Source of the DNA: Wickerhamiella versatilis | Taxonomy: Eukaryota | Direction: 5' to 3' | Assembly: GCA_030867685.1 (NCBI GenBank) | Contig: JAQOWU010000008.1 | Coordinates: forward strand, 434,001 to 498,000 | DNA: 64,000 nucleotides | Shown here: positions 1-64,000 of the stretch, in pieces | Position numbering within the stretch: position 1 is the stretch's first letter | Layout of the letters: every line of letters begins with the position of its first letter | Program-made: the position numbers and the translations under genes | Notes under the pieces: generated by a model | What the model was told of the DNA's origin: nothing | Database searches by the model: none | What the model saw: only the letters and a program-made list of their open reading frames with translations

Positions 1-343
1 ATGGCCTTTGATATGCATTGGGTATTTGATTTTGCTGGGGTCCATGCCGAGACTGATCTAACGAAAGTCGACTGAACTCCGCCGACCAGTCTGTCTGTGG
101 TGTAAGATGAACTGGTGCACGTTGTGGTGCCTGGTGTATTGGTGCCTGTTGATTGATTTGTGTAGGTGCGGTGGCAAGTTGTTCGAAAGATCTACTATAA
201 TCCTCGGCTGACAGGCTGTAACTCGCGCGTAAATCCCTGGGACCATTCTGAGAAATAACACGATCCCTCTGAATACTCCTATCATTAGAAGCAACCTTCC
301 CCAAATGCGAAAGAGGATTATTTTGTCCTCCGCAAGTAGCCAT
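1..343 (-). CDS. PEX5: Peroxisomal PTS1 receptor Pex5, N-terminal part (runs off window start; not in ORF track)
   Basis: Manual translation from ATG at 343: MATCGGQNNPLSHLGKVASNDRSIQRDR...TDWSAEFSRL. Has the N-terminal Cys, NPL and DRSxQxDR motifs and a WxxxF motif. Pex20 is the less likely alternative. Confidence 0.85.
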   Translation of the reverse strand, partial: MATCGGQNNPLSHLGKVASNDRSIQRDRVISQNGPRDLRASYSLSAEDYSRSFEQLATAPTQINQQAPIHQAPQRAPVHLTPQTDWSAEFSRLSLDQSRHGPQQNQIPNAYQRP

Positions 344-415
344 GTGGTTCTGCGGGGTAGTAATTGCTATTGTAAGGGTACTTGTAATCCTGAGTTCAAG
401 TGCATCATTGTCATG

Positions 416-425
416 ATCACGTGAT
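416..425. promoter_or_regulatory. Palindromic E-box ATCACGTGAT (Cbf1/Tye7-type bHLH site) in the PEX5-MIC26 divergent promoter
   Basis: Perfect RTCACGTGAY. A similar ATATCACGTGATAT lies at 53133-53146 upstream of SNT1. Confidence 0.4.
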
Positions 426-594
426 ATAGAAATGTCTTAATTCGTCTTTTTTGCGAGATATAGCGTGCCCACATGACGATCTCTTCACAATTTCCTTCTT
501 GTGATAGCTTGGGCGCATCTCTGTGTGAACCTCAATTCGTCGCTATCGACGAATCGCAGAGCGTGTTTACCTCAGCACGCAATCCAGTCTGGGT

Positions 595-1344
595 ATGTAC
601 AGAAGGCTTGCATTTGTGGCGGGAGGTGTTGCTGCTAGCGGACTGACAGTTCCTGTGGTACTTGCAGAAACCAATAAGAAATACAAGGCCATCTACGATG
701 ATGATGTGAGCCCGGTGAAACCTTTGCCTGGCACTATAGAACCCTCCACCCGGGCTGAAAACGGTGTCACGCGCGTAGAGACTCGATTTGGGGAACTCCT
801 TGACGTCGAAACAATTAGTGATGAAGATAACGGCGTTGTTGTTCATGTAAGTAAGGTCTTGAGCAGTTACGTTGAAGTGGCGCGACAATATCTTAATACG
901 GGAGTTGATGAAACAACGAGGATTTCCGGAGACCTTTTTGAGCGGTTTATTCGAGACGAGCGTGGTGCTGCTAAAACCATAGCATCTCTGAAAGATGAGC
1001 ATGAGGATGTCTTGCCCGCTGCTATTTATGTTCTTATTGCTGGCCTCACCGGTAGTATTCTGAGTCGTCGCCGAAATATTCTGTTTCGAGGTCTAGCGCC
1101 AATTATTTTTGGCACCGGTGCTTTTGCTTACTTGCTGCCAAGAACTTTTGATAATACAAGATCGTTAGCCTGGAAACTTGAGAAGGAGCAGGTACCTGAA
1201 CTGGCCGAAAAACAGATTGAGGCACAGAAACAAGTCACTGATCTCCAAAAGAAGGCACAGGACTTTTATGATGACGGTGAAAAGGAAGTTCAAAAGGGTT
1301 GGAAATCAACTCGGCAGACAATTAAAGATTGGACTGGTTGGTAG
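595..1344 (+). CDS. MIC26: MICOS subunit Mic26/Mic27 (ApoO family)
   Basis: Mitochondrial presequence-like N-terminus; LPAAIYVLIAGLTGSILSRRRNILFR...AFAYLLPRTF hairpin TM; C-terminal coiled coil. Confidence 0.8.
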   Translation: MYRRLAFVAGGVAASGLTVPVVLAETNKKYKAIYDDDVSPVKPLPGTIEPSTRAENGVTRVETRFGELLDVETISDEDNGVVVHVSKVLSSYVEVARQYLNTGVDETTRISGDLFERFIRDERGAAKTIASLKDEHEDVLPAAIYVLIAGLTGSILSRRRNILFRGLAPIIFGTGAFAYLLPRTFDNTRSLAWKLEKEQVPELAEKQIEAQKQVTDLQKKAQDFYDDGEKEVQKGWKSTRQTIKDWTGW

Positions 1345-1645
1345 AACAATTAAATTTAGACCTTACCGCATAAAATATGGTTTTACACACGTTATCCAAC
1401 ATCAACCCCCTGTTTGGAGTTTGATTTTGTTATGCTGTGTCGCCACTATATTCTAGTATATAAATCAGCTAGTTGCAAGATGAACTGTGATTTTTGTTCG
1501 TCAATCAAGTTATAATATATATGAAATGTCGAAACATCCCGTTCCAAGAATAACTAAGGCGATTCAGATAGCCCACTATTTTTCCACAATTATCAGGGAG
1601 TGCAATTATTAGTAATCATTGTCGCGTGGGTTCGTGGGTGTAGGA

Positions 1646-2758
1646 ATGGATGGGCCGAAACTGCTGTCAAGTCAGGTTTTAAGTCTGAAAAAAGATGGCA
1701 CGCCAGACCCAGAAATATACAATCTTGTTAGTACTGTAACGGGGTCCAAGGAGGACATTAAGGTGGATAGTCTGAAAGGAGGCATCACAAACCAACTATT
1801 TATGGCTCACCAAAATGGGTTGAAACTTCTCATAAGGGCCTATGGCAAAGGAACTTCTGCATTTATTAATCGAGACCGTGAATTCGCTGTGCATACTCAA
1901 CTCACGAATCTTGGACTGGCACCACGTCTCTTCGCACGCTTTGGGAATGGTCTAGTGTATGCTTATATACCTGGTCGCACTGCTCATTATCGCGAACTAA
2001 GTGAGCCTAGCACCATTTGCAATGTGTCACGACGCCTGGCGCAATGGCACGTATCGCTGAGGAGATCAGATATCGCTCAGGTCATGGGGCAAGATCCTGG
2101 AGATCTCTGGGATATTCTTGCTAATTGGGTTGATATATGTCCTGCAGGGGTACTGCCTATATCAAAGGAAGAATTACGTGAGGAATTCAAGTGGATAAAG
2201 TTCCATTTGAAGGATAAGGGTGGGCCAAACGTCGTAGGCCATTGCGATTTGCTTAGCGGTAATATTCTCCTTCCTTTTGACCCAGAATCCCAAACGCATT
2301 CACAAGATTTACCTCTACCCCTTCCTAAGGGGTATGTTGTGGACAAGTCAACTGAGCCAGCGGTCTCAGAGGCATCTTTCATTGACTATGAGTACGCAAT
2401 ACCCTGTCCACGAGCATTTGATATAGCAAACCACTTTCAAGAGTGGCAAGGATTTGATTGTGATAAAGATCTAGTGCCGGTCCCTTCCAGTGAAGACAAA
2501 TTACTATCTTTTTGGGCATCGGAATACTTAAATGCTTGCGCCGCTCTCAAGAAGGAGACGCCTGAACCTTTGCAGCAGATGATTTCAGAACTTGCATTCT
2601 GGTGGGGGATGCCTGGTTTTTACTGGGGAGTATGGAGTGCCATCCAAAGCGAAATATCAGAAATCGACTTTAACTACGCTAGCTATGCTGTGGAAAGGTT
2701 TTCCGAATATGTTAATTGGAAAAAGACTTTTTTGCCTGAACTAACGCAATCCGGTTAG
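1646..2758 (+). CDS. Ethanolamine/choline kinase
   Basis: GGITNQL, LIRAYGKGT, HCDLLSGNIL (Brenner motif), FIDYEYA, FDIANHF. First ATG is 1646 (the track starts at TTG). Confidence 0.9.
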   Translation: MDGPKLLSSQVLSLKKDGTPDPEIYNLVSTVTGSKEDIKVDSLKGGITNQLFMAHQNGLKLLIRAYGKGTSAFINRDREFAVHTQLTNLGLAPRLFARFGNGLVYAYIPGRTAHYRELSEPSTICNVSRRLAQWHVSLRRSDIAQVMGQDPGDLWDILANWVDICPAGVLPISKEELREEFKWIKFHLKDKGGPNVVGHCDLLSGNILLPFDPESQTHSQDLPLPLPKGYVVDKSTEPAVSEASFIDYEYAIPCPRAFDIANHFQEWQGFDCDKDLVPVPSSEDKLLSFWASEYLNACAALKKETPEPLQQMISELAFWWGMPGFYWGVWSAIQSEISEIDFNYASYAVERFSEYVNWKKTFLPELTQSG

Positions 2759-2847
2759 GTGAGGAAAAGTCCAAATAATGTAATAATTAGACAGAAGTAA
2801 AGAAATGTAATGAAGTCGATTTGGATGAATGGCAAAGAACTCAGGGA

Positions 2848-5800
2848 TCACTTTCGTTCTCTGGTGCTATCATTCTCCTCCGGACTATCCACAAAAGGGG
2901 ATTCGGGAACTGGGTTGTCTACAAAAGGAGATTGTGGTACCGAGTTATCCACAAAAGGAGATTGTGGCACGGAGTTGTCTACAAATGGAGACTGGGGTAC
3001 AGAATTGTCCACAAAGGGAGGTTGAGCTGTGGTGCGATCCAATAAGTTGCCTGCAGTTGATAACTCGTTGTCAAGAGGTTGAGTGGTTCCAATATTTTCG
3101 ATTCCTGGATGAACAGGAGGCTGCTCCCAGCGAGACAGTCTTCTACCTCGCTCGATAGACTGATTCACTTGAGGAGAGTTGGTGACATGAGCTAAAGAGT
3201 CGATTGTCGGAGAATCCCACACAAATTCTTCGCTTGTTACGGGCCGACCTCCAACATTCACGGTATCAGGCGAACGCAAGATATCAGTATGAGATTCATT
3301 GCGCATTTCATAAGGAGCATGTCCCCGTCTTTCTTTCCGAAAGAGTCCAGTCCTACGCTTATTTATTGTAGTATCTGGCCTGTAAGGATTTTCGTAACGC
3401 GCAGCGTCCGGATCGTCGGCCGCTAGTGGTGTAGCCATCACCGTATCGAATTCTCCAATCTTCCATTGCTCGCGGACAATATCTGCATCCATAGGCTTTA
3501 CCATGGCACGAACGGTTAAATTCACGAAATGCATTAACATGCAGGCAATGAGGCCTAGTAGCACCACAGCCCAAAAGTTCAAAAGACCATAATCCTCCGT
3601 AGCCAGGCCATAGATTTCGCCTGCAATGACGTTCGGAGAGTATACGCCAGTCCAAACGAATACCAGCAGAGAAGAAATAACATTGATGAGCGATGAAAAC
3701 CAGTCCCATCTATATTGATTCGTGACAACATAAAAGTTGCAGGCCATTACACTAATAGTGCATGATGCAAGGCCCATCCAAAATCTATGGTTAACAGAGA
3801 GGCCATTCTTGGACTCGAACCGCCCTGGTGAATATATAAAATAGGGGAAAAAGAATGATACGAAACTTTGATAAAACCCCTCGAGCATGTACAGCCAAAA
3901 CTTCAATTCTGTGAAGTCAGCTTGCAATATTCCTCTTCGGTAGAGTTGTGGGACAGCCAATGAAATGCGGTCTGGAACATCTTGATCCAAAATCCCCATA
4001 AGGATAACTGGGAGAGAAGTAAAAGCCAAATTAAAGAACATGACATAAGTATATTCATAAAGATACGATCCATCAAAATCGCTAAATATACCGTACCAGA
4101 ATAGAGTCATTGTAAACACTACATTCTTGTAAAAGAAATTTGGAACCATCTCTGCTATTCGCTTGTAGGAGTACCGACCGTGAACAAGCAATAGTCTAGC
4201 GAGAAATCTGAACTGCCCAAATGCATAATCCGAAGACATAACAGCTTGCCGCCCTTCCTCACCAGCAATACCTACACCTACATTTGCTTCTTGTATCATG
4301 GCCACGTCATTTGCACCATCACCTATAGCAAGCGTCATTACCTCCAACCTGTTACGCACAAGCTTTACTACCGCGGCCTTTTGAGCAGGAGACACACGGC
4401 AGCATAACACTGCTCTACATTGCTTGCAAAGCAACAAAAATTTGACTTGGAGTGCAGGATTCATAGCAAGCCTCAACGCATCGCCATCGATAACAACAGC
4501 AAATCTGCCAGAAGGACTACTATGATCAGCTTTGGCTGCTTCTAATTCATCATAATCTCCCTGCATGTTAAAATTCTGATAAAGGTATTCGTCAATTTGA
4601 GCAGGAACCGAACCACGGTCATCACCTTCTATTCTTATGACAAGCAGTTTCATTTCATTGTCAAGAAGATTACACGAGAAACCGATGTTGATTGCCGTTT
4701 CTACCTTGTCTCCTGTGAGTACCCAAAGCTTAATACCACCATCTGCTAACAACGAGATAGTTCTGGGAACGCCATCCTGCAATCTATCTTCAATCGCCGT
4801 ACCACCCAGTAGCATCAAATCGTGTTCAATCTCATCAGAAACAGAATCCATTTTTTCCTCGCGGTTTTCAATTTCAGCAGCTGCTGCTTCATGCCGTTTA
4901 TTCCAATCTTCGTAGAACTTAGGATCAATTTCCCGTTCAGCTACACATAGAGTACGTAGTCCTTCATTTGCAAACTCTTCAAGCTGGACTGCTGTCTTCT
5001 CTTTCATATCAGCCTGACCCGGCGCCAAGCGATCGTAAATAATGCTGTCGGCTCCTTTACATATAAGCATTATCCTACCGTCATGCATCTTGACTATCAC
5101 GCTCATACGTTTCCGAGCTGAGTTGAATTCAAGTATGTTGAGGAGTTGGAACTCGACTTCATCGCCCAGAATATTAAGGACAACGCCACGTCTAACACGT
5201 CGCAAAAGGGCAAACCCAACATCTTTCGCCGTGCCAACAAGCGCTGCCTCATCAGGACTCTGGGCTTTATACACAAGCTTTCCCTTAGATGTCTTTGACT
5301 CTTCAGTAATGACCGAGTTACAAAGAGCTAAGCAAAGCATGAAGTGATAATTTGCCTTTGATTGCTCAGAACCATGTTCTCCTTCAAGATCCGAAACAAA
5401 CTCTGACGAGATAAATGTGAGCTCATCATCAGCAAAGTCAGTTGACTTGCTAATGTTGCGTAGCTTCCGCAGCATACGAGAACGGTCTTCTTCAATCTCT
5501 TCTGTAACCATTTTACCTTCAGCCTCTACATCAACACCCTGGCGCTTGCGAAGACCCGCTAGGGCTTCAGTGTACGCCTTACCATAGGCAACGCCCCTTA
5601 TCGTACACTTCTTGAATTGCATGACATTCTGAGTCAATGTTCCCGTTTTGTCACTAAAGATATATTCAATTTGCCCTAAATCATCACTAATGTTCCAGGA
5701 TTTTGGAGTACAAGGATAATCAATTGGCTCGTGATACATGTAAACATCCGAATAAATGAAAAAGGCTTGTGCAGTTTTCACAATTTCGATAGAAATATAC

Positions 5801-7500
5801 AAGGAAATTGGGACTAGTGACTGGTATAAAATTAATACCGCCCAGAAGGTAACCACCCCATCTGCAGCTGGACTACCCCCCTCACTTCCATATTCAAAAT
5901 CATGAAAGGTCGAAACGTTATTGCGATGCTTGATACCATTTATGAGCCCCGATACAAGACAAAGTATAAATAATAGTATGAAATTGTAAATCACGAGAAC
6001 ATTGAGATATTTCTGCATATGACTTCGTTTAGTAGGTGTTACGCCTGCATTTTGCATGATTTTGGAGTCCATTCCAGTATAAACAACAACGCCTATAGCC
6101 CACTTCGTATTTCTTAGAGTGCAGCCACGAAGAAGAAGATTGTTGATATTAACAGGCTCAGTGTGTTCTTCGCCTGCAGATCGCCACCGTACTACTCCAT
6201 TGAAACTGTAGAGCGACGGCAGAGGGGGTTCACATTCCAGCATGAAATCTGCTTGCTGGCAATCCGAAGCATGCCTGACTTCACGCGTGCAACGCAAAGC
6301 TTGGCGAACCTTGAGATTTGTTTCACCATCGAGATTTTTTGTTTCCACGTAGCAGGCGTCATCCTCCTCGCTTGTGCTAAGAATCAATAAATCAGCCGGA
6401 ATTTCTTCATCGCTATGAACGCGCACAAAATCACCCACCCGAACACTCTTCCAGAAGTCAGGTTCAAATCGAACTGACGAATCAGTCGTCATACTCGGAT
6501 CCAAAACAGACTCAGAATTAGCATTACCTTGAGAAATACCTAAATCATCAAGATCGATGCTTTCATCAGAAAATAGAGAAGAGTTGTCAAGCTGCTGGTT
6601 GAACGCCTGTTTGGGTTTTGGGCGTATACCAGTCTTCTTCTCCTTGCGATCAGCCTGTTTCGTATCAACCCATCGGGCCAAACGCATAAAAACTCTTGTG
6701 TTTGCTTTTTTGAATTTTCGCCATAAACTTACATTCTCATTAATGACATTGGGATTTTTGTAGTTGTGCAACAATCTCGTTGCCGTATTATTTACCTCGA
6801 GATCCATAATAGTGCGACGATAGTCTTCAATTGCATCCTTTATTGCTGTTATAGCCACAATTACAACTATAGGCACGGCAGCCAGTCCAGGGCTACTCAC
6901 ACCAAAAATTGGGAACGCACCAAGAATAACAATCAACAAAAAATAGACATTTGCTACATTCTTGAACTGAAAAGTTATATTCTTTGGAAGAAACGTGAGT
7001 GGAGTGTACTTTGTAGTGCGAATCTTATTTCTTGGATATGTCGTCAACGGTGATCCAGTATCGTCAACCATATCTGGTGGCAGTGCCCTATTGAAATAGA
7101 TACGACGAGTTGGTCCACTCTCATCTTCATGCTCTTTTCCTTGTGAATTTTCACTACTATGTCTTTTGTTGCCACCAAGAACAGAAAAAGAACGCCCTAG
7201 CCGTGATTGATGACGTTTCGGTTCCTGCCCGGGCAGGTACCGACGTGTGCCCCAGCGACGCCTCTGAACACGCGAAGGTTGCCTGTTAGGCTTCTCTGCA
7301 TGGCTTTCGCCTTCAGAAGTCTCACTATCAGCCAAGCGAACGTGCCGGTCGCGTCGTTTTGGAGAGGTTAGGAAGTCACCTTCCATTTCTACCTGTGGCG
7401 AGAAGGCTGCGGCAGCAGGCTCATTCAATGTCCTAGAGTCATAAGGTACAACGTCATCCGGAACTTCAAACGGGTTTTCAGGTGTTTCTTCCTTGGTCAT
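2848..7500 (-). CDS. DNF1: P4-ATPase phospholipid flippase, Dnf1/Dnf2 type
   Basis: DGETNLK, PISLYISIE, DKTGTLT phosphorylation site, TGDKVETA, GDGAND; 10 TM segments. Confidence 0.95.
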   Translation of the reverse strand: MTKEETPENPFEVPDDVVPYDSRTLNEPAAAAFSPQVEMEGDFLTSPKRRDRHVRLADSETSEGESHAEKPNRQPSRVQRRRWGTRRYLPGQEPKRHQSRLGRSFSVLGGNKRHSSENSQGKEHEDESGPTRRIYFNRALPPDMVDDTGSPLTTYPRNKIRTTKYTPLTFLPKNITFQFKNVANVYFLLIVILGAFPIFGVSSPGLAAVPIVVIVAITAIKDAIEDYRRTIMDLEVNNTATRLLHNYKNPNVINENVSLWRKFKKANTRVFMRLARWVDTKQADRKEKKTGIRPKPKQAFNQQLDNSSLFSDESIDLDDLGISQGNANSESVLDPSMTTDSSVRFEPDFWKSVRVGDFVRVHSDEEIPADLLILSTSEEDDACYVETKNLDGETNLKVRQALRCTREVRHASDCQQADFMLECEPPLPSLYSFNGVVRWRSAGEEHTEPVNINNLLLRGCTLRNTKWAIGVVVYTGMDSKIMQNAGVTPTKRSHMQKYLNVLVIYNFILLFILCLVSGLINGIKHRNNVSTFHDFEYGSEGGSPAADGVVTFWAVLILYQSLVPISLYISIEIVKTAQAFFIYSDVYMYHEPIDYPCTPKSWNISDDLGQIEYIFSDKTGTLTQNVMQFKKCTIRGVAYGKAYTEALAGLRKRQGVDVEAEGKMVTEEIEEDRSRMLRKLRNISKSTDFADDELTFISSEFVSDLEGEHGSEQSKANYHFMLCLALCNSVITEESKTSKGKLVYKAQSPDEAALVGTAKDVGFALLRRVRRGVVLNILGDEVEFQLLNILEFNSARKRMSVIVKMHDGRIMLICKGADSIIYDRLAPGQADMKEKTAVQLEEFANEGLRTLCVAEREIDPKFYEDWNKRHEAAAAEIENREEKMDSVSDEIEHDLMLLGGTAIEDRLQDGVPRTISLLADGGIKLWVLTGDKVETAINIGFSCNLLDNEMKLLVIRIEGDDRGSVPAQIDEYLYQNFNMQGDYDELEAAKADHSSPSGRFAVVIDGDALRLAMNPALQVKFLLLCKQCRAVLCCRVSPAQKAAVVKLVRNRLEVMTLAIGDGANDVAMIQEANVGVGIAGEEGRQAVMSSDYAFGQFRFLARLLLVHGRYSYKRIAEMVPNFFYKNVVFTMTLFWYGIFSDFDGSYLYEYTYVMFFNLAFTSLPVILMGILDQDVPDRISLAVPQLYRRGILQADFTELKFWLYMLEGFYQSFVSFFFPYFIYSPGRFESKNGLSVNHRFWMGLASCTISVMACNFYVVTNQYRWDWFSSLINVISSLLVFVWTGVYSPNVIAGEIYGLATEDYGLLNFWAVVLLGLIACMLMHFVNLTVRAMVKPMDADIVREQWKIGEFDTVMATPLAADDPDAARYENPYRPDTTINKRRTGLFRKERRGHAPYEMRNESHTDILRSPDTVNVGGRPVTSEEFVWDSPTIDSLAHVTNSPQVNQSIERGRRLSRWEQPPVHPGIENIGTTQPLDNELSTAGNLLDRTTAQPPFVDNSVPQSPFVDNSVPQSPFVDNSVPQSPFVDNPVPESPFVDSPEENDSTRERK
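2882..3021 (-). repeat. 30-bp coding tandem repeat (~4.7 copies) encoding (S/P)PFVDN(S/P)VP(Q/E) in the flippase C-tail
   Basis: Units begin at 2882, 2912, 2942, 2972 and 3002; many differences between units are synonymous. Confidence 0.95.
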
Positions 7501-8249
7501 TCACCGGTCCGTTCGGAGCCGTGACAGGAGATGCAAGAATCCACCCCTAGCCCAAGATAGACCTATAGATGGCCAATTGGGCTAGATTTACAAATTGGTT
7601 AATATGTAGGTCGTCACCCTCTGAAGGGCTACCGTTTTGGATTTATAAATGGCTCTTTAAATTAAATATGCTCATTCTAGTGAAGGAAATGCATTTTCGT
7701 GTTTTCACTGATGCGACTTTCCTGATGCGGCTGATATCGAATGAAACAGGAGCTACTTATCTGAGCAAGAAAATTTAAAGATCAATTGTTTTTCAGTCTA
7801 TCTCCGACATTGCGAAATTTCAAGATGTCTTCTTTCCAGTTAAGAATTCCAATGTGTAACAAATACATAAAATGCGATATACCAAGAAAGCAGCCTAGCC
7901 TGAAGGAAAAAAATTGTACATCTATGTATGTAGATATGTCTATTTCACACATCACTTCGAAATAGGCTGAATACTCACTTACTTTACCACCTCTGGACCG
8001 AGCACGTGGTCTGTAAAAACGTAAACATTTGTGTGAACAATTCTCAAGTAACGTGACATTATTTAGCTTATAATTTCCACGTCTGGAAATTTGAAGAAAG
8101 CTCAGATATTTCTTTTGTTATCTACAGCAATATGGCTAATGATGATGACGTGGCCCAGCTAGAGAATATCATTCTATCACACTCATGGTCCGATAATATC
8201 ATTGTATTTTACAACTAGCTCTTTTTAAAAATTAGTACTCTCTCTATCA

Positions 8250-8588
8250 CTACGGTCCTAGCAGCAGACCGCAAATTTCTTCGGCACAGCAGCATGCTAA
8301 TAAACCTGTACAGAATGCGCAGCAGCAGTTACCTCCCCCACGGTCCTGGTGTGGCTGCTGCACATAAACAGGGCCCTGCTGTTGCGGGTAACCCCCGTAT
8401 TGTTGTGGGGGCGGGCCATACCCCCCGCCATATCCACCGCCATATTGCTGTGGAGGAGCATATCCTCCACCATATCCACCATAATTCCGATTATTAGGCA
8501 TTCCACCACCGCCACCTCCCTGCTTTTTGTTAGCTTATGACAGTTGATTTTCAACAAGTATACCTACGTAGTATTGAGCTGCACTCAT
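8250..8588 (-). CDS. CYSTM cysteine-rich tail-anchored protein, 2 exons (8588-8568, 8519-8250), 48-nt intron 8567-8520
   Basis: Spliced product MSAAQYY/GGGGGGMPNNRNYGG...CCCAFCTGLLACCCAEEICGLLLGP. Intron GTAGGT...GCTAAC...CAG contains an in-frame TAA. Confidence 0.85.
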
Positions 8589-8772
8589 GGTATGAAATCA
8601 GCTGACAAAACAAGATACTTTAAATAACACAACATTAGCACATACTGTGACTAAGTCTACTTAATTGAAGACATCATGGCTTCTGAGGTTTAAAAATACT
8701 AAATAAACTAGTGGTAGGGATTGTGAGAGCACTTAAAAATCACCACGGGTCGTCAAGCTTCATTTTTTGTTT

Positions 8773-9501
8773 TCAAATAAATCCTCCTCCAAAGCCTGGA
8801 AACCCACTGGAGGGAGGAAACCCACCACCGCTGCCTGGGGGTCTTCCCAGAGGCCGAAATTGAGGGTTGGGACCGAGGTCGCCTAACGGTCCTGTCAATC
8901 CATCATCATCTTCAGGCGCACCAGGATACGGCGGGTCATGGCGAATGTAAGGAGGTTGGCCCATACCGAACGGCCTTGGATTGGTCCCGCCATCACCACT
9001 GAATGGCCCAGGCAGTGTGGGCTGTAATGGAGGGTTCTTTCCTAATGGATAAAGGTCACGGTCACCGTATGCAAAACTGCCGGATTGATGCTGTTTTGGA
9101 TGCTTCAGCGCCTGATACTCATCTTCAAAATCGGGCGGTGCATTAGGATCTCTCTTGCCTACTGGCTGTACAGTAGTCGGATACTTCTCACCGGCATTTG
9201 ACGCTAGCTCCTTTTCTGCAAGAGTGCTCGTCGTACTAGGCTTCAGATCTGCAGCTGGTACACTAGTGAGCGTAGAGGCACTCTGTTTCAGCTGTTTTAA
9301 CCGTTCAATGTCGTCATCTGAAGGTGGGTCATGAATAGTTACACTCCGAAGGACACTAACATTTGTTACGACGTATCCCTGGGTATATCGCGCTACAACA
9401 TATTCACCAGTGTCAGATTGTCCACAATATAATGCAGGAGCATCAGCGTCCCATGCCTTAGAAGCACGGTCCACTCCCAACGCCACTCGCACCTTGTCCA
9501 T
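8773..9501 (-). CDS. Proteasome regulator PI31/Fub1-like
   Basis: PPDFEDEY, YGDRDLYPLG, PYIRHDPPYP and a Gly/Pro-rich tail ending GGFI. Confidence 0.8.
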   Translation of the reverse strand: MDKVRVALGVDRASKAWDADAPALYCGQSDTGEYVVARYTQGYVVTNVSVLRSVTIHDPPSDDDIERLKQLKQSASTLTSVPAADLKPSTTSTLAEKELASNAGEKYPTTVQPVGKRDPNAPPDFEDEYQALKHPKQHQSGSFAYGDRDLYPLGKNPPLQPTLPGPFSGDGGTNPRPFGMGQPPYIRHDPPYPGAPEDDDGLTGPLGDLGPNPQFRPLGRPPGSGGGFPPSSGFPGFGGGFI

Positions 9502-9842
9502 GTCAGCGAATATTAAGGAGTGCAATTATGGATAACACCCATAAACGATTTGCATTTCTCACCATTGAATCGTTAGCAGCCAAAAAGAAATTTGGACTAG
9601 CTACTGTACAAAGTTAGAGGGGGGTTATAGAAGTTCAAGCTATGCAGTTGGGTATCGTCGACAATGCATAAATGTGGGGCGTATAGATCTTACTTTACGC
9701 CTATAGCAAGGGCTTAAATAGCCATCAAGCAGTAGAATCTTCTCTAGTATTACCAGATCGAAACCCTGGAAAGTAATTTCAGGTGAAGCTTAAACACGGG
9801 TGACGTGATCATTGCGCTGGCTCCTTGTTTTCATATTTCCAC

Positions 9843-11285
9843 ATGGAGTGGGTAGGGATGCCAGAGGTCATTGGCGGCCCTAAAGTGCAGCTGGTGCTGC
9901 TAACAACCTCAATATTTGGTCTACAGTTTGCTTGGGGCTTTGAACAAGCGTACGTGAATGTATCCTTGCTCGACCTCGGCGTTGCAAAGAGTAATCTGGC
10001 ATTCGTATGGCTGATAGGTTTACTTTGCGGTCTATTTGTTCAGCCAGTTATTGGTGTCATTAGTGACCAGTGTACCTCAAGATATGGCAGGCGAAAACCA
10101 TTCATGATATGGGGCGCCATACTAGTAGGGCTCAGTTTATTGGCATTTGCCTATTGTCGTGAAATAAGTTCATGGAAACTGGTGAGTTTCAGCCCTCGTA
10201 TGGTTGCAATTATTGCTCTTGTTGTCTTAGATATCACCGTCAATCTCTGTCAGGCATGTTGTCGATCGCTGATAGTTGATGTGTTACCTGAAAAACGCCA
10301 GAACGAGGCTAACAGTTGGGCGGGTAGACAGTCAGTTGTTGGGCATCTATTGAGTTATGGACTTTGCTCCCTTGACGTTGAGTCTTTAGGCTTCGCCTCA
10401 CAGTTGAAAGGTGTTTGCTGGATTTCAACCCTGGTTCTGATATTTGCCGTCAGTATTACAGCCACAGCAGTGAACGAGCGGGTTCTCATCTCTTCAGGCT
10501 CTATTACTGTAGGATCAAGGCTTCGAAGTTTGGTCTATGAACTTTCAGAGACTGTAACCCACCTTGACAGAGTATTGAGTGCGATTTTCAAAGTCCAGCT
10601 GTGTGCCTGGTATTCATGGTGCACTTTTCTTTTCTATGGCTCTACTTTTGCGGCAGAAATTTGGCGCATTTCTGCAGGGACTAATGATCCTAAAGGAATG
10701 ATGCGTGCAGGTTCTCTTGCTCTAGTAGTCTTTTCGGTGTCTGCAACTGCCTTTTCATCAATTCTGCCCCTTTTGTCGTACAACTTGGTATCACTATGGA
10801 TATTCAGCTTCATCTTGTTTGCTGCGGCTGAGTTCTTAATCGGATTTATTACTTCTTATGGAAAAGTTTTGTTAGTTTTTTCTTTGATAGGAATGCCTTG
10901 GGCTATGACAGTTTGGGCACCTTTCGCATTGACAGCCGAGCGCATTCATCAGTTGCCACCCCAAGAAGTAAATCCCACTTCATCCGATCATGGTTCCGTC
11001 GAATCTCAGCTTACTTTCCATACTTCGCCGACAGATAGCGATCTCCCAGAAAACTGTAGCGAGCTGGCTGGGGTGTACATGGGCATCCACAATTGCTCCA
11101 TAACCTTACCTCAATTCATTTCAACATTCGGAAGCTATATCATATTTAGAGTGCTTGAAACTGATCCTAACGACCCACATGCAGACAATGGACGCTCTAT
11201 AGCAGTAGCACTTCAAATTGGCTCTATAGCGTCACTTTTGGCTGCCTCCTATGCTCAAAAACTTCGTAAGATTCGCGTTCATTGA
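9843..11285 (+). CDS. Sucrose/alpha-glucoside:H+ symporter family (GPH; S. pombe Sut1/plant SUT-like)
   Basis: GLQFAWGFEQAY, GLFVQPVIGVISDQCTSRYGRRKPF, GVYMGIHNCSITLPQF; about 12 TM. Confidence 0.85.
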   Translation: MEWVGMPEVIGGPKVQLVLLTTSIFGLQFAWGFEQAYVNVSLLDLGVAKSNLAFVWLIGLLCGLFVQPVIGVISDQCTSRYGRRKPFMIWGAILVGLSLLAFAYCREISSWKLVSFSPRMVAIIALVVLDITVNLCQACCRSLIVDVLPEKRQNEANSWAGRQSVVGHLLSYGLCSLDVESLGFASQLKGVCWISTLVLIFAVSITATAVNERVLISSGSITVGSRLRSLVYELSETVTHLDRVLSAIFKVQLCAWYSWCTFLFYGSTFAAEIWRISAGTNDPKGMMRAGSLALVVFSVSATAFSSILPLLSYNLVSLWIFSFILFAAAEFLIGFITSYGKVLLVFSLIGMPWAMTVWAPFALTAERIHQLPPQEVNPTSSDHGSVESQLTFHTSPTDSDLPENCSELAGVYMGIHNCSITLPQFISTFGSYIIFRVLETDPNDPHADNGRSIAVALQIGSIASLLAASYAQKLRKIRVH

Positions 11286-11571
11286 GCAATTATAAAAAGC
11301 ACGGCTCATAGCAAAAAAGAAGTGTCTGTACTTTATATAACTATTTAAATAACATTAGAACTAATTCTTTAGAATGTTCGTCTATCCGACGATGCACTTC
11401 CTGATCTAGTAGTCAGATTTATCTTTAATTGTTAGAACCAAGCTATAGCTGGTTAGACTAGCTGATGAGCCTGTGCAAATTTACATTTCAACAGTTGCTT
11501 CAACAGTTATGCAAAGCGATATATCTATAATAAAATGGTAATTCGTTTGACATCCAAACGAATATGCACTA

Positions 11572-14019
11572 TTACTTTATGCCGAAGCCCTGACTTTCAT
11601 TTATTGCCATTTTGAGCTTGCGTTCCAGTTTCGCTCGGGATTTATATTTATAAAGGCCGAGTTGATTGAAACAAGTGTGCGCCACCGGTAGCCTCCTGCT
11701 ATCGTTCCCAAGACACACAATTCGAAAAGTCATATTGACAATTCCAGTTGCAGGGACACGGTCAGTGGCTGTTATGAACATCAAAAGTCTGCCTTGTTCT
11801 TCCGGACTGATTTTGGCGAAATAATCCCAAAACCATTGAATGACAGGCTCTTTATTTGACTGGTTGAAGCCCCCACCAAATTTTGAATATTTCGTTACTG
11901 AACGAAGTGCTTGAACGTCAATTGGTTTTCGATCACCACGGAGAAGCAAATCCATTTCCTCAGGTCGGAAAAGAGTGAGTGCATTACCACCAGCCACTTC
12001 AAGAAACCCGTTTTTGAAAGCCTCAAACTGCTTACTTTCAATGCCAATAGCACGTTCCGCCACCTTGATAACGTATTGTTCTCGGTTGTCTAACGTTACT
12101 GGGACATCATCGCCATTTGGTATCAACGGATCAGGACACGAATCTATACTGGAAAAACTGAGACCTAATGCATCTTCGAAGTCTGTCCCTGTAAAATCCA
12201 AAATCGCTTGCAGGCCTTGTGTCAGCTCAGGCCATATAAGACGTAAATCGTCTAGCGTGTATGATGTGCCAAGAAGTAGCTTGAAAAGAAGCAACGGTAA
12301 AGATACGTCAATCGTAACAGAATTAAACAATGCTAATCCAAGAGCAACTCCAGCAACCTGACACAGGTTCGGATCTGCGTTCTTATCGAACCAGCAGTAG
12401 TTCGAGTCTCTATCCATATTAAATATGCCTGCTGAAGGCTCAAAAAGGAGACGGAAAAATAAAAGAAACCATTCTTTCTTCAGTCCACCTGCATCAATTC
12501 CAGGCTCGTCAACAAATTCAACCCTAAGGGCTCTCCGTCGCGAACAATGCCAGGAGTCTAACTCACGCAAGGAGTCCGATAGTAAATGGTTGCGACGGAT
12601 TCTCATGGTAAATGTTCTTGATGGAACCTGTTGAGTTTCTGGATTCTGTTGTATAGCTAAGAACATCTCCCTTTGTATAGCCAAATTGACCTCACGCTGA
12701 ACTGCATGCTCGAATATTTTTGTCTTGACACCTATACTCATGATGAACGGATATTGGCAGAATGAAAACTTACGCTTTGCTGTACTGGCAGATTTCCTTT
12801 GTTGCCAGCGATCGAAATCTGCATTACAGCTGATATGATCCACAATTGTATTGTAGAAGTTTGACAAAGGGACCTTGAGTGATGGTGAGGCAATATTTGA
12901 CTCGAAAAGAATCGCCATTACCTTTACAACGGAGGATATACGCCAGTCATCACAGTACCAATCAGTTTTAATATCACTTCCAGCAGCCGATTCGTTGCGA
13001 AGATGGAACATCAGTCGGTGAGATACGTAGGCGTTCAAAAGGTCAAGAAATTCAGAAAAAACTTCATTAGGTAGTCGAGAGAAAAATGATACAGCAATTT
13101 TATGAGATTCTGAGGATGCATGAGCGAGTAATCCTGTGCACGTCTCCAGAATCATTCGGGCGCGGGCCCTCAAACTTGCATATTTACCAAGCTTTTGCAT
13201 AGGACCAGTGAGCTTGGTGAACATCGAACATTGTCCAAAAACAGGAGAGGACAATATGATAAGAATATATACCAGCTCTGAGTCTGTCAATGGACCGTAT
13301 ACACGTTGCCCAAGCACTATTTGCGCCCCTTGCATCACACCCCGCATCGGACCTGTTGAATGCATCGATCCCAACATTGAGTACAAGCGTAAGACCGAAT
13401 CAACATCAATTGACTTGTTTTCAACATTGTAGAATGAATTGGCAATGTCTTCGATGCTGCTAAAGGCCTGTTGCATAACTACCTCTAGAAGCGGATACTC
13501 ATTACTAGCGATCAGATCACCAATGAGACTGAACTCGAGGCCTTCACCACCAACACTCTTAACGGCTGGTTCTGCTACATACATTGTAGAACAGACCTTG
13601 CATGTATTCCCGTGGAAGTCTCTTGAACATACGTTGCATTCTCTCACAATACTCATCGGCAGGGTCACTCGTGTAATTGTGCTATGCCCACTTTTCATGG
13701 ATAGAATGCTCCTTCCGGACCTTGATGATCGTATCGAATGAACAGAGCTCGACCTGCGAGTTCTGCTCATGGATCGCCTCGAATTGGCGCTGCATTGCCT
13801 GCCTCTTGAGCTCAATGTCCTTGGATTATATCTCGGGGGCACATACGAATCGTTCTGACTTGGCGGCGGAGTCTGTATGACTCGAGGGGGAGTAGGGGCA
13901 CTGGTTGTATGGCTGCTTGTGGCCACGCGAGCTGGCGGTATCCTGACGAGTGTTGCCACCTCTGGGCTATGATTCTGCTCGTTTTTCTTGGATTTGAATA
14001 GCTTCCATCTATGAAGCAT
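11572..14019 (-). CDS. HUL4: HECT E3 ubiquitin ligase Hul4-like
   Basis: FSFCQYPF, EPGIDAGGLKKEWF, catalytic RLPVAHTCFNQL, C-terminal GFGIK. Confidence 0.9.
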   Translation of the reverse strand: MLHRWKLFKSKKNEQNHSPEVATLVRIPPARVATSSHTTSAPTPPRVIQTPPPSQNDSYVPPRYNPRTLSSRGRQCSANSRRSMSRTRRSSSVHSIRSSRSGRSILSMKSGHSTITRVTLPMSIVRECNVCSRDFHGNTCKVCSTMYVAEPAVKSVGGEGLEFSLIGDLIASNEYPLLEVVMQQAFSSIEDIANSFYNVENKSIDVDSVLRLYSMLGSMHSTGPMRGVMQGAQIVLGQRVYGPLTDSELVYILIILSSPVFGQCSMFTKLTGPMQKLGKYASLRARARMILETCTGLLAHASSESHKIAVSFFSRLPNEVFSEFLDLLNAYVSHRLMFHLRNESAAGSDIKTDWYCDDWRISSVVKVMAILFESNIASPSLKVPLSNFYNTIVDHISCNADFDRWQQRKSASTAKRKFSFCQYPFIMSIGVKTKIFEHAVQREVNLAIQREMFLAIQQNPETQQVPSRTFTMRIRRNHLLSDSLRELDSWHCSRRRALRVEFVDEPGIDAGGLKKEWFLLFFRLLFEPSAGIFNMDRDSNYCWFDKNADPNLCQVAGVALGLALFNSVTIDVSLPLLLFKLLLGTSYTLDDLRLIWPELTQGLQAILDFTGTDFEDALGLSFSSIDSCPDPLIPNGDDVPVTLDNREQYVIKVAERAIGIESKQFEAFKNGFLEVAGGNALTLFRPEEMDLLLRGDRKPIDVQALRSVTKYSKFGGGFNQSNKEPVIQWFWDYFAKISPEEQGRLLMFITATDRVPATGIVNMTFRIVCLGNDSRRLPVAHTCFNQLGLYKYKSRAKLERKLKMAINESQGFGIK

Positions 14020-14622
14020 TACCAACGGTGAGGTTTCACTGAAATTGAGTATGTCACCACCAGGTTGTAATATCTGCAGGTCAGTATCATAAAGGGCTAG
14101 GGTACACTTACCCAGTCGGTCGTCTCAGCAAGGTCCTAAACTGTTACTGCTATGGGTAGCTAAAATCTTCTAGGGGCAATGCTTTGCAAAATTGGGTCCT
14201 ATGCCGTAAAATAGCTCTATTTTTAGATGTTGCTTCTCTCCATGACGCATATCCTGACACGACATGACGCCACCTATTCAAGAAAACCACGTACCCAATT
14301 GTAAGTGCTCGCCTGTTGTCATAAAATCACGAATCTCAGTATTATATAGACTATTCAAAATCATGGCTAGCACTAGTATAGCGTGTCAGGCTGTCGTAAA
14401 CCAAACGAGCACAGATACATCATTAATATATATATCTATATATACATATCTCCGAATAGTGATTTCAGATTTCAAATTGCTTATTATTATCAATGAATAT
14501 GTAGAAACCACTTGACTATTTTTCGCGGAGGGGTGCTCACACGTGTTGACATACCCCCTAACCGCAACCCTGCCCGGTAACCTTGTATTACGTAATCAAA
14601 TTACCACGACAAAAGTTGTACG

Positions 14623-15417
14623 ATGACGACAAACGTGCCTACTGTCTATGCGTTTCCCGAATTTGCGGGAGTCGCAGCGGCAGTTGGCGATTTAATTGTA
14701 GATGCGCAGAATTCAGTTCTGCGTAGTCATGCCGCGCGCCGGTTCCGTATTGCGATCTCAGGAGGGTCACTTTTGTCAGTCTTGCGCGAATGCCTTGTCA
14801 ACAATCCAGATGTGGACTGGGAGAACTGGGATGTGTACTTTGCTGATGAGCGGCTGGTCCCCTTCTCATCTAAAGAATCTAACTTTGGCCGCTTCAAGAG
14901 GGAAGTGCTTGATAACCTTCCGCAGGACCGACTCCCAAACGTGTTTCCCATAGACGAAAACCTTGTAGATGATGCCCAGGAAGCAGCAGATATGTACGAG
15001 AAGTCTTTGATTCAGGGTTTCGCTGCAAAGGACAGCGTCAAACTGCCAACATTCGACTTGTTGTTGCTTGGCTGCGCACCCGACGGACATATCGCGTCAC
15101 TATTTCCAAATCATGCATTGTTACGAGAAAGGGACGCGTGGGTGGCTCCCATAGAGGATGCTCCAAAGTCGCCGGCCCGCCGAATAACTCTCACACTACC
15201 TGTAATCTGCCATTCTCACCGGGTAGCGTTTGTTGTGGAGGGGTCCGCCAAAGCTCCGATTATTAGTACAATCATGGACCGACCTGATAAAGGTTATCCC
15301 GGCTCACTTGTAAATGAGGGCGCGGCAGGCCGCGTCGCGTGGTTTGTAGACGACGATGCCTTGAATGATAGCTTTGTGACGAAAAAGGAATACAAGTTTA
15401 CTGCTAAGCGGAAGTAG
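14623..15417 (+). CDS. SOL1: 6-phosphogluconolactonase-like Sol1/Sol2
   Basis: AISGGSL, FADERLVP, LLLGCAPDGHIASLFP (the CAPDGH variant typical of Sol1/2). Confidence 0.9.
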   Translation: MTTNVPTVYAFPEFAGVAAAVGDLIVDAQNSVLRSHAARRFRIAISGGSLLSVLRECLVNNPDVDWENWDVYFADERLVPFSSKESNFGRFKREVLDNLPQDRLPNVFPIDENLVDDAQEAADMYEKSLIQGFAAKDSVKLPTFDLLLLGCAPDGHIASLFPNHALLRERDAWVAPIEDAPKSPARRITLTLPVICHSHRVAFVVEGSAKAPIISTIMDRPDKGYPGSLVNEGAAGRVAWFVDDDALNDSFVTKKEYKFTAKRK

Positions 15418-15481
15418 AAATGCTATATTTAGCTTAGGACATGCACGTCAAATACATAATTTTCAGTTTCACAAAAGGAAA

Positions 15482-16903
15482 CTAGCTCACAAGAGGCTCG
15501 GAGCCCGTTGACAACCGATTTAGATGTAAATAAACGTCTGTGCCGTAGCCCTCCATGGATATTAGACGGAGATCTCCACCAAAGTACTGGGCATATAATC
15601 GAGACACAGGAAGTCCATAACCAAAGCCCGCCATAGGTGCCTTGAAATCACCACGCGATTCTGGTTCAAGTGTCGGAGTGTCTTTCGCTGTGGTGTACAT
15701 GTAGGTCCAAACTTTCTGAACTGCTCGGCGAGGTATTCCTCCACCCTCGTCGCTGATTTTTACCGTGATATCCTCATCACCCTGCGCGATAACAACCTTG
15801 ACAGGTGGGAAATCTTCACAGTCAACCCCGTATGAGTCCACCACAGCGCGTAGAGAGTTCTTTACTACCTCAAATATCATGTGGGCAAGATGTCCTGGAA
15901 CATAGGCAAAGTTGATTTTTTCAGAATTGGAATGTAGGATGACTTTAGGAGCCTCAAATAAACCGTACCAATCTTCACATATAAAACGGGCATTATCAAT
16001 AGCCGCCTGGGTGATTTCCTTGGCGTTTGTATTTGTGCAAATGATTCCTACAAAATCGTCACGTATACCACGATCCATATTCAGTGCAATATGTTGTCCA
16101 ATGAGCATTCGAATTCCTATTCGGCTCATGTAAAACCGATCAAGAAACATTTGGACCTCCTCATTGTTTGGCACGAAGTGAGGACTTTGCTTCCACTCCA
16201 CAACTCCCTGAGCGACCGTTGCAACAACTCCATCGTGCCGTGCCTTGATTTTTTGCAATCTCTCTGTCAGTACACGATTGTACTGCTGAATCTCCAATGG
16301 CCATTGATAATCTGGAGCCACGGGTGAGTAGTATGTTCTTTGATATGGACCTGAAGGTGGTGATTGCGGTCTGGATCCTCCTGAGTAGTTCGAGGGCTCA
16401 CTGAGGATGCCAAAATCTCTCATCTGCATGGTTCTCTTTTCCTGTAGACCTGGACGGTAGAGCTTTTCTTTCAGCTCGCTGCTCAAAACAGGAGTTTCTA
16501 TTGAGGTGAGCTCTTCAAAACTCTGTGCATACCAACGTTTCACTCGCTGAATACTTGGCATCGAGCTTAGGTTGTAAGGCAGGCGGTCTAAGTCCTCCAC
16601 ACGATGAGCCAAACGTATGGGAAGCTCCTCTACAATGAACTGCGAAGCACGAAACAGCATTCCATCACTGGGATTTCCTCCGAATTGCACCATTTGCCGT
16701 AGACTGACTCCCGTCGCAGGAAATTGAGCATAGTGGTCAATTTTGCGCTGGAGCTCAGGTGTCAAATGCCAGCCTGTACCGGGTTTGATACCCACAGGTG
16801 ATGCACTGCTATGTAGTCGTCTCGCACCTCCGCTATTGCGAAATATTGCCAGCACGCTCATCACCCTGGGAATCTGGGGTATGCTTCGCAATACGTTTGT
16901 CAT
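15482..16903 (-). CDS. Mitochondrial pyruvate dehydrogenase kinase (PDK/BCKDK family)
   Basis: EELPIRLAHRV, FLDRFYMSRIGIRMLIGQH, FEVVKNSLRA, ISDEGGGI, AGFGYGLPVSRLYA. Confidence 0.93.
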   Translation of the reverse strand: MTNVLRSIPQIPRVMSVLAIFRNSGGARRLHSSASPVGIKPGTGWHLTPELQRKIDHYAQFPATGVSLRQMVQFGGNPSDGMLFRASQFIVEELPIRLAHRVEDLDRLPYNLSSMPSIQRVKRWYAQSFEELTSIETPVLSSELKEKLYRPGLQEKRTMQMRDFGILSEPSNYSGGSRPQSPPSGPYQRTYYSPVAPDYQWPLEIQQYNRVLTERLQKIKARHDGVVATVAQGVVEWKQSPHFVPNNEEVQMFLDRFYMSRIGIRMLIGQHIALNMDRGIRDDFVGIICTNTNAKEITQAAIDNARFICEDWYGLFEAPKVILHSNSEKINFAYVPGHLAHMIFEVVKNSLRAVVDSYGVDCEDFPPVKVVIAQGDEDITVKISDEGGGIPRRAVQKVWTYMYTTAKDTPTLEPESRGDFKAPMAGFGYGLPVSRLYAQYFGGDLRLISMEGYGTDVYLHLNRLSTGSEPLVS

Positions 16904-17102
16904 CAAAAGCTCAGGGAAAACCTTACCAGGCGATGATCATGATCACCCATATCTATACGTGACCTAATAACTAAAGTCTGTTCGAAAGAAATGGATAGCA
17001 TCTTGATGTTTTCTCTTTGATATTCCATACCTTCATAATCACTTGCGTCCGAGTCTCGGGCAGTCTCAGGCTTACTTAAGATATTAACGTCTGGTGAATT
17101 TC

Positions 17103-17174
17103 AGGGTACGGGTAGGTGATGTGATGTGATTGGTGAAAAATCTATTCTCGAGACCGCAGCAGCTCGTGTGACTG
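17103..17174 (+). promoter_or_regulatory. Ribosome-biogenesis-type promoter motifs: Homol-E-like AGGGTACGGGT, RRPE-like TGAAAAAT, Homol-D TGTGACTG
   Basis: Motifs at 17103-17113, 17134-17141 and 17167-17174; no ORF follows on the plus strand. Confidence 0.35.
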
Positions 17175-17471
17175 AATCACAACATTCTCTGGAATCAATA
17201 ATTTACTTATAGGCCAGTATGCTACTTTTGCTCTACTAATATAGATGTTATGAGTTGCGCATATACCCGAACCATAATTTCTTTTACCTAGAACTCTTCT
17301 ATTGTGTGAAGTTTTGATTATCCACCCAAATAATTAGTATTTCTAAGTCTGTGCTCATTGAAATTTCCACTTGCACGAGAAAACCGCATTACACATCCAC
17401 CCTCATCCCCATCCCCAGTCTCATGCAGGCTTTTCTTATCTATTTTCAACCTATGTACACACTAGACTATG

Positions 17472-17486
17472 ACACACACACACACA
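17472..17486. repeat. (AC)n microsatellite
   Basis: About 7 AC units; a similar imperfect tract lies near 39130-39148. Confidence 0.7.
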
Positions 17487-17565
17487 TTCTTAAACCTTTG
17501 TATATTAATTCGTAAAGCTCCTGCTCGGGGACGCATGGGAATACTCGACTGCTGGCGATAAATAC

Positions 17566-20451
17566 TTAGCTCAGTGTTACTCGTCCTCCGACATCATTAC
17601 TGGACGTACCCGAGGGCATTTGACCATCCCTATCGGACAAAAATTCCCTGTATATGTTACGAAGACGAGCTACCTCCTTTGGTGGAACTGAGCGCTTAAC
17701 ACCGGCTAGAGATTTCTCAAGATGAGCCCAATTGACAATTACTTCAGTATTTGCTGAAGTATTTTTAACCCCTGGATCATGATTGTCCAAGTATGGCGAA
17801 ACGTCCTGCATTCTGTGACCAACCTGAAAAAAATCATCGACACCGGGATCGCGGTTCGAATCACCGGGTGTCTCGTTGAGGTCCTGCGTGTCAAGAAGAT
17901 CATGAATAGCATCCAGATTGGCATTGTACATTAGTGCCTGGAGATCAGCACCAGTATAGCCTTCTGATAAGTCCGCAAGCTTTTGCAGATCTACATCATC
18001 TCCAACTTTAATTTTTTGTGTCGCACATTTGAGGATTTCAAAGCGATCTTTTGAACTGGGCATATCACAAATGATCGACTTGTCAAGCCGCCCTGGTCGA
18101 AGCAGAGCTGAATCAATTAAATCTGGGCGGCTTGTAGCTGCCAGAACATATACACCGTCTAAACCTTCTGCACCGTCCATTTGGGTGAGAAGTTGGTTGA
18201 CTACGCGGTCTGTAACACCCGTCGAATCATGACCACGCCTAGGCGCTATTGAATCAAATTCATCGAAAAAAATAATGCAAGGCTTGGCGGCCTGTGCTCG
18301 ATCAAATAGATCGCGAACTGACTTCTCTGATGCACCAATATATTTGTTGAGAATTTCCGGGCCCTTGACATTAATGAAGTTCAGACCACACTGAGAGGCA
18401 ATGGCACTGGCAAGAAGAGTTTTACCACAACCAGGAAATCCATAAAGTAAAATTCCACTTCTAAGACGCAGTGGACAGTTCGCAAAAATCGGTGCATACT
18501 TAGTTGGCCATTCTAGGGTCTCAAGTAATATACGCTTGGCCTCAGCGAGCCCTCCAATATCGTACCAATTTGTGCTAGCTTTTGTGAGCTGAACACCCCG
18601 TAAAGATGCAGGGGTGAAATCCTTTGCCACATCAAGGAAATCAGAGGTGTCAACAATTGTTGAATTCCGGAGGCTTGACAACGTTGCCAACCGTTCGGCA
18701 AGGACCCAAAGATCTCCAGGCTGATAGCCCTCCGTTGCAGCTGTAATCTCTGCAGTGTCAAACCCCTTATTGAGAGAAAGCCCAAGCTGCTGGGCCGCCT
18801 TCAGTATTATAGCTTCTCGAAGATCTTTGTCTGGAGAACCTATTTTTTTTGTGGACTCAAAAAAGTGAGAATCTATCATTCTTTTATTCAACGCCGACTG
18901 ATCCTGCGCTGAGACCAGAATAGTAACTTTCTTGCGTTTGACACTCTCAATCGCACTGATAAAGAATTCCGCAATCTGCCCACTACGACCAGAATCACCT
19001 TGCTCGGCAGCAGGAGGTATCAACCTGTCAAGATCATCGCACAAGATTACAGCTGGATCCTGCCAAGCAGCTAATCGAACCAAGCGCAATATAGCGTCTC
19101 TAACTTGCGATAATGACTTATCACCAAATCTGTTACTGTGGAACGTGAATGTCGCATAACCATGGTCCATCCTAAGGGACCTTGCCACTGCATCGATAAA
19201 GCTAGTCTTACCGCATCCACGTGATCCATAAACCAACACCCCAGCGCCAGTAACTAGATCTTTGACAACATCTTCGATAAGTGTTTCACGCCCAACAATT
19301 TCTCTCTCTGGGTATTTTTCTATGCTCTCGATATTCTCAGGATATCGTGAAGCTGGAAATGCCATATCAGCCCCTAATTCGACTCTCGTAGCAGTACCCC
19401 ATTCAAATCCACACTCAACGATTGCTCCATGATAAATACCATTCTCAATGTTAGGAGGAAGTAAGAGGCCATTTCCAACTTGAGATATATCCATACCATT
19501 CCAATTTCGCTTCGTTTTCACTTTGTCGTCCTCAGAAAGTGGGCGTATAATGACAGGACCACTGGAGACTGTCAAGGGAGGGCCTACCTTGAGAGAGACA
19601 TTTACTTGCCCCCCAATTTCTAATGCACAAGCCAATCCAGCAGATATACCCTTTTGTTCTGATGCTTCAAATATGGCGTTTACGCGCTTGGCTGGAGTCA
19701 CCGCATACTCAAAGTTGGCAGGTTCATTAGAATTCTTTGGCTGTCTGATTGCCGACACAGAATAAGAGTTACCTGGACACAAATTTTGATCTGGGTGACC
19801 GCAGAAGACAAGCTCCTTGCTGCTGAGTCTAGCACCATAGGGATACGCGGACCCCTTCCAAATACACTCAAAGTCACTGATTTTAGGCATGGAGCTTTTC
19901 GAAAAATCTTGCTGCTCTCGAACTTTTACTTTAGGTGCTATCACAGCCTCACAATCTGCTCCCACACGAACCACAGCCCCCACCGACGGTTCGACTCGAG
20001 TCACTTTTAGTGCTGCAATAGCTGTTGCAGAAGGAAATACCGTTATTACATGGCCAACTGATACCGCGCGAACTTGTGTTACCATCCAATTCTCCAAAAA
20101 CGCAGCATGTGTCTCGACAATTTCCCAGTCTGCCACAGTTAAAGGTTCTAGAAAAACCTGTCTTGCAGGTGGTGTATTGGTATGTAGTTGAACAGATACT
20201 CTAATACCATACGGAAGCTCTACGTTTTGAGCAAATGTCGGATCAATTTCCACACTGGTGTCCTTAGATGACATTCCGGTCCACCCAACAAACACACTGT
20301 GTTGTCCAGTGCGAAGCCCACGTTGGAATGAGAGCTCAATTACCACATTTTGAGGCGGAGTGTTCGCGTTGAACAATACATTAGATATCGGTAATGGTAG
20401 ATTTACCAAGCCGCTTCGAAGCGGGGTAAATATTACTGGGGCCGTAGCCAT
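17566..20451 (-). CDS. PEX1: Peroxisomal AAA ATPase Pex1
   Basis: PEX1-N domain (LEPLTVADWEIVETHA), two AAA domains (GSRGCGKT; GFPGCGKT, FFDEFDS, RRGHDSTGVTDRVVNQ). Confidence 0.96.
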   Translation of the reverse strand: MATAPVIFTPLRSGLVNLPLPISNVLFNANTPPQNVVIELSFQRGLRTGQHSVFVGWTGMSSKDTSVEIDPTFAQNVELPYGIRVSVQLHTNTPPARQVFLEPLTVADWEIVETHAAFLENWMVTQVRAVSVGHVITVFPSATAIAALKVTRVEPSVGAVVRVGADCEAVIAPKVKVREQQDFSKSSMPKISDFECIWKGSAYPYGARLSSKELVFCGHPDQNLCPGNSYSVSAIRQPKNSNEPANFEYAVTPAKRVNAIFEASEQKGISAGLACALEIGGQVNVSLKVGPPLTVSSGPVIIRPLSEDDKVKTKRNWNGMDISQVGNGLLLPPNIENGIYHGAIVECGFEWGTATRVELGADMAFPASRYPENIESIEKYPEREIVGRETLIEDVVKDLVTGAGVLVYGSRGCGKTSFIDAVARSLRMDHGYATFTFHSNRFGDKSLSQVRDAILRLVRLAAWQDPAVILCDDLDRLIPPAAEQGDSGRSGQIAEFFISAIESVKRKKVTILVSAQDQSALNKRMIDSHFFESTKKIGSPDKDLREAIILKAAQQLGLSLNKGFDTAEITAATEGYQPGDLWVLAERLATLSSLRNSTIVDTSDFLDVAKDFTPASLRGVQLTKASTNWYDIGGLAEAKRILLETLEWPTKYAPIFANCPLRLRSGILLYGFPGCGKTLLASAIASQCGLNFINVKGPEILNKYIGASEKSVRDLFDRAQAAKPCIIFFDEFDSIAPRRGHDSTGVTDRVVNQLLTQMDGAEGLDGVYVLAATSRPDLIDSALLRPGRLDKSIICDMPSSKDRFEILKCATQKIKVGDDVDLQKLADLSEGYTGADLQALMYNANLDAIHDLLDTQDLNETPGDSNRDPGVDDFFQVGHRMQDVSPYLDNHDPGVKNTSANTEVIVNWAHLEKSLAGVKRSVPPKEVARLRNIYREFLSDRDGQMPSGTSSNDVGGRVTLS

Positions 20452-20664
20452 TAGTCAGATTCTCGAAGTACTCCTGATCAAATGACATGGAACCCTCTTG
20501 ACCCGTCTCCAAGCTATGTCGAAGGAGACAAGAAGTCATGTTAATATCATTGTTTATTTAAAACACGTAAATCATTTATTTTAGTATCACATTGTGCTGA
20601 ATTGAATCATATTTTGTTGCAGAACCACCTGAAGCAAAGTAGTCAGCATCGCGTTGGTCTCGAC

Positions 20665-21441
20665 ATGCTCCATGTGCTATCCTTCTTCCTGGGTTGGGCA
20701 TATGTTGTATGCTGGGGCGTAAGTCTCTACCCGCCTGTCATGCTAAATCGAAAGCTGCAATCTGTTGAGGGTGTCTCTGTTGATTTCGCCTACTTAAATC
20801 TCTTGGGGTGTATATTTTATCTCGCCTCAGTATGCATGTTGTATTTCAGTACTAAAGTGAGAATGGAGTATGCCCTGCGATATGGAACTAAAAAAATACC
20901 TTTGATTCGCTTCAATGATATTGTTTACGGTGTGCATTCGTTAGCGTTGGTTATCGTATTATTGTGGCAGTTCTTTGTGTCTGGTTATCGCAAGCATGCA
21001 ACACAACATCTCTCTGCAACCATAAAATGGCTCACTGTTATCATGATATTGAGCACTATTGGGCTGCTTCTTCATGCCTGGGAGATAAGCACTACCCGCA
21101 GACATTACGAACTGGTGGATGTTGCCAGCATTTTCGGAACAGTGAAGGTATTTTTGAGCAGTATAAAGTACCTACCTCAGGCTTACCATAATTTTCAACG
21201 TAAGTCAGTAAAAGGCTTTGCCGTCACCGGCTATGTACTGGAGCTTTTGGGAGGCATGTTCTGTATCTCCCAATTTTTTATTGATGCCTACATACAAGAT
21301 GATTTAATTGGCGCCATACAACATCCTGTGAAACTGCTTCTAGCTCTGGTATCAATGCTTTTTTCCGCAATTTTCATTATCCAGCATTATATTTACGCGG
21401 AACAGGAGCCCACAATATATAATGCCAAACACCTAGATTAG
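20665..21441 (+). CDS. ERS1: Cystinosin-like PQ-loop transporter
   Basis: GWAYVVCWGVSLYP, SVEGVSVDF, NDIVYGVH, KYLPQAYHNFQRKSVKGF, FIIQHYIY. Confidence 0.88.
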   Translation: MLHVLSFFLGWAYVVCWGVSLYPPVMLNRKLQSVEGVSVDFAYLNLLGCIFYLASVCMLYFSTKVRMEYALRYGTKKIPLIRFNDIVYGVHSLALVIVLLWQFFVSGYRKHATQHLSATIKWLTVIMILSTIGLLLHAWEISTTRRHYELVDVASIFGTVKVFLSSIKYLPQAYHNFQRKSVKGFAVTGYVLELLGGMFCISQFFIDAYIQDDLIGAIQHPVKLLLALVSMLFSAIFIIQHYIYAEQEPTIYNAKHLD

Positions 21442-21481
21442 GCTCTGTACAAACACTGATTACATCATACTCCCCGAGCAC

Positions 21482-24400
21482 ATGGTGGAGGAATGCTGGC
21501 CATGGCATTCTGATGGCCAGCCATTATCCCGAGAGGCCATGCAACAAGGCTATAGGGTCCAATTTCAGGTTCCTGATGAAAAGGCTAGTCTTGGGTCTTC
21601 CACAGTGGATAACAAGATACAAATCCGCGAAAACCAGATGAATCTCATGTCGCATTTTCTTGCGCTGGCGATGCGTGTAAGGGAAACAACTCAACGTATT
21701 AGACCTCCCTCGACATTTAGGGCACCACCCAGAGTTACATTATCAGAGCAGCGCCGTGATGCCTGGCTCACGGACCTTTCTGATATTAATGTAGTTCAAC
21801 GCAAGCTCTCCCGGACTATCCCTAATGGAATAAGCGGACGGCTACTATTAGATCAAATGCTACTAAGGAGAGTACCAATATCCCGAGCAACCTGGTTTTT
21901 CCGTAGTGTTGGTGCTAATGAACTTCGATCCCTTCGCCGCAATGGTTCAGAATCAGAACATGGCTGGTTAGTTGAGAGGACTGATGAAATAACCGCATGG
22001 ATATCTGCAGAGCTGCCATCGGTAATTGGATTTTCAACAGATTGGGATAGAAAGACAAAGTACGCCATGAATCTCGCGGCTAACCTCTTTTACGAAGGAT
22101 TGTGTGATCGAGCACGATTTGTGAACTGGCTTTTGACTTCACTGGAGCAAGGTGATCCTGTAGATACACCTATATATGTTTATTTGATTGGACGTGTTTG
22201 GCGGTCCATCAAGCGGTCTCAAATAGTGTCAGGATTGGTTCGTTCGGTGGCAAAAAGCTATAGACATCACGGCAAGTACAAAGAATTTCGAGAAGTGATT
22301 GATCCATTGCTAAGGAAGATTGTTGAAGAGCTGCCTTCAGAACTTGTACAGCCCTCAGTATGGTGTGATTTGGAAGCAGGCGTACGTCAAGTGGCAGAAG
22401 GTAATGTTTTTGATGAATTGAGACGTCGTAATGCCCTTTTTATGGCGGAAGATCCCCCAAAAATTCCATATGAGTGGTCTTTAAGTGTGAAAATTGGCAA
22501 AATCCTAGAAACTTTCACGGTACCCTTCAATTTAGGTGAACTGTTGCATAGTTTTCCGGAAGAGGTATCTCAGGAACTTCTAGTACGTACTCTATTGTTA
22601 TGGACGGTCAGAAAGCAGAACATCAGCAGCGTGACTCTATGTGTCAGTCTGTTGCGTATGCTCCGCCAGTATCGTGGTGTGCCAATCCAAGATCATATTA
22701 TAGCATTCTTGACAGGTCAGGTAGGCGCTGGGGCCCTTCCTGGTCCTGTTGGTATTGCAAATCATGCCTTGTATGATCTAATTACAGAATGCTATGTTAC
22801 TGGCCTCCTCAACATCGAAGCATACTTTACTCGTCTCATTGCGACAGGTATTATTTATTTAGAGGGATCACAACAGCAACAGCAAAAACAAATTCTTCGT
22901 AATCTTCCTTACGAATTGATGTCTCCAGCTCAATGTGTCCAGGCGCGCATGCTTTTAAAGGAGGACCCAAGCAGCGTGGATGTAAGTCAGGTGCTAGAAC
23001 AAGCGCGCACCGGGTCCAAAATTGACATACCAGTGGAGCTTACAAAAAATCAAAGAATATGCTATGCCAAAGCTCTTGTATCCTATGCAAAATCGCATCC
23101 TCCGAAGACACCCCAAATGCTTGAAAAACTTGTCAACGCTCTAGAGCGCATCGGTGATGCTCGTGGCCTCAATGCACTAATCTATTCGACGGTTTCTCAT
23201 GGAAATCTTCCCGTAATAGCGTGCTGCGCACGCCAAGTCCATTTGCATCTTTTACTATTTACTTGTACAGGACATGTGGAGTCCTTTGTCTACCAGCTCA
23301 TGCGAAAAATTCGCGAGCTAGGCCCTACAGAAACTAATACTGATGCCAATCTTCAGCAAACCATTCTTGCTCTTCGCGATGCCCTTAGTAGTCCATCTGT
23401 TCTCGCAGATTTTGGTCTAGTGTTTGCCACTGCATCATCAAACACATTTCCTGTTGCTACCCCTCCAGACACTGCCACTGGTGGTCCAAAGTCGTACATC
23501 TCACATGTCCACTCAGCACTAATATCTTCAGACTTTGTGGCTTTATCTTCTTTGAAAGAGGAGTCCCCGAATGATTTCACGCAGGTTGTTCTTGATTGGA
23601 TTGAGCAGGACATAGATCGTGGCATCATTATGAGGCTTGTTGTGTGTGAGTTGGTGAATCTTGATTCAATTCAGAACTTGTCGTTGCTGCTGTGGCTGCT
23701 TCTGATTCCGGGAAATGACATTGGGCTCTGTTACGAGGAGATCATCCAACTGGAAAAATCCCGTCAAAAGTTCATAGCAGATGCTGGTCCTGCGAGGTTT
23801 CTGAGGCTGTGGGAATGTGCGTCAGAGTGTTTTAGCGGTTTGGGACTTGGTCAGTTAAGCCAATTAACAAACAAATACCCTGATCTGTGCATTCAACAGT
23901 TTATCAAACCCATCCTAGCAGCAGGATCGTCTATGAGTGAGCGTCTCAAAAGAATTACGACGAGACAGTGTCTTACTGTCGCAGATATGCTGTTCAGAGC
24001 AAACCCCTTTAATCTAAGGCTCTATCAGGGCCTTGTTTTAGTTGCCTTTGACGAGCGCGATGAAGATAACATAGCAGAAGAGGTATTGAAAACTACTGAG
24101 ACTGCTGCGATGAAGGCCCCTGAAACTATAGTAGCTTTGCAAAGCTTGTTCACATACACGTCGCAGTCTATTAAGACTGCTATCGCAAAAAAAGCGGTGG
24201 AACATATAATGATCAGTACACAGCTCAACAGTGAAACCATCGATGCCTTTAGACTTTTGGTTGGTCTAGCGCCCGCCAATATGATTCTTGGTGATCTTCC
24301 GAGCCTTATGAACCGGGTCCTTGTCTCTGCCCGGCAGAAGGAGACTTCAACGTGGTCTTTACTAGCCCTGACACTTGTACTCGCTGTTAGACGGCCTATC

Positions 24401-24718
24401 GATGCTGCAGAAACCTCATCGGTAATCTTAGGTCTACGGGAAATGCAAACCATGCCACTAGCAGATAGTCTGAACGAACTCGTAGTGGATGCTTTAAGAG
24501 TACTCAATCCACCCGATAAATTCGATGGACAACTTCCAGGTCCCCAGGAATCCCCTCTTGATGGTCTAATGCTGTATTCTCGCTCCTCTGATAACTATTC
24601 ACAACTGAAAGTCGATCCTTTCTCATTAATCGAAGATGCATGCCCAACCATTTCGAAAAATGATACACCGATTGAATTATCACTATTTGAGAGCTACATG
24701 GCACCTCAAGGACGGTAA
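21482..24718 (+). CDS. SRB8: Mediator CDK-module subunit Med12/Srb8
   Basis: Med12 domain FRAPPRVTLSEQRRDAWLTDLSD...RKLSRTIPNG...VPISRATWF; C-terminal NDTPIELSLF. Confidence 0.9.
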   Translation: MVEECWPWHSDGQPLSREAMQQGYRVQFQVPDEKASLGSSTVDNKIQIRENQMNLMSHFLALAMRVRETTQRIRPPSTFRAPPRVTLSEQRRDAWLTDLSDINVVQRKLSRTIPNGISGRLLLDQMLLRRVPISRATWFFRSVGANELRSLRRNGSESEHGWLVERTDEITAWISAELPSVIGFSTDWDRKTKYAMNLAANLFYEGLCDRARFVNWLLTSLEQGDPVDTPIYVYLIGRVWRSIKRSQIVSGLVRSVAKSYRHHGKYKEFREVIDPLLRKIVEELPSELVQPSVWCDLEAGVRQVAEGNVFDELRRRNALFMAEDPPKIPYEWSLSVKIGKILETFTVPFNLGELLHSFPEEVSQELLVRTLLLWTVRKQNISSVTLCVSLLRMLRQYRGVPIQDHIIAFLTGQVGAGALPGPVGIANHALYDLITECYVTGLLNIEAYFTRLIATGIIYLEGSQQQQQKQILRNLPYELMSPAQCVQARMLLKEDPSSVDVSQVLEQARTGSKIDIPVELTKNQRICYAKALVSYAKSHPPKTPQMLEKLVNALERIGDARGLNALIYSTVSHGNLPVIACCARQVHLHLLLFTCTGHVESFVYQLMRKIRELGPTETNTDANLQQTILALRDALSSPSVLADFGLVFATASSNTFPVATPPDTATGGPKSYISHVHSALISSDFVALSSLKEESPNDFTQVVLDWIEQDIDRGIIMRLVVCELVNLDSIQNLSLLLWLLLIPGNDIGLCYEEIIQLEKSRQKFIADAGPARFLRLWECASECFSGLGLGQLSQLTNKYPDLCIQQFIKPILAAGSSMSERLKRITTRQCLTVADMLFRANPFNLRLYQGLVLVAFDERDEDNIAEEVLKTTETAAMKAPETIVALQSLFTYTSQSIKTAIAKKAVEHIMISTQLNSETIDAFRLLVGLAPANMILGDLPSLMNRVLVSARQKETSTWSLLALTLVLAVRRPIDAAETSSVILGLREMQTMPLADSLNELVVDALRVLNPPDKFDGQLPGPQESPLDGLMLYSRSSDNYSQLKVDPFSLIEDACPTISKNDTPIELSLFESYMAPQGR

Positions 24719-24785
24719 AAGATCTCGTTTTTTTATACCTATTTATTTTTTCTTTAGCGGTGTATAAATATTATTAAGCTTCAAA

Positions 24786-25877
24786 ATGACGGATTCACCG
24801 GCTGGTCTAGCCCAGATACTGGAAGAATATCGTGGGAAGAGTGGAGATGATATCCTCAAGGATTTAAACAAAGTCCCCTTTTTTATGACTGAGCTTGATG
24901 AGTCGGAAGAAAATCCACAAGTTGAGGCTCTTCAAGCCATGGCATATGAAGGGGACCCAGACGAAATCGCAGAGAACTTTCGTAGGCAGGGAAATGACAA
25001 ATTTAAGATTCGATTTTACCATGATGCAATTCATTTCTATACAGAGGCTCTAAATCAGAAATGTGGAGTGGACTCCATAGAGATTGCCTGCTTGGGCAAT
25101 CGGGCCCAAGCGAATCTAAACTTGAAAAATTATCGACAATGCATAAATGACTGTCGAGATATTCTCAAACGGGAACCACGTAATTTAAAGGCGTGGTTTC
25201 GTAGCTCAAAAGCTTTTATGCAACTTGACCGTGTTGATGAGGCTGCTATGTGTGCGGCAAGAGGGCTAGCCGTAAGCCCTAATAACCATGACTTTGAGAC
25301 CTTGCAGGGGCAGGCTCTGGATAGGAGAGTTCGTCTAGATCAATTAAAACGCTATCGGGAGTCAAAAGATGCAGAGACCGAAGCGAAAAACCGGTCATTG
25401 CAAATGGCTTTGGATATACACAGTGTTAAACGGCGTTGGTCTGATCCATGCAGTAATGATGCATCAAAGCGAGGTAATCCAGAGGGCTTGGAGCCTCATT
25501 TAGAGGTAGATGGGGATCCTACTTTAATGCTCTATCTACCAGTTCGAGTTCTCTATCCACTTGCTATGAAAACAGATGTTCTTCAAGCAGTGGATTTGAA
25601 TACCGATATTTCTACCATAATTGAGCAAGTACTAGTGCCTCCACCACCATGGCTGAATGCAAATGACTATAAATTAGGAGAAGTTGATGCTTTTTCTCAA
25701 ACCGAGAGTGGTGGTCTAGCTAAAATTGGGCTGAGATCAACCCTCGCCAAGGTTGTAGCAACCAAGACTCCAGGTATCATTATGGTTGATAATATGCTCC
25801 GTATTTATATCGTACCAAAAAATCAAACAAAAAATTGGTTGTCAAATTATAAGAAAAGTCAAACTTTTTACGAGTAA
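24786..25877 (+). CDS. CNS1: Hsp70/Hsp90 TPR co-chaperone Cns1 (TTC4)
   Basis: LNKVPFFMTELD, ALQAMAYEGDPDEIAENFRRQGN, three TPRs. Confidence 0.92.
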   Translation: MTDSPAGLAQILEEYRGKSGDDILKDLNKVPFFMTELDESEENPQVEALQAMAYEGDPDEIAENFRRQGNDKFKIRFYHDAIHFYTEALNQKCGVDSIEIACLGNRAQANLNLKNYRQCINDCRDILKREPRNLKAWFRSSKAFMQLDRVDEAAMCAARGLAVSPNNHDFETLQGQALDRRVRLDQLKRYRESKDAETEAKNRSLQMALDIHSVKRRWSDPCSNDASKRGNPEGLEPHLEVDGDPTLMLYLPVRVLYPLAMKTDVLQAVDLNTDISTIIEQVLVPPPPWLNANDYKLGEVDAFSQTESGGLAKIGLRSTLAKVVATKTPGIIMVDNMLRIYIVPKNQTKNWLSNYKKSQTFYE

Positions 25878-25915
25878 CAGTCCTTCTACCCCCACGAATT
25901 TTCGTAATCTGACAA

Positions 25916-26872
25916 ATGGTAAATTTTGATGATGAGCCTCTAGTACTGGATGGTGCTGCTGGCACTCTTTTGGTTCTTGACGGTGCATCAGGTACTCTTC
26001 TGGAAAATCAAGGAGTTGGGTTGCATCCAAAGTTGTGGTCAGCAATCGCCATAGCTCGCAACTTGGATGCAGTGCGCAAATTACATAGGAACTATTTTGA
26101 CGCAGGCGCTAATATCGCTACCACAGTTACGTATCAGGCTAGTGTTCCAGTGTTTTCCGAAGAACTTGGTATCTCAGAGGAAGAAGCAGCCAATCTGCTT
26201 ACCAGTGCAGTGTCGGTTGCGAAAGATGAGGCGCTAAAAGCGCCATCACCTGATAAAAGATATGTGGCGGCTGGTCTTGGTCCATATGGGGCCCATCTTT
26301 TGTTGGGGCAGGAGTATACGGGCGACTACTCTGGGATCACGATGTCAGAGATCGAAAAATGGCACGAGCCGAATGTTAAGGCCGTACTTGCTGGAAAGCC
26401 CGATATACTGCTGTTTGAGACGATACCCAACATCACCGAAGTGATCGGTATAATAAATTTGACTAACAGAATGGATATATCAATCCCCATATGGATGGGT
26501 CTGAGTGTAAAGGCCACAGACTTAGGAGTTACTCTCGCAGATGGCACGCCTTTGGATTTTGTTGCCGAAAAGTTGAAGAATAGCAAAATACAGGCAATTG
26601 GTGCGAACTGCTTCCAGTTGCATCGGGCATCAGCTGTTATTTCAGCTCTCAGAAATGCATTCAACTTGCCGCTCATTATATATCCAAATTCAGGGGAAGT
26701 TTATGATGCCGTCAGTAAAGTGTGGAACGATCCCGAGCATACCAGTTTGAGAGCTTGGGACATTGACGACTGGGTTAAGAACGGGGTCCGGGTCATTGGA
26801 GGCTGCTGTCGAACAGGGCCAGAGCAAATTCGTTACATTTCCAAATGCGTGAATGACCTTAAATCCAGTTAA
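25916..26872 (+). CDS. Homocysteine S-methyltransferase (Sam4/Mht1/MmuM family)
   Basis: VLDGAxGT (duplicated), LWSA, GPYGA, FETIP, GANC, YPNSGEVYD, IGGCCRT zinc ligands. Confidence 0.93.
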   Translation: MVNFDDEPLVLDGAAGTLLVLDGASGTLLENQGVGLHPKLWSAIAIARNLDAVRKLHRNYFDAGANIATTVTYQASVPVFSEELGISEEEAANLLTSAVSVAKDEALKAPSPDKRYVAAGLGPYGAHLLLGQEYTGDYSGITMSEIEKWHEPNVKAVLAGKPDILLFETIPNITEVIGIINLTNRMDISIPIWMGLSVKATDLGVTLADGTPLDFVAEKLKNSKIQAIGANCFQLHRASAVISALRNAFNLPLIIYPNSGEVYDAVSKVWNDPEHTSLRAWDIDDWVKNGVRVIGGCCRTGPEQIRYISKCVNDLKSS

Positions 26873-27124
26873 CGACCACCAGCACCTCGCTAGTTTTCCG
26901 AGCTTCCTAAGTTCCTCTTCTTTAGGTCTGATCTCTAATTAAAACTATCGTTTTCACACAATCAGGACGTATGTCGGTCATAATTCGATATAACGGCTGA
27001 AGCAGCTGTAAAAAATATTATTTCTCGCCTTTTATCTTCATAAATCTAAATATGAGCATCTGTTTTTTTAACCTAGTATAGTTCTACCAATATCAGATCA
27101 AATTGGAACAGGGTCACATAAAAA

Positions 27125-27604
27125 CGGCACGTGCCGCAAGCATCGATAAGACACGTTGACCGTATTAAAGTAACTAAAAACCCATGGGCTCCTTGCCCTG
27201 ACGATCTGTCAAGGCCCACAGCTGGGCCATTTAACATAAAAAAGAGGGCATTGTCTCGATAAAGAGCCGAATTTGGGTAATTACATGAATATATTTGTAT
27301 TAAAATAACAAAAAAACTAAAAATTTCTAGAATAGAAATCTGTGGAGTTCAGCGCACGTGTGTCTCTCTTTCTTTTTTTTTCTTCCCTCAAATTAAAGCT
27401 TCCCACGTGCACGAATGCATGAATAGCTGCACAAAAAAGGTAAGGGTTCTTTTTTTTCTTCACTTGAAACCCCCAAAACTTCCATGTCAGACAATTCTAT
27501 ACGCCTTTTATTTTCAAGACAACACATTATTAGGTATATAAGAAACGATATGGTGCGATATTGTACCGAAACCAAGAAATTAAGACGAGCTATTATTCCA
27601 CGTG
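27125..27604. promoter_or_regulatory. Cluster of Pho4-type E-boxes upstream of the phosphate permease
   Basis: CACGTG at 27128, 27355, 27404 and 27599; CACGTT at 27152; TATA-like TATATA at ~27633 and ~27666. Confidence 0.75.
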
Positions 27605-27711
27605 ATGGCTTGAAGGACTCTGATTGGCTGCTTATATATGCCGCACGTAGCGCTTGTTAGTAGGTTATATATATCAGCATAAAGTAAATCCTCTATCAGT
27701 AAATTCTGGCA

Positions 27712-29862
27712 ATGGCTCCTGATCACGTACGTAGGTCCCATGCGCCGCCGGTTGGTATGATCCCTGTGCCGGGCGGACCGCATGGTTATGATACCATTGA
27801 TGGCGAGTTGGTCAACGACAGCTATGACGAGCCTTTTGACAAGCAAGAAAAGGATATCTTCCGTCATCTCTTGTGTCCTAGTGATATTTACAATGAGGAA
27901 GGTGTCTACTGGGGTGATCTCCCTTTTTGGAAACGTTTGAGCTTTAACACCAAGGTGGAGAACAAGGAAGCACGCCGAGAGCTTGGTGTAATTTGGCAAA
28001 TGTTCAAAGAAGATCCCCTGTCCCCAATTGCTTGGTATTTCCGTAACGCTGTTCTTCCCGGTGCTGGTATGCTTTTGGAGGGTTATGTACTTTTCTCAGT
28101 CGGTAACGTGAAGTCTCTTTTCCAGGACCAGTGGCCACAGTGCTGGAATTACAGCAAATGGAAGACAAGCTATCAAAAGGAACATCCAGGTCAGGAGGTC
28201 CCAGGCCCAGTATGCAACAAGACCTGGCTCGCTGCTGTGGACTACCTTGAAATTTGTGGTATTATCTGTGGACAGATCGGTGTAGGCTTTATCGGTGACG
28301 CCTTGGGCCGTCGTTGGGGTCTTATTCAAGACGCCGTAATTATGTTTGTTGGTCTTGTTATGCTCACTGCTATGTGGGGTAAGGATCTTAATGGCTGGAT
28401 TATCTGCTACTCGTGGTCTTTGTTCTTCTATTCGATCGGTGTGGGTGGTGAATACCCTATGACTGCTACCAGTGGTATGGAACGCGCTGGAACCCTTAGT
28501 CGATATGAACAGGAGCAAGATCGTCTTCACCGTGGTCGTCGTGTTGTAAGTGCCTTCCTGATGCAGGGCTGGGGTCAGTTCTTTAACCAGGTAATCCTTA
28601 TTCTTTGTATTTTGATTTTCCATCACGGATCTGGTCTTTCTCCATTCTCGAAGGTGTCTGTTCAGTGGACATTCCGTGTCAGTTTTGCTATTCCCGCCGT
28701 AGGAACTTTGCTTTTGGTCTACTTGCGTTCCTATAAGATGCCAAACATTTCGAAGGCTCTTGATAAGGCGAAGAAGGAAGAGCATGTGACCGGATACGAT
28801 GTTGCGAGTTTCAAGCTGATCTTGCAGCATTACGGGTTCCGTCTTTTTGCCACTTCAATTGTGTGGTTCTTCAACGATGTATTCTTCTACGGAAACAAAT
28901 TGTTCCAGAGTGATTTCATCAGCGCAATCATTGGTGACGGTAACTCTGATTTCAAGGTAATGCTCGGCTGGCTCTACAACCTCATCAACATTGGTGTTTC
29001 CCTGGCAGGATACTATCTTGCAAGCTTCCTCGTTGATACCCGCCTTTATGGCCGTAATTGGATGATGCAAATCGGGTTTGCAGCAATGTTCATTCTGTTC
29101 TTGGTCCCAGGCTTCGACTACTGTTACTTCGAGGGAGGTGACGGTAAGAGCACTTGTAAGGACCTCTATGGCGGTAAGTACGCTGATGGCGTTCCGAAGT
29201 CGCACACCAAGGGCTTCCAGGCTATGTACTTCTTGTCAAGTTTCTTCAACCAGTTCGGACCTAACTGTGTCACTTTCCTTGTTGCAGCGGAGGTTTACCC
29301 TACACAAGTCCGTGCCACAGCTCATGGTCTTAGTGCTGGTATTGGTAAATTGGGTGCCCTTATGGCCTCAATTCTGTATAATTACATTGGTACCACGAAG
29401 AAGTTCCATTTCATCCCATGGTGGGGTCTTGCAGGTATGATTGTGACGTTTATGTTCATGCCTGACACCACCGGTCTTGATCTGAGGGAACAGGACAGAC
29501 GGTTCAAATATATCAGTGAAGGTCGTGAAAGTGAGTACCATGGTACCGCTATTCACTGGACCCATCTTTCGTGGTATGAGAGGTTCCGTGGTTTGCATAA
29601 GAACTATAATGCGGATGCCGATTTCAAGCAGAAGGTCGATGAGATGCGCGAAGACTGGGAAAGCAGACAGCGCCAGAAGTTTAATGATGAGGCTGATATA
29701 GATGATCACAAGTCTCAATTTACTCCCTCTGTTAATAACTTTTTTATTCGTACTTCGCCAATGATGGCAGCGGAAAAGCATGACTACAACAGCTCATCTC
29801 CTAGCGACTCTCAGAACGGAGATTTACACCTTCCAGAAGCTGCTCAAGCTGAGAAGAACTAA
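27712..29862 (+). CDS. MFS phosphate:H+ symporter (PHS family, Pho84-related)
   Basis: GVGGEYP, AFLMQGWG, WFFNDVFFYGN, FFNQFGPNCVTF, AEVYPTQVRATAHGLSAGIGKLGA. Confidence 0.88.
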   Translation: MAPDHVRRSHAPPVGMIPVPGGPHGYDTIDGELVNDSYDEPFDKQEKDIFRHLLCPSDIYNEEGVYWGDLPFWKRLSFNTKVENKEARRELGVIWQMFKEDPLSPIAWYFRNAVLPGAGMLLEGYVLFSVGNVKSLFQDQWPQCWNYSKWKTSYQKEHPGQEVPGPVCNKTWLAAVDYLEICGIICGQIGVGFIGDALGRRWGLIQDAVIMFVGLVMLTAMWGKDLNGWIICYSWSLFFYSIGVGGEYPMTATSGMERAGTLSRYEQEQDRLHRGRRVVSAFLMQGWGQFFNQVILILCILIFHHGSGLSPFSKVSVQWTFRVSFAIPAVGTLLLVYLRSYKMPNISKALDKAKKEEHVTGYDVASFKLILQHYGFRLFATSIVWFFNDVFFYGNKLFQSDFISAIIGDGNSDFKVMLGWLYNLINIGVSLAGYYLASFLVDTRLYGRNWMMQIGFAAMFILFLVPGFDYCYFEGGDGKSTCKDLYGGKYADGVPKSHTKGFQAMYFLSSFFNQFGPNCVTFLVAAEVYPTQVRATAHGLSAGIGKLGALMASILYNYIGTTKKFHFIPWWGLAGMIVTFMFMPDTTGLDLREQDRRFKYISEGRESEYHGTAIHWTHLSWYERFRGLHKNYNADADFKQKVDEMREDWESRQRQKFNDEADIDDHKSQFTPSVNNFFIRTSPMMAAEKHDYNSSSPSDSQNGDLHLPEAAQAEKN

Positions 29863-30028
29863 GTTAAGCTAGCTAATTCTTTCTTTAATTAATGTTTTGC
29901 ACATACTAGGTAAAATATATCTGAAGTGTTCGTGAAAGACATCTGGAAAATACTTCATGCCGATTGATAATGATATCAGTTGTGACATTCAATCTTCTAT
30001 ATTGTTATACACCTTATTCATGTAAATT

Positions 30029-30110
30029 GGCACTTTGGCCGAGCGGTCTATGGCGGTACGTTCAGGTCGTACTCTCTCATGAGGCGAGGGTTCGAATCCC
30101 TCAGGTGTCA
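30029..30110 (+). tRNA. tRNA-Leu(CAG), intronless, 82 nt
   Basis: Acceptor GGCACTT/AGGTGTC with A73; A box TGGCCGAGCGG; anticodon arm GTACG-TTCAGGT-CGTAC (CAG at 30063-30065); long variable arm; T arm GAGGG-TTCGAAT-CCCTC. Confidence 0.95.
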
Positions 30111-30114
30111 CTAC

Positions 30115-30123
30115 TTTTTTTTT
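30115..30123 (+). terminator. RNA polymerase III terminator (T9)
   Basis: Run of 9 T four nt after the tRNA 3' end. Confidence 0.85.
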
Positions 30124-30227
30124 GTATTCCATTTCCCTGAATAGCCTAATAACTACTAATAGGAGGTGGTGGTCTAATATTTTTTTTGTCTGAAAAAAAA
30201 ACCTAAAAATTGCGAATAAAACAATAA

Positions 30228-31034
30228 CTAATATGACACGGCCAGCGAAAAAATTGACAGAACCATGAAGGCTAGAACGGCATGTAGAAGTACACCGACA
30301 CCAAGAACAAGTGAGGCTTTCGTACGATCCACAGTGACATTATTCGAGGCTCCTGCAAATATAATTTTGTATACATTTCCATAAATGAACCAAGAAGAAA
30401 ATACGAAGCCTAAGAAAGTTGCACCCCATCGAACAATTCGAGACAGTGTTATACCCACCAACGCAGTGGCCAGGGGAGAACCCGCCACAAGGACAGCAGG
30501 AACCCAGATAACATTTGAGTAGCCACACAGACAAACCGTCTGAGCCAGCGTCAATGTCGGAGTCAGGTTAAAAAATTGTAATGCTAACCACAGGACCACT
30601 GGCACGCCAAAGGTAAATACCAGCATCAGACCAGCTGCGCCAGTTAGTATGGAAGCGTTATATTCGTACTGCTTCCCTGCCAGCGATGCACTTAGTATTC
30701 CAGCAAATGTGGCAGAGAAAAACATCGCAAATACAACGGTCTGATAAATCCACACAGGGCCCCACATGTCTGGCTGTTTTTCACCCACAACAGATCCGGG
30801 AGGGCTATCCAATGAGCCGTTCGTCAGGAATTGCCGTCTAAGTGAAGGGTCCAGTGCTGTAATACAGCGTGACTTAACGTCCGCGGCATCTACATCCCAC
30901 ATTGCCTTAAGAGCCATGATCAAGCCAGACCTTTGTTGATGCTGCGTACTATTTGCAGAGTCCATATTCCCACGTATCTCTGCGGAGGGTGCCTCATTCA
31001 AGCCATCATCCACCACATCTGGCTCCACCTGCAT
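30228..31034 (-). CDS. Yip1-domain Golgi protein (Yip5/YIPF1-2 type)
   Basis: WDVDAADVKSRC, PDMWGPVWI, CLCGYSNVIWVP; five TM. First ATG at 31034. Confidence 0.82.
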   Translation of the reverse strand: MQVEPDVVDDGLNEAPSAEIRGNMDSANSTQHQQRSGLIMALKAMWDVDAADVKSRCITALDPSLRRQFLTNGSLDSPPGSVVGEKQPDMWGPVWIYQTVVFAMFFSATFAGILSASLAGKQYEYNASILTGAAGLMLVFTFGVPVVLWLALQFFNLTPTLTLAQTVCLCGYSNVIWVPAVLVAGSPLATALVGITLSRIVRWGATFLGFVFSSWFIYGNVYKIIFAGASNNVTVDRTKASLVLGVGVLLHAVLAFMVLSIFSLAVSY

Positions 31035-31126
31035 GATTAATAAACTATGCCACTCACCATGCTTGGTGCATCGTGACGGCTGAGGTGCCGCACTGAATTG
31101 TTTGCTGTATATATCACATAGGTGCG

Positions 31127-32365
31127 TCACATAGCTGCGAATGCTGCAGCCATCAAACTACATGTATAAGTAAATACGAGGAATATGTGGTAAGCTATTG
31201 CGTCCATTAGCATCGGTGCCACAAGGGATATAATGAAGTTGGTAAACCACCCCACCGCAGTCGCAATGCCTAATGATGTGCTACGGTACTTCATGGGAAC
31301 CATCTCGCTGGTATATACTAGAGATAATCCAGCGAATATGAATGCAAACACAAATACAAATACGAAGCAGAGCGCAACTGTGATGATCCCGGCAATCCGA
31401 GTACTTTTTGAATCACCTGCCTCACCCACCAGCATCACTATATACATGGAGCCATGTAGCCCGGCCATGGTGGTCAAAGACCAGCGAAGCATTATTGCTC
31501 GAGGCATCCGCTGTATCAAAGGGATAGAACCCACGGTGCCCACAAAGCTTATCGCATAAATTCCCATAGATACTGCAGATGTCTCCTTTTGCCCAAGACC
31601 CAGAAGGCTGCACATAGTCGTCATATAGTAGATAAGGACGTTATACCCCGTGAATTGCCAGCTGGCTTGCACCGCAGACGCATTCACTAGCTTTACGAGG
31701 AAGCGAGGAGTTTTTACTAGGTCCTTTATCTCGTCAATGAATTTCTGGCGCTTGATAATCAGTTGCTGAGGCTCTGCGGGAAGATAAAATGTCAAGAGGG
31801 CTACTGGAAACACCGGGGCTGCCGCGAATAGCCAACATCGCTGAAAGGATGCCCTTCCAGTCTTATACACGAGATTCCCGATGATAGCAAGTCCTAGAAT
31901 GCCCAGGGGAGCCGAGCTTTGGCTGACCACGAGGAGCTTTGCAGCCCTGGTATTCTCGTATGTCTTCGTTGCATACAGTGGTATTACAGCGCTTATAACC
32001 CCAATCGCAAATCCTTTTATCATACGTGCTATAATCAGAACTGGGATCGTAACGATACAAGCAGATAGGACATAGCCAACAAGCCATATTTGGACTCCTA
32101 TGATCAGCATTGACCGACTAGATAACATTCTGGATGCTGCTAGCACACCTAAACTGCCAATCCCGGCGAATATGGGGTAGGCAGAGGTGAGTACGCCCTG
32201 CAATAAAGGCGTAGGGTGATTGTAGGCCTCCTCGAATTGTCCGTCGCCAGCAAAAGCAGCTATGAAGACAGCTTCCAACCCAAAAAGTAACCCCAGCTGG
32301 ATATATACTATCCATGTGGTTATATATTTCAGTCGGTCTTCTATAGCGGTCCGCGCATTGTCCAT
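31127..32365 (-). CDS. Divergent MFS sugar-porter family transporter
   Basis: IIARMIKGFAIG, QFTGYNVLIYY, YTSEMVPMKYRS, WFTNFIISLVAP; about 12 TM with very short termini. Confidence 0.8.
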   Translation of the reverse strand: MDNARTAIEDRLKYITTWIVYIQLGLLFGLEAVFIAAFAGDGQFEEAYNHPTPLLQGVLTSAYPIFAGIGSLGVLAASRMLSSRSMLIIGVQIWLVGYVLSACIVTIPVLIIARMIKGFAIGVISAVIPLYATKTYENTRAAKLLVVSQSSAPLGILGLAIIGNLVYKTGRASFQRCWLFAAAPVFPVALLTFYLPAEPQQLIIKRQKFIDEIKDLVKTPRFLVKLVNASAVQASWQFTGYNVLIYYMTTMCSLLGLGQKETSAVSMGIYAISFVGTVGSIPLIQRMPRAIMLRWSLTTMAGLHGSMYIVMLVGEAGDSKSTRIAGIITVALCFVFVFVFAFIFAGLSLVYTSEMVPMKYRSTSLGIATAVGWFTNFIISLVAPMLMDAIAYHIFLVFTYTCSLMAAAFAAM

Positions 32366-32770
32366 AGCGTATTTGTGGTCCGGTTTGTCATACCCCTAGC
32401 CCGTCCCACTTGTTATCACAGAACTCGAGGGCAATCCTGTACGACGCCAATTATGAATATACTACCAAATATGATCATTTCTTGTAATAGAACTATTAGA
32501 TAGAAGGATTTATCTATCCCGAAACTCTCTACCATGAGCTCTGCGTATGTTCATCAAGCTAAAGTCCACAAAATTCAGTCACTGAAGCGGTACATCAGAA
32601 ATTTATAGCAATATCCCTCTCAAGATGGTTGTTATATCACACCTGTAAGCCAGTGACTATATTTGTTACCTACCATTGGCCTGCCAGGTGATATGTGTCG
32701 CAAAACGACACGATTAGGGTAAACAGGGTCGCAGAACCTCCTGTTCACTGATACGATATAACCCATTCCA

Positions 32771-33457
32771 ATGTATCCGGGACTTCTATCTTCTCCTGAC
32801 ACGAATGCATTAGCAAAATCTATTCCTACATTATGCTTTCCTACTCCCTTCATTACTCGCACCCCACAAGCGCCTCCGCACGGGGTGGGAATAATTGATG
32901 ATATGCGGAACCAGTTTGAAAGCACCTTGTTATATTCCTCTCCAATTATAAAGAAGCACGTAACTCCTTGGGAAGTCTTTGGCGAAAACGCAATTCTCCA
33001 GGGACTGGATGAAAGCCCTGTCGATGAGCGTCCAACCACTTACGGCCAGACATCTAGCTATAATCTTGCCCAAGATGTAAACAGCACATATGGTTCACCC
33101 CAAGCGCGAAAGCATCGCGCCCGACCAATTGTCTCTCGTCGTAAGGTCACCAAACGAAAGAAGGTTGAACCCACAGTTAGCAATGTTAATGATGACGAAA
33201 ATAAATATACAAAGCATGGAACGAGACGAGTTGCCCGCTCAGGAGGGTGCTGGACGTGTAAGTGCCGTAGGAAGAAATGTGATGAAACCCAGCCTCATTG
33301 TCTGGCTTGTTCCAATTTAGGTTTGAGATGCGATGGCTATGCACCTGAGCGGCCATCCTATATGTGCAACGCAGAGGAGAATGAGGAGTACCGTGCAACT
33401 CTTTCTGAGCAGGTTAGAGCCTATAAACAGCAGCACAAGGACTTAAGGCGCCTTTAG
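32771..33457 (+). CDS. Zn(II)2Cys6 transcription factor with C-terminal cluster (Ume6-like layout)
   Basis: GCWTCKCRRKKCDETQPHCLACSNLGLRC near the C-terminus of a 228-aa protein. Confidence 0.8.
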   Translation: MYPGLLSSPDTNALAKSIPTLCFPTPFITRTPQAPPHGVGIIDDMRNQFESTLLYSSPIIKKHVTPWEVFGENAILQGLDESPVDERPTTYGQTSSYNLAQDVNSTYGSPQARKHRARPIVSRRKVTKRKKVEPTVSNVNDDENKYTKHGTRRVARSGGCWTCKCRRKKCDETQPHCLACSNLGLRCDGYAPERPSYMCNAEENEEYRATLSEQVRAYKQQHKDLRRL

Positions 33458-33655
33458 TGCGTAATGTCACGACTGGACTGGACTGGAGTACGGTTACTAG
33501 TAGTTCCACATGCACAATGCACAATCAATTCTTTGCTAGTTAATTTCTTCTCACTAGTTTGCTGTATATCAAGTTCTAGATTCCAAGATTCCGTCCCTTG
33601 ACACCTACGGAGTGGGCTGGTATTAGTAAGAGTAGTGTACTGTTGTCGTACTGTC

Positions 33656-34720
33656 ATGGTATCCTCTTCGGAGTTGGCTCCTGGTGAAGGGTCTGACACG
33701 AACTCGGATGTCAAGGCGACAGGCCAGTTATCTGGTGATGTTGATTTACAGGCGGAAGGATCCCAAGACGAAGATAATGGCACAAAATCGAGGACAGCTG
33801 ATTCGACAGCAGTAAATGAGGCAACCGGGGATGAAAATAAAGCGCAGGCCGAAGACAACCCTGGTGACTCCAAGGGTAGCGCAGTTGAAAATAAAGGTGA
33901 AGTACTTCCACAACAATCTGGTGAGGAACTTAATCAAAACGTTGAACAAGAATCTACGGAAGAGAATGCAAACAATTCCGTCGAAAATAATCACCAGGAT
34001 CAGGAGGCTACCATTGAAGCTCATCAAAATGATGATCATAGGTCATTAGAGGACAATAAGCCTCCGGATGGGACAAAAGAGGAGGCCAATATTGATCATA
34101 CGGATGAAGAGGCTGACGACTACGACCCCCCTGAAGCCCCTAGGGATGCTCAAGTGGGATATTCTGCAGGGAATGATGCACCACCTCCTCCAATTGTATA
34201 TTCAGAGAATCGCGATAAGGCTTCTGATGAAGAAGATGCACACGAGGACTCTGCGGCCTACGAGTTGGTCATTGATGAGAGTGGTTCAGAGGACGATGTT
34301 GATCATGTAGCTATTCTACAGGAGCATCCCATCACTGTAATTATGGGTTCTGATACATATCCGCTTGTTGGTGACGATGGACTATATAAAAATTATCCTG
34401 ATAATGCACTAACCCTTGAGGATGTATTTGGAGCAGTGAGGGACAAGACACCAGATTTACCTCTGGACAAGGAACTTATCTTTTCTATCAAGCCTCTTGG
34501 ATTAAGGGTCGGTGAGGACAACTTATATACAAGGGAGGTCAACACGACAGATATGATTAAATTACTTGCCACCCAGCCAAGGGAAACACAACTGACATTT
34601 GAAGTTAGCTTCGAAGAAAGATTCATCTCAAGGTTGAATTATCTTTACGAGATATTGGCTGATGAGCTGGGCTCAAAGTCTTCTGCAAGTGACCCAAAGC
34701 GGCGAAAAATTGAATCGTAA
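33656..34720 (+). CDS. Acidic disordered protein with Rmr1-like C-terminal domain
   Basis: Long D/E/N-rich N-terminus, then LRVGEDNLYT...ERFISRLNYL and a terminal NLS-like PKRRKI. Confidence 0.55.
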   Translation: MVSSSELAPGEGSDTNSDVKATGQLSGDVDLQAEGSQDEDNGTKSRTADSTAVNEATGDENKAQAEDNPGDSKGSAVENKGEVLPQQSGEELNQNVEQESTEENANNSVENNHQDQEATIEAHQNDDHRSLEDNKPPDGTKEEANIDHTDEEADDYDPPEAPRDAQVGYSAGNDAPPPPIVYSENRDKASDEEDAHEDSAAYELVIDESGSEDDVDHVAILQEHPITVIMGSDTYPLVGDDGLYKNYPDNALTLEDVFGAVRDKTPDLPLDKELIFSIKPLGLRVGEDNLYTREVNTTDMIKLLATQPRETQLTFEVSFEERFISRLNYLYEILADELGSKSSASDPKRRKIES

Positions 34721-34834
34721 GTATATTTCAAACTCAGTATAATTTTGGAGGCAGAATCCATAGGGATTCGCCTGCTCATTTGTTTAGTTGTAACATGCGT
34801 TTTTAAAACTAGCTAAAAATCAGTATAAATAAGT

Positions 34835-37009
34835 TTAAAGACAGCCGAAGTGTACTGCTTTATTCTCGCGAATGCCCAATACAGATAGTCCTAGACGCTT
34901 GTGACAAATCGCGCATTTCGAAGTGGGCTCTATAATAACAAACTGCTTTTCCTTGTCAGCCAGCTCAAGACTGGTATTCCCCAAATCAAGGTGCCTTAAG
35001 GCAGCTACAATCTTGCTTTCTTGCAACTCAGAGGCAGACTCTCTTGCCCTTTGGATGAGATAGGGACCGAGTTCTGAAGCAGTGAAAGAGTCAGGCAGCT
35101 GGGCAAGTGCTGTTGGAGGCCCACAGAGATTTAATAAATTTATCATGTCAGAATGATGGCCTGGCTGCGTGAGAAGGCGGTCGAATAAGTGTTGCACCCC
35201 TCCATGATGAGCTGCATATTCAATTGCTGCGCCGTACTCTTCAGCCTCGAGATAAGCATCAATCGCCTCAGCATGATGTCCAAGCCTACTGAAAAGTATG
35301 GCTTTTGCCGGAAGCGCTGCTTCCTTATCTCCTTTTTGCATACTTTCAAGAAGAACTTCAGGGCGATACGCCGTACTACTTCTCAAGAATGCAAGTAATT
35401 CGGGTCCATCGAGCTGCTGTGCATTTACTTCATGCAGTTCTGGTGAATTATCGCCATTGGCTATTCGGTATTTCATATAGCTCAATGCTAATTTTGACGA
35501 AATATCATTGAGATACGCAAAAATTTGGATCGACGAGCACCACGCCTCATCCCAAAACAGGGGCCTGGCATATTTTTCGCCATATTTTTGCACGAGACCC
35601 CGCCCATATTTGAAGACAAGATCAGGTTCTGGAGCTACTAAAGTTTCGAGATAAGCTGCTAGTTTGTTATCAGAATGATCTGCAACGAGCTGCAAGGCAG
35701 CATCATGTTGACCACGGCTTTTAAAGAAATCGGCCAGATCCTTCCAATGAGATTCCTTGGGTAGCAGTTGACAAACTACAAATTCAGAACATCGGTTTTG
35801 ACTGCGTAGCAAGGAGCCGACCAGCGGCGAATGCATATGCACATAGCAACGAAAAAGTGCATTATCAACGGTTTCAGAGAAAGTATGATCCTTTATACGT
35901 AACTTTCTGCGTGCTGAGGCGAGATAAGAGGAAACCAATTTGATGGGTTCATCATATTCATGACCAGCGTGCTCTAGGAGAGGCACAACCAAAGTTGCAA
36001 CCTGCTCATAGGACTTGAGTGAGTCAAATATTGACAGAGCCTGATTATACTCTCCTTTTTCAAATAGTTCTGTAGCATACCGCTCTTGAAGTTCAAAGGT
36101 TTCGCTTTTCAGGGCCGGCAGCCGAGCAGCCAGGCAAGCCGCTTCACCAAGACTTCCCATTTTTTCAAAGTCATGGATAGCCACATCGAACTTGAATTCA
36201 AGAATACCAGTAGCATCCACAACAACTGATCCTGGCGACGGGAGCCGTAGCTCTGCACCTTTTACAGTTACACTAGAGTACACCTTACCAACGTCTGGGT
36301 TAACCAAATCACAGTGGTCAGAAAATACAGCAATATAAAAGGGAGGAAGGCTCAACAATGCTTTTGGCTGTTGGCTATTTTTCCAAGAAACATCTGCTAA
36401 AACCGTGTTATCTTCATTGACCGTGTACACCGCAGGACCTACACCAACCACAAGCAAATTATTTACAATAATCGCTGAATACTGATGTGCCCGCCAGAAA
36501 CCGGGCAGTCGTGGCAAGCCAGCTGTTGATTGCTCGCCTGTCAGTAGATCTAGCTTCATCAATGACCCATAGCACATGCATATCATTTCATAGCTGTCTT
36601 GAAATACCATCGCACTTAATCGCTCTCCAATATCAATCGTATGCACCTGTCGCATGTCGTCAGTCCAGCGAACTTTGCGCTTGGATGCCACGACCAGTAC
36701 CCCTCGCCGCGGTTCAGCCAATGCCATGCTTGCACTGGTAGTATTAAAACTGAGCACGACTTTTCTTTTATGAAAATTGTACACACCACACGAGCGGCCG
36801 CTAATATAGCATACGTTTGCCTCGTCATATACGCGCGTGACCAGCACAGGCTTCGTACCCACGCGCGCTACTTTTTCCAGAGATCCATCGCTTCCATAAA
36901 AATAAATATTTCCATCTTTCTTCCCAACAATCCACTGGTTTGATTCAGGACCAGGGCATGCCGAATAGGCGTCCAACACCGACAGTGCGCGCCGGCATTC
37001 TAGGCGCAT
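34835..37009 (-). CDS. VPS39: HOPS subunit Vam6/Vps39 (compact)
   Basis: CNH-like propeller, VDNALFRCY...SLLRSQNRC, WKDLADFFKSRGQHDAAL, terminal CAICHKRLG...VHFGC. Confidence 0.85.
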   Translation of the reverse strand: MRLECRRALSVLDAYSACPGPESNQWIVGKKDGNIYFYGSDGSLEKVARVGTKPVLVTRVYDEANVCYISGRSCGVYNFHKRKVVLSFNTTSASMALAEPRRGVLVVASKRKVRWTDDMRQVHTIDIGERLSAMVFQDSYEMICMCYGSLMKLDLLTGEQSTAGLPRLPGFWRAHQYSAIIVNNLLVVGVGPAVYTVNEDNTVLADVSWKNSQQPKALLSLPPFYIAVFSDHCDLVNPDVGKVYSSVTVKGAELRLPSPGSVVVDATGILEFKFDVAIHDFEKMGSLGEAACLAARLPALKSETFELQERYATELFEKGEYNQALSIFDSLKSYEQVATLVVPLLEHAGHEYDEPIKLVSSYLASARRKLRIKDHTFSETVDNALFRCYVHMHSPLVGSLLRSQNRCSEFVVCQLLPKESHWKDLADFFKSRGQHDAALQLVADHSDNKLAAYLETLVAPEPDLVFKYGRGLVQKYGEKYARPLFWDEAWCSSIQIFAYLNDISSKLALSYMKYRIANGDNSPELHEVNAQQLDGPELLAFLRSSTAYRPEVLLESMQKGDKEAALPAKAILFSRLGHHAEAIDAYLEAEEYGAAIEYAAHHGGVQHLFDRLLTQPGHHSDMINLLNLCGPPTALAQLPDSFTASELGPYLIQRARESASELQESKIVAALRHLDLGNTSLELADKEKQFVIIEPTSKCAICHKRLGLSVLGIRENKAVHFGCL

Positions 37010-37053
37010 TAGCTAATTAAGGATATCCTGGAGGACCCACATCCATCAATGCA

Positions 37054-37416
37054 ATGGTCTCTGCGGCTAGTATTGTAAAGGAAGCCAGCATTGGTGATGA
37101 ATCTCGCCGGAAGCAAGCGGCGGTAAGTCGTGCTACTGCAATTAACGCAATTCATGAGGCTAAGACTGCACTCGAGGTGCCGATCGAGGCCAAGCTTAAA
37201 GAGATATCTGCAAGCCAAGACCGAGTCACGAGCCAAATAAAGGACTTGAAAAGTTCTATTTCGGCCTCACAAAAATATGGCAAGTATGTGGAAGATGTGC
37301 TTGCTAGCTTCCACAGGCATGAGGATCCTTTATTGCAACACGAGGTGGAGCAGCTAGACCGTGATATGCGAATAATAGAATATACACAAAAGCTTTGTCA
37401 AGGTCAGAACTGGTAA
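37054..37416 (+). CDS. BLOC-1 subunit 1 (Bls1/BLOS1)-like coiled-coil protein
   Basis: 120-aa coiled coil ending EQLDRDMRIIEYT, resembling the BLOS1 C-terminus. Confidence 0.55.
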   Translation: MVSAASIVKEASIGDESRRKQAAVSRATAINAIHEAKTALEVPIEAKLKEISASQDRVTSQIKDLKSSISASQKYGKYVEDVLASFHRHEDPLLQHEVEQLDRDMRIIEYTQKLCQGQNW

Positions 37417-37744
37417 TGCAAATCAATTATCCTAATTTACTGCAGGCATCAAAGTTTGTTTCAAATTGATTGCTGCTGATACACAATATATCTGACCGTT
37501 TTCCTAGGAACGAGATATTTGTGGCTAAATGCGCTTTATACTACCTTTTTTGAGTTTTGCCATTAGTCTCTGCTCACGCGCCAATGTTCTTGAGGGAGCT
37601 ATTGTCTCGTTCAGCACAAACTGCACCGCTGTCACAGGAAAGGCCCAAAGAGCAGAGGAAAATGAGATGTACTCTCCATACTTATGATTTTTATGCTAGT
37701 ATTTGTCAATACCAATATTTTAAAGAGATTCATGACACGATAAC

Positions 37745-38853
37745 TTAATCTGAATCCGTGACGAACACCATCGATGATTGTTGGGAAACAGTGGGCCTTA
37801 TCGACATACCGCTCTGCATTCGTTGCAGTGAGGGCATCTTCCGCTCTGGTGTGATGTTTTTAGGATGGCGGGGATGAGGGTCTTCGTGAAATTGAACATG
37901 GCCAGAGTCAGATATACTGGGCTTCAACGGTGTACCATTTATTGGCTCCTTTGCATCCTGTTCGGTTGTACCTTTCTCGGCTCCAGGTATTGACTGCAAA
38001 GGCACGGGCAACTCACTTGTCTCCTTTGTTGAAGGTGCTGGGGTTGAAGCTTGGTGGTCTTGATCAGGTGCTGAGCTTTGTGGTTGTGAAACCTCGTCAT
38101 TGTTTTTCTTCTCTTCCTCGTCTCCACTAGAGAACCAAAGGTCCTCTGTTGGCCAAGTTCCTTCACCTATCCATCCAGCCTTCACGATCTTAACAGTATC
38201 TTCTAAATTGAGGGGTTGTTTCAGCGGTCTTGTGTGGTATATCATTTTGTCATATATAGCATAGAAACGGTCAGGAGAACACGAAGGATCAAGGTGATGG
38301 CGCTCGACCTGATAAGCTGTGGGGGACTGCCACCAGTTCCGAATTTTGTACCATTCATTAAGCCCCACATTCCAAGTTATCTCTTCATCAGGGTCAACAA
38401 TCGGATTATCGGGACCGGGGGTGACGACATTATCGGAGGTGAATTGTGGGGTAACTATGGGGATTTCACGGCCAAACTCGGACGGGGGATTGCAAAATTC
38501 GCAGTCTACTAGCAGATTTTGTACCTCTATTGGATCGTGCTTAGCCATTTTGATCGCAACGCACTTAGCCCGACGATCTTCGAGTTCTTGCTCTTTACGT
38601 TCGCGTTCACTTTCTTCCTTATCGCTGGTTGTGGGGCCAAATATCGTAGTTGAAAATCTGTGATAGCTCGACCCTCTCGTCTTCGTCCTTGTCAGGCTAA
38701 GACTAGTTGTACGGCTAAGTCTTAAACTGTCACCATCTGAGTTGTTGGAATTGCTTTTTCCACCTTTGAACGCATTCTTGATTTTGGAGAACAGTCCTTT
38801 TTTTTCGGACCTGCGCTAGAGCGTGTTGTTAATGTGCGACGCACCTCTGGCAT
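37745..38853 (-). CDS. Gag1-like clamp / DUF4050 protein; probable 2 exons (38853-38845, 38815-37745)
   Basis: WNVGLNEWYKIRNWW and IYDKMI...PLKQPLNLEDTVKIVKAGWIGEGTWP. The frame is open 89 codons upstream of the ATG at 38548; the proposed 5' exon is less certain than the family call. Confidence 0.7.
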
Positions 38854-39187
38854 TATTCCTCCGGGGTCGCTTCGCTATCGACAGCTTAGCGGTGGGATGA
38901 TGACAAGTGGGAACGGTTATGCTAAATAATCATTACACCGGATTAAGTTGCTGCAAGAAGACCTTCAGGTTGGCATAACAAGCGATAATCTAGGACTATA
39001 TCTAAAATACAAAATATATGAAATTATATGGACCTGAATTTTTTTTCTTCCTTCTTTCACTCAGTTACCAAAAAAGAGACACATTACCTTTATGCGTATG
39101 TTCATTCACATACCCCAATTCCATTGCATCACACACACATACACACACCAGTCATCCTTGATACATTACATGAACCATAGTCGATAA

Positions 39188-39832
39188 TTACAGAGTATCC
39201 ACTGCAGCCCAGTCGATTTTGCATTCTGGGCCACGAGGTATGAAACCATCTGTCCAGTTTCGAGGTAATTCACGGATATTCGATATCATAAAACTCACAC
39301 CATCATGTGGAGCATTCCAAGTCCTTGACATAATTCCATTCATATAGGATCCTTTGTAACCGCGAATAGGAGGAAGAAGTATAACAGAGACGAATAAATC
39401 GCCTTCTGGTTCACCAATCTTTTGATTTCCAATTCGACCATCATGATACAGAGCAGCCACTAGATCACTATCTTCTGTATAAACCCCAGATCCCCAAAGC
39501 GCTCTTTGTGATACCAGTCTATTCTTCCTGGATAGCCAGCGATGAGCTATCCGAACCTGAACCAAGGAATTCAGATATATTGAATATTTCTGAAAAAGTA
39601 GCTCTCCTGGAACGTAGTTTACGGTACCCACAATATGCCGAGGCAGGTGAGAAACGGACTCCAGCACGTTCGTATTATCCACCGTAACTTCAGCTTTTAT
39701 CGTAGGAGGCGCTGACTCAAGTTCAGAGCTGAAAGATGCCCGCTTTGCCCTAACAGCATCTTCAGCGCGGGGGGGGAGATCATGCTCATCACTAGCTTCC
39801 CGTATTGCTTCCTCACCCGTATCACCTGCCAT
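39188..39832 (-). CDS. RXT3: Rpd3L histone deacetylase complex subunit Rxt3
   Basis: RALWGSGVYTEDSDLVAALYHDG, YKGSYMNGIMSRTW...HDGVSF. Confidence 0.88.
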   Translation of the reverse strand: MAGDTGEEAIREASDEHDLPPRAEDAVRAKRASFSSELESAPPTIKAEVTVDNTNVLESVSHLPRHIVGTVNYVPGELLFQKYSIYLNSLVQVRIAHRWLSRKNRLVSQRALWGSGVYTEDSDLVAALYHDGRIGNQKIGEPEGDLFVSVILLPPIRGYKGSYMNGIMSRTWNAPHDGVSFMISNIRELPRNWTDGFIPRGPECKIDWAAVDTL

Positions 39833-39891
39833 GCCGAACTTCGACAAGCACCGCTGACTCACAGTCCCAGGTGAAGGGGACGCTTGCCTTA

Positions 39892-40494
39892 ATGGAGATG
39901 GAGATGATGGTATGGCTGTTGCTACTAATTATTGCTTCGGTCACCTTTTTGACTCTTCGAAAATATTTATTTCGCCCTCCATCCAAGTACCTCCTCGCTT
40001 TCCTAGGATCTGGAGGGCACACGGGTGAAATGCTCTCGATGCTTTCATCGTACCAATCGCAGACAAAAGGACTTTTATGGGCATATATATATAGTAGCGA
40101 TGATTTACTGAGTCCAAAAAGAGTACCAAATGATTCTATCGTGTACTGTGTTCCTCGAGCACGTAGGGTTGGTCAGTCCTTTCTAACCACTATTCCAGCA
40201 GCTATAAAAGCATTGATCTGTTGCTTCTGGCTCGTATTCACTCTAAATCCGCGCCTTATTCTAGGAAATGGTCCTGGAACATGTTTACTTATAATCGTGG
40301 CAGCCAAAATCTTGCGAATTACCGGTTTTGTTCGGACAAGAATAATCTATGTCGAGTCAATGGCTCGGGTCAACAAATTATCTCTAACTGGAAGGCTTAT
40401 ATACAAATTGAAACTAGCGGATAGGTTCGTGGTGCAGTGGCCAGAGCTGAAATCCCAATACCCAGGTACTGAGTACAGGGGATTGTTGGTCTAA
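39892..40494 (+). CDS. ALG14: UDP-GlcNAc transferase subunit Alg14
   Basis: LGSGGHTGEM, VPRARRVGQS, NGPGTC, YVESMARVNKLSLTG, FVVQWPEL. Confidence 0.95.
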   Translation: MEMEMMVWLLLLIIASVTFLTLRKYLFRPPSKYLLAFLGSGGHTGEMLSMLSSYQSQTKGLLWAYIYSSDDLLSPKRVPNDSIVYCVPRARRVGQSFLTTIPAAIKALICCFWLVFTLNPRLILGNGPGTCLLIIVAAKILRITGFVRTRIIYVESMARVNKLSLTGRLIYKLKLADRFVVQWPELKSQYPGTEYRGLLV

Positions 40495-40540
40495 ATAAAT
40501 ACCAGCATTTTCCAATTTGTAGAAATTAATTAATGCAAAA

Positions 40541-41728
40541 TTAAAAATCCAAGGCATCAGGAGCTCTACGCCGGGTGAGAGAATTAAGATCTTGAACATG
40601 CTTCGCAAACAGTTTGACGTAAGAAGAAAGCGAAGTATGCTGCCAATCGGGCTTCATGTCATCCCCTGTATACTTTTCAAGCTCATCTAGCAAACCCTGT
40701 ATTGTTGGTACCTCGTCTGGATGGAAGCGCGCAGCATTACGACGGTCAACTGGTACACAAACCTTGCCAGTATCTGGATGGACACAGAAAGGGCTTTTTA
40801 ATAGATGTCCACGAGCACGGGAGACATTAGCATCAATCCGCGGGTACATTTGCTGAATGATTGTATCTTGTTTAGCTTCCAAAAGCCGTACTTTATCGAA
40901 ATTGGAGTCCATTTTACGGGCTATCATATCGATTTCCTGCCATCGTACTGTGCTAGGCGCGGGTTCGTTCCAATGTGTCTTAAGGAGGGCCGCGAATTTA
41001 GGTTCAAAGCCACCTACAAGATCTGCCAGCTCGGCAGCCTTTGCCGGCACTCTCCATGGGTCTTGGTCAATCAGGATATTTTGTTCGAATTTTCTCTTTA
41101 AGATTTCAAAGCTGCGCGCAATATGAGGATGATAAGGTCGGGGGATAGGCTGCAGGTGTCCTCGATCTACTTTTCCCGCGACAATGAAATAGTCCACGAT
41201 TGCTTTACGTTCTTGGTCAGTTAATGCTCGAGCAGCAGGATCACAGACCCAAGCGTGGATACCACGCCGTCCACTGAAGACCCATAGGATGTTTTCGTAC
41301 CCGAAATCCTCGCGAAGTGCGATATCAAGAACTTCTATCGCAACTGTGATGTATTGCCAGCACTTATAACAGGTCTTTTTTCCTTCACAGCATGTACGAA
41401 GCTCATCATAGTCCGTCAGGTCAATATCGAATACTAGCTCTTTGGCCAACGGGCGATATGCCTGTTTTGACAGCAGTTTAGCATCGCGAGGTCGTGCACT
41501 ATATATGGCGCCTATTTCAAAGCGTTGTGGTGAAATTTGTGTCACATGTTGCTTAAATGCTTCACCATTTTCGTAACTGAGGTATCGCAAATACTGTCCT
41601 TCCGAGAGGGTGAAGGCGAATTCACGATTTGTGAAATCAGTCGAGGGTACAGGTGAATGATTTAACCACTGAAACAGCTGGCGGAAAGGGAAAAAGCGTT
41701 GATAATATTGTGCCAGTTGGTCGTCCAT
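40541..41728 (-). CDS. PRI1: DNA primase small subunit
   Basis: REFAF, KELVFDIDLTDYD, WVFSGRRGIHAWV, HLLKSPFCVHP. Confidence 0.97.
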   Translation of the reverse strand: MDDQLAQYYQRFFPFRQLFQWLNHSPVPSTDFTNREFAFTLSEGQYLRYLSYENGEAFKQHVTQISPQRFEIGAIYSARPRDAKLLSKQAYRPLAKELVFDIDLTDYDELRTCCEGKKTCYKCWQYITVAIEVLDIALREDFGYENILWVFSGRRGIHAWVCDPAARALTDQERKAIVDYFIVAGKVDRGHLQPIPRPYHPHIARSFEILKRKFEQNILIDQDPWRVPAKAAELADLVGGFEPKFAALLKTHWNEPAPSTVRWQEIDMIARKMDSNFDKVRLLEAKQDTIIQQMYPRIDANVSRARGHLLKSPFCVHPDTGKVCVPVDRRNAARFHPDEVPTIQGLLDELEKYTGDDMKPDWQHTSLSSYVKLFAKHVQDLNSLTRRRAPDALDF

Positions 41729-41762
41729 GACACGTCCCGAATTCAATAAAGGAAGAGTATAT

Positions 41763-41772
41763 CGCGTCGCGT
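41763..41772 (-). promoter_or_regulatory. Tandem MCB-core elements (ACGCG x2) upstream of PRI1
   Basis: CGCGTCGCGT 35-44 nt upstream of the primase ATG; replication genes are typical MBF targets. Confidence 0.55.
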
Positions 41773-42256
41773 AGTCAGCGGTAGTGACCGAATGTAATTG
41801 AAGATAAATTCGTGGTTAGTTTTAATAAATAGCGCCTTTAAAGGCTTTATTACCACTATAAGTATCACGTTTGGAAAGATGCATTATTTTTTCTCTTGAC
41901 TTTAAGAAAATTAACAATTATATAACACCAGTTTTACCTTCATATATTACTTTTTTCATAATTGAAAGTGTTAAAAAAATTAAGATTAACGTCTCAAAGT
42001 TTCTTTTCGAATTTCTAGCTGAATTGCAATACCTTTTTTTGAAGTCAAACTATACTATTATAATAATGCTAAACCCACCTAACTGTCCTTAGTCTAATTT
42101 TAATTATGATAATGTGATAAGTCAGTGGCTCAAGTAAGTGTATGGCACAACAATAGCAATTGGAGAAATGCAAAATAAATGAGAGTTTGCCAAGAAATTA
42201 ATTTCTTGTTGTGTACGGCATCCCTCTTCCCGCTTAGGTAAACGACAGCCTGGAGA

Positions 42257-43573
42257 ATGACTGCTATACCGCAACCATACACCAACGACGACAAGGAGTG
42301 TTTTGCATATACTTCAGTAAATGAAAGGTGGCCCGCAATTCTGAATGGGGTAGTTAAGGATTTAATCCAAGCTGCTGAATCGGCGTCTGGTGAGGCTCAT
42401 GATGAAGCAACCACGATAGCGGCTGATGTCAAAAAGTTTATCTCTGAGATTGATGCAGATGCAGAGCTTTTGCCCTTAGCAGAAGACCAGGCATTCTCTG
42501 CAAAGAATATGCACTGGAAGTCTGCACCATGGCTCTATAGTGAATGTTACCTTTACCGGAAAACGCAACTATTCTTTGACAAGAGCAAACACTGGAAAAA
42601 GTATGATATGTTCCACCAGTCTAAGGAACAGGCATTCTTCAAGTCTGCTGAGGCGGTTGCAACATTAGCAGATCGTTATATTCAGGTGGAGAAGCAAGTG
42701 ACAACGCAGCTTAGAGCAGACGAGCTAGCACTCAAAGTGCTATTCCACGAATTGTTGAATACTGCGCTCTGGGGTAATGCCACGGATCTAAGCCTGCTCG
42801 TAACCGTGAGTCTGGAGGAATTGAAGAAGTTGCAGGTGGCAGCTGAAGACCGGGATAAAGAGAGCGTGCTGGCCCAAGATTTTGAAGCTGTATGGAAGCA
42901 GATGTGGGAGATGAAAGGAGGACGTGTTGATTTTGTTCTGGATAATGCAGGATTTGAGCTCTACACTGATCTGATCTTGGCACTGTTTTTACTGGATACT
43001 GGTTTGGCTGAACAAGTGGTACTTCATCCCAAATCGCAACCTTGGTTTGTGTCGGATGTTGTTCCAGGAGACTGGGCACATCTCTTGGATATGCTGCAGA
43101 ACAGCAGTAAATTCCCCAAAAATCCTGAAGCAATTCATGCTGTCGTCAAGCGACTGGAGCAAGTGCAGAATGAGGGCCAGCTTTTATTGCGACCCAATAA
43201 ATTTTGGACCACCCCTCTCCCATATTGGGAAATCCATGAAGGCGGTAGCAATGGTGGAGACTCTGTCTGGCGTGATCTCCGTGCTTCTAAGCTTGTGATT
43301 TTCAAAGGTGATCTTAATTACCGTAAATTGACTGGCGATATTGCTTGGCCTCGTGATACTCCGTTTAAATCGGCAATTAGGGAGTTGGCCGACGCCAATA
43401 TAAACCTGTTATCCTTGCGCACAATCAAGGCCGATGTTTGCGTTGGGTTACCTACAGGAAAGGACAAGGAGCTTGAGAAAAAATGGGCCGCGAGCCATCC
43501 TGGCAAGCCACCTGGCTCATGGGCATGGAGTGGCAACTATGCCGTTATAGAAGCATCTCTGAAAAATAACTAA
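42257..43573 (+). CDS. DUF89/ARMT1-family damage-control metal-dependent phosphatase (YMR027W-like)
   Basis: PWLYSECYLYR, LWGNATDLS, VLDNAGFEL, PWFVSDV, FKGDLNYRKL, RTIKAD. Confidence 0.93.
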   Translation: MTAIPQPYTNDDKECFAYTSVNERWPAILNGVVKDLIQAAESASGEAHDEATTIAADVKKFISEIDADAELLPLAEDQAFSAKNMHWKSAPWLYSECYLYRKTQLFFDKSKHWKKYDMFHQSKEQAFFKSAEAVATLADRYIQVEKQVTTQLRADELALKVLFHELLNTALWGNATDLSLLVTVSLEELKKLQVAAEDRDKESVLAQDFEAVWKQMWEMKGGRVDFVLDNAGFELYTDLILALFLLDTGLAEQVVLHPKSQPWFVSDVVPGDWAHLLDMLQNSSKFPKNPEAIHAVVKRLEQVQNEGQLLLRPNKFWTTPLPYWEIHEGGSNGGDSVWRDLRASKLVIFKGDLNYRKLTGDIAWPRDTPFKSAIRELADANINLLSLRTIKADVCVGLPTGKDKELEKKWAASHPGKPPGSWAWSGNYAVIEASLKNN

Positions 43574-44649
43574 GCTACTGCGTCTGGATAATAACAAAAT
43601 GAGATGGCAGTAATTAAATAAAGGAATATTAGCATAACCCCCTCAAGCCAATTACTTTCACCATCATGTAAAACAAGATGGGTTAGATATACGGTAAGAA
43701 AGAAGCTAAATACTTCAAAAGGTGGATAAACCAGCGACAAGGGCTCCCCTACTCTCCAGGATATTATAACCAAAACTGGCATAAGAAAATTCGCCAATGT
43801 TATCGAGGACCCCAGTGCTACATTCACAACCTTCATCATTTCATCGTTGGCAGCTAGCCTAATGCAATGAATAAATTTGATGAGGGTGCCTGCTAGGGGT
43901 AGAATGAAAAGACCAACGAAAGATTCTTTCATCGAAACTTTGTGTGCGAAGCCTCGGAGAGACTCTATGAGATTTTTTGAAAGTAAGCAGGCACCAGCGA
44001 GTTCGATAATTAACAGAAAAACAATAGAAACCTTCCTCGTTGTTGACTTATATATAAGTCGTTGCGATTCACTACGTTCATTTCCGGCCGTGACCTCGAT
44101 TCTGTCTGTCACAAATTTCACATTAAGAATATATATTATCAACAATAGAATCGAAGTTAAGCGACTGGCGTATAGTGCCACTGCCTTCTGATCCTTTGGC
44201 AGCAAGTAGTATAAGAATGTAGGTAATATCACAGATATGGCACTTATCATCAACATGCTTGACAGTGCCTGTAAGTGGGCTAATCGGAACGATTCATGCA
44301 GATTGTGGCCTCTAATACCCCCCAAAACTAAACAAGAGCCAAGCAGGAGCAACAAGTTCGATAAAATAGCACCTAATACCAGAGTTTGTGCGAGAGTTAT
44401 ATCTCGGAGCAATAAAGCCACTAAGGCAAGTATGAGATCCGCAGTGTTGCCAATCAGGGGATCTGCTAGTGAACTCCATACATGATCTTTTAGGGTAAAG
44501 ACAGATGCAGCAGTATTGGCAATTAATGGAACAATTGAAACGAGTGCTATCAGACTTGAAACGAACACTGCAATAGCATAAACTGTGCCAAATGGTATCA
44601 ATACACCGAGAACAACGAGTGTCGTTAGTCCGTAGGACTTAAATTCCAT
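43570..44649 (-). CDS. Divergent Vcx1-like CAX cation/H+ exchanger
   Basis: GAILSNLLLLLG, FVGLFILPL, ALGSSI, DGESNWLEGVMLIFLY; alpha-repeat acidic residues are altered. Confidence 0.8.
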   Translation of the reverse strand: MEFKSYGLTTLVVLGVLIPFGTVYAIAVFVSSLIALVSIVPLIANTAASVFTLKDHVWSSLADPLIGNTADLILALVALLLRDITLAQTLVLGAILSNLLLLLGSCLVLGGIRGHNLHESFRLAHLQALSSMLMISAISVILPTFLYYLLPKDQKAVALYASRLTSILLLIIYILNVKFVTDRIEVTAGNERSESQRLIYKSTTRKVSIVFLLIIELAGACLLSKNLIESLRGFAHKVSMKESFVGLFILPLAGTLIKFIHCIRLAANDEMMKVVNVALGSSITLANFLMPVLVIISWRVGEPLSLVYPPFEVFSFFLTVYLTHLVLHDGESNWLEGVMLIFLYLITAISFCYYPDAVA

Positions 44650-44865
44650 TCTCAAGGTATTGTGACTAGAGCAATATGATGGACGATATCTGGTCTCGCT
44701 TCAGTTGGTATGGACGAAAACAGCACGAATAGTTCATATAATCTTTCTGTACTAACTATAGTCAAACAGATCTCAAGTTTTCAAGGATTATGATCCAAAG
44801 CGGCTGATATTGTCTACGGGTGACTAGGGCAGGGGCTCGAGGGTGCATCTGTCATTACACGGCGC

Positions 44866-46275
44866 ATGTCGTCGGTAGTCTACTATCGCTTCAAGTCGAG
44901 CAAGGTATCCCAGCGTATCAATTTTGATGGTACAGGGATATCTATTTTTGATCTAAAGCGAGAGATCGTGCTGGCTAATGGATTAGAGAACACAGCAGAT
45001 TCTTTTGACCTTCGACTTGTGAATCCGGACAACGGTGAAATATACAGTGATGATGCGGAAGTTCTTCCTCGATCATCTTCAGTAGAAGTGCGCCGTGTTC
45101 CCACGAGCCGTCCTGGTGCTCGTGATTCTGCATCTCGCTACGTGAGTGGCAGTCTGGTTGGCAACGCAAAAAATGCATCGAGAAGAGAGAATTTTAAGCG
45201 AACAGCCTCTGAGGTAGAGACACCTGCTGCTCCTGTAGTTATTCCTACCAGTGGCTCCGAGGAGGACAAGGTTAATGCTATGTTTGCAGCCCAAGGTGCA
45301 CAGTGGTCACAAACTCAACAAGAAATGGCCACCAAGACACCTATATTTAATCCAAGGGCAGCAGCTAATATACCAGAGAAGCCGTTGCCACCACATTATA
45401 TATGCCATCGTTGCGGGCAACGAGGACATTGGATTCAAAATTGTCCTAGTTTAACTGATCCGAACTGGGAGATAAAGAAAGTGCGACGGACCACAGGTAT
45501 TCCCAGATCAATGCTCAGAACCGTGGATAAACCACCAGATGATGGAAAGACCTATTTAATGACCCCTGATGGGGAGTATGTGGTTGCTGTGGCCGACGAC
45601 AAATCTTGGCAAGATTTTCAAAGGCGCCAGCAACAACAGCAAGCAAGAGCTCAACGAGAAGTGCCAGAAGAACTTATGGACCCGATCACGCATGAACTTA
45701 TGGTCGCACCTCACTCTATGCCATGCTGTGGTAAAACTTATAGTGAGGCCTCAATTCAGGAATCATTGATCGCCAGTGACTTTCATTGCCCTAATTGTGG
45801 CCGCGAAGACATTTTTATTGACCAGCTTGTCCCAGATACTGATATGATGGCCAAAATAGACCGGTTTGAGAATCCAGATATTGCATCTCCGAAAGAAGTA
45901 AAGGAAGAACCCAATGGTGTCCATTCTCCTCCAAAGACAGAATCTAATGACCTGCCTGAGTCTGACGACAGTGACTATGAGCCTACAGCAGATAGCCCCA
46001 GAAGTCATATATCAATTGGCAGTCCTCGCGAGGAGATGGAGCAGGATGAACAGAACAACCAACAGCAGCAGCAGGCTTCACAGCAACCCCCCCAGGCGGC
46101 GCAATTTTTCCCTATGATGTGGCCCTTTATGATGCCTATGCCACCGCCTGGCCGTTCAATAAAGCCTTATGAGCAACCAGTCGCAAAGGATGACTCGAGC
46201 CCTATGGATGAATCAAGTAGCTCTAGCGACTCTGATGAAGATTCCAGCCGCATGCTTCGCAAAAGGCGAAAGTAA
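44866..46275 (+). CDS. MPE1: Cleavage/polyadenylation factor Mpe1 (RBBP6)
   Basis: DWNN domain (SSVVYYRFKS), zinc knuckle CHRCGQRGHWIQNC, RTTGIP, RING/U-box-like PCCGKTYS...CPNC. Confidence 0.95.
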   Translation: MSSVVYYRFKSSKVSQRINFDGTGISIFDLKREIVLANGLENTADSFDLRLVNPDNGEIYSDDAEVLPRSSSVEVRRVPTSRPGARDSASRYVSGSLVGNAKNASRRENFKRTASEVETPAAPVVIPTSGSEEDKVNAMFAAQGAQWSQTQQEMATKTPIFNPRAAANIPEKPLPPHYICHRCGQRGHWIQNCPSLTDPNWEIKKVRRTTGIPRSMLRTVDKPPDDGKTYLMTPDGEYVVAVADDKSWQDFQRRQQQQQARAQREVPEELMDPITHELMVAPHSMPCCGKTYSEASIQESLIASDFHCPNCGREDIFIDQLVPDTDMMAKIDRFENPDIASPKEVKEEPNGVHSPPKTESNDLPESDDSDYEPTADSPRSHISIGSPREEMEQDEQNNQQQQQASQQPPQAAQFFPMMWPFMMPMPPPGRSIKPYEQPVAKDDSSPMDESSSSSDSDEDSSRMLRKRRK

Positions 46276-46432
46276 AACTTTACACCATTAAGTTGCACAT
46301 AATTTTAACTTCTAATTACATCCTATTTTAGCATAACTCGTTAGGTGTAGAGGTGGCTTCGCAGCTAAGCTTAGCTTACTGTTACGCGTTCGGATTACGT
46401 GGTATCCGTCTCTCTCTCTCTTTTGTACTGGG

Positions 46433-46963
46433 ATGAACGCCGTGTATTCGCGACTCGCGAACCTTCAAATGTCTGGCGGAATTAGCCTCGACAACATTCG
46501 TAACGAAACCAGCAATTTGCGTAGTCGTTTCAGTAATCTTCGTGGCCCACGGGACTTCTTCGATTTCAAGCGCGTGTCTCGTCCCTTAGGCTGGGGCGAT
46601 GCGCAATCCAGGGTGACCTTTAACCTAAGATATTTTTCCAGTGATTATTCTGTGATAATTTTATCGCTCGTGGTATACGCTTTGCTCACAAACTTGCTCC
46701 TATTGTTTGTTCTAATATTAGCGGTGGGAGGATTTTTGGGTATTTCTGCACTTGGGGGAGCCGATCTGGTCTTGCCAGGAGGCCTTGTGATCACTTCTCA
46801 GTCGCTTTATATCGCTTTGGGAGTGGTCACCGTTCCGCTTTTCATTATCGCGTCACCGATGGCTACAATGTTTTGGCTCATAGGAGCAGCCGCTGTGACA
46901 ATCCTTGGCCACGCAGCTCTATTGGAAAAACCACTTGAGAGTGAGTTTGCTGAACAGGTTTAG
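46433..46963 (+). CDS. YIP3: PRA1-family protein Yip3
   Basis: FFDFKRVSRP, SRVTFNLRYFSSDY, LGHAALLEKPLESEF. Confidence 0.92.
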   Translation: MNAVYSRLANLQMSGGISLDNIRNETSNLRSRFSNLRGPRDFFDFKRVSRPLGWGDAQSRVTFNLRYFSSDYSVIILSLVVYALLTNLLLLFVLILAVGGFLGISALGGADLVLPGGLVITSQSLYIALGVVTVPLFIIASPMATMFWLIGAAAVTILGHAALLEKPLESEFAEQV

Positions 46964-47011
46964 TTCTATAGATACTTTCTTCGTTATATAATATGTCTTA
47001 GGCTGCGTTAG

Positions 47012-47099
47012 CTTGATCAGAACCACGCCTTGTCAGGGGCGATTTTCAGCAAATGATGCCTCAGTTGACCGTCGTGAGTTGTGGGAGCATCATCTCAAG
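47012..47099 (-). ncRNA. SNR73: Box C/D snoRNA, snR73/U35 homolog (25S Cm2959)
   Basis: Box C ATGATGC, guide CTCACGACGGTC complementary to LSU GACCGUCGUGAG, D' CTGA (D+5 lands on the first C), box D CTGA, stem CTTGA/TCAAG. Confidence 0.9.
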
Positions 47100-47109
47100 T
47101 AAAACTTAC

Positions 47110-47183
47110 CTTCAGGTTATAAATATATCCCCACACATAAAGTCGGTTGTATGCTTGCAAAATTAAATGAAATCATCATTAGC
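47110..47183 (-). ncRNA. SNR74: Box C/D snoRNA, snR74 homolog (18S Am28), apparently exonic
   Basis: Box C ATGATGA, guide GCAAGCATA complementary to SSU UAUGCUUGU, D' CCGA (the D+5 rule lands on A28), box D CTGA. Confidence 0.75.
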
Positions 47184-47257
47184 CTCCGAGGTAGAAGTCA
47201 GTTGCAGGCAGTGCCCACCACCTAAAACCTCATCTATCCCGCTGTCATGTTAGTGCT

Positions 47258-47344
47258 GCCCTCAGTAGCGTAGGTTTTCTAGGCCCACTAAAAGCTTTTC
47301 ACTCAGCGAATTTCAGTGCCCAGTGCTGTAAATCCTCATTGGGT
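47258..47344 (-). ncRNA. SNR76: Box C/D snoRNA, snR76 homolog (25S Cm2197)
   Basis: Box C ATGAGGA, guide AGCACTGGGCA directly before D' CTGA (LSU UGCCCAGUGCU), box D CTGA, CCC/GGG stem. Confidence 0.88.
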
Positions 47345-47374
47345 ACATACCCATTTGTCTATTCTTTCTTGTTA

Positions 47375-47467
47375 GCACATCAGTCCATGTGTTGCAGCAA
47401 CCAATTTTTCTCAGCACGAGTTGTGCTCTGATAATTCCAGCTTATAGGTTTGAAGCATCATCTGTAC
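47375..47467 (-). ncRNA. SNR77: Box C/D snoRNA, snR77 homolog (18S helix-18 loop, Um578 region)
   Basis: Box C ATGATGC, guide AGCTGGAATTATC complementary to SSU GGUAAUUCCAGCU, box D CTGA, terminal stem GTACA/TGTGC. Confidence 0.85.
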
Positions 47468-47486
47468 ATACCCTTTCGGTTAGTCT

Positions 47487-47566
47487 GTCCTCAGTTTGTG
47501 CATTATGATCATAAAAACATTTCACAAACTCTAGTTTGTATTTTTAATGGTTGATCTTCACCGGAC
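47487..47566 (-). ncRNA. SNR78: Box C/D snoRNA, snR78 homolog (25S Um2421, S. cerevisiae numbering)
   Basis: Box C GTGAAGA, guide CAAACTAGAGT complementary to LSU ACUCUAGUUUG, D' GTGA, box D CTGA, terminal stem GTCC/GGAC. Confidence 0.85.
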
Positions 47567-47673
47567 TTACTCTTATCCTCCTCTCCTATTCAGGGGGTGG
47601 ATAGTAATGCAAAAACTGGAAAAACAGTCAGCAGTGACTTGGTTAAAATATGTATACTTGATTATGTAAGGAT

Positions 47674-47988
47674 CTATTTACCGAGCGTGACGCCCACATT
47701 CTCCAAGAATACCACGTTGGAGGCACCATTAGCGACCTTATCGATAATAGCTTTATTGAATGCCTTGCCATGTTCAGTGCCCATGTGTGCCTTAAATCCC
47801 TCTTCACCATAGTAGGTCTCTTCCACATGGAAAGTATCAGGATCATCCTTTAGAGAATAAACCTCGAATCGTAGATTGCCTGGCTCTGCTCTAACGCTCT
47901 CAGCTAAGTCGCAAAGAGCATCGGCAACAAACTGGCGCTGACCAGGCAGCGCAGTCATCGTAGCATAAAGAGTTTTGATTTCCGGCAT
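47674..47988 (-). CDS. ABM (antibiotic biosynthesis monooxygenase) family, putative quinol monooxygenase-like; bacterial-looking
   Basis: 104 aa; VRAEPGNLRFEVY...DPDTFHVEETY...FKAHMGTEH matches the dimeric alpha-beta barrel ABM signature. Confidence 0.85.
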   Translation of the reverse strand: MPEIKTLYATMTALPGQRQFVADALCDLAESVRAEPGNLRFEVYSLKDDPDTFHVEETYYGEEGFKAHMGTEHGKAFNKAIIDKVANGASNVVFLENVGVTLGK

Positions 47989-48507
47989 TGTAAATACGAG
48001 TTTATGAGTAGCTCAAAAGTGGAGTATCTGGCTTATTTATATATCGTTTATTACTCCCGACTTAGTGACAGCAAAGCGCCTTTGTGCTCTCTTGTGGTTA
48101 GGGTATCTCCTCGAGTATTTTGGGCTCGTCGTATCGTACTCCACGTATTTTTATGGAACACGGTAGAATCCAGCAGCTAATATGAATTACGCAACGTTAT
48201 AATAAGCACCACGGCACACGCACACATATCCCATAAATTGCCTAATATTGTGTGCTAAGACGGCAAATTAGAAGCTAAATACATGAGAAAACAATCCCTA
48301 TAACAGAGCAATACTCTTTTTTTAAGGCAACGCTCATTATATATATAAGGTCATGCGCTGGGGTTTGGAATACTCACAGCTTGGTTAAACTAATTGGCCT
48401 GATACAAGGGCCCGTGATGAGACACTCAGCTTTAAGCCACTCGCGAAGCCCAAAAAACAACACAGGCTGCGACATCCACGTCCCAGAAAGAGCTCCGACC
48501 AGCAGGC

Positions 48508-48663
48508 TTAGGTGCGGAGCTTAGTGCGCCGCCAGTGCCGACGCTTGTAGTTGAAACGAATATTGTTTGTGGTCTTGGCACGAACGAAGAGAGGAACGTG
48601 TCCGTTCTGCTTTGCGGCCTTCGCAAGCTTCAACTTGGTGCGCAACGACTTGTTCGAGGGCAT
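48508..48663 (-). CDS. RPL39: 60S ribosomal protein eL39, divergent, intronless (below the ORF-track size cutoff)
   Basis: MPSNKSLRTKLKLAKAAKQNGHVPLFVRAKTTNNIRFNYKRRHWRRTKLRT; 51 aa, with KLAKAxKQN and NxKRRHWRRTKL signatures. Confidence 0.93.
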   Translation of the reverse strand: MPSNKSLRTKLKLAKAAKQNGHVPLFVRAKTTNNIRFNYKRRHWRRTKLRT

Positions 48664-48864
48664 GCTGCGATGAGATCACACTGAGGGGCTCTAATGTCCA
48701 ACCGTCGGGAGAGTCTGTTGAAAGAGGCCCCGAGCCCTATGATGACTAACATAACAGATCGATGGATTGTATGGGTTAGGGAATTTATGTAGGTTAAGAT
48801 GTGAATGTCTAGTGAAGGTAATTAAGGAGATCCAAATACGGCAATAGGAAAAAAAAGAATTAGA

Positions 48865-50301
48865 TTAGTCGTCATCGACACGGTCCACCCATTCCTGGCA
48901 GTCAGCAAGTATCCGCTGAGAGATTTCGTGTCGAAGTTGCTGAATGGCCGCCTGCAGCCTCCTTTCAATTATTTCACAGCCCTCTATGAGTGGAGGCTGG
49001 CCTTGGCGCTCACGATAACGCTTGAAAAGTGCAAGTGGCCGCATATTAGTGACTTGTGTACAACCCCGGATTTCCAGCACGGTGAGCTTTGGCGTGTATC
49101 CCAAAATGCGAGGCACTGAGGCATCAGTCAAAAGCCTACAGTTATTAAGTGAAAGTCTCTGTAAAAAGGGTCCTCTGTGAATCGCCAATTCCCAGAGAGC
49201 ACGGTCGTCAATGCAACATCCTGCTAGTCCAAGGGTGGTGACCTTGGTCAAACGGGCTAGGTGTTTTATAGCTTTGTATGTGATGCACTCACCCCCTCGA
49301 GTACGCCCAACATTCAGAAGCTGAAGATCACTGCAGTAACGCGCTATTAACTTGAGGCCCTTATCCGTTACAAGCTCACAGGCTCGTAGATCAAGGAACT
49401 CAAGACGCGGGCACAAAGCAGCTATGTGGGAAAGAGTACGGTCACAGACGCGGGTACAACCTGGAAGAACGATCTTAGTGAGTAGACCACCCACAAGCAG
49501 CTCGGCGGGCGGAGCGAGGCCCGGGCACGTGTATAACTCGAGCCATTCAAGCTGGCCGCCGATATTTGGCGCTAGCACATCAATTTCGACCTGTTGTGCC
49601 CCACTTAGCTTATGAAGAACCAGCATTTTAGGTCGTCGTACCAATGAGCGGGCACCTGTCTGTGTAAACTCTGTCCATCTCTGCATTGACTGGAAGAATA
49701 CTCGTGATTCTAGGACACGTACCGCTACATTGTGCCAGAGTCGATTTACAAGCAGGCATGCGAAAACCCCCGTGGGCTGCGATGGTGCGGATTCAATTGC
49801 GGGCTCCTTCGAGGTACACTCCCACATTTTGACTGCCTCATCAGTGTTACCCCAAATTAACTGAGCATGTCGTAAGGAAAGTGGTTTCCGTCGCCGCTGG
49901 CTGATCTCATGGGGTACCACCGTCATGCTGTCAAGTGCATCGAGAATCGACATTAATATTTCAGGCGTTGCCAACGCTCGGTGGACCGAATCACCAGCCA
50001 TTACCCGAGGTTTTGACGGCCGATAACAACTCTCGCCCGGTAAGTCGACCCGAGAATAGTCATTTGCCACGGTTTTGTGGGGGTGGTCTTCGATATCGAG
50101 TTCATATGGTACATTACATTCCTCATTAAGTGGCTTACCACCCCTATGAACATCATGCGAACATGAAGCAGATACCATACGAGGGCCAGCTCCATGAGTT
50201 GGTACTTCGCCAGTACGCTGCTGCGACTGCTTACCCCTTCGCTGTCTCAATAGAAACAGGGCTGACGGCAGCGAGACACTGCGGCGATTCCCTGGATCCA
50301 T
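48865..50301 (-). CDS. AMN1: Antagonist of mitotic exit network Amn1 (atypical F-box/LRR)
   Basis: ALATPEIL, RRRKPLSLRHAQLI, CLLVNRLW, and several cysteine-containing LRRs (LDLRACE, LGLAGC, RLSLNNC). Confidence 0.88.
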   Translation of the reverse strand: MDPGNRRSVSLPSALFLLRQRRGKQSQQRTGEVPTHGAGPRMVSASCSHDVHRGGKPLNEECNVPYELDIEDHPHKTVANDYSRVDLPGESCYRPSKPRVMAGDSVHRALATPEILMSILDALDSMTVVPHEISQRRRKPLSLRHAQLIWGNTDEAVKMWECTSKEPAIESAPSQPTGVFACLLVNRLWHNVAVRVLESRVFFQSMQRWTEFTQTGARSLVRRPKMLVLHKLSGAQQVEIDVLAPNIGGQLEWLELYTCPGLAPPAELLVGGLLTKIVLPGCTRVCDRTLSHIAALCPRLEFLDLRACELVTDKGLKLIARYCSDLQLLNVGRTRGGECITYKAIKHLARLTKVTTLGLAGCCIDDRALWELAIHRGPFLQRLSLNNCRLLTDASVPRILGYTPKLTVLEIRGCTQVTNMRPLALFKRYRERQGQPPLIEGCEIIERRLQAAIQQLRHEISQRILADCQEWVDRVDDD

Positions 50302-50366
50302 ACCTTCCCGCTAGTAAAATTGGGATCAATGGGATAACTTTAGTTTTAATCAACCGAAAAAAGGTG

Positions 50367-50722
50367 GCTGGTCAAATGCAAGTCGAGTTCTGCAAGTAAA
50401 TTGGATAACTAACTCCTGACTCATGTGATATTTTGGATGAAGTTTCCTATTTTGGAATGTTTAGGAGGAACAATCTATTCCTGGAATGCGCCAAAATCGT
50501 CATAAAAGTTAAGTTTTGTTTGTGAGGAGCATATGCAAAACAACAAGCTCCAGAGTGATTGTACGCCCTAGCCCTTATGCATACGATTCGGGCCCTGGCA
50601 AGAAAAGCGCTCAATTTGAATGGTTTTTCCAAAAAATGTGTGATATGGAATATATCATCCCTAATTATTTGTAGATTCATAATATAGCCATACGCACTAT
50701 CGTATCTTCTACGTGGCTGGTT
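50367..50722 (-). promoter_or_regulatory. Candidate Ace2/Swi5 sites and Mcm1 CArG box upstream of AMN1
   Basis: GTGGCTGGT twice (cores at 50367 and 50716) and TTTCCTATTTTGGAA (CC-W6-GG at 50446-50455). Confidence 0.45.
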
Positions 50723-51158
50723 CAATTAAGCGCATTTGCTGACTTGCAAGACACGATTAGCTAGCCAACGAGATCAATTTCAACTGAGAAATAAACGAGC
50801 GTAGGTGATACTACTCACTTTTCCTCACATTTTACTCAAGCTAGAATACAATGGACCTACACCTAGCTGCTATATCTAAAAATCTTGTCGCAAAAAGTCC
50901 TAAGGTTGATTTGTGCGAATCATCTGTTCCCCGCATTGCACATCGATAAAACATCCATAATCTGTAATTATTTTTGTACGTAATGGTCTAATTTGTCTTT
51001 TTTGAATTCTTTCTATCATAATACAGATTGGTCTGCCCACCAGCCTTACAATCGTCTGAATATGACCCTAACCCGTACATCTAATTTGGGAAGAATGTCG
51101 CGACTTGGACCTATTTATACTACCATCTTCTACAACGGGGATTCACGTGTAACCGCAA

Positions 51159-51542
51159 ATGGAAAACGTTAAGCGTATGCCATTTGGAGAGCTACGCAAT
51201 GGATGTGAGAAACTAAAACCTATGCGCCGTACCCCTAGCATTCGCCAACGAGGAATTCGAACGGCTGCGAGCCAACCAAACTTTCATTGTCAGGAGCGAA
51301 TAAATCCTGAGATGGGGGTGCGGCACCATAAGTCGAAACTTGACCTCTACGATGAACGCCTCACATCCTTTCCAAGCTTCAGTCGAGCAGACGAGTCACC
51401 ACTAAATATAATTGAGGACTATTTTCCTGCGAGTCCGTCGGTCGTTTCTCAACCTTTGGATCCCTCTAAGGGATCTTGGGTGATTGTCTTGCAGAAAAAG
51501 CTACGCTGGCGCTGGCGTCTAAGTGGTCTTGTTCATGCCTAA
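51159..51542 (+). CDS. Hypothetical protein (127 aa)
   Basis: ATG-initiated ORF filling an intergenic gap; no recognised domain. Confidence 0.5.
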   Translation: MENVKRMPFGELRNGCEKLKPMRRTPSIRQRGIRTAASQPNFHCQERINPEMGVRHHKSKLDLYDERLTSFPSFSRADESPLNIIEDYFPASPSVVSQPLDPSKGSWVIVLQKKLRWRWRLSGLVHA

Positions 51543-51607
51543 TTTAATTTTTTATGCACTTAACTAACTTATTTAGATGGATGGATGATGTGATTGGAAA
51601 TTATTTG

Positions 51608-52792
51608 TCAATTAAGGGTCTCGAAAAGCTTTTCTATTTCGCCTTTTTCGTAGCGGGAGACTTTGCCTTGCCAAAGTCCTTTCCCCCCGCCTTTAACATT
51701 CACTATGCAGTCCCGAACCTTCGCAGAGACAGACGCAGGGTCCGCGCCCACAACAAGAATAGCCCCACCCTGTTGACCTTCACCACCCAGAAGCACAGCA
51801 GTACGGCTATTCAGATATTCATCCCCTAGCTCGCGTGCCACTGCCTTCAGATATTCAAGGCCGGCATCGGGCTGATGGAAGACAAGGAGCTTATCAGATC
51901 GCATTTTCTCAGCATCCATTTTAGCCAAACGGGCTTCGGCTGCCCGCAGCTGTGTTTGCAATGTTCTAGAACGTAACTGTAGAGAATCGACCTTGGTCTG
52001 CAAATCTGAAATCGGGCATGATAGTGAGGCACCGAGACATCGTAGGTCTGAATAGGCGCCACTGGCAAAGCGATTAACCCGTTCCCCACAGAAAAAGAAC
52101 AATCGAGAATTGGTTTGTTTGTTTGGTACTTGGTGAAGCAATACAATAGCCCCAATATGGCTAGTGGTGCTGAGATGGGTGCCGCAGCAGGGATTCGTAT
52201 CAATGCCATCAATGTCTACAACCCTTAGCACACCACTTTCGAGATCATAATCTTCTGGTACTTTATGGTCGACATTCTCATCGATTTTGACACTGATTGG
52301 GTGTGCTTCCGCTATGAGTGTCGTCACCTTTGATTCTGCCTTCCTGACTTCCTCAGGGGTCATCTTACGGGGGAGCTCAACATAATTAGGTTCATTCGGA
52401 CGTCCCATTGCCCAGCCCAATGTTTCAAGGCCCATGCCATCGAGAACTGCTGAAAGAAGGTGCTGTCCAGTGTGCTGCTGCATATGATCCCACCGTCGAG
52501 TCCAATCTACCTGCATCTCCACCTCGGAGCCGGGATCAAGCGGTTTTTGAACTGTGTGTATAGCCTTTAAGCCCTCTCTATGTACGTCTTCCACAGAAAT
52601 ATCGGACGAGTCTCCTAGCAATTTCAAATTACCGATGTCGCCAGGTTGGCCACCACCTTCTGGAAAGAACACCGTGTCGTCAAACTCAACGTGAAACTTC
52701 TTTTTGGAAATAGGTTTGCATGTAATTACTTTAGCACTCAGTGATCGCAAATAAGAATCCGTCTGGCATCTCAAGAGTCCAACCACTGTCAT
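51608..52792 (-). CDS. Free-standing alanyl-tRNA editing protein (AlaX)
   Basis: DTVFFPEGGGQPGD, HMQQHTGQHLLSA (HxxxH), CCGTH (CxxxH), C-Ala-like KGGGKG. Confidence 0.93.
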   Translation of the reverse strand: MTVVGLLRCQTDSYLRSLSAKVITCKPISKKKFHVEFDDTVFFPEGGGQPGDIGNLKLLGDSSDISVEDVHREGLKAIHTVQKPLDPGSEVEMQVDWTRRWDHMQQHTGQHLLSAVLDGMGLETLGWAMGRPNEPNYVELPRKMTPEEVRKAESKVTTLIAEAHPISVKIDENVDHKVPEDYDLESGVLRVVDIDGIDTNPCCGTHLSTTSHIGAIVLLHQVPNKQTNSRLFFFCGERVNRFASGAYSDLRCLGASLSCPISDLQTKVDSLQLRSRTLQTQLRAAEARLAKMDAEKMRSDKLLVFHQPDAGLEYLKAVARELGDEYLNSRTAVLLGGEGQQGGAILVVGADPASVSAKVRDCIVNVKGGGKGLWQGKVSRYEKGEIEKLFETLN

Positions 52793-53260
52793 CTCAAAAG
52801 AGAGATAAACCCTTCTTAGTCACCACCCCAATCTGCTGTCTGCCTCTGTTTTGCTTATAGGTCTTCATCACACATTTTCGCCGCACATCGTGTGATATCG
52901 GTAAAGGATCCTTAGGTACTGGTTCTATGGACTGAAGGGGACATATACAAGGCTTTACTTACCGAAATTAGTTACCCTGAATTTGGTAGTCCATTGCCCC
53001 TCGCCATGCAGGGAAGCACATTGGCATCATTCAATATTGATGCTCCTAGAATTTATTTGGACCGTTGTATAACCTCTTGCTCGAGATTTGGCCCACTGAG
53101 TTATCCGTCTTCTACAAGCCTGGGATCGATCGATATCACGTGATATATTAGAAAGTTGTTAGTAATGGCTTTCGTGATTAGTCAGTAGTCGCTTCAATTC
53201 TCTGACTGTAATTTGAACACGGCAAAGTATCACTCGCGGACCTCTAGGGCTCAATGCAAG

Positions 53261-56092
53261 ATGGCCACCTCTTCGTCTCTCTCTTCGAGAGAGGGGCCGC
53301 CACCGGAAAGGCCACCACCGCCTGTGCAACCTGGAATCTCGACGCGAGGTGCCCATCACACTGAGCGGCCAAAAGGTCTTCGCCCGCCGCGTCGTGACCA
53401 GCGGAACTGGTCAAGAGCCCCGTATACACGCCGAAATGACAGAAGAAGATGGTATGGTGAACGTGGTGAGTCTCGGCGCTACGATGAACGTGATAGGAGG
53501 TTTGGCTCATTATACGACCTTTACAGCGAGCCTAGCTCTCGCGATAATCCTAGGGGTCGTGCGAGAATTGAGCATGGTAGGTCCTCCTCGTCTCTTGCAT
53601 CACAAGCCCCATCGCATCATGGGGAGCCTAATTTTTCCCGCCGCCACACCGATCCTAACGTAGGGTCTTATAGGCCCCAGTTGTCTATACCGTCCGGGCC
53701 ATCAGGAAATAATCATCAGATACGTCCGAACTATGATGCGCCTACCAATGAGGAACGCCATGAAGAACGAAGACGAACATCAAGTAGTGTCCCCTTGGAA
53801 ACCCAAGAAGCACCCGGCTTAGGAAAGCCTTTGGCGATTGAAGAGAAAATGGAGGTTGATGAACCGGCAAGAGAAGCGAATGTCCCGTCTGATAATTCGG
53901 ATGAATTGAGACAGCGCCCGTCGCAGGAAAATCACGATAGTGGGAGTAGCAAGACCGCGGTCAAGTTTGCTGATGATGCGGATCACTCTGAAAGTATTGT
54001 TTCCCCTAGACTCAGTGATCCAAATACCTCGGTATTGAATAAGTCTGATAGAGGTATTGAGGGAGGTCCTCACCCTAAAGGGCCTGAGTTGAGTGCTTCT
54101 AGCCAAGTTGAGGGTATCGAGGCTTCTCATGACGATGAACATGACCCAGAGGACATATCTAACGACAAGCATGACTCTATTCATCCAACTTCTGCCACAT
54201 CAGACGATCAATGGGGACATAATGGTGCCCAGAAGAGGCTAGATGAAACTGCAGTGGAGCCTAACCCGACAACTCCTGTATCGTTGAGCCCTCATAATGA
54301 CATTGGCAGTCAGAAAGTTACACATGATAAGCTTCAAGGACTACTCCCCCAGGAGCGTTCCGCCAAGATTCATGTTGCCAATCGGCTAAAGTATCTTAAG
54401 GAGACAGTGAAAGTACGCAAGCCGAGCTCTCCATGCCAAGAATGGAGTTGTGACCCAGTGGAAGAGAAAATTCCAAATGCAGTGAAATCTCGAATAGGTT
54501 CGTTGAAACAGGTCATCTCTGGTCGAAAACTCGAATTTGACGAATTGCGAAGCTCATGGGAGAAGTTATGTGTTGATCTCGATAATGACAAAAGGAATAT
54601 AGAGTTGGATCCATTTGGCTCATCTCACTCTAATCGGCGTAGCCGTGGTACTTTAAAGGATGGTGCCCGTACAGAGCAGGAATTTCAAGAGATCCTAGCG
54701 AACTTGGAGCTGCAGACTATGCGTGACCCGCTGGTTCGGGCACGACTGACCTCAGCAGCAATACCATCTATGATCCAAGACTCAGTTTATAGGCAAGAAC
54801 GCTTTGTTGACACAAATAACTTTGTGGAGAAAGTGCCTGTTGACCGTGTTCTCAAGGATGGTATTGATGACTTCTCTCCTCAGGAACATGAGCTATTCTG
54901 TCAAGCATATATAGCTCAACCGAAGCAGTTTGGTGCTATCGCAGAACATATCCCAGGACGTAACTTTAATGATTGTGTTATGCATTATTACCGGACAAAG
55001 AAGCGTGTGGACTATAAGCACCTCGCCTTGAAGAAGAAGCGTCGGCAGAGGAAAAAGGAAAAACATGCCACTAGTCCTACCTCACCTGCAACTCCAGTTT
55101 CTCCAGTGACACCCGTCGCCCCGGATTCGCATGAGCAGGAGGATAAGCCGAACGTTTCTGAAACTAAGGACTCGGCTACTGCACTTGGTATATCTTCGTC
55201 TGTCCAAGGAATCCCTTCACCTGTCAAGCCACTTTCGCAAACGAGACGGGAATCTTATTTGCCAAAGCCGGTGACTCCAATTGCTGCTTCAGAATCAGGA
55301 ATCGAAAATCCAACCTCGGAAGGTCCCCCCATTGAATCATCGAAAGATACTAAGTCCGTGGCTCATCGTCGACAACGTAAATCCCAGAAAAAGCGAGAAC
55401 CGGAAATACACACGTTGCCAGAAAATCAACCTCAGGCCGATTCACACACGGGTAAGATGGATACACTAGCGACTTTAGCTTTACTGGACTCAACTGCGCT
55501 ATCTTCTAGTGAACAGCGACAACTAGATACACTTGTCGGACTCTATGGCTCTCGATTCGACGAGATTGCGCGACGTATGAACAAACCGGAGAGCTCAGTT
55601 AGGACATTTGTGGAACAGAATCCTGACAGCTATCGTGAAGCAATAATAGCCGCCGATACCGTTAATAGACGTACTGGAGTACTTCCTCTTTTTGTGCCTA
55701 AGAAATCACCCTCACCACCACCACTGCCGCCAATGGTAACTGTACAAGGCAACGGTCCCAGTATAGGGTTTTTCTCCCCAAGAAAACGACAGGTTCCAAT
55801 GATTAAACAGCATCAGAATCGATCGTCGTCTGACCCATTAGCAAGCGGCCAGGTAAATTCTGGATCCAAAGAAATACCTGGGTCTGCCCAACCAAGAACA
55901 ACTAGTGAATTTTTTGAGAATCGCGTTACAAATGAACAACATTATGGCAAACCGCATTCTTCCTCGGGGCCCCATGCTAGCTTACCGTCGTTATCCCAGA
56001 TACCTCACACACGTGGGCTCTTGGAACGAGACCTTTATGATATATCAGAATTCCATATTGACCGATACCGCGAGAGCAATGAGCGGGGATAA
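53261..56092 (+). CDS. SNT1: SANT-domain Set3C/N-CoR-like subunit Snt1
   Basis: AAIPSMI...FVDTNNFV, SANT FSPQEHELFCQAYIAQPKQFGAIA...DCVMHYYRTKK, second degenerate SANT. Confidence 0.85.
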   Translation: MATSSSLSSREGPPPERPPPPVQPGISTRGAHHTERPKGLRPPRRDQRNWSRAPYTRRNDRRRWYGERGESRRYDERDRRFGSLYDLYSEPSSRDNPRGRARIEHGRSSSSLASQAPSHHGEPNFSRRHTDPNVGSYRPQLSIPSGPSGNNHQIRPNYDAPTNEERHEERRRTSSSVPLETQEAPGLGKPLAIEEKMEVDEPAREANVPSDNSDELRQRPSQENHDSGSSKTAVKFADDADHSESIVSPRLSDPNTSVLNKSDRGIEGGPHPKGPELSASSQVEGIEASHDDEHDPEDISNDKHDSIHPTSATSDDQWGHNGAQKRLDETAVEPNPTTPVSLSPHNDIGSQKVTHDKLQGLLPQERSAKIHVANRLKYLKETVKVRKPSSPCQEWSCDPVEEKIPNAVKSRIGSLKQVISGRKLEFDELRSSWEKLCVDLDNDKRNIELDPFGSSHSNRRSRGTLKDGARTEQEFQEILANLELQTMRDPLVRARLTSAAIPSMIQDSVYRQERFVDTNNFVEKVPVDRVLKDGIDDFSPQEHELFCQAYIAQPKQFGAIAEHIPGRNFNDCVMHYYRTKKRVDYKHLALKKKRRQRKKEKHATSPTSPATPVSPVTPVAPDSHEQEDKPNVSETKDSATALGISSSVQGIPSPVKPLSQTRRESYLPKPVTPIAASESGIENPTSEGPPIESSKDTKSVAHRRQRKSQKKREPEIHTLPENQPQADSHTGKMDTLATLALLDSTALSSSEQRQLDTLVGLYGSRFDEIARRMNKPESSVRTFVEQNPDSYREAIIAADTVNRRTGVLPLFVPKKSPSPPPLPPMVTVQGNGPSIGFFSPRKRQVPMIKQHQNRSSSDPLASGQVNSGSKEIPGSAQPRTTSEFFENRVTNEQHYGKPHSSSGPHASLPSLSQIPHTRGLLERDLYDISEFHIDRYRESNERG

Positions 56093-56283
56093 CTTAATTT
56101 TTGATCTAAACAGAAGACATATTCTAGACGTACGTAAATGCAATAATCAAGTTCTGTGCATCATAATTTATGCGTGCTTAATCATGTGCATGTAACAGCC
56201 GTCATTCGCATGTGGGGCCACAAAAGGGTCCTCTGCGACAACGTGTGTTTAAGCATTTCGGGAAAGGCAGTGCTCAGATTCAG

Positions 56284-58071
56284 ATGAAATGGAATGTATT
56301 CATATCGTCATTGTTCCCTGCTGCTCGGGCATTTTCCCTTTACCGGGAAGTCGTTCCTTATAGTTTCTCTGAGATAGATTGGCTCGATTGGAATGTTGTA
56401 GACAATATTTCATCGCTCAATTTTGAAGCTGGAGGAAAGAGATGGACATTTGCACTTGAAGATGCACTGTTAGAGACTGTTGGCACGGATATAATAGCAC
56501 TAAGAGGCCAAACCTTGGACAACAATAAGCCAAGCGGATGGGCACGGTTTGTAGTAGCTAATGATATTGGAGTACGTGGATCTTTTATGCATGATGGAGA
56601 GATATTCCATGTGGGTGGATCAAGGGAATCGCAATTGAATTTATCTGTCTTTAAAGTGGATTCGATTCCAAGATTGGTTCCCAAAAGCATAGAGGCTGGC
56701 AATAACGACAGCGAAAATTACCAATATGATACTAAGAGGACCAATTTCACCGGTGACTTTGAGGGTTGCAATCATCAGCTCTCAGCAAATATAGGCGTGG
56801 TCGCAGATTGTAATTTCCTTCGTAATTTCAATACATTGCCTGATGTACACCTTTATATCACAGATATTGTCAATAAGGCCTCACAGCTATTTGAGGATGC
56901 TTTCAACATCACGCTTGTCCTCAAAGAGGTCGTGACTCCCGCAAATGGAAGTACTTGTCCTAGTGAGGGCGATGAAGAATGGAACAGACTCTGCAATGTT
57001 ACCAGTGATCAACTTTCCGATGCACTAACCGACCGTCTAAAATATTTGGCTCGATTTAGAGCTGAACGAGCTCATGACGGATTTGCAACTTGGACTTTGC
57101 TGACCCACTGCTCCGGAGGAGAGATAGCTGGATTATCCTGGCAAGGTCAAGTTTGTGAAGCTGGTGCTGATTTAGCTGGTGTCAACGTCGTGGACCATAC
57201 GGAACTTGATTTCCGAGTGCTAGCCCATGAGACCGGTCATTCTTTCGGTGCCATTCATGATTGTACGAGTGATACTTGCAACAGCGCGAGCAATATTCCC
57301 TGCTGCCCTTTAAGCCCAAAACTATGCGATGCAAACGCAAAGTACATCATGAATCCTGAGTCGACAGGAAACCAGGATAGCTTTAGTACTTGCTCGCGTG
57401 GTAGGGTGTGCAGTGCGATTGAGGATGGCACTATAAATACTACTTGCCTTAGAAAATCAAAATGTCCCTGCCCAAGTGGTCCTTGCTGCAATAAATGCCA
57501 ATACGCAAGCAAAGACGTGCTTTGCCGCAAATCAGCTAGTTCTTGTGATGACGATTCATACTGCAGCGGCGATTCTCTTTTATGTCCACCGAATCCCCCT
57601 AAAAATGATGGTACTGTTTGTGGGAGTGGCTTGCGCTGTAGTGATGGGGTATGCACATCGCGGGATGGCCAATGTGTTAGTCTCTTAAATACCACCGAAA
57701 CTAAAGCATGCGCTCCTGCCGATTCTTGTGACTTATATTGTGTATCGCCTATTAATCATACTTGTGATCCTTATCCTCATTATTTCTCCGATGGAATATC
57801 GTGTAAGGGAGGTTTTTGTTCACATGGCAGATGTACCCATGAGAGACCTCTAAATTGGCGAATTGGTGTCATTGCAGCATGCATTGCGCTTGGGGGATTG
57901 TCTTTTGCTGCTCTTATTTTATTCTGGTGCTTCTATCGTAAGTTTTCTGGCACATCGCTGGTATCTCTTTCTCAGCCCAAGTTAATTTCCCATGGTGAGC
58001 ATTCTCGTTATATAGGTGATAAGAACTTTTTCTATCGACCTCCTCCCCCTCCACCCGCGCTGTCAGGCTAA
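56284..58071 (+). CDS. ADAM-family disintegrin and metalloprotease (fungal ADM-B type)
   Basis: Signal-like N-terminus, HETGHSFGAIHD zinc motif, Met-turn YIMNP, disintegrin and Cys-rich domains, TM, polyproline tail. Confidence 0.92.
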   Translation: MKWNVFISSLFPAARAFSLYREVVPYSFSEIDWLDWNVVDNISSLNFEAGGKRWTFALEDALLETVGTDIIALRGQTLDNNKPSGWARFVVANDIGVRGSFMHDGEIFHVGGSRESQLNLSVFKVDSIPRLVPKSIEAGNNDSENYQYDTKRTNFTGDFEGCNHQLSANIGVVADCNFLRNFNTLPDVHLYITDIVNKASQLFEDAFNITLVLKEVVTPANGSTCPSEGDEEWNRLCNVTSDQLSDALTDRLKYLARFRAERAHDGFATWTLLTHCSGGEIAGLSWQGQVCEAGADLAGVNVVDHTELDFRVLAHETGHSFGAIHDCTSDTCNSASNIPCCPLSPKLCDANAKYIMNPESTGNQDSFSTCSRGRVCSAIEDGTINTTCLRKSKCPCPSGPCCNKCQYASKDVLCRKSASSCDDDSYCSGDSLLCPPNPPKNDGTVCGSGLRCSDGVCTSRDGQCVSLLNTTETKACAPADSCDLYCVSPINHTCDPYPHYFSDGISCKGGFCSHGRCTHERPLNWRIGVIAACIALGGLSFAALILFWCFYRKFSGTSLVSLSQPKLISHGEHSRYIGDKNFFYRPPPPPPALSG

Positions 58072-58508
58072 ACCTCAAGGATGTGGAATGACTCCCACGT
58101 CTACGAACACTACAAGCTACTGAAGAGTGGTGTGCAAGTTCACGAGCAGAAACTGCTACTTTAGTAGTCAAATGATTCCATAAACCTGCAAGTACATTTA
58201 TTCTGGAAATGCATGATACTCCGAGACCTTTTTTAAGCAGTGTTAACCCACTAATCAAGAGCTAGCGCATGAGTGTGAGTTTTTTTGACGGGTCATATGC
58301 GTAAGGCTACTTGTTATGATGTTCAAACTTTAAAATTTTCTGTCAACTAAGACACATAGCCACCACCCCATGATGGAACCAACTTCAAACACAGTTTTTC
58401 AAACTCCCTACCGAAACGAGAAGGTCACAATGTGCCTCCAGGCTCCGGCATACCTCATTTAGAATAGATTCATCTAATCCCTACCAGCTAGTATATACAC
58501 ATTACTTC

Positions 58509-58748
58509 ATGGATGGTGGAAGTGCTGTAGTGAACTCTGGGACAATTGCGCTAATATCAAGTGCTGTGGTATTTGCTTTTTGTCTGGGATTATGGGTTCT
58601 ATGGAAATGGTCAAGGACACGTCCTGCAAGGCTCAGTGCACGATTATACGAATCCCCACGCGTACCTATTGACCTAGCACCGAGGACCTCGTGCTGTACC
58701 CCGCCACGAACTCCCCCACCTGCGTATCATCAGGCATGTCGAGCTTAA
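58509..58748 (+). CDS. Small single-pass membrane protein with PPxY motif
   Basis: TM IALISSAVVFAFCLGLWVLW, basic stop-transfer residues, PPPAY near the C-terminus. Confidence 0.6.
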   Translation: MDGGSAVVNSGTIALISSAVVFAFCLGLWVLWKWSRTRPARLSARLYESPRVPIDLAPRTSCCTPPRTPPPAYHQACRA

Positions 58749-59187
58749 CTTTAGTTCCAAAAATTCGCATTGCGCACGAAAAAAAGCACCTGCAGTCACT
58801 AGCTCTCTAGAATTTCTGATAAAAATAATTCACATCTCAAGATCTATAAAATAATGTGTACATATATTTCGCGTTTCCACTGGTAAGGTGGGCAAGCGGG
58901 TGAAGTGTATAAAGGGGTGACGATTGTTACGTCATAGGGGTCAACGCGCACTGCGTGTCACTGTTGTAGACGCGTTGAAGGAGATATTCGACTCGCAAAA
59001 ATCATAGTGACGTGTATTTAAACCTCTTTTGCTCCATTATATATCAATATTTGCACATAATTCATTCCCGCGTCGTGTCTATGATTCTTTCAGGGTTTGG
59101 GCTCAACAAGCATCTGCATTCCACAAACCAGTGATAAACAGGCGTGAATCCAATTGTAGTCAGCCTTCTGCAAAAGAATTAAACTGC

Positions 59188-59691
59188 ATGGCTTTTGGAA
59201 AAAATAAGCGCAGTTCGTGGGTGAACCGTCCGCTGTCCATGGTTATGCCTGAGGGTGCGAAACTTTTTGCGAAGCAGTTTCGCAAACTACCATCGTCTAC
59301 AGATGCATCGGCAAAATTGAAACCAACAGTTGAGAAGAGTCATGCCGAGAACGTTGATCCGACACCGGGTCATCTTCCGCCTCCTACACCTGCATTGTCA
59401 ACAGCATCTTCCTCTGCCCACAACGAGCAAGCGCCCTTCTTAACGCTTAACCTTGATAAGGCTGAATCTTCGCTCGTGCCTAACTGCTATCTTGATGATG
59501 GTGCCATGAGCAGAAGTGAGAGTGATCAAAGTGTTCATACACGCCACTCGTCTTCAAATTCGCTCAATTCGGATGCTGATTTTGACCGTAAGGTATTCAT
59601 CCATCGAGGTGTTTACATTTTTGATCCCTCGAGCACGGACCCAAGCATGGCAGCAGAGGAAACTTATAATCCCTTTGATGAGGGAATTTAG
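59188..59691 (+). CDS. Hypothetical Ser/Pro-rich protein ending in an NPF motif
   Basis: ATG at 59188; low-complexity sequence; C-terminal YNPFDEGI. Confidence 0.55.
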   Translation: MAFGKNKRSSWVNRPLSMVMPEGAKLFAKQFRKLPSSTDASAKLKPTVEKSHAENVDPTPGHLPPPTPALSTASSSAHNEQAPFLTLNLDKAESSLVPNCYLDDGAMSRSESDQSVHTRHSSSNSLNSDADFDRKVFIHRGVYIFDPSSTDPSMAAEETYNPFDEGI

Positions 59692-59764
59692 TACACTAAT
59701 ATTTATATATTTATTTCCTTCGTCCATAGGTCATAATCGTTATCATCATTATTCATGAGTTCTA

Positions 59765-60139
59765 TCATTTCGATGCATTTCGCTTGTCCGTTCGGTGGTG
59801 GTTCTCTATCTCCCTCTCCTTTTCAGTACACCGCTCGCGGATAGCAACACTTGTGGCATTGCTCAAGTTCAATACCGACAAAGAGCCGTGCAGTGATGTC
59901 GGACTTAGGTGAGGGCTCCCTGGCGTTCTTGGGATCTGTATGCTAGGTCTTCTCGGAGACGATCGACGGCTTGTGGTGCTCCTTTGAGATGAAAGCCGTC
60001 CACATGGTGCTGGGTTCGATTGTGACTCTTGTGTCGACAAAGACAAGAGGCTAATTGCCGATGGAGAAGATGTGAAAGGCGACAAATCCGACGGTGAGGT
60101 CGGGCACAGAAGTGGTGACTTTGGACTGGAGTTGGACAT
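59765..60139 (-). CDS. Hypothetical Ser/Pro-rich protein (124 aa)
   Basis: ATG-initiated; many SP/TP motifs; no recognised domain. Confidence 0.5.
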   Translation of the reverse strand: MSNSSPKSPLLCPTSPSDLSPFTSSPSAISLLSLSTQESQSNPAPCGRLSSQRSTTSRRSSPRRPSIQIPRTPGSPHLSPTSLHGSLSVLNLSNATSVAIRERCTEKEREIENHHRTDKRNASK

Positions 60140-60899
60140 GAATTCAGTGTTTACTGCTGTTTGCTACAGATGAAATTTGCTCGCGCGAAATAGCTTGCAG
60201 CTTACAAATATATGTAGTTCCTAATATTTTATTGAGCTCTTACAAAGTTGGTTGTCAAGACTACAAGCAGATTGCACGGAAAAGGTAGACGTAATTTGCA
60301 TAATATTATTTCTTGAGACTATCTAACTGCAACTGTGGATTCTTGGAGAAATTGTTTCGAGAGGCCTACGTTTCTAGGAGACTCTAGACAATGTGAAAAA
60401 AATCTATATCTCTTGTTTTTTTTTCTATCTTCAACAATAGATTCATTTACGTATGAAAACTTATGGACAAGCATCAAGACTTAAATTAGCTATCGTTTAT
60501 GCTTGATTGCCTTTGAAATATGGCCCACGAAACTGTCTCAAACGATTCGAGAAATCACTGACCTGGTTGTATGTGAAAAATATTAAAGTACTATTGCTCT
60601 CTCTAGCAGCCACTTCTCATAATTATCCAGTCTCTGGCTCTAGCTTATTATAAACAGTAACAGCGTAACAAGTCGTACCAATATTACATACTACATACAT
60701 CGCTAGTATGCATGGCATTTGAGGCGAGAGAGTTCAGGTGTTAAAAAATAATATTTTTATTTTCTTCGGAGAAATTTATAACTAAGAGTACACAGATTAA
60801 TTGCATAATGACCAACCTATTTCAGCAAAAACGGGAATTTATGTGTCTGTATAGATTGCTGTGTGATAATTTAGTAATGGATTTATAGAAACTTTTTGG

Positions 60900-62090
60900 A
60901 TGGAATCTGAAGAAAGTATCGAGGCAAGAGATATTTCAGAAGTGGTTCCTGATGATGATCAGGAACTTATGAATATTTCTGATGACGATTCAATGGAACA
61001 AGAACATATAGAATTGGATATATCTAACAATTCCTCAACCTACTTTGACTTGCATCAGGACAGTGTTTACCTTATAGCGAGCCATCCCCGACTACCACTA
61101 GTTGTGAGTGGTGGTGGAGACAACAAGGGCTATGTGTGGGTTACCCACAAAGCTCCGCCAAAGCTGGCCTGTGAGCTAACCGGCCACACAGAAAGCATTG
61201 TGGCAGGTGGGTTCACAGCGGATGGAAACTTCTTGGTAACTGGCGATATGAATGGTCAGTTACGAGCGTGGCGATCTAGAGCCGGTGGAGAAAAATGGGA
61301 ATTTTTGGCAACCTCTCAAGAGGTCGATGAAATTGTTTGGATCAGGTTTCACCCTCGGCTACCGCTAGTTGCCGTGGGCGCCCAAGATGGTAGCGTCTGG
61401 GTGTACGATGCTGCTGCACAATTCACCAATGTGGCAGTATTAAACGCACATAGTCTCCCTACCACAGATGCGTCATTTGTGGGAGATGATGATAATAATC
61501 CGTTTCTTTTGACGTGTGCAGAGGATGCGTCTATAGTTTGCTGGAATGTTTATGAAGGCAGAGCACTTTACAGTTTAGGTCCACTGCAATTGCGAGGAGA
61601 GCATCCTTGGGTTAAATTAGCGCTTTCACCATCAGGGCGTACCTTCGCTGCAGGGGCTCAAGATGGAGCTTTGGTTATAGTCAAATGTGACAATGGGCAG
61701 CTCCTTGAAACGCTTGATACAACTGAAAGTGGTATACCTGAAGATTCTCGAAGCTTAGAGGGTATATCATGGTGCGACAAGGCGGCACTGTTGGCAGTGG
61801 GAAATGTCAACGGAGATGTCTGGCTATATGATGTTGCCTCTTGGCGCCCGCGCTCGCACTTCCACTTAGATGATGCAGTGACTGGACTCGAATTTGTTCC
61901 AGGTACTCGACAGTTAATCGTAAGTGGTATGGATGGAAGCCTAGGTATGTGGGACGCAATCTCGGCAGAGAGGATTTGGAACTGCCAAGGGCACAGCGGT
62001 GGTATTCTTGACTTTGCAATCCAAGAAAATGGAAATCGGATAATCACTGCTGGAGATGAAGGTGTTTGTCTCATCTTCAATCGCAACTAG
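60900..62090 (+). CDS. SQT1: WD40 chaperone of Rpl10/uL16, Sqt1
   Basis: Acidic N-terminus, ELDISNNSSTYFDLHQDSVY, WD repeats, terminal ITAGDEGVCLIF. Confidence 0.92.
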   Translation: MESEESIEARDISEVVPDDDQELMNISDDDSMEQEHIELDISNNSSTYFDLHQDSVYLIASHPRLPLVVSGGGDNKGYVWVTHKAPPKLACELTGHTESIVAGGFTADGNFLVTGDMNGQLRAWRSRAGGEKWEFLATSQEVDEIVWIRFHPRLPLVAVGAQDGSVWVYDAAAQFTNVAVLNAHSLPTTDASFVGDDDNNPFLLTCAEDASIVCWNVYEGRALYSLGPLQLRGEHPWVKLALSPSGRTFAAGAQDGALVIVKCDNGQLLETLDTTESGIPEDSRSLEGISWCDKAALLAVGNVNGDVWLYDVASWRPRSHFHLDDAVTGLEFVPGTRQLIVSGMDGSLGMWDAISAERIWNCQGHSGGILDFAIQENGNRIITAGDEGVCLIFNRN

Positions 62091-62172
62091 ACACAACGAT
62101 TTGAATTCCAGATGGGACAGCATGTAGTTTAAACCAAGTCACGGGCTATTTTATTATCATAATCATATGCTT

Positions 62173-62817
62173 CTACTTACTTCCCAGTCTAGCCTTCGCT
62201 AAAGCATTTACTTGCTTCTCGACTAGCTTCCCCAAAAGATCAACCTCAATGTTCACTGTATCCCCCTTCTTTTTCAAGGCCAAAGCTACATTTTCCTGTG
62301 TATGAGCAATCAGCATAACAGAGAACGTGTTGGCATCATCATCAACGGATGTAACAGTAAGTGATGTTCCATCTATGGCTATAAACCCTTTCTCAACAAT
62401 ATAAATCATGACATCAGGATTGGAGGGAGAAAAAGTAAAACGCAAGGAGTTTGCGTCTTGGTCCACAGACACTATTGTTGCAACTGTATCGATGTGGCCT
62501 TGAACGAAATGACCACCAAACCTTGTATGGCCAGCAATTGCTCTCTCCAAATTCACTTTTGACCCGACTTTAAGCTGTTGCATGTTCGTGCGCTGTAACG
62601 TTTCGGGAGCAACACCGATCTTGAAAGAGTCATCATCAAACTCTGTAACAGTAAGACATATGCCATTAACCGCGATACTGTCACCAATGTGGCAGTCAGT
62701 TAATATTGGGGCAGCATCTTTTACTATAATAGAAAACCCGTTGCCACCTGAAGAACTATCATCATATGTCTCAATGGAAGCTACAGTCCCAATTCTCTCT
62801 ACGATACCAGTGAACAT
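62173..62817 (-). CDS. RIB5: Riboflavin synthase
   Basis: MFTGIVE, GDSIAVNGICLTV, VNLERA, GGHFVQGHID, KGFIAIDGTSLTV. Confidence 0.97.
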   Translation of the reverse strand: MFTGIVERIGTVASIETYDDSSSGGNGFSIIVKDAAPILTDCHIGDSIAVNGICLTVTEFDDDSFKIGVAPETLQRTNMQQLKVGSKVNLERAIAGHTRFGGHFVQGHIDTVATIVSVDQDANSLRFTFSPSNPDVMIYIVEKGFIAIDGTSLTVTSVDDDANTFSVMLIAHTQENVALALKKKGDTVNIEVDLLGKLVEKQVNALAKARLGSK

Positions 62818-62917
62818 ATTGCTGAATGCTGTCAGGTAGGACGTAATGTAATGATAATCTTAAGTGACAAACCAGGGAGTGACCTAATCTTAGCCGATAT
62901 TTGTGTAATCAATCTGA

Positions 62918-64000
62918 ATGCCAGAGTTTCCGAAGCTTAAGAACGATTTGATTCTTAGAGCTGCCCGGGGAGAACAGGTCGAAAGACCACCCGTCTGGAT
63001 TATGCGTCAAGCTGGCCGTTATCTACCCGAGTATAAGGAATTCAAAGGTAACTCTGACTTTTTCGAGCTTTGCCGTACACCTGAAAAGGCGTCAACTATT
63101 ACCATTCAACCTATTGACCATTACCCTGGTCTTTTGGATGCTGCTATAATTTTCAGTGATATTCTGGTCATACCGCAAGCACTTGGAATGGTAGTGGAAA
63201 TGAAGGAAGGCACTGGTCCATACTTTCCGGAACCTTTACGAGACCCTCATCATGATCTATCCAGGCTAAACTTCCATCCAGATATTTCTTCAGAGCTTGA
63301 TTGGGCATTTAAGGCCATTACGCTTACACGCAGAAAGCTTGATGGTCGGGTCCCTCTCTTTGGATTTTGTGGGGCACCATGGACTCTTCTTGTGTATATG
63401 GTTGAAGGCGGTGGCTCAAAGCTGTATCGCTTCGTTCGTGAGTGGATCTATAAGTATCCTAGTGAGAGTCATAAGGTGCTACGCCTTGTTACGGACAGTT
63501 GCGTGGAGTTTTTGGCTTTGCAAGTGCAAGCAGGAGCACAAATTTTACAGGTATTTGACTCTTGGGCAGGAGAATTGGGTCCAGCTGAGTTCAGAGAGTT
63601 TTCCTTGCCTTACTTGCGAGAGATTTCTGAACGCTTGCCGCACAGGCTTAGAGAGTTGGGATTGGAGCCTGTACCCATGACTGTTTTTGCCAAAGGTGCA
63701 TGGTATGCACTTGAAGACCTTTGTAACACCACGAATTATAATGTAGTGTCACTTGACTGGTTGCACGATCCAGCAAAAACGTTCAACCAGGTTGCAAAAA
63801 GAAAGGTCCTCCAAGGCAACCTAGACCCCGGTGTTATCTACGGCTCTCACGATATAATAAGCCGAAAAACTGAAGAGATGATCAAAGGCTTCGGTGGTGG
63901 AAAACAAGGATATATAATAAACCTTGGACACGGCACTCAGCCATTCATGGATCCTGATGCGATAGGATGGTTTTTGAAGGAGTGCCATCGTATTGGGGGT
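62918..64000 (+). CDS. HEM12: Uroporphyrinogen decarboxylase (stop codon just beyond window; not in ORF track)
   Basis: Manual translation [39 protein letters not shown]...IIFSDILV...QGNLDP...YIINLGHG. Confidence 0.96.

Follow-up and report, generated by a model that had tools for sequence, protein, structure and literature searches.

A cluster I snoRNA host gene with four intronic guides and one exonic guide in the budding yeast Wickerhamiella versatilis

Introduction

How does a guide RNA that lies in an exon mature from a precursor whose other guides lie in introns? This question is raised by a short locus in a 64,000-nt stretch of Wickerhamiella versatilis DNA, which we analysed as a whole and call here the window.

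The fungal cluster to which this locus is compared below was surveyed in many fungi by Luo et al. 2013 (PMC3596301). In the available text of that survey, most, not all, members lie in individual introns in the non-Saccharomyces hemiascomycetes, and the internal exons are tiny or absent in some cases. The sections available from Donovan et al. 2016 (PMC5033589) place the Candida cluster I snoRNAs in exons as well as in spliced introns, with five members intronic, report only one exonic snoRNA in cluster I of Y. lipolytica, and describe single-base exons together with alternative orders of intron removal. Precursors that carry intronic together with non-intronic snoRNAs were named 'polycistronic-mixed' by Migeot et al. 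2025 (PMC12508059). According to the excerpted text of the same paper, an RNase III hairpin of S. pombe forms only across an exon-exon junction and the exonic snoRNA waits for splicing of the intronic one; how processing order is controlled in polycistronic-mixed precursors was raised there, in 2025, as an open question.

Results

Five box C/D snoRNAs in an interval without reading frame

No reading frame is present between an ABM-domain gene and a convergent PRA1-family gene of the window (Table 1). In this interval, which an earlier note had described as an ORF-free stretch of the minus strand at 46990..47600 holding five snoRNAs, the Rfam covariance models that the note had proposed as a check gave a divided answer: snR78, snR76 and snR73 score above their gathering cut-offs, but snR77 and SNORD27, the counterpart of snR74, stay far below theirs, and snR75 and snR72 give no match.

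The two low-scoring RNAs both have non-canonical D' boxes. The snR77 RNA has boxes C and D as well as the 12-nt guide AAGCUGGAAUUA, which it shares with the family consensus, and forms a stem of 5 bp (GUACA/UGUGC). For the fourth RNA, the SNORD27 match has an E-value of 1.2 over 1 kb and of 0.18 over 151 nt. The table of PMC2780460 names SNORD27 (U27) as the homologue that yeast snR74 has in human, and the equivalent of 18S A28 as the methylation target of the family. We also aligned five snR74 from other fungal metagenome loci and built a sequence profile from them, whose sole match on both strands of the 64-kb window is at 47180-47142 (E 0.0054, by a rough calibration). Boxes C and D of this RNA are perfect, a guide lies upstream of D' and a terminal stem is present. 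From its sequence, we assign it to the snR74 family as a predicted guide.

Taken from the Rfam matches and the snR74 profile, the order is 78-77-76-74-73, on one strand and all within 560 nt. Together they represent the fungal snR72-78 cluster ('cluster I') in the window, carried by a short RNA polymerase II gene. The likeness in order to the S. cerevisiae cluster, which had been claimed before, is borne out by these five RNAs but does not extend to snR75 and snR72, neither of which was detected in the window.

With the Rfam models at gathering threshold, the 64-kb window contains one other match besides the three snoRNAs, a tRNA.

Missing members and the form of snR78

For snR75 and snR72 no match was obtained within the cluster with E up to 10 or across the whole 64 kb with E up to 1; the full set of seven cluster I members is thus not present at the locus. 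The available text of PMC5033589 reports that snR72 is often absent from cluster I in other yeasts. In contrast to its absence from the cluster here, snR75 is present in 8/8 other fungal loci, where the Rfam model scores 59-86 bits. These loci come from a metagenome scan with a 14-nt snR76 guide word, which returned 116 loci, eight of them with a real snR76; all eight look like distant fungi and none is a close relative.

A remnant of snR75 was sought in the first 57 nt of exon 4 and rejected. Local alignment to eight fungal snR75 gave a best score that does not stand out from chance: it was attained by 454 of 1000 shuffles and by 576 of 1000 random 57-mers from the window.

The snR78 found here does not have the ACGTCAGT stretch before box D, which is found in 5/6 other fungal snR78-like RNAs. 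By analogy with the forms described in the available text of PMC3596301 and PMC2780460, we infer that ACGTCAGT would be an snR72-type second guide; if so, its absence makes the snR78 of this locus a single-guide form.

Four introns and a one-nucleotide exon

Reads of four public RNA-seq runs with the same species label (X20 and X21, random-primed and paired; X23 and X24, poly(A)) were mapped on 46300-48300. About 2% of their positions deviate from the window, so they come from another strain. When junctions supported by at least 3 reads from 2 starts were listed, we obtained seven GT..AG-type host junctions, which resolve into four introns (Table 1). They coincide with the four introns that had been predicted with one box C/D snoRNA each, and together with the Rfam matches they uphold that prediction. 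All four junctions are present in each of the four runs, but removal of intron 3 alone is seen in only three of them.

The printed form of the intron 4 junction, 47004-47126 with 15 letters between its two sides, reflects an insertion of 1 nt in the RNA strain at 47125; once the insertion is allowed for, it is a canonical GTAAGT...CAG intron. A further 27 and 16 reads with loose ends at 47110 continue into 47002 onward.

We observed that reads lacking introns 1 and 2 skip 206 nt and not 207, so a single G (47472) is kept between them as an exon; here the exon layout of the earlier note, right in its four introns, has to be corrected. The 13-nt exon 3 stands between the joined sides in reads without introns 2 and 3 (1, 3, 8 and 5 reads in X20, X21, X23 and X24) and in those without introns 1, 2 and 3, which read exon 1-G-exon 3-exon 4 (3, 1, 26 and 11 reads in the same runs). 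Introns 1 and 2 were each seen removed with the other retained, so their removal has no fixed order; the commonest splicing intermediate here has lost intron 2 before intron 1.

Table 1. Features of the snR78-77-76-74-73 locus and its neighbours. Positions are those of the window; read counts are given in the order X20, X21, X23, X24.
Feature	Position	Strand	Description and evidence
ABM-domain gene	47988-47674	-	104 aa (315-nt coding); Pfam
Exon 1	47571..47617	-	47 nt; 5' splice site next, at 47570
Intron 1	47473..47570	-	98 nt; GTAAGT...GACTAAC...AG; holds snR78; removed alone in 14, 8, 17, 4 reads
snR78	47565-47489	-	Rfam 51.8 bits (gathering cut-off 48); 4-bp terminal stem GUCC/GGAC
Exon 2	47472	-	single G; introns 1 and 2 removed in 19, 12, 36, 14 reads
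Intron 2	47364..47471	-	108 nt; GTATGT...GCTAAC...AG; holds snR77; removed alone in 92, 90, 20, 15 reads
snR77	47468-47378	-	Rfam 19.5 bits (gathering cut-off 50), E 4.4 over 1 kb
Exon 3	47351..47363	-	13 nt; junction reads
Intron 3	47242..47350	-	109 nt; GTATGT...CACTAAC...AG; holds snR76; removed alone in 11, 3, 0, 2 reads
snR76	47344-47258	-	Rfam 77.0 bits (gathering cut-off 55)
Exon 4	47110..47241	-	132 nt; bounded by junctions at 47241 and 47110; holds snR74
Exon 4 hairpin	47187..47241	-	about 21 bp, four small internal loops, GGGC tetraloop (47216-47213); predicted fold
snR74-like box C/D RNA	47110..47185	-	in exon 4; SNORD27 match, fungal snR74 profile, flanking junctions
SNORD27 match	47184-47108	-	Rfam 20.9 bits (gathering cut-off 52)
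snR74 stem strand AGGCU	47185-47181	-	separated from the hairpin by one base; followed by one base (A), then box C
snR74 C box AUGAUGA	47179-47173	-	
snR74 guide GCAAGCAUA	47158-47150	-	guide and spacing to D' agree with family consensus
snR74 D' box CCGA	47146-47143	-	non-canonical
snR74 D box CUGA	47115-47112	-	followed by AG, then GTAAGT of intron 4
Intron 4	47003..47109	-	107 nt; GTAAGT...GCTAAC...CAG; holds snR73; removed in 6, 15, 28, 10 reads
snR73	47105-47015	-	Rfam 39.2 bits (gathering cut-off 37); 5-bp stem CUUGA/UCAAG
Start of exon 5	46979..47002	-	24-nt loose-end consensus at exon 4 end matches 47002-46979
PRA1-family gene	46433-46963	+	convergent; Pfam

The fifth snoRNA is exonic

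The region of snR74 (47110-47185) is skipped by none of the seven junctions listed for the host in the four runs, and the position outside any intron that had been proposed for the fifth snoRNA agrees with this. Minor exon-skipping forms are known for cluster I in C. parapsilosis and N. crassa (available text of PMC5033589 and PMC2780460), and snR74 could similarly be released by a rare large intron in which the 5' site of intron 3 is joined to the 3' site of intron 4, exon 4 being skipped. At a regional depth of about 50-320, however, no such junction reached the listing threshold in the four runs, and we consider this route extremely unlikely. Exon 4 and the introns show a flat read depth, intron depth being similar to exon depth in all four runs.

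We then compared the window with the RNA strain. There is no difference in the 422 nt of introns and none in the hairpin of exon 4, while the neighbouring 315-nt coding gene has ten; between D' and D of snR74 there are one substitution (47140) and one insertion (47125). Both differences in the snoRNA-bearing part of the host thus fall in snR74, and with its low Rfam score and its non-canonical D' box this could mark the exonic snR74 as a decaying relic that gives no stable snoRNA, its function being lost or supplied by another locus. Against such decay, both differences lie outside the boxes and the guide, boxes C and D are intact, GCAAGCAUA and its spacing to D' follow the family consensus, and D' boxes at this place are non-canonical in other fungi too; a relic is, in our opinion, very unlikely. 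That four guides lie in spliced introns and one, the snR74-like guide, in an exon is an architecture in which we have high confidence.

Ends and coding capacity of the host

The reads outline a five-exon non-coding host of snR78-77-76-74-73 on the minus strand, from about 47617 to about 46979, where the mapped part of exon 5 stops. Exons 1 to 4 are linked by overlapping junction reads, as are exons 4 and 5, no single read covering the whole host. In the joined exons, with exon 5 taken down to 46800, the longest ATG-started frame has 24 codons.

The start of the host at about 47617 was placed from loose ends resembling a template-switch oligo in 40 reads of X24. Loose ends of the same kind are found at 48009 and 46408, the 5' ends of the ABM and PRA1 genes, respectively; their origin from a template-switch oligo is an interpretation of a repeated, adapter-like consensus. 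The locus lies where the earlier note had placed it, but this start falls outside the 46990..47600 that it gave as the extent.

The stop codon of the ABM gene, which is on the same strand, is 57 nt upstream of the mapped host start, and the depth upstream is about 20 times higher, so that a few per cent of read-through would suffice to produce the host as an extension of this highly expressed gene of 104 aa, with the snoRNAs in 3'-UTR introns; such 3'-UTR intronic snoRNAs exist in Candida, according to the available text of PMC5033589. Two observations speak against this origin, namely the template-switch-like 5' ends at 47617 and a sharp drop of depth at 47628-47650, where the poly(A) ends of the ABM gene lie (poly(T) loose ends at 47628 in 140 and 28 reads; read starts at 47638-47650). 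The host start is therefore 11-33 nt downstream of these ends, and we regard read-through as highly improbable. At its other end, the 3' part of the host is overlapped in antisense by the ends of PRA1 mRNA (46994-47013).

A hairpin at the start of exon 4

A predicted hairpin of -20.8 kcal/mol (z -2.61; 2 of 200 shuffles equal it) occupies nt 1-55 of exon 4. The S. cerevisiae Rnt1 enzyme prefers AGNN loops; the loop here is GGGC. The fold has the long stem and the NGNN tetraloop of an Rnt1-type substrate. Hairpins with NGNN tetraloops are targets of budding-yeast Rnt1 in the available text of PMC12508059, and GGGC fits this rule. The hairpin may thus be a candidate entry site for RNase III and possibly a new feature of the cluster. 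As the whole of it lies inside exon 4, cutting at this site would not in itself have to await splicing. On the 3' side of snR74, a search of the initial 200 nt of exon 5 revealed no NGNN hairpin.

As for its origin, the 5' half of the hairpin is identical to the C box and D' guide of snR76 at 20 of 26 positions. The score of this likeness, one of five comparisons made, was reached by 16 of 2000 shuffles and by 29 of 2000 random 57-mers, and the hairpin could, on weak grounds, be a partial duplicate of snR76.

An external stem, UACCU/AGGUA, which in the unspliced RNA would bury the 5' splice site at the start of intron 4, was considered and rejected: the corresponding 101-nt fold is no better than those of shuffles (z 0.51), and the stem also competes with the stronger hairpin of exon 4.

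A possible terminal stem of snR74 across the junction of exons 4 and 5

Just 2 nt lie between the D box of snR74 and the 5' splice site that opens the intron holding snR73. In the stem register common to Rfam SNORD27, snR76 and snR78, one base separates the 5' strand from the first two bases of box C, and the 3' strand comes directly after box D. In that register snR78, snR77, snR76 and snR73 of this locus have 4, 5, 3 and 5 contiguous pairs, respectively. For snR74 there are two pairs in the unspliced RNA and five perfect pairs (AGGCU/AGCCU) once exon 5 is ligated, whose first bases, CCU (47002-47000), would complete the stem. When the spliced RNA is folded, its minimum-energy structure contains the hairpin together with this stem, the pair probability of which is 0.27-0.29 in the spliced and 0.00 in the unspliced RNA. 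According to these folds, the stem of snR74 would be complete only after removal of the snR73 intron, which may be a new feature.

Among the 64 possible first triplets of exon 5 the native CCU ranks third. The junction-spanning stem amounts to three additional pairs, recognised post hoc in a single species and without covariation, and such pairs are expected by chance about once in 64 cases with Watson-Crick pairing and once in 16 with wobble. None of five other fungal snR74 has three or more contiguous pairs in the same register; such a stem is therefore not a requirement of the family.

These data also bear on a release of snR74 without splicing, as in the S. cerevisiae polycistron, by an endonuclease and exonucleases acting on an unspliced or partly spliced precursor, with the five-pair stem as a coincidence. 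Unspliced and partly spliced forms are indeed plentiful, as the intron depth shows in all four runs, the hairpin is already there before splicing, the other fungal snR74 do without the stem, and processing can be independent of splicing in the available text of PMC5033589. However, the gap between the D box and the 5' splice site is just 2 nt and a downstream spacer hairpin is lacking; moreover the four neighbours have in-register stems of 3-5 bp, a length that snR74 attains only when spliced. Such a splicing-independent release seems to us unlikely.

Discussion

Proposed maturation of the five snoRNAs

The maturation that we propose has two branches. The snR78, snR77, snR76 and snR73 RNAs would be freed from their excised lariats by debranching and exonucleolytic trimming, like other intron-encoded snoRNAs (available text of PMC5033589 and PMC12508059). 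The snR74 RNA, on the other hand, would come from the host RNA after splicing: once exons 4 and 5 are ligated, CCU would lie beside its D box and the 2-bp stem would be extended to 5 bp, and a snoRNP would then assemble on snR74 and protect this RNA during removal of the cap-proximal part. The latter would plausibly be lost through an RNase III cut in the upstream GGGC hairpin followed by 5'-3' trimming, and 3'-5' exonucleases would take off the tail formed by exon 5. We put this route for snR74 forward tentatively, as one that we find plausible but hesitate to call probable; the explanation as a whole, architecture and maturation routes together, we hold to be probable.

The earlier note supposed that one member is released by a route other than splicing; the position of the stem suggests that, to mature, snR74 may still need the neighbouring intron to be spliced. 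In the strongest form of this idea, snR74 would be a split snoRNA gene, with the snR73 intron interrupting the 3' strand of its stem and snR73 splicing as a precondition for assembly or stabilisation of the snoRNP. The kink-turn stem, and perhaps the mature 3' end, would then be made up of exon 4 and the first three bases of exon 5. We consider such a split gene a serious but rather unlikely possibility.

Comparison with known clusters

The S. cerevisiae snR78-snR72 polycistron (PMC5033589, citing Qu et al. 1999; available text) has the same families in the same order on one transcript, and both it and the present locus have a hairpin in the spacer adjoining an exonic snoRNA. It differs in that all seven snoRNAs are exonic with Rnt1 hairpins between them, whereas here four are intronic, the sole exonic one is snR74, and the locus lacks snR75 and snR72. 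Cluster I of Candida and Y. lipolytica, as far as the available text of PMC5033589 and PMC3596301 describes it, likewise has a non-coding host whose introns hold one snoRNA each, exons that are tiny or of a single base, and a mix of exonic and intronic members; in the present locus snR75 is also absent, and snR78 is without the second guide of the double-guide form of other fungi. In filamentous fungi (N. crassa, available text of PMC2780460; metagenome loci L052, L057 and L080) the order is the same, 78-77-76-(75)-74-73, with one guide per intron, and in the three metagenome loci a 5' splice site and a branch point stand on either side of snR74, which is intronic there, in line with the literature on filamentous fungi and unlike the exonic snR74 described here.

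The mamRNA/snR107-snoU14 precursor of S. pombe (available text of PMC12508059) also bears an intronic and a non-intronic snoRNA, and in both cases the processing order could be set by an RNA structure for which exon ligation is a prerequisite. In S. pombe the conditional structure is a Pac1 hairpin; the hairpin of the present locus is unconditional, and it is the terminal stem of snR74 itself that would be conditional. Moreover, the exonic snoRNA of S. pombe lies downstream of the intron, whereas here it lies upstream of the intron that would split it, between two intronic snoRNAs. With at least one intronic and at least one non-intronic snoRNA on what is probably one precursor, the locus fits the polycistronic-mixed class, but it does not fit the S. 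pombe mechanism, the hairpin at 47241-47187 being entirely in exon 4 and not across an exon-exon junction.

What is known and what may be new

The earlier note saw the locus as an intermediate between the all-intronic fungi and the intronless S. cerevisiae polycistron, and this agrees with the available text of PMC3596301 and PMC5033589 on non-Saccharomyces budding yeasts. Its suggestion that the hybrid arrangement might not yet be known was mistaken: a mixed exonic and intronic cluster I with single-base exons is already in print for Candida and Y. lipolytica (PMC5033589, in the sections available), and the present locus is a further, well-documented example of it. In the running text of open-access papers we found no description of an internal exonic guide flush against a 5' splice site, nor of a loss of snR75 from cluster I. 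Similarly, no description of a terminal stem across a splice junction was found in the open-access literature.

The locus provides an example at the transcript level, with mapped junctions, within a fungal series that goes from all-intronic to all-exonic clusters. A model of splice-site degeneration is said to come from Mitrovich et al. 2010. The budding yeast studied here seems to lie outside the species covered by the published cluster surveys, as far as their available text goes. Should the junction-spanning stem be functional, it would offer a second, simpler means of holding back the maturation of an exonic snoRNA until a neighbouring intronic one is spliced out; and if snR74 is indeed a split gene, the locus would have a built-in order of maturation, snR73 first and snR74 second, set by the stem of a snoRNA and not by an RNase III site. 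Otherwise, its value would lie mainly in the annotation of five snoRNAs and of a five-exon non-coding gene with a 1-nt exon.

Transcription start of the snoRNA host and its neighbours

The minus-strand host gene of snR78-77-76-74-73 follows a gene encoding an ABM-domain protein on the same strand, which is very highly expressed, read coverage in the poly(A) runs rising to about 10,000. The poly(A) sites of this gene lie only 11-33 nt before the mapped start of the host (47617), therefore the host promoter must be located within the 3' UTR of the ABM-domain gene. The gene of ribosomal protein L39 is found directly upstream of the ABM-domain gene. At its other end, the host meets the convergent mRNA of a PRA1-family gene, whose 3' ends fall within host intron 4 and exon 5, so that host and PRA1-family RNA are antisense to each other where they overlap.

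Coordinates of the features discussed (positions in the window)
Feature	Position	Strand	Remarks
Ribosomal protein L39 gene	48508-48663	-	51 aa, intronless
ABM-domain gene	47988-47674	-	104 aa, transcript start 48009
ABM-domain gene poly(A) sites	47628-47650	-	
Host intron 2	47364-47471	-	
Host intron 3	47242-47350	-	
Start of exon 4 with the hairpin	47185-47241	-	
Base changes inside the snR74 guide region	47147-47163	+ (reads)	
PRA1-family mRNA 3' ends	46994-47013	+	
tRNA, anticodon CAG	30029-30111	+	long variable arm

Splicing of the snR76 intron and the exon 4 hairpin

In the random-primed runs, junction reads, summed over all rows listing each junction, were far fewer for intron 3, which holds snR76, than for intron 2 (15 versus 115 in X20 and 7 versus 106 in X21), and the read depth of intron 3 equalled that of exon 4. 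This means either that splicing of the snR76 intron is slow or that the product of this splicing does not last long. In the exon 4 hairpin, the 5' half is similar to snR76 over the C box and D' guide, with 20 of 26 positions identical, and may be a partial, degenerate copy of snR76.

Sequence differences in the snR74 region

When the window was compared with the strain that supplied the RNA reads, the snoRNA-bearing part of the host differed only by a 1-nt insertion and one substitution (47125 and 47140), both in the stretch of snR74 that separates D' from D. Across the host's four introns (422 nt) the two sequences are identical; the flanking coding genes differ by 2-3%. Inside the snR74 guide region we also observed four base changes (47147, 47151, 47153 and 47163), in 30-70% of reads, which are restricted to both poly(A) runs and there to plus-strand reads, and which are absent from X20 and X21. 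They are possibly due to chimeric or tailed molecules.

A CAG tRNA in the window

Elsewhere in the window, the alignment of the tRNA with anticodon CAG reads U33 and discriminator A73, which are leucine-type by tRNA identity rules. These features suggest that CUG decoding is standard.

Follow-up and report, generated by a model that had tools for sequence, protein, structure and literature searches.

A tetraloop-capped hairpin as candidate RNase III entry site in front of an exonic snR74 in the cluster I snoRNA host gene of Wickerhamiella versatilis

The snoRNA locus of Wickerhamiella versatilis contig JAQOWU010000008.1 analysed here is a mixed-type host gene for the cluster I snoRNAs of a budding yeast, in which snR74 sits in an internal exon with snoRNA introns on both sides. 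Between the preceding acceptor and snR74 this exon carries an imperfect hairpin with a GGGC tetraloop, and the best single explanation for it, to which we assign a probability of about 0.45, is that it acts as the entry site of an Rnt1-type RNase III that releases snR74. We worked on a stretch of 64 kb of this contig, in the following called the window, and all cluster coordinates are positions on its minus strand (Table 1). The anatomy proposed in an earlier sequence-only reading of this DNA (an exonic snR74, no snR75 in the window and an NGNN-capped hairpin) was confirmed, and the cleavage proposed there is still a matter of prediction.

Table 1. Positions of the host gene parts, the snoRNAs and the leader hairpin in the window.
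Feature	Position	Strand	Details	Basis
Host exon 1	47571..47617	-		3' end 47571 firm (junctions); 5' end at ~47617 tentative (loose read ends behind 47617: 73 reads in X23, 40 in X24)
Intron 1	47473..47570	-	98 nt; GTAAGT...GACTAAC...AAG	Junction 47471->47570, cut read +1
snR78, in intron 1	47565-47489	-		Rfam RF01176, 51.8 bits
Exon of 1 nt	47472	-	G	Junctions 47363->47472 and 47471->47570 (cut +1)
Intron 2	47364..47471	-	108 nt; GTATGT...TGCTAAC...AAG	Junction 47363->47472: 92 (X20) and 90 (X21) reads
snR77, in intron 2	47468-47378	-		Rfam RF01181, weak, 19.5 bits
Exon 3	47351..47363	-	13 nt	12 letters "between" in multi-exon junctions
Intron 3	47242..47350	-	109 nt; GTATGT...CACTAAC...CAG	Junction 47241->47351
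snR76, in intron 3	47344-47258	-		Rfam RF01209, 77 bits
Exon 4	47110..47241	-	132 nt; hairpin, 1 nt, snR74	Junctions at both ends
Leader hairpin	47187..47241	-	Imperfect, 21 bp, 55 nt	ViennaRNA fold
Tetraloop	47213..47216	-	GGGC, NGNN class (G at position 2)	
Predicted cuts	47196..47231	-	Between 47231 and 47230 and between 47197 and 47196	Inferred from the -14/+16 ruler only
snR74	47108..47184	-	SNORD27-like box C/D	Rfam RF00086, 20.9 bits against a gathering score of 52
snR74 boxes		-	C 47179-47173; guide 47158-47150; D' CCGA 47146-47143; D CUGA 47115-47112	
Intron 4	47003..47109	-	107 nt; GTAAGT...AGCTAAC...CAG	Junction of 47002 and 47110
snR73, in intron 4	47105-47015	-		Rfam RF01207, 39.2 bits
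Last exon, first three bases	47000..47002	-	CCU	Joined to exon 4 by reads

Rfam models and RNA-seq junctions together define a host gene in which snR78, snR77, snR76 and snR73 are intronic, one per intron of 98-109 nt. The order of the Rfam matches on one strand, snR78, snR77, snR76, snR74, snR73, is that of cluster I, which is conserved in fungi as snR78-77-76-75-74-73-72 (PMC3596301). The scores of snR78, snR76 and snR73 exceed the Rfam gathering score and snR77 and snR74 appear only at relaxed thresholds; the weak snR77 match is backed by a guide block that the window has in common with the snR77 of L004, one of the metagenome loci introduced below. Four RNA-seq runs were available, two random-primed and paired (X20, X21) and two polyA (X23, X24), from libraries not of the end-mapping type, and junctions were listed from 3 reads or 2 in 100 upwards. 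Taken together, the runs confirm every splice junction of the host gene, and the four used introns have GTAAGT or GTATGT donors and branch sites of the CTAAC type. Multi-exon reads join exon 1, the 1-nt exon, exon 3 and exon 4, and the join of exon 4 to the last exon is also seen in reads; one transcript thus carries intronic as well as non-intronic snoRNAs, as in a polycistronic cluster of mixed type.

Two of the junctions deserve a closer description. For the snR76 intron, the single junction 47241->47351 is covered by 11 (X20), 3 (X21), 0 (X23) and 2 (X24) reads, to which multi-exon junctions from 47242 add 4, 4, 34 and 16 reads in the same order. The snR73-intron junction was aligned as 47004->47126 with 15 letters between (6, 15, 21 and 9 reads in the four runs) and corresponds to a join of 47002 and 47110, because a T insertion in the strain used for RNA-seq shifts the alignment; loose read ends at 47110 were counted in 27, 16 and 8 reads. 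The 1-nt exon G47472 is supported by the consensus of reads with loose ends, which runs in the order exon 3, single base, exon 1. Around this base, reads were seen with the snR78 intron out alone, with the snR77 intron out alone and with both out.

The neighbouring transcripts lie close to both ends of the host gene. Upstream, a gene on the minus strand (ORF 47988-47674) receives polyA tails at 47637, 47631 and 47628; the host RNA tentatively starts only ~10 nt further on, at ~47617, and could partly be fed by read-through from this gene. On the other side, read ends of the polyA runs are numerous at 46994, 47003 and 47013. These are likely the 3' ends of a plus-strand gene (46433-46963), and its RNA would then run across the acceptor and the last exon of the snoRNA host gene, to which it is convergent.

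Reads show that snR74 is exonic: the junctions between 47241 and 47351 and between 47110 and 47002 were seen, and none of the junctions listed in the four runs has an end inside 47241-47110. Both borders of the exon lie where the sequence-only reading had placed them. Upstream, the CAG acceptor of the snR76 intron ends at 47242 and reads join 47241 to 47351; downstream, only AG (47111-47110) separates box D (CUGA, 47115-47112) from the donor GTAAGT (47109-47104), as described from sequence before, and this donor is in use in reads that join 47110 to 47002. A good 5' splice site had been said to be missing between the snR76 acceptor and snR74, and the only GT hexamers of exon 4 upstream of box C are indeed GTTTTA, GTGGTG and GTGGGC, with no GTAWGT hexamer anywhere in this exon (47110-47241).

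As also anticipated, snR75 is not found between snR76 and snR74. Neither snR75 (RF01185) nor the snR72 type (RF00343) was matched, either around the cluster (46700-47900, E ≤ 10) or over all 64 kb of the window (E ≤ 5), and two snR75 guide motifs derived from the metagenome loci L004 and L029 have 0 matches in the window; a loss of snR75 can accordingly be stated for the 64-kb window. In the available text of two comparative studies, the absence of snR75 from the cluster is described for some Basidiomycota and for no budding yeast (PMC5033589, PMC3596301). For comparison we used a metagenome scan with two conserved snR76 blocks, which yielded 54 loci. A blastn search with 46900-47720 matched four of them, all weakly, and there is no close relative with the arrangement of the window among the 54. 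Neighbouring cluster guides occur only in L004, L039 and L029, which are of yeast origin, intron-less and distant. Four of the 54 loci (L004, L029, L011, L001) were scanned with Rfam, and L004 and L029 turned out to be intron-less yeast clusters with all seven snoRNAs, snR75 and snR72 included. We also considered the hairpin as a relic of snR75 and rejected this idea: the 8-mer common to the leader and to the snR75 guide of L004 and L029 is not significant, its score being equalled in 115 and 117 of 2000 shuffles and exceeded, by chance, by that of snR76.

The 61-mer 47245-47185 folds in ViennaRNA as a single hairpin of -20.9 kcal/mol, with 8 contiguous bp under the loop, followed by four short helices that are separated by bulges of 1-2 nt. 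The stem AGGUGGU/ACUGCCU with its GGGC loop, described from sequence before, is present (loop at 47216-47213), and its imperfect extension, estimated then at ~13 bp or more, brings it to 21 bp in all. The stem base is 47241, the first nucleotide of exon 4 directly after the CAG acceptor, and the hairpin takes up 55 of the 57 leader bases between this acceptor and snR74. Since the stem (47241-47187) is followed by one base and then by snR74, exon 4 consists of hairpin and snoRNA without spare sequence. The hairpin is also rarer than expected by chance, with figures that are indicative because the criteria were set post hoc: 14 of 3000 dinucleotide shuffles of the 61 nt produce a single NGNN-capped hairpin of the same stability, 11 of the 10,952 NGNN candidates that the 64-kb window has on its two strands are as stable in a constrained fold, and with at least 5 loop-proximal bp and at least 16 bp the leader hairpin ranks third of 26 in the window.

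The strain used for RNA-seq differs from the window at no fewer than 19 positions in 901 bases. These differences are unevenly spread, with 0 fixed ones in the 443 nt of 47141-47583 and 13 in the 457 flanking bases, and the cluster core including the leader hairpin is more conserved between the two strains than its surroundings; as the strains are identical over 47141-47583, the comparison is uninformative on covariation of the hairpin stem.

Concerning the function of the hairpin, Rnt1 is known to read stems capped by NGNN tetraloops and to cut them 14 and 16 nt from the loop (PMC1868780, PMC4334505), a ruler that we apply as -14/+16 (PMC13183374). The GGGC loop has its G at position 2, at least 5 bp lie under the loop and the duplex extends to -14/+16, with 47230 and 47197 inside the stem. 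Cuts had been guessed near 47200 and 47230 before, and on the predicted structure the ruler puts them close by, at the positions given in Table 1. A non-intronic box C/D snoRNA has to lose its capped leader, which in S. cerevisiae is taken off co-transcriptionally by Rnt1 (PMC5934358); the cistrons of the snR78-72 cluster are likewise separated by Rnt1 cleavage (PMC5033589). By analogy, an Rnt1-type RNase III would enter at the leader hairpin and cut ~14 nt 5' and 16 nt 3' of the loop, which would remove the capped upstream part and leave a 5'-monophosphate ~12 nt before snR74. A 5'->3' exonuclease would then trim back to the snoRNP, and the 3' end of snR74 would be made by 3'->5' trimming after splicing of the downstream intron. 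We infer the cleavage, the enzyme and the trimming steps alike, and as to the enzyme, budding yeasts differ in their RNase III set, with a different RNase III performing the tasks of Rnt1 in the Candida clade (PMC3579876).

The intron-less clusters allow a comparison of the hairpin with those of the S. cerevisiae-type snR78-72 polycistron. The same hairpin scanner, run on L004 and L029 as positive control, puts spacer tetraloop hairpins on top of each list, and both loci have such a hairpin in the spacer just upstream of snR74. The window is similar to this type of polycistron in the cluster and its order, in the tetraloop hairpin just upstream of snR74, in the G at loop position 2 and in a stem long enough for the -14/+16 ruler. 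It differs in that its other four snoRNAs are intronic and spliced in reads, that its hairpin adjoins a 3' splice site, that its stem is richer in GC (-19.7 versus -8 to -13 kcal/mol in the controls) and in the first loop base: all 8 spacer hairpins of L004 and L029 have AGNN loops, none of the 8 a G at position 1. This G in place of A or U also departs from the S. cerevisiae pattern, where loop position 1 of in vivo Rnt1 sites is A, occasionally U, and where A/UGNN loops are predicted by folding for 42 of 63 sites in ORFs, with a strong preference for A (PMC13183374). Within the controls themselves, AGNN hairpins occur in at least four spacers of each locus, and the loop sequences of the snR77/76 and snR73/72 spacers are conserved between L004 and L029.

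In the random-primed runs, the depth over the hairpin bin 47191-47221 is the highest of the locus (165/156 in X20, 157/173 in X21) and falls to ~25-40 across the snR73 intron and to ~20-37 across the last exon. In the polyA runs, the junction 47242->47570 is covered by 26 (X23) and 11 (X24) fully spliced reads that continue into the hairpin. Because of this depth and of these spliced reads entering the hairpin, uncut hairpin RNA has to be considered abundant, and the uncut RNA of leader and snR74 often retains the snR76 intron. Such an abundance is not what would be expected from efficient co-transcriptional cutting; a slow cut is compatible with the steady-state depth. A pile of read ends in 47187-47241 is absent from the rows listed for these libraries, which are not of the end-mapping type. 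Over 47129-47376, that is the snR76 intron, the hairpin and snR74, the random-primed depth is ~110-180 per direction and lower on both sides. It seems that a partly processed RNA accumulates that retains the snR76 intron and ends near snR74 on its 3' side.

Among the long species, none is as abundant as the uncut RNA with the hairpin, and this favours another view, according to which the hairpin is a leftover or chance structure and snR74 is freed by decapping or by another endonuclease, together with exonuclease trimming to the snoRNP. The atypical G at loop position 1 fits to this view, as does the plain fold z-score of only -2.0 (9 of 200 shuffles fold as well), and the ability of the exonic snoU14 of S. 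pombe to do without Pac1 indicates that other routes exist (PMC12508059). The predicted folding context points in the same direction: the pair probabilities of the hairpin are 0.61-0.94 in the unspliced RNA of 718 nt and drop to 0.09-0.16 in the spliced RNA of 296 nt, and in a context of 151 nt the hairpin is absent from the minimum-energy fold. In the fold of the spliced RNA, the 5' arm of the hairpin pairs over a long distance with the box D/junction region; we set this pairing aside because box D would be occupied. A chance origin is at odds, however, with the 14 of 3000 local shuffles that give an equally stable NGNN-capped hairpin and with the exact filling of 55 of 57 leader bases between acceptor and snoRNA, and a leftover of snR75 would be at odds with the lack of significant similarity to it (115 and 117 of 2000 shuffles as good). 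Overall, we regard this second view as rather unlikely.

The position of the hairpin is also the starting point for a third explanation, in which it acts on splicing or on the order of processing, either by gating the snR76 acceptor or by holding the leader off snR74 during snoRNP assembly. The stem starts at 47241 straight after the CAG acceptor, is predicted mainly in unspliced RNA, and lies next to the intron with the fewest spliced reads (11 single-intron reads in X20 versus 92 for the snR77 intron) in a region of high unspliced depth across the acceptor; the relative timing of cleavage and splicing is moreover of importance in S. pombe (PMC12508059). Nevertheless, steady-state read counts are no measure of rates and the same data are compatible with a slow RNase III step, and we consider a role in splicing or processing order distinctly improbable as the explanation of the hairpin.

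A further possibility concerns snR74 itself, which we take to target A28 of 18S rRNA. The copy might be an exonised pseudogene without a snoRNA product, given an Rfam score of 20.9 against a gathering score of 52, a D' box that reads CCGA and not CUGA, and two changes in the snoRNA 3' half of the RNA-seq strain, a substitution at 47140 and a 1-nt insertion after 47125. Against this stand canonical boxes C and D, a guide block and a guide-to-D' distance that match the snR74 of L004, which Rfam annotates with confidence, the location of the strain differences outside boxes and guide, and a terminal stem of 5 bp in the spliced RNA, which together make a pseudogene very improbable. In the guide/D' region, partial differences (47147 T>G, 47151 A>T, 47153 G>T) were noticed in the polyA runs only and in one read direction only (e.g. 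14/24 at 47147 in X23); they are absent from the random-primed runs and may stem from mis-laid reads. Finally, a cryptic intron around snR74 with donor GTGGTG, branch TATAAC and an AAG acceptor abutting GTAAGT, removed by recursive splicing, is hardly credible and was rejected as main route: AAG and GTAAGT at 47112-47104 do look like a recursive splice point, a TATAAC precedes this AAG by 5 nt and the 1-nt exon of the same gene demonstrates a spliceosome tolerant of extreme exons, yet the check for reads that place snR74 in such an intron found no junction end within 47241-47110 among those listed in four of four runs, spliced reads carry the 3' part of snR74 joined to the last exon, and the candidate donors, none of them donor-like, are unlike the GTAAGT and GTATGT in use.

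Besides the 5' side, the 3' side of snR74 also has a peculiar structure. The four intronic snoRNAs have terminal stems of 3-5 bp in place, directly flanking boxes C and D; in its genomic context, the terminal stem of snR74 has 2 bp and a G-U pair. In the spliced RNA, AG (47111-47110) together with CCU (47002-47000) pairs with AGGCU (47185-47181) in 5 Watson-Crick bp; the chance of three matching bases at the junction is ~1 in 64, for a feature noticed after the fact. This suggests that snR74 matures from RNA from which the snR73 intron has already been removed, and its 3' terminus may include the point where the two exons are joined. One step further, mature snR74 would itself be a spliced RNA. 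With a terminal stem that spans the junction of exon 4 and the last exon, its snoRNP would become stable only once the snR73 intron is spliced, and an unconditional RNase III hairpin at the first nucleotide of the exon would compete with splicing of the snR76 intron. We hold this combination to be unlikely. If true, it would represent an internal exonic snoRNA with a cleavage-dependent 5' end and a splicing-dependent 3' end, processed in an order set by two junction-adjacent structures.

Among the closest described systems to an RNase III entry site in front of snR74 is the mixed cluster of S. pombe, where snR107 is intronic, snoU14 lies in the next exon and Pac1 cuts a hairpin upstream of the exonic snoRNA (PMC12508059). 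Both loci have a non-coding host, an intronic snoRNA with an exonic one in the exon on its 3' side, a hairpin of at least 20 bp between acceptor and snoRNA, and the same question on the order of splicing and cleavage. In contrast, the parts of the S. pombe hairpin come from two exons and can pair only once these are spliced, whereas the window hairpin lies wholly in exon 4 and is predicted to form best before splicing; in the window it is only the terminal stem of snR74, and not the RNase III stem-loop, that spans an exon-exon junction, namely the downstream one. The exonic snoRNA of S. pombe is furthermore the last of its cluster, whereas in the window the intronic snR73 comes after snR74, and cleavage is demonstrated there and predicted here.

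Several traits of the locus are already known from elsewhere, namely mixed clusters, 1-nt exons, loss of snR72, loss of introns, RNase III hairpins between cistrons and the S. pombe mechanism. Cluster I of the Candida clade and of other fungi has exonic and intronic members and single-base exons (PMC5033589, PMC3596301), the latter in the snoRNA clusters of Candida (PMC5033589); snR72 is missing from the cluster or relocated in several species, and snoRNA introns were lost in evolution (PMC5033589, PMC3596301). The available text of these two papers has neither a leader hairpin nor an RNase III test at the exonic member. In the literature covered, which for the comparative papers means the text apart from figures and supplements, we found no description of an internal exonic member between snoRNA introns, of an NGNN-capped leader hairpin that is wholly exonic and abuts an acceptor, or of a snoRNA terminal stem completed by a downstream splice.

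The way in which non-intronic snoRNAs are released from mixed precursors is understood at one locus of S. pombe (PMC12508059), and for budding yeasts other than Saccharomyces it is only assumed (PMC5033589). Without cleavage at the hairpin, the locus would be no more than an ordinary mixed cluster. With a cut hairpin, it would offer a compact test case for RNase III cleavage versus splicing at an adjacent acceptor and for the strictness of the first loop base outside S. cerevisiae. The locus would be a natural intermediate between an all-intronic and an all-RNase III cluster, with one de-intronised member and introns on both sides of it, and if the hairpin is cut, such a cluster can switch its mode of processing one snoRNA at a time.
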